Assembly: GCA_016196885.1 (NCBI GenBank)
Contig: JACPWU010000042.1
Location: 1-32,000 of the forward strand
Length of the DNA: 32,000 nt
Direction of reading: 5' to 3'
Source: Chlamydiota bacterium
Lineage (GTDB): Bacteria > Auribacterota > JACPWU01
Part shown: piece after piece, positions 1 through 32,000 of the stretch
Numbering within the stretch: the stretch's first letter is position 1
Layout: every line of letters starts with the position of its first letter
Notes under the pieces: model-generated
What the model was told of the DNA's origin: nothing
Seen by the model: the letters and a program-made list of their open reading frames with translations, nothing else
Databases searched by the model: none
Made by a program: the position numbers and the translations under genes

Positions 1-15980: not shown

Positions 15981-16025
15981 ATTAAACCTTTTTATGATGT
16001 ACTTGATTTGTCATCACATTCGCTC

Positions 16026-16128
16026 TTTTTTTGTAGTCGCCCGATTCATCGGGCAGCCCCATGAATGGGGCGACTACAAACAGCGCCCCATGAATGGGGC
16101 GACTACAAAATGAGCCTCACTTTCGAGG
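16026..16128. repeat. GTAGTCGCCC palindromic repeat, copy 2, with tandemly duplicated right half
   Basis: Full unit at 16033-16077, followed by a second ccccatgaatggggcgactacaaaa (16086-16110) and the shared tail aaaatgagcc..actttc. It fills the whole atpC-atpF gap. Confidence 0.85.
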
Positions 16129-16130
16129 TT

Positions 16131-17201
16131 TTATTTGTACAGTAATTCCTCTTCCAATTTTTGGCTGTGAAGACGAGCTTTTTTTCCTCTTAAAATCAGT
16201 CGGACATTTCTAATCTCTGCAATTTTTTGCCAGAGAAACCCGAGTGGAATGTCAAATCCCAGGGGATTTCCCAAAGAAGCTTTCGCTCCTTCTTCAAAAA
16301 CACGATGATCTAAAGTTTTTTCAATGACTGATTCACTTTTGGACTTTTCAGGAAGGGCAAAAATGGAACTGGCCAAAAGACATGCAGCCTCACTTGTTTC
16401 CTGCTGAATCAATGAAACAAATAAATTTTTCTTCAATCGAAGACCTGTCCCTTGAAAATAAAAAAGGGCTTCAGAAGGAGAGAGCTGTGGATTTCTCATT
16501 CTAAAAGCGGCTCTTAAGTTAAAGAGATCTTTCAAGCTATTTAAAATAGTACCCATGATTTTTTCTTCAGACTTTAAAGTGCTTATTTCATGTTCTGTAT
16601 ATTCAAAAAAAGCTTTTTCCAGCGCATTTTCAAGGAAAAAGATTTCCTTCTTTTCTTCAAAAAGGGGCAAGGTCTTCGTAAGGGCTTTTGAAAAAATCCA
16701 TTTCCAAGTTGCAAGAATTTGAATAACAGATTTTACATCTTCAGCAAGACTCAATTCTTTCAAGAGAGGTTCACTCAATCGGCCCGCTGGAACAATGCTC
16801 TCAATGATTTTTTGCGAGGGTTGACGGGTGAAAACGCCTCTTAAAATCGTTTTAATGGCTTCCACATCCCAAAGAGTGAGCAGAAGTTCAAATAGCCTTG
16901 AGGGTCGTCCTTCTAAAAGCCCCAGAACGCCCTGAGTGGTTTCGGATAAATTCCTTCTTAAAACTTCTTCAAAAAGGGACGTGTCTCTTTGAGACACGTC
17001 TTGATCGTTTTTTAGGGTTTGAAAGTGATGACCCAAATGGGTGTTCTTTAAAATCTCAAGTGTTTCACTTAGATCTTTTGCATTCATCAATTCTTGATAT
17101 TGCGAAGAGGAGAGAAGTTCCGACTTCATCCCCCGAATGCGCGCATTGATATACGCGTAATCCTGCGAAGCACTTTGAAATTTTGTACCAGGTTGTTTCA
17201 T
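16131..17201 (-). CDS. atpC: V/A-type ATPase subunit C (eukaryotic d-like)
   Basis: 356 aa from the ATG at 17201 (MKQPGTKFQSASQDYAYINARIRGMKSELL..., typical subunit C start). The track ORF's TTG at 17270 would translate repeat element B and is rejected. Confidence 0.8.
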   Translation of the reverse strand: MKQPGTKFQSASQDYAYINARIRGMKSELLSSSQYQELMNAKDLSETLEILKNTHLGHHFQTLKNDQDVSQRDTSLFEEVLRRNLSETTQGVLGLLEGRPSRLFELLLTLWDVEAIKTILRGVFTRQPSQKIIESIVPAGRLSEPLLKELSLAEDVKSVIQILATWKWIFSKALTKTLPLFEEKKEIFFLENALEKAFFEYTEHEISTLKSEEKIMGTILNSLKDLFNLRAAFRMRNPQLSPSEALFYFQGTGLRLKKNLFVSLIQQETSEAACLLASSIFALPEKSKSESVIEKTLDHRVFEEGAKASLGNPLGFDIPLGFLWQKIAEIRNVRLILRGKKARLHSQKLEEELLYK

Positions 17202-17217
17202 CTTTATTATGATGTTG

Positions 17218-17317
17218 TAACCCCTCCGGCTCCCCTTAAATAAGGGGAGGGAAAAACCTCCCTTATTCAAAAGGGTAAAACCCCCCTCTTTATTTTAAAG
17301 AGGGGTTGGGGGAGTTA
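17218..17317 (+). repeat. Modular hairpin repeat (TAACCCCTCC...GGGGAGTTA), copy B
   Basis: gtaacccctccggctccccttaaataaggggagggaaaaacctccc...cccctctttattttaaagaggggttgggggagtta. Shortest copy; it fills the atpE-atpC gap. Confidence 0.8.
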
Positions 17318-17335
17318 TTTTATTAATTGTTGTCT

Positions 17336-17914
17336 CTACGCCCACAGCTTTTCTGAAACCTCTGCCTTTAGGGCGTTCAAAGCCTTTTCAAATCTGGCTT
17401 CCAAGGTGTTTTCAATTCTCAAACGATGGTCTTCAGTTGAGATGATAACCCCTTTTGAAATTTTTGGATTCGCTTGAATCTGAGCTTCTCTTTTTAACCG
17501 TTTAAAGAGATCTTGGGCCAATTTGACATCATTGGGTGAGACCTCTGCTACGATTTTTCCGGACACACCGATTAAAGATTCTTGAATGAGATTTAAAAGA
17601 AGCTCGGAATAATCTACTTCCTGACTCAATTGTAGAATTTTCTCGCGAGAGGTCTGAAAAATCTTTTCGATTTCCTTTTGTCTTGCCTCTAAAAGCAGGC
17701 GATTGGCTTGAGTGCGTGCATTTCCAATGGCTTTGGCTTCCTCCAAATCCATGATCCGTTTTGATTTGGATAAAATCTCTGCACGGATTTTAGAAGCTTC
17801 TTCTTCTGCTTTTTTTAGAATTTGCTTTGCCTCGCTCTCGGCTTCCTCATGAAGCTTTTTTTTCTCGAGTTCGGCCTCTTGTTCTAGATTTGAAAGCATA
17901 GATTCCATCGACAT
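17336..17914 (-). CDS. atpE: V/A-type ATPase subunit E (peripheral stalk)
   Basis: 192 aa with a long N-terminal charged coiled coil and a C-terminal globular part ending ...RIENTLEARFEKA..., as in subunit E. Position in the operon also fits. Confidence 0.8.
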   Translation of the reverse strand: MSMESMLSNLEQEAELEKKKLHEEAESEAKQILKKAEEEASKIRAEILSKSKRIMDLEEAKAIGNARTQANRLLLEARQKEIEKIFQTSREKILQLSQEVDYSELLLNLIQESLIGVSGKIVAEVSPNDVKLAQDLFKRLKREAQIQANPKISKGVIISTEDHRLRIENTLEARFEKALNALKAEVSEKLWA

Positions 17915-17929
17915 ACGACATCCCTCTTT

Positions 17930-18268
17930 TTATAATACAAAAATAATTAAAACGGCCACTACGAATCCCAAAATAATCATGGTTTCAGGAATGGCTTCCA
18001 AAATAATGACAGATCCAACGAGTTCAGGTTTCTCAGCCAAAGCCCCAGCCGCAGCGGCACCAATTCTTGCCTGAGCGAGTCCTGAAGCCAAAGCGGAAAG
18101 TCCCACAGCGAGGGCTGCAGCAATGGCCTTAAAACCGATGCTGTGGCCTTTTTCGCTTTTTTCAATGGTTGTATCAGAATGGGGGGCTGTCTCTTCAGCA
18201 AAAAGAGGGTGAGCAAAAATGGTGATATATAACCCCACCAATAAACTTCCCATGACGATCTTCTTCAT
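17930..18268 (-). CDS. atpK: V/A-type ATPase proteolipid subunit K (Thermus L-like)
   Basis: 112 aa with a signal-like N-terminus (MKKIVMGSLLVGLYITIFAHPLFAEE). A two-helix c-subunit hairpin follows, with GLAQARIGAAAAGALAEKPE and the ion-binding Glu in AIPETMIILGF. Confidence 0.85.
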   Translation of the reverse strand: MKKIVMGSLLVGLYITIFAHPLFAEETAPHSDTTIEKSEKGHSIGFKAIAAALAVGLSALASGLAQARIGAAAAGALAEKPELVGSVIILEAIPETMIILGFVVAVLIIFVL

Positions 18269-18319
18269 AACGCATTCTCCTTTTTTTATTTTATATGGTT
18301 TAAATTAAAATAAAAACAA

Positions 18320-18488
18320 TTAACCCCTCCAACTCCCCTTAAATAAGGGGAGAGAAAAACAACCCCTACTTAAAGGAGGAGAGTTCCCCTCTTAAATAAG
18401 AGGAGAAATGTAAAAAAACATTTACTACCGCAGTCGGCTTTGCACTGCCACTGGCAGTGCAGCCTCCCTTGCTGGGTTAGGGGAGTTA
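18320..18488 (+). repeat. Modular hairpin repeat, copy C (its terminal TTA is the atpI stop codon)
   Basis: ttaacccctccaactccccttaaataaggggagag...gcactgccactggcagtgc...gggttaggggagtta. Positions 18381-18488 are the inverted near-identical partner of 20370-20478. Confidence 0.85.
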
Positions 18489-20354
18489 TTTCAATTTTAC
18501 TTTCTTCCTCGCCAGAGGTTGATAAATGCTTCCTCCGGATTCGTAAAATTTAGTAAAAAATTCTACATAATGAAGACGGGCTGACTGAATGGTTGGGCTG
18601 AACGCCAAGGCCATGTTAATGATATGGAAGAGAATCGCAATAATCGCTCCCAATATCACATTTCCCACCAATCCTCCGAGCATGTTTCCGACAAAGGCTA
18701 AATAAGCACTGGCTACGCCGACCGCCATTAATCGGGCATAAGAGAGCATATTCCCGACAAATGAAAGAAGTTCCATAATCATCATGGGGCCTTTCATATA
18801 GATCAAAAGGGGAACGCCGATCACCAGTGCAATGACAGATGGAATTTTTACCACAGTTGGAATTTGTTGGGCCAAAACACCGATCAAGACAAAAAGTCCG
18901 GCGAGAGAAACCAAAATGGCAATCACTTCAATGATTTCATGGGTGTGGCGATGCCGAATGGATTGAATCAATTTAAGAATGAAGCCCAAGGTGACATGAA
19001 AAACGCCAATGCCGATCGCCAAAGCCAGAAGGGGGATGAGCGAATGCATGCGATCCCATTTGATGGTGGTGCCGCCCAGGTGCATGGTTAAGGGATGAAG
19101 AATACCTTTCTTCTCCAGAAAATCTCCAAAAAATTCCCCAAACACAAAGCCGAAGAGAATGGTATAGAGAGAACAAACGATCACAATTTCCGAGACATGC
19201 TTTAAAAATTCCTGTTTTTTAGAGAGACGAAGCCAAAGTCCTAAGGCTAAAAAAACCAAGCCATACCCTATGTCTCCCATGATGAGGCCAAAGAAAATAG
19301 GAAAAAAGAAGGCGAAAAAGGGTGTGGGATCAATGCTTCCATACTTAGGCGGTCTCAAAACTTTAATGAAAAGCTCGTAAGGCTTAATCCAACGATGGTT
19401 GTCTAAAAGAACAGGTGCCTCGTGACATTCTCCGATTTCCAGATGGATTTTCCCCTGAAAGTGTTCGTTCAGTGTTTTTTGAAGTGAAGAAAGGGTTTTC
19501 TCAGGATTGTAGCCCGTGATGACAAACGTCTTCTGAGTTTGTCCCAGCTCTCTCATCGCTTTTGAAGCGGCCATTTCATCTTCCAATTCAAGTTTGAGAT
19601 GAAGGAGAGTGGAATAATTTTGCTGTGATAAATCTTTTAAGGACTGATCAACTTCTTTCAAGTCTTGAGGAATTTGCTTCAACTTTTCTTGCATCTTTTG
19701 AACAGCCTCTTGCAGGGGGTAAGATGAAAGGCTGGATGGCATTTTGAGCTCATTTAATCCATATCTATTCAGAAGTGACTTTAAATTTTGATTGAGACTT
19801 TTAGGGTAAGCAAGTACCAGACCCAGTGTATCTTCATCTACAGATCGTTGGACCAAAATCACTTTTCCTGTAAAAGTTAGGGACAATTCTTTTTGTAAAG
19901 ACTCTACCCGATTTCGATCCTTTTTTGAGGCAATGAGTCCCAGCGCTTCGAAGTGAGAACTTCCTTCTAGGGAAGCCAGAAGGGGGGATAAAATCTTGGT
20001 GGCTTCTCCATAGGCCTGAAGAAGGGCCCACTCATCTGAAAGCAATTGTCTCTTTTGAAGGAGATCCTGGCTTTTTTGAGAAATTTCATTGACCCAGGCT
20101 TCCATGTTATCGCCTAAAGGTGTTTCTGCAAGCTTGCCTAAAGGTTTGGGAAGGAGGGATAAAAGCGTCTCTAATTTTGAAATTAATTTTTCTTTTCCAG
20201 CAAACTCTTGAGAGGTCTTCTCGTTTAGACTCATTTTCTGAAGGCTGTCAGATTGGGTCAGATGAACGGTGCCTAATTTCTGAAGAAGATGGACAACCTC
20301 TTCAGAAAGATTCTTAGGCCCAATGACCATTATTTTTTTCATCTTGGCGATCAT
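18486..20354 (-). CDS. atpI: V/A-type ATPase subunit I (membrane stator, a-like)
   Basis: 622 aa with an N-terminal cytoplasmic coiled-coil half and a C-terminal polytopic half containing the conserved LSYARLMAVG motif (essential Arg). Confidence 0.9.
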   Translation of the reverse strand: MIAKMKKIMVIGPKNLSEEVVHLLQKLGTVHLTQSDSLQKMSLNEKTSQEFAGKEKLISKLETLLSLLPKPLGKLAETPLGDNMEAWVNEISQKSQDLLQKRQLLSDEWALLQAYGEATKILSPLLASLEGSSHFEALGLIASKKDRNRVESLQKELSLTFTGKVILVQRSVDEDTLGLVLAYPKSLNQNLKSLLNRYGLNELKMPSSLSSYPLQEAVQKMQEKLKQIPQDLKEVDQSLKDLSQQNYSTLLHLKLELEDEMAASKAMRELGQTQKTFVITGYNPEKTLSSLQKTLNEHFQGKIHLEIGECHEAPVLLDNHRWIKPYELFIKVLRPPKYGSIDPTPFFAFFFPIFFGLIMGDIGYGLVFLALGLWLRLSKKQEFLKHVSEIVIVCSLYTILFGFVFGEFFGDFLEKKGILHPLTMHLGGTTIKWDRMHSLIPLLALAIGIGVFHVTLGFILKLIQSIRHRHTHEIIEVIAILVSLAGLFVLIGVLAQQIPTVVKIPSVIALVIGVPLLIYMKGPMMIMELLSFVGNMLSYARLMAVGVASAYLAFVGNMLGGLVGNVILGAIIAILFHIINMALAFSPTIQSARLHYVEFFTKFYESGGSIYQPLARKKVKLK

Positions 20355-20369
20355 AAAATTAGGAACTTG

Positions 20370-20589
20370 TAACTCCCCTAACCCAGCAAGGGAGGCTGCA
20401 CTGCCAGTGGCAGTGCAAAGCCGACTGCGGTAGTAAATGTTTTTTTACATTTCTCCTCTTATTCTAAGAGGGGAACTCTCCTGCCCTGTGCAAGGGGCGC
20501 TTTTTACTCTCCCCTTATTTCAAGCCCTTACAAGATTTTATAGTCCCCGCGGGATAGTCCCTGTGGGAAAGGGGAGTCGGAGGGGTTAA
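20370..20589 (-). repeat. Modular hairpin repeat, copy D (inverted relative to copy C)
   Basis: Read on the minus strand it starts ttaacccctccgactcccc and ends ggttaggggagtta, 15 nt before the atpI ATG. It carries an extra ggggactataaaatctt module shared with copy A. Confidence 0.85.
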
Positions 20590-20598
20590 TAAAATGTC

Positions 20599-20967
20599 TT
20601 AAACTTCTAATTTCTCTTTTTTAATTTCAAATTGACCCAGCACATGATTCAGTATTAATTGAAGGGCACTCGAAGCATTCTGAGCGGCTTTTTCTTTGAT
20701 TTGCTGGGCTTGTTGTTCAGCTTCAGAAAGGATTTTCCCCGCTGTTTGAGCAATGGATTTTTTTCGGCTCTCTTCGTAGCGTTTCGCTTCTTCTTGAGCT
20801 GAAAGACCCGATTTTTGAGTTTGCGATTCAGCTTTTTGACGGGTCTCGGCTAATCGCTCCTGATCCTTTTTTCGGGCTTCAACGAGAGACTTCTCGATCT
20901 GGTCTTCCTTTGCCCGTATCTTCTTTAAGACATCTTCCTCATGACTGTTCTTATATTCCGTATGCAT
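20599..20967 (-). CDS. V/A-type ATPase subunit G-like peripheral-stalk protein
   Basis: Charged coiled-coil protein ending ...ALQLILNHVLGQ, in the first position of the operon as in Thermus-type G-I-L-E-C-F-A-B-D operons. The ATG at 20967 is chosen because the predicted -10 box covers the upstream ATG at 21000. The track ORF extends to a TTG at 21024. Confidence 0.55.
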   Translation of the reverse strand: MHTEYKNSHEEDVLKKIRAKEDQIEKSLVEARKKDQERLAETRQKAESQTQKSGLSAQEEAKRYEESRKKSIAQTAGKILSEAEQQAQQIKEKAAQNASSALQLILNHVLGQFEIKKEKLEV

Positions 20968-20995
20968 ATTATGTACCTTGTCTCTTGGGGCCGAA

Positions 20996-21024
20996 AACAT
21001 AGCAGAGGAGGAGAGTTCTGTCAA
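20996..21024 (-). promoter_or_regulatory. Candidate sigma70-type promoter of the V-ATPase operon
   Basis: Minus strand: TTGACA (21024-21019; a second overlapping TTGACA at 21031-21026), a 17-nt spacer, then TATGTT (21001-20996). Sequence match only. Confidence 0.4.
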
Positions 21025-21046
21025 TTGTCAATTAAAAACAGTCGTG

Positions 21047-21126
21047 CGTCGTGAGGGGTGAGTCGTGAGTAAGAGCAAAACAGTCGTGGAAGGAACTGAC
21101 GACCCACGACTTACCCCTCACGACTG
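21047..21126 (-). terminator. 20-bp inverted repeat overlapping the stop of the 21118-21798 gene; possible terminator
   Basis: gtcgtgaggggtgagtcgtg (21048-21067) pairs with cacgacttacccctcacgac (21105-21124) with one mismatch and a 37-nt loop. On the minus strand a TTTTT run follows 8 nt after the stem. Confidence 0.35.
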
Positions 21127-21798
21127 CTTTGCCTCTTGAATCGTGATAGAAACCCCCACCGATTGATCAGGAGGGAGGTTTTCGACTTTGCTGGAAGGCT
21201 CAATTTTATAATCCCAACCCTCGGAGGCCAGGGCGTCCGTGAAATCCTTCCAAGAATCTGCAGGAACCGTGGTTCTCAATTGAAACATTAGTTTTTCAGT
21301 TTCAAAGGTGATGGAGAGCCCGTGGCTTTGCACTAAATCCCGTGCCTTTTCCCAATCTTCACGGGGTGAACTTGAGCGGATGATAACGGCTCGAAAGATT
21401 TGCCAGGTGTCTTTTGTGCTTGTCACTGAATAGCCGGGAACATCCGTGGGAGAAAGCTCCAACTTTTCCTCCGGTGGCCGGTAAGGGACTTCAGATCCTG
21501 TTTCATCCAAAACGAATTTCGGTGTTATTTCCGGAGGAGTCCATCCTGGCGTAGGCGTGAGATCATAATCGTTGTTAATGATGATTTTGCGTTTGGGGAT
21601 GGGTTTGGGAACAGGTTTTACTTGCTCCGCAGGTTTTGGCGGTTCCAAAACGCTTTGAGGTGTTGTTGGCGATGAAATCGGAGTCACAGGCGTTGGAATA
21701 TTTAAAAGATCGGACGACTCTTTCCCATGTTTAAGCCAATAAAGAAGGCCGATGATTAAAATACACGCCAGTGGAATGAAAAGAGTTTTTTGAGTCAT
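21118..21798 (-). CDS. Membrane-anchored proline-rich protein of unknown function
   Basis: 226 aa with an N-terminal TM helix (LFIPLACILIIGLLYWL), a Pro/Thr/Lys-rich linker and a ~100-aa C-terminal globular region. No recognisable motif. Confidence 0.55.
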   Translation of the reverse strand: MTQKTLFIPLACILIIGLLYWLKHGKESSDLLNIPTPVTPISSPTTPQSVLEPPKPAEQVKPVPKPIPKRKIIINNDYDLTPTPGWTPPEITPKFVLDETGSEVPYRPPEEKLELSPTDVPGYSVTSTKDTWQIFRAVIIRSSSPREDWEKARDLVQSHGLSITFETEKLMFQLRTTVPADSWKDFTDALASEGWDYKIEPSSKVENLPPDQSVGVSITIQEAKQS

Positions 21799-21987
21799 GA
21801 GGATATTATAGCCTGATTCATTTTGAACGGCAAAAATTTCTTGTCTGGGTCTCTGATCGGGATTTAAGATAATGACTAGTTCACTTCATTTTTACATTTG
21901 CCCAGAAGGAGAAGGTTGTTCACATTCCTTAATATAGCATATTTAGAAAGGGCTTGAAGTTGATGATGTTCAAATTTAAACTATTGT

Positions 21988-22088
21988 TTAAACATTAGCG
22001 AGACGATGAAGGAGTTCAGAGATAAAGGTCTGGTATCGAATACCCAGTTTCTTTGCTTTGTGCTTCAAGTTTTCTTGATCCGTCAAGC
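21988..22088 (-). pseudogene. 3' fragment of a BrnA/CopG-like antitoxin gene, truncated by a GTAGTCGCCC repeat
   Basis: Minus-strand translation ...DQENLKHKAKKLGIRYQTFISELLHRLANV* resembles the C-terminal (K)KGIxYQTLIxxxLHxY end of BrnA-type antitoxins. There is no start codon, and the reading frame runs straight into repeat copy 3. Confidence 0.4.
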
Positions 22089-22144
22089 GTAGTCGCCCGA
22101 TTTATCGGGCAATCCATGCATGGCCCCATAAATGGGGCGACTAC
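22089..22144. repeat. GTAGTCGCCC palindromic repeat, copy 3 (variant with internal CCATGCATGG insertion)
   Basis: gtagtcgcccgatttatcgggcaatccatgcatggccccataaatggggcgactac. Confidence 0.8.
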
Positions 22145-22278
22145 AAATGGATGACACTTGACTCAAGTGTATATGCCTAACATCAAAATTCAAAGCTATT
22201 TTGGCTTTACAAATACTAAAATCCAGATTGAAAAGGATTTGTCTAATTGTTAGACTCTCAGCCTCAAGGAGTCAAAAT

Positions 22279-25200
22279 ATGCTTCAGTGGATTTTAGGCA
22301 AGACTATCGGAACGAAGAATGACCGCGAGGTCCAGCGTTTGCGGAAGCTTGTGGACCAGATCAATGATCAAGAAATTCAATATCACAACCTGACAGATGA
22401 GGCCCTTCGCAATAAAACCACAGAATTTCGAGAGAGATTGACCCAGGGGGAGACGCTGGATGATCTTTTGATTGTGGCCTTTGCGGTTGTAAAAAATGCC
22501 TGCCGGCGCTTGGTAGGAAAAACTTGGAATGTGGTCGGGCATCCTATGCGCTGGGAGATGATTCCCTTCGATGTTCAATTGATTGGCGGCATGGTCCTTC
22601 ATCAGGGGAAAATTGCGGAAATGGCAACCGGTGAGGGAAAAACGCTGGTGGCGACTTTCCCCATTTATCTGAATGCCTTGGCTGCTCCCGTCCATCTGGT
22701 CACGGTGAATGATTATTTGGCCCGTCGCGACTGCGAATGGATGGGGATGATTTATCAATCCCTTGGGCTCACCGTTTCTTGTTTACAAAATGACATGGAT
22801 TTTGCCGAGCGAAAAAAAGTTTATGCCTGTGACATTGTGTATGGCACGAACAGCGAATTTGGTTTTGATTATTTGAGAGACAATAGCATGGCTTCTCGCA
22901 AGGAAGAGCAGGTACAGCGGGGGCATTTTTACGCGATTGTGGATGAAGTGGACAGTATTTTGGTGGATGAGGCCCGCACGCCGCTTATTATTTCAGGACC
23001 TGCGAGTGTTTCGACTCATTCCTATGATGAGGTAAAGCCTCTGGTCCAAAATCTTTTTCAGAAGCAGACCCTTCTTTGCAACCGTCTTTTAAAAGAGGCG
23101 CGGGAAGTGATTGATAAAGAAAATGCAACCGATGAAGAGAATGATCAATGTGAAATTAAACTCTTTCAGGTTTTGAAAGGGTTTCCCAAGAATCGTCAGC
23201 TTTTGAAAATGATGGAAGAGCCCAAGGTGCGTAAAATTTTGGACCGTATTGAACTTCAAATGATGAGCGACCTTCGAAAAGAGGAGCGCTTTCGAGTCAT
23301 GGAGGAGCTTTATTTTACGATTGATGAGAAGGGCAACGAGATTGATTTGACGGACAAGGGCCGTCAGTTGATCAGCCATGGGAAAGACGTGGATGAATTT
23401 ATTCTGCCGGATTTGGTGGGGGCCCTGCAGGATGTGGATGTGGATGCGGCCCTGACAGAAGATGAGAAGGCTCGAAAGAAGGAAAAGATTCAAGCCCAAT
23501 ACAATGACAGGAGCGAAAAGATTCACAATTTGTCACAACTTTTGAAGGCGTATTCCCTTTTTGAGAAAGATGTGGATTATGTGGTTCAGGATAATAAAGT
23601 GCTCATTGTGGATGAATTTACGGGTCGTCTGATGCCGGGCCGGCGCTACAGCGATGGGCTTCATCAGGCCTTAGAATCTAAAGAAGGCGTTAAGATTGAG
23701 CGGGAGACGCAGACCTTTGCGACCATTACGATTCAGAATTATTTTAGAATGTATAAAAAATTGTCGGGTATGACCGGAACGGCTGAAACCGAAGCCAATG
23801 AATTTTTTCAAATTTATAAACTGCCTGTGGTGGTGATTCCAACCAATGATGAAATTCGCCGCATTGATCACCATGATGTGATTTACAAAACCCGTCGCGA
23901 GAAATTCAATGCCATGATCGAAGAAATTGCCCAGTTGCATCAGGCCTATCGGCCTGTGCTGGTCGGAACGATTTCTGTGGAAACCTCGGAGGTTTTGAGC
24001 CGGCTCCTGAAACGCCGCGGCGTACCTCATTCTGTGCTGAACGCGCGTTACCATCAGCAAGAGGCGGAGATTGTGTCGCGGGCAGGGCAACCGGGGGCGG
24101 TTACCATTGCGACGAACATGGCCGGTCGTGGAACGGATATTAAATTAGGGGGTAACGTTGTCAAGCATGAGAATTGTGCGCTGATGATGCCTCGTCCAAA
24201 TCAAGATCCTTGCCCTTATATCGAAGAGTTGGGCTGTCGTAAAAAAGTCCCTTGCGGGCTTCATGTGATTGGCTCTGAGCGCCATGAGTCTCGTCGCATT
24301 GATCGCCAGCTCAGAGGCCGCAGCGGTCGCCAGGGAGATCCGGGTTCTTCGCGTTTTTACATTTCACTGGAAGATGAATTGATGCGCCTCTTTGGTTCAG
24401 ACCGCATTGCCCGTGTGATGGATAAAATGGGCTTGGAGGAGGGGCAGGACTTAACGCATCCTCTTTTGACGCGGTCCATTGAGACAGCGCAGAAACGGGT
24501 CGAGCAAAGAAATTTTGGGATTCGTAAGCATACACTTGAATTTGATGATGTGATGAACAATCAAAGGAAAGTGATTTATGAGTTTCGCAATCACGTCCTT
24601 CAATCGGAAAATTTGAAAGAGGATGTTTTGGAAATTATTGAAGAAGTGGTTTCTGGGAAAGCAGAAGAATTTTTACCTGTGAAGAATACGCAAGGGGATT
24701 TGACGGGCCTTTTGAAATGGGTGGATTCTCAATTTCCACTTCATGTATCTCAGAGGGGCACTCAATATGAGGAGAAAACTCCCCAGGAGGTTCGAGAAGC
24801 CCTTTTGACGGAGGTGAAGGCCCTTTACGATTTTAAGGAAAAGATTGAAGAGGACCGCATGCGGCGACTAGAGCAGGTGGTGCTTTTAAAGGTGATTGAT
24901 CGCTTGTGGAAAGAGCATCTCTACAATATGGATGCGCTTCGCGAGGGCGTTTATTTGAGGGCATATGGGCAGAAGGATCCTCTGGTGGAATATCGTACGG
25001 AAGGTTTTAAAATGTTTTCGGACATGATGGATTCCATGAAGGAGGACATTGCCAAAGAAATATTTACGGTTTCTGCTACGCCTCAATATTTTGAGACGGT
25101 GTTTAAGCGTTTGCCGACGCAACTCATTCATCGCCAAGCGGATGGTTTCCAATCTGGAGTGGCTCCTGCTGCATCTGAAGGGAGTGCTCCTCGAACAGCT

Positions 25201-25347
25201 CTCGATTCTCGTCCTGAAATGCAAGTTTCTCCCCAGGCGGGAGGGCTTAAAGCGCCTCCGATCCGACGCGAATTACCGAAGGTGGGGCGAAACGATCTTT
25301 GTCCGTGTGGGAGTGGGAAGAAGTATAAGAAATGTTGTGGGATGTAA
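22279..25347 (+). CDS. secA: Preprotein translocase ATPase SecA
   Basis: 1022 aa from the ATG at 22279 (AAGGAG SD 8 nt upstream). Motifs [57 protein letters not shown] and the C-terminal zinc motif [14 protein letters not shown]. The TTG at 22201 is rejected. Confidence 0.95.
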
Positions 25348-25490
25348 CTCCCTAGATTCCCCTCCCTTGATGGGAGGGGCTAGGGGAGGGTGGGTTTTTA
25401 AATGCCACCCCTCCTCCCCTAACCCTCCTCATCACCCCGAAAGGGGCCGTTTCACGGAGGGGGAGGGAATTTTAAGACAGTCTGGGGAGT
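25345..25490. repeat. Divergent member of the C/G-tract hairpin repeat family, copy E (its first TAA is the secA stop)
   Basis: taactccctagattCCCCTCCCttgatGGGAGGGGctaggggagggtggg...ccacccctcctcccctaaccc...ggagggggaggg. Several GC-rich hairpins; the right boundary is uncertain. Confidence 0.55.
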
Positions 25491-25540
25491 GGGTTGTCAA
25501 AGTTATTTGGTGCTTTTATTGTTAAACTCCGTGTTAAATC

Positions 25541-27076
25541 ATGCATAATCGCTTTTTTCTCTCTATTCTTTCCTCTTTTCTCCTTTTCTTAGCCCTGGAA
25601 AATATTCTGGGGGGAGTGACTGCCTGGATTGCTTTGATTCCGCTTTTTTATCTATTGGACCAGTTAGAGACTCCTCGGCAAACAGGTTATGGGTGTTTTC
25701 TAACGGGATTTATTCATTATCTCTCTGTGGCCAGTTGGTTGACACAAGTGACGGTTGGGGGATATATCGCTGTTTCTCTGATTTTGGCAAGCAATTGGGC
25801 TCTTTTTGGGTGGCTTTATAAAAGATGGGAGATGGGGAAAAAGACTTGGGGGATTTTAGCGATTGCTTGTTCTTGGGCTTTTTTAGAATATTTGAGAAGT
25901 GTCGGTGATTTAGGCTTTCCCTGGTTTTTTCTAGGCTATTCTCAAGTTTCTCATTTAGCTTTTATTCAATCGGTAAGTTGGGGTGGGATTTTTGTTCTTT
26001 CTTTTTTGATTGTGTGGGTGAATGGGGTTCTTTATGAAATTCTGTTTCTGAAAAAGAAATCTCTTTTAAGAAAATGGGTTTTAACAGGGATATCTCTTTT
26101 TTTCTTAAGCTTAAATTTTTTATATGGCTATTTCCGTTTGAAACATTTTTCTCTTGGTGAGATTTTAGATCCAATTAAAATTGCTGTGATTCAAGGTAAT
26201 ATTCCTCAAGGGGACAAATGGGATTTAGATCAAGAGGAATGGATTGTTCGGCGATATGCACGTTTGACTTTTCAGGCTGCAAAAGATCACCCCGATTTAA
26301 TGGTGTGGCCAGAAACGGCCTTGCCTGCGAACTTAAAAACAGATGAGCATTTGCAAGACGAAGTTATGGGTCTGGCTCGCAAGACGGGAAGTTTTCTTCT
26401 CATCGGTGGAAGTGATGACCGCTATGATACTGAAAGGGTGGTGACGAATGCCGCTTTTTTAATCGGCCCGGATGGGCGGCTCAATGACCAATACGATAAA
26501 ATCCATTTGGTGCCGGGAGGAGAATATGTCCCTTTCAGAACTTGGTTTCCATGGATAGCCAATATGACTTTGGGGGAGATTGATTTTTCCAGAGGAAACG
26601 CCTATAAAGTTTTCAAAATGGGGGAATGGACCTTTTCGGCTGTGATTTGTTTTGAAGATATTTTTCCAGATCAAGTACGTCGTTTTGTTCGCAAGGGTGC
26701 CCATTTGATGGTGAATTTAACGAATGATGCGTGGTTTGGGATCTCATCGGCGGCCCAAGAGCATTTGAATTTGGCGCGTTTCAGTGCCATTGCCAATGGG
26801 GTGGGCATGGTCCGGGCGACCAACACGGGTATTTCAGCTTTTATTTCTCCGGTGGGAGAAATTTTGGAAACGGTTCGAGATTCTATCGGAAATGAGCTTG
26901 AAGTGGAAGGGGTAGCGGTTCGTGAAATATCTCTTCAAACACTTCCCACTTTTTATCAGAAGTACGGAGATGTTTTTTCTTGGGTTTGCGGCTGTGTTGT
27001 TTTAATATTCGGAGGTTTTGTGTTCACGAAGAAAAGGAGATCCTCACATGATCAGCGAAATCAAAGAAAGAATTGA
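25541..27076 (+). CDS. lnt: Apolipoprotein N-acyltransferase
   Basis: 511 aa with a polytopic N-terminal half and a CN-hydrolase domain carrying WPETA, VICFEDIFP (catalytic Cys) and NLTNDAWFG motifs. Confidence 0.9.
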   Translation: MHNRFFLSILSSFLLFLALENILGGVTAWIALIPLFYLLDQLETPRQTGYGCFLTGFIHYLSVASWLTQVTVGGYIAVSLILASNWALFGWLYKRWEMGKKTWGILAIACSWAFLEYLRSVGDLGFPWFFLGYSQVSHLAFIQSVSWGGIFVLSFLIVWVNGVLYEILFLKKKSLLRKWVLTGISLFFLSLNFLYGYFRLKHFSLGEILDPIKIAVIQGNIPQGDKWDLDQEEWIVRRYARLTFQAAKDHPDLMVWPETALPANLKTDEHLQDEVMGLARKTGSFLLIGGSDDRYDTERVVTNAAFLIGPDGRLNDQYDKIHLVPGGEYVPFRTWFPWIANMTLGEIDFSRGNAYKVFKMGEWTFSAVICFEDIFPDQVRRFVRKGAHLMVNLTNDAWFGISSAAQEHLNLARFSAIANGVGMVRATNTGISAFISPVGEILETVRDSIGNELEVEGVAVREISLQTLPTFYQKYGDVFSWVCGCVVLIFGGFVFTKKRRSSHDQRNQRKN

Positions 27077-28146
27077 GAAAGCGGCTTTGAAATTAAAAGA
27101 ACTCCAGAGGTATCTTTGACTACGAAAATGAGGTCACGAAATTAAAAGAATTAGAAGCGGTGATGGCCCAGAAGAATTTCTGGGATCAGGGTGAAAAGTC
27201 TAAAAAAGTCATTGAAGATTTAAAGGTTCTTAAAGCTAAATTAGAACCTGTTACTCATCTTGAGAAAAAATTCCACGACTTAAAGGCGATGTTAGATCTG
27301 GTCAGAGGAGAAGATTCAACCGAGGCTCAGGAATTGCTGAAAGAATTGGGAAGCGAGCTTTCTTCATTTGAAACGGACTTGGGAGATATTGAAATTCACA
27401 ATCTTTTGGCCGGCGAATACGATAAAAATTCTGCGATTTTGACCATTCATTCCGGGGCGGGTGGGACGGAATCTTGCGATTGGGCGGACATGCTCCTTCG
27501 CATGTATCGCCGATGGATGGAGCGCCATCACTTTAAGGCAGAGGTGGCGGACATTTTACCGGGGGAAGAGGCGGGTGTTAAAAGCGTGACTTTGCTGGTG
27601 GAAGGGGATTACGCCTACGGTTATATGAAGGCGGAAAAGGGCGTTCATCGTTTGGTGCGGATCTCTCCCTTTGATTCTAATAAGAGGCGCCACACCTCTT
27701 TTGCGTCGGTGGATGTGATTCCTGAAATCACAGACGATATCCCGGTGGATATTGACGAAAAAGATTTAAAGATTGATACGTTTCGCGCGAGTGGGGCGGG
27801 TGGGCAGCATGTGAATAAGACAGATTCAGCGGTTCGCATCACGCATCTTCCCACCGGTATTGTGGTCTCCTGCCAGAACGAACGCTCTCAGTACAAAAAT
27901 AAATCCATGGCCATGAAAATTCTTCGGGCCAGGGTTTACGATGTAAAGCGTAAAGAACAGGAAGAAAAAATGGCCAAAGTCTATGGCCAAAAGTCAGACA
28001 TTGCCTGGGGAAGCCAGATCCGCTCTTATGTCTTTCAGCCCTACACCTTGGTGAAGGATCATCGTACTTCGGTTGAAACTTCCAATGGGGATGCGGTGAT
28101 GGATGGGGATATTGATTTATTTATTCAAGCGTATTTGAGGCAGTAG
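27048..28146 (+). CDS. prfB: Peptide chain release factor 2, expressed via programmed +1 frameshift
   Basis: Frame-0 leader MISEIKERIEKAALKLKELQRYL ends at the in-frame TGA (27117-27119). The +1 frame continues DYENEVTKLKELEAVMAQKNFWDQ... The SPF motif (ISPFDS) and GGQ motif (GAGGQHVN) are present. 365 aa after the shift. Confidence 0.92.
27106..27120 (+). promoter_or_regulatory. RF2 autoregulatory +1 frameshift site
   Basis: AGAGG TAT CTT TGA C: an internal SD-like element, a 3-nt spacer, slippery CTT and a TGA stop followed by C. This is the same architecture as the E. coli prfB site. Confidence 0.9.
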
Positions 28147-28148
28147 AG

Positions 28149-28424
28149 TTAAGCCGCTTTTTTATGATGAAGTGGAACATAATTTGGGAACATGAGAGTC
28201 CCGGGATGAATCCCGAGCGCTTCGGCAATTTGAGAAGCCCGTTTTCTGCCTAAAGGAACATGGTTATGCTCGAGCATGGATAGATTCTGAGCAGAAATTC
28301 CAGACCGTTTAGCTAATTCTTCTTGAGTCCATCCCTTGAGTTTCCGGAGCTCGAGAATCGTTTCTCCAGAGGTTAGTTCTATTCTGGTTTTTGCTGGAAA
28401 ATACTCCTTTCCATCCCTCTTCAT
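28149..28424 (-). CDS. XRE-family HTH antitoxin (HigA-like)
   Basis: 91 aa from the ATG at 28424 (AGGAG SD 9 nt upstream). HTH segment LRKLKGWTQEELAKRSGISAQNLSMLEHN. It lies 14 nt downstream of the toxin gene. Confidence 0.75.
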   Translation of the reverse strand: MKRDGKEYFPAKTRIELTSGETILELRKLKGWTQEELAKRSGISAQNLSMLEHNHVPLGRKRASQIAEALGIHPGTLMFPNYVPLHHKKAA

Positions 28425-28438
28425 GTGATGGACTCCTC

Positions 28439-28711
28439 TTAATAATGGTGTGGCGTTATTTCTTCCACTCGAACCAATAAGGCATCCCACTCAACGGTGT
28501 AGATGACTCTGTATTTTAGACTTAATCTTGACGATCTTTCATGGGCCCTTTTACCCTTTAACTTCTCGTCGTAAAATCCTTTAAATTTACGAAGGGTGTG
28601 AGGACCATTCAATTGCACGATTGATTTCCATAGTTCGTACTTTCTCTGTACCGCATCAGGAAGCTTCCAGAAAACTTTTTCGAAGTCTTTCAATTCGAAA
28701 ATATCCCACAT
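28439..28711 (-). CDS. RelE/HigB-like toxin
   Basis: C-terminal signature KLKGKRAHERSSRLSLKYRVIYTVEWDALLVRVEEITPHHY (LKG...S.R...YR.IY...V..I..H.Y). The toxin-first gene order matches higBA. The start is uncertain: ATG at 28711 gives 90 aa, and the track ORF runs to a GTG at 28822. Confidence 0.65.
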   Translation of the reverse strand: MWDIFELKDFEKVFWKLPDAVQRKYELWKSIVQLNGPHTLRKFKGFYDEKLKGKRAHERSSRLSLKYRVIYTVEWDALLVRVEEITPHHY

Positions 28712-28843
28712 CCCCTCAGGATATCTTCTTATATATAAGAAGTCAACAGAAAAAAATTCGTTTGTAACGAGGGGCATGAGGTGATACATTCTAGCTTCTA
28801 ACTTTTGAGATTCATGACCCACGATTGATTGTCCACGGTTTTT

Positions 28844-28917
28844 CGGGCCGTAGCGTAGCCTGGTAGCGCACCTGAATGGGGTTCAGGGGGTCGGGAGTTC
28901 GATTCTCCCCGGCCCGA
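28844..28917 (+). tRNA. tRNA-Pro (anticodon GGG)
   Basis: Manual cloverleaf:
- acceptor CGGGCCG/CGGCCCG;
- D arm GCGT-AGCCTGGTA-GCGC;
- anticodon arm CCTGA-AT GGG GT-TCAGG;
- variable loop GGGTC;
- T arm GGGAG-TTCGATT-CTCCC;
- discriminator A.
CCA is not encoded. Confidence 0.9.
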
Positions 28918-28994
28918 TGTTTTTCTTTGTTATGAAAGTGGATGATGGATCATGGATGATCGATGTTGGATTCCTTTCTCTCGTTCAAGTTTGT

Positions 28995-29157
28995 GTAGTC
29001 GCCCGATTCATCGGGCAGCCCCATACTCAAGAGGCCATATTCCACCCTACAGGGGTGATTCTTCTGGTGATAGTTTCCAGCCTCTTTATCCTGAGTACTG
29101 TCAGAATTGTACGAATCAAACTTAATGAACTGACTTGTAAATGGGGCGACTACAAAA
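28995..29157. repeat. GTAGTCGCCC palindromic repeat, copy 4, split by a ~113-nt insert
   Basis: The left half gtagtcgcccgattcatcgggcagccccata (28995-29025) and right half aaatggggcgactacaaaa (29139-29157) are contiguous in the other copies. Here they are separated by unrelated sequence. Confidence 0.8.
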
Positions 29158-29280
29158 TAAGGGAGGAGAGGTAGAGGTGGGCGAGGCTTTCATTGCACAC
29201 GATGACCCCCAAAAAGGGTCATTGAAATTAATTGATTTAAAGTCTTGACTTTCATAAGATATGTATAGTATTTTAGTGGT

Positions 29281-29511
29281 ATGAAAATGAAGACATCTAT
29301 CACACTCTCAGAAGATCTTTTGAAGTTGATTGATCATCTTACGGGCAAGTCCATGAATCGCTCTGAATTGATTGAGCTTGCCTTGCGGGAGTATCTTCTT
29401 CAGAGGGCTAAGAGAGTCAGGGACTCAAAGGATTTAGAGCTGATCAATCGCCATGCGGATCGTTTGAATAAACAGGTTCAGGATACGCTTTCTTTTCAGA
29501 TACCGATATGA
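29281..29511 (+). CDS. Ribbon-helix-helix (CopG-like) antitoxin
   Basis: 76 aa. N-terminal beta-strand plus helices [35 protein letters not shown]. Its stop overlaps the toxin start (ATGA). A TTGACT/TATAGT-like promoter sequence lies 15-35 nt upstream, with suboptimal spacing. Confidence 0.75.
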
Positions 29512-29843
29512 GAAGAGGTGATTTTTACAGAGTCCATAAAGCCTCATCCCGGGACCCCAAAGATTCTCGCGTTTTTATGGTTGTCAGCCGTCAAGTCCTT
29601 ATTGATTCGAATTTTTCAACGGTTGTTTGTGCCCCTATCTATAGCTCTCACGATGGATTGTCCACTGAAGTAGAGGTCGGGATTGAAGAGGGACTGAAAC
29701 ATGCGAGCAGTATTCGCTGTGACGAATTGATGAGTATTCCTAAGTCTGTCTTGACCCACTTTGTGGGTGCTTTGCTTCCGCAGCGAATCAAAGAGTTGGA
29801 TAAGGCGCTTGGATTTGCGCTTGAATTAGATAACGCTTCATAG
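29508..29843 (+). CDS. PemK/MazF-family toxin
   Basis: 111 aa. RRGDFYRV...[10 protein letters not shown]...VVCAPIYSS...[21 protein letters not shown] follows the MazF/PemK SH3-like fold pattern. Confidence 0.75.
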
Positions 29844-29853
29844 AAATACTAAA

Positions 29854-31737
29854 TCATTCTCTTCTGAGCGAAATGGGCGGACAATACAGTCCTTTCCTTT
29901 CCCTCGTCCACCAAGTTCCCTCTTTTCTCTTCGTTTCCAAGTCTGTGAAATGATAGTCATAAAGTTCGGCTCTCATGTAATGAGGAGGGGTGTCTGGGAA
30001 AGGATTTTTTGCGAGTAATTTTAATACCTCGGGTGATCCTTCTAAAAGCCGGGCCATAAAATTTAAGAGCCAGCGGTTGCTGCGAACATTTCCAAGAGCG
30101 GCAAACCACATTTGCCAGTCGAGTCGCGGTTGATGAGGTGCAACAAATAGAGGCTTTTGAGAAAGATCTCCTGGTTTCCATTTAAATTCATAGGCTTGCC
30201 AATTTTCTCCATCGTCACTCCCCTCGATAATAATCTCGGGTCTCTCTTTGGTCATGACCGCAAAAAGGCCATAGGGGTTCACGATTTGAAAAGGGTCTAT
30301 CCATTTGATGGGTTTTTGAACCCAGGATGGAAGAGAAAACTTTTTATCAAAAAGTTGAATGACTTGAATGCTTCCAATGGAGAAAATAATAAAGGCTAGA
30401 GGAAGGGTGATAAAGGAACGATAAAAATTTGACTTTCTTTTCTGAAGATAAAGTTGTTTTCTCAAAAATTTGGGGATAAAGGGCCTGATGCTTGCATCAT
30501 CCAACAGGGAAAGGCATAACAGAAATGTCAGCAAATTGAAGAAACAATAATTTCCTGTTAGCGCGATAAGAATTTGCAAACTCGTCAGGAGAAAAAATCC
30601 GATGAGTCTTAATCGGCGAGGTAAAAAAATAAAAAAGGGGGCGATGAGTTCTACGCCAAACATCGTGGCGCATGAAATTTTCTGAAACCATAACGGTGCT
30701 TGGTGAAAATACCATCCAATCCAGGTGGGGAGAGGCTGTGTTTCATAATGAAATCGAAGAGCCGTAAGATCTTTCCAGCAGCTATCCCCACTTAAAAGTT
30801 TTACGCAACCCGATTCGAACATGAGCCGAAAGAGACACCATCGAATGAGCCAAAGAATCGTTTTCGGGGGAGGAGACTCTCGAGAGAGTCTAGGCAAAAT
30901 TTGAAAAGGGGCAAAGAAAATCGCAAGAAATCCTGTTTCTAAAAGAAGAATGTCCCATTGAAAAGATAAGAATTGTTGGCCTAGAACAGTGAGAGATAGA
31001 TAGAGGGCCCATGAAATAAATACCATTAGCGCGGGAAAAATTCCTAAAATTAAAAGACCCGATGCTATGGCGCCTCCCCAGCAAAGAAATTTTAGAAAAA
31101 CATCGCTTGTGTTAATCCATCCCAGTGTGGGAAGGAGATTATAGACTTTCCCTCCGAAATGTTCTTGGACTGCTTTTAGAAATAATTTTGCGGGCGAAAT
31201 CCCATTTTCTCCAATGAGACCTAGTACTTGTATTCCTAAGGATACAAATGCGATGAAGTAAATGAGACCCAATCCTCGCAAAAAAATCCAACGCGTCAAA
31301 AAATAAGAGCTGGGTTCAAGATTTTCCCCCCAAAAAAAACGTGTGAAACTGGAAAAAAACGTTCGGTTGTTTGCGACCAGCTTATAGAATTTCTCACTGG
31401 CTTTTCGAAAGAGGGCAAATTTCTCATAAAGCTTGAGCCATTTTTTTCGACTTCCCGTCGCCAAAGACAGGGCTTTAAAAACAGCTTCTGGTCCCGAACA
31501 AACCTCGCCTGTTTTTTCGATCCAATGAACCGATTTTTCTAAAGCCTCTTGCGGAATTTCGGGGTAAAGCGTTTGCGCTTCTTGGAATGGAAGATAATCT
31601 ACTTGATCTTCCGTGATGGCTTTCCAGCGTGCGATCCATTTTCGGCAAAAAGAACAGTTTCCATCAAATATGAATGTAGGTTTTTGGGGGAGATTTTGAA
31701 TGTGTAAATTTGACTCTTTCATGGGTTTTAGCTCCAA
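29854..31737 (-). CDS. Fusion of a DCC-type thiol-disulfide oxidoreductase domain (DUF393-like) with a lipase-maturation-factor-like polytopic membrane protein
   Basis: 627 aa. N-terminal FIFDGNCSFCRKWIARW (CxxC), about ten predicted TM helices, and a C-terminal soluble part with PRLDWQMWFAALG and PPHYMRAELYDYHFT, as in LMF-family proteins. Confidence 0.65.
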   Translation of the reverse strand: MELKPMKESNLHIQNLPQKPTFIFDGNCSFCRKWIARWKAITEDQVDYLPFQEAQTLYPEIPQEALEKSVHWIEKTGEVCSGPEAVFKALSLATGSRKKWLKLYEKFALFRKASEKFYKLVANNRTFFSSFTRFFWGENLEPSSYFLTRWIFLRGLGLIYFIAFVSLGIQVLGLIGENGISPAKLFLKAVQEHFGGKVYNLLPTLGWINTSDVFLKFLCWGGAIASGLLILGIFPALMVFISWALYLSLTVLGQQFLSFQWDILLLETGFLAIFFAPFQILPRLSRESPPPKTILWLIRWCLFRLMFESGCVKLLSGDSCWKDLTALRFHYETQPLPTWIGWYFHQAPLWFQKISCATMFGVELIAPFFIFLPRRLRLIGFFLLTSLQILIALTGNYCFFNLLTFLLCLSLLDDASIRPFIPKFLRKQLYLQKRKSNFYRSFITLPLAFIIFSIGSIQVIQLFDKKFSLPSWVQKPIKWIDPFQIVNPYGLFAVMTKERPEIIIEGSDDGENWQAYEFKWKPGDLSQKPLFVAPHQPRLDWQMWFAALGNVRSNRWLLNFMARLLEGSPEVLKLLAKNPFPDTPPHYMRAELYDYHFTDLETKRKEGTWWTRERKGLYCPPISLRRE

Positions 31738-31870
31738 TGAAATTAAATATCATAATCCATTATATCACAATGGGTTATGATCTTAGGCCTTTTTTGTCTG
31801 ATAGCGTTTTGACGTTTAGGGGTGCGCTATTGTCTATTATAGGAAGATTCAAAATATCATAGGCAAAGGC

Positions 31871-32000: not shown

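Follow-up and report, generated by a model that had tools for sequence, protein, structure and literature searches.

The V-type ATPase operon of an uncultured bacterium carries three copies of a hairpin-rich repeat, and the locus raises the question of what such sequences are and how they came to lie there. The window analyzed here comprises the first 32 kb of contig C52 of the host assembly (2.23 Mb in 66 contigs, 44% G+C), and the nearest named relative of its SecA is found in a 'Candidatus Auribacterota' MAG of the PVC group (77% identity). An earlier note on this DNA had recognized a family of modular repeats in the window, and had read it as a MITE/REP-like element that inserts at TAA, or supplies it, and that has been co-opted for translation. 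We arrive at a different reading. The element probably belongs to the G/C-rich intrastrand triplex-motif repeats (BoxC / PIT / TMECO), within which it forms a subfamily particular to its lineage, and it is built from two units set in inverted orientation to each other.

All four canonical copies in the window read TAACCCCTCC...GGGGAGTTA, as had been noted before, with a start of the form TAACCCCTCC(N2)CTCCCC and a finish of GGGGAGTTA (Table 1). The coordinates given earlier hold to within 1 nt, except for those of 8625-8769, which merge a copy at 8626-8753 with a separate fragment, GAGGGGTTAA, at 8760-8769. Two further assignments were right in that a repeat is present, but not as to its nature: what was listed as a fragment at 1-42 proves to be a whole triplex-motif unit, with which the contig starts, while the supposedly divergent copy at 25345-25490 belongs to another subfamily, in which the two units stand in the opposite relative order. 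The V-type ATPase operon, which runs on the minus strand in the order G-like, I, K, E, C, houses three of the copies, and the window's own copies are all intergenic. In the copy at 20370-20588, a GGGACTATAAAA-type module occupies the hairpin loop of the left unit, and the right unit carries the same 71-nt module as the focal copy. The segment 20370-20463 is 100% complementary to 18395-18488, giving a 94-nt inverted repeat around the whole subunit I gene; the other genome copies of the 71-nt module are diverged, unlike this pair. The pair appears to stem from a recent event of local copying or gene conversion, and the subunit I gene could be inverted if the two arms recombined. Separately, the window contains a 142-nt perfect direct repeat (959-1100 and 2395-2536, 1.4 kb apart), near or inside the region of a 1,479-aa ORF.

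Table 1. Repeat copies, their parts and neighboring genes in the window, followed by loci elsewhere in the host genome (G000) and in a sister genus (G001).
Feature	Position	Strand	Remarks
Focal copy, 168 nt	18321-18488	+	Paired triplex-motif units and nested module
Focal copy, left unit	18321-18352		TAACCCCTCC-AA-CTCCCCTT-AAAT-AAGGGGAG
Focal copy, spacer	18353-18385		
Focal copy, right-unit hairpin	18386-18405		CCCCTCTT-AAAT-AAGAGGAG, one stem mismatch
Focal copy, nested module, ~71 nt	18406-18476		In second loop of right unit
Focal copy, mirrored third block	18480-18488		GGGGAGTTA; final three bases complementary to the TAA stop of subunit I
Copy, 219 nt	20370-20588	-	Between G-like and subunit I genes
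Copy, 100 nt	17218-17317	+	Between V-ATPase E and C genes; both units intact, 33-nt central spacer
Copy, 128 nt	8626-8753	+	Upstream of AAA_22/ExeA-like gene; GGGGACTATAAAA module in right-unit hairpin loop
Isolated left-end fragment	8760-8769	-	GAGGGGTTAA; directly before ATG at 8770; SD-like sequence of the earlier note
Copy of other subfamily	25358-25470	+	CCCCTCCC stems; order [Y-R-R'] TTTTTAAATG [Y'-Y-R]
One complete triplex-motif unit	1-32	-	CCCCTCC / GGAGGGG / GGGGAGG; at contig start
V-type ATPase subunit I gene, 622 aa	18486-20354	-	Flanked by 18321 and 20370 copies
V-type ATPase K gene	17930-18268	-	Between 18321 and 17218 copies
V-type ATPase E gene	17336-17914	-	Between 18321 and 17218 copies
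Module M1, example loci	G000 C54:8020-8090, C63:9585-9655		
In-frame unit pairs in large paralogous genes	G000 C7:2880-3310, C40:1270-1740, C57:27980-28430; G001 loci L167, L176, L178		

A genome-wide scan, which the earlier note had named as a check, showed the family to be interspersed throughout the genome. The left-end pattern TAACCCCTCCNNCTCCCC (16 specified bases, at most one mismatch) occurs 57 times, against 0 for a reversed control, and pairing of left and right ends yields 52 full elements of 62-358 nt. With an nhmmer profile built from the short copies, 119 matches were obtained at E<1e-3, counting both strands. Given these counts of left ends, elements and profile matches, the family is real and lies far beyond chance. 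Counted on its own, the 10-mer TAACCCCTCC is present 81 times, and GGGGAGTTA has 110 occurrences. Units also occur singly, in tandem arrays and in pairs of the opposite order. All four genomes of the host's taxonomic family contain the left-end pattern, with 57, 26, 3 and 3 copies, and it is absent from all 27 other genomes of the phylum sample. A search of the copies against Rfam, at gathering as well as permissive thresholds, returned matches at chance level only.

The anatomy of the element becomes clear from its minimal form of 69-76 nt, which reads TAACCCCTCC-NN-CTCCCCTT-loop-AAGGGGAG-(0-30 nt spacer)-CCCCTCTT-loop-AAGAGGGG-TTG-GGGGAGTTA. On its G-rich strand, each unit consists of a pyrimidine arm, a loop of 3-12 nt, a complementary purine arm, a second loop of 2-3 nt, and a third block, again of purines, in which the sequence of the purine arm is mirrored and T may replace A. 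The right unit is thus CCCCTCTT-loop-AAGAGGGG-TTG-GGGGAGTT(A), and the left unit has the same design on the opposite strand, with the interruption shifted (CTCCCCTT / AAGGGGAG / GAGGGGTT(A)). As the mirrored blocks face outward, the element begins with TAAC and finishes with GTTA. In other words, the terminal TAA/TTA lies inside the mirrored third block (AAAGAGGGG mirrored as GGGGAGTTA), and no target duplication is needed to explain it. The ends had been described as imperfect inverse complements, and they indeed match at 14 of 18 positions, a consequence of the two-unit design. When units had to match perfectly and to have asymmetric stems of 8 nt or more, the mirror rule fitted 123 units and a direct-repeat rule only 10, whereas the two rules are inseparable once one mismatch is allowed, a version that is uninformative because low-complexity G-runs satisfy both. 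The six blocks are 90-100% conserved while the loops and the spacer are free, with a mean pairwise identity of 73% among 15 short copies. Pairs in the order of the focal subfamily, with the mirrored blocks outward, outnumber those in the opposite order by 29 to 17. Folded as DNA, the minimal element reaches -20 kcal/mol (z = -4.1), and the focal copy, folded as RNA in the orientation of the transcript, reaches -75 kcal/mol (z = -6.0) with its ends paired.

This anatomy is that of the triplex-motif class. A strict unit finder for the three-block mirror design located 143 units, against 0 when the genome was shuffled, and the further traits of the class are found as well: the repeats are multi-copy and intergenic, their stems are better conserved than their loops, and they form inverted pairs of two subtypes. 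The exact TMECO consensus, CCCTCNCCC N3-6 GGGNGAGGG N3 GGGNGAGGG, has 0 matches in the genome, so that membership in the class rests on design and not on sequence. The design agrees with the class II purine motif as published, and the units pair in the way described for the two unit types of E. coli (Holder et al. 2015, PMC4666352); the BoxC/PIT repeats themselves go back to Bachellier in the 1990s and Hoyne 2000, works that we cite through PMC4666352. The same study detected no stable triplex, either in double-stranded DNA or in vivo, and reports that the repeats are not associated with mobile elements.

The modular look that had been taken for a mosaic is genuine, but the pieces sit in the loops of the two units. 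Longer copies carry there a GGGACTATAAAA-type piece, the 68-nt module M1, the 71-nt piece, or doublets of a GTAG-tagged REP-like family. The GGGGACTATAAAA module, earlier thought to be shared only by the copies at 8626 and 20370, is common to these two within the window, but is also carried by other copies genome-wide. For M1 (TGGTTTCCGCC..CAACCACTTCCTCG..CGGTCG), 12 of the 13 genome copies are found inside hairpin loops of units, always pointing the same way, and we therefore take the mosaic look as nesting, with the loops as insertion hot spots. We read the loop modules as secondary, nested insertions that give the element its modular look, and M1 appears to be a small element that targets extruded hairpin loops.

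We then have to consider whether the repeats are insertions at all, or sequences that belong to the genes beside them. In two sister genera, whose subunit I is 64-66% identical to that of the host, the gene for subunit I overlaps the G-like gene (TAATG or ATGA), and between I and K there is a spacer of 30 nt or, again, an overlap; neither locus carries an element. The corresponding gaps in the host, of 244 nt (G-like/I) and 217 nt (I-K), are filled by elements. Conversely, five of five syntenic intergenic sites that are filled in a sister genus are empty in the host genome, which indicates that copies have been both gained and lost. The comparison of empty sites that the earlier note had named as a check thus comes out in favor of insertion: since the sister genera have empty sites at the V-ATPase genes, the family behaves as inserted DNA. 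No empty site was found at the level of single bases, either in the sister genera, which are too diverged, or in two metagenome scans, which gave no close relative (best 49% identity); the only other assembly of the locus is a 1,060-nt Logan contig, both ends of which lie within the flanking elements. The same allele is present in the sequencing run SRR12113387. The flanks are asymmetric, being unconserved on the left and reading ATTCAT(TTT) on the right in about a third of the copies, where this sequence in some cases contains the TGA stop of the upstream gene on the other strand and in others not. One orthologous copy is apparently common to two genera, and some copies must therefore be old and retained. 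In sister genus G001, the V-ATPase E-C spacer (L002 4341-4491) holds a different, AT-rich palindromic repeat (aaagtttaaggtttaaag...) where the host has the copy at 17218, and this junction seems to be a recurrent landing site.

Insertion extends into coding sequence. A 72-nt copy in murD (G000 C61:39258-39329) is translated in-frame and adds LTPPTPLNIRGEQPSPYLRGVGGV, which is missing from three orthologues, with an alignment that is ambiguous around the insert. Large paralogous genes contain in-frame unit pairs (right unit, 13 nt, left unit) that are common to two genera. Elements of 323-326 nt (C7:2935, C40:1322) were considered as cargo carriers and rejected, as each combines the left unit of one in-frame pair with the right unit of the next within such a large paralogous gene.

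The overlap with gene signals, which gave the locus its initial interest, was examined across the genome. The stop codons had been placed correctly, as the subunit I gene ends at 18486-18488 and secA at 25345-25347. In 5 of the 52 copies, the terminal TAA coincides with the codon that closes an upstream ORF of 100 aa or more. The host and both sister genera terminate subunit I at the same residue, and all three do so with TAA, so that this stop is most likely ancestral. The element would thus sit exactly at a TAA already present, rather than provide a new one, and its own TAA/TTA belongs to the mirrored block. The SD-like GAGGGG ahead of the ExeA-like gene likewise exists, but lies in the fragment at 8760-8769, outside the copy at 8626-8753. 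In 21 cases, a left end is directed at the beginning of a gene. Three of these have their first in-frame start codon 1-4 nt past the end, and two of the three (3-4 nt) give usable GGAGG spacing; overall, a few copies put GGAGG 8-9 nt ahead of a start codon. In 10 of the 21, the distance to the first start codon is 11-17 nt, more than a canonical site would allow. Many of the downstream genes have kept a ribosome-binding site of their own, among them the V-ATPase K gene with AAGGAG. What remains of a co-option for translation is the occasional, probably incidental overlap with stops and with a few GGAGG sites. Such use is probably a by-product of composition, by which TAA ends and GGAGG blocks would coincide with stops and ribosome-binding sites now and then.

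These observations bear directly on the reading under which the repeat would be an RNA or DNA signal selected by the host, kept because it binds a protein, couples translation or, as a hairpin, governs the processing or stability of mRNA. Such a signal could account for the conservation of the stems between genera at one orthologous site, for the strong structure of the single strand and for the presence of three copies in one operon. It could also account for the left end facing the 5' end of a gene 33 times against 17, with the next start codon at the distance of 11-17 nt given above in 10 of 21 such cases. We nevertheless consider it unlikely, because the orthologous operons of two sister genera do without the element, with their genes overlapping, and because copies occur in both orientations and also in-frame inside murD and other genes. 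Moreover, GGAGG is usually at least 17 nt from the start codon, many downstream genes have a ribosome-binding site of their own, no Rfam family matches the copies, and PIT elements were without promoter or terminator activity in published tests (PMC4666352).

Another explanation, which we hold to be quite improbable, is a classical MITE: a non-autonomous deletion derivative of a DDE transposon (IS630/Tc1-like) that is moved by a transposase in trans. Its terminal inverted repeats would be ACCCCTCC.../...GGGGAGT, and a duplicated TA would flank it. The imperfect inverted repeats at the ends (14/18 positions), the size of 62-358 nt, the intergenic location and the empty sites in relatives all agree with it, and since every copy can be read as TA-element-TA, a TA duplication is formally possible. 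A cognate transposase, for which the earlier note had proposed to look, should then bear the same ends. The genome contains neither DDE_3 nor TnpB, and element ends are lacking within 2.5 kb of its four DDE_Tnp_1 genes, one rve gene and one RAYT-like Y1 gene. The copies are alike in their stem blocks only, and at a mean identity of 73% they give no sign of a burst of near-identical copies. The flanks are not palindromic, the terminal TTA is explained by the mirrored block, and single units, tandem arrays and oppositely ordered pairs exist beside the standard form, so that the MITE reading of the earlier note is not sustained. An IS200/IS605-type reading, with the asymmetric flank ATGAAT beside one end as target site, was also tried and rejected, as the flank accompanies only about a third of the copies and no TnpA/TnpB partner exists.

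Finally, it is very improbable that the element is of REP/BIME type and is mobilized as single-stranded hairpins by the REP-associated tyrosine transposase (RAYT) of the genome: although a RAYT-like gene is present (79.2 bits against a cut-off of 80), the elements are hairpin pairs, and oriented insertions into unit loops suggest that hairpins are extruded, the units lack the GTAG/CGTC tag, no unit ends lie within 2.5 kb of this gene, and a separate, far more abundant GTAG-tagged family (GTAGTCGCCC, 344 copies) suits the enzyme better. This second family is present in the window as REP-like hairpins (GTAGTCGCCCGATTCATCGGGC / GCCCCATAAATGGGGCGACTAC), mostly in inverted doublets, at 11044-11106, 16026-16117, 22089-22147, 28988-29050 and 29132-29156. 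The RAYT-like Y1 gene (G000:C7:8418-9419), the only one of the genome, is likely its partner; in the stretch of C7 that was searched around the gene (first 16 kb), no copy of the GTAG-tagged repeat was found.

When the genomes of 185,579 species were scanned for the left-end pattern, the same left unit was recovered in several distant groups, among them Planctomycetota, several lineages of Patescibacteria, and Alpha- and Gammaproteobacteria, with several copies in some genomes. In 4 of the 52 loci found in this way, a DUF559 gene directly abuts the unit. In a Ca. Falkowbacteria contig (JACRNX010000071.1, L134, 700-1900; CPR), a tandem array of the same left unit with a period of 69 nt lies on both sides of a DUF559 gene. 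DUF559 is a small Vsr-like PD-(D/E)XK nuclease, and the host genome has two such genes (G000 C31:8074-8388 and C63:9256-9564), with a match to PDB 3HRL ('endonuclease-like protein') at E = 2e-24. Both are bracketed by units of the sister subfamily with CCCCTCCC stems, in the order [Y-R-R']-gene-[Y'-Y-R]. In addition, there are at least eight gene-less twins of these cassettes, which have the same ends, 13-15 nt in place of the gene, and a retained TGA after the first unit. The copy at 25358-25470 is such a twin: it has the layout of the host's DUF559 cassettes minus the gene, with a small insert in the second hairpin and the secA stop just upstream. A whole DUF559 cassette is absent from the yraN-comM spacer of the sister genera.

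The association extends across phyla. Among the 80 best DUF559 loci, 58 have a strict triplex-motif unit within 130 nt of the gene; units were found upstream at 37 loci, downstream at 45 and on both sides at 24, with conserved orientation. The block sequences of these flanking units differ by lineage while the mirror relation is kept, and TMECO-type blocks were seen beside DUF559 genes in Moraxellaceae, Pseudomonas and other MAGs. We found no literature on a link between DUF559 and repeats. The nuclease is not needed for the repeats to persist, since sister genus G001, at 95% completeness, has 26 copies and no detectable DUF559 gene, and E. coli, one of 14 well-known control genomes, has no DUF559 match though TMECO repeats have been described there. 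The focal subfamily does not show the cassette order of [Y-R-R'], gene or short spacer, [Y'-Y-R] that is seen at 25358-25470. Its mirrored blocks face outward, while those of the DUF559 cassettes face toward the gene, and the focal element is therefore not a simple deletion derivative of a cassette.

Because related units bracket DUF559 genes in the host and in many phyla, and because gene-less twins exist, our preferred candidate for the spread of the repeats, if a tentative one, is copying via this nuclease: it would act on the units, and repair-templated copying would then spread the copies. Still more tentatively, the triplex-motif units and the DUF559 nuclease may together constitute a so far undescribed cross-phylum mobile system, in which the nuclease cassettes would be autonomous, and gene-less pairs, the elements of the window included, would be non-autonomous copies or homing sites, spread by breaks and by repair templated on short unit homology. 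If true, this would give the BoxC/PIT/TMECO repeats, unexplained since the 1990s, a mechanism. With 58 of 80 loci, the link is in any case concrete enough to be tested, by asking whether DUF559 binds, cuts or copies the units.

As to the element itself, it would best be seen as a selfish or neutral DNA repeat, which operons may tolerate because it lacks a T-tract terminator and because its single strand would fold back into a compact junction. What we describe belongs to a class of repeats that is known but unexplained, to which it adds a novel sequence variant from a lineage new to the class; it behaves as inserted DNA, subject to gain and loss, that is tolerated in operons and even in genes. 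BoxC/PIT/TMECO repeats are abundant in E. coli, in cyanobacteria and in many bacteria, with no known function, origin or means of spread. Here, the same design is found in a distant lineage of the PVC group, with clear gain and loss and with three insertions in an otherwise overlapping V-ATPase operon. For annotation, the family explains inflated intergenic gaps, contig breaks, stops and SD-like sequences that fall within repeats, and in-frame inserts of 24 residues in essential genes.

Several known systems share individual traits with the element. Correia elements of Neisseria and other bacterial MITEs measure 70-220 nt, have inverted ends that start with TA, lie between operon genes and can donate expression signals; the present family differs in that it lacks both a cognate transposase and near-identical copies, shows no demonstrable target duplication, and includes single units and tandem arrays. 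Rickettsia palindromic elements (RPE) are read through in-frame inside genes, like the copies in murD and in the large paralogous genes here, but are unrelated in sequence and design, and the copies of the window are all intergenic. The BOX elements of pneumococci (boxA-boxB(n)-boxC) are likewise modular, with conserved ends and a variable middle, whereas the variable middle here is read as nested loop insertions and not as a variable number of one module. REP, BIME and REPIN sequences come closer, as short hairpins in inverted doublets and mosaic clusters, conserved in their stems only and intergenic in operons, and the REP/RAYT system also offers the precedent of a link to a single-copy domesticated nuclease-type gene flanked by repeats. 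Our units, however, have no GTAG/CGTC tag and possess a third, mirrored block, the linked gene is DUF559 and not an HUH Y1 enzyme, and the host genome has a true REP-like family besides.

The likeness to BoxC/PIT/TMECO goes furthest. Shared with these are the three blocks, the second loop of about 3 nt (TTA/TTG here, TTA in E. coli type A), the stems of 8-9 nt, the multi-copy and intergenic occurrence, the loops less conserved than the stems, the inverted pairs of two subtypes, and loci that vary among relatives with no transposase known. A further mark of that class is a triplex formed in vitro by the G-rich strand on its own, which the units of the host may share. The present subfamily is set apart by its blocks (CCCCTCTT / CTCCCCTT, with A/T-rich stem bases, against CCCTCNCCC in TMECO) and by its host, an uncultured PVC-group bacterium rather than a proteobacterium or cyanobacterium. 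Its terminal TTA block allows copies to abut or supply TAA stops, its loops hold nested repeats, some of its copies are translated in-frame and, unlike what is reported for BoxC/PIT/TMECO in the literature searched, related units here bracket DUF559 genes.
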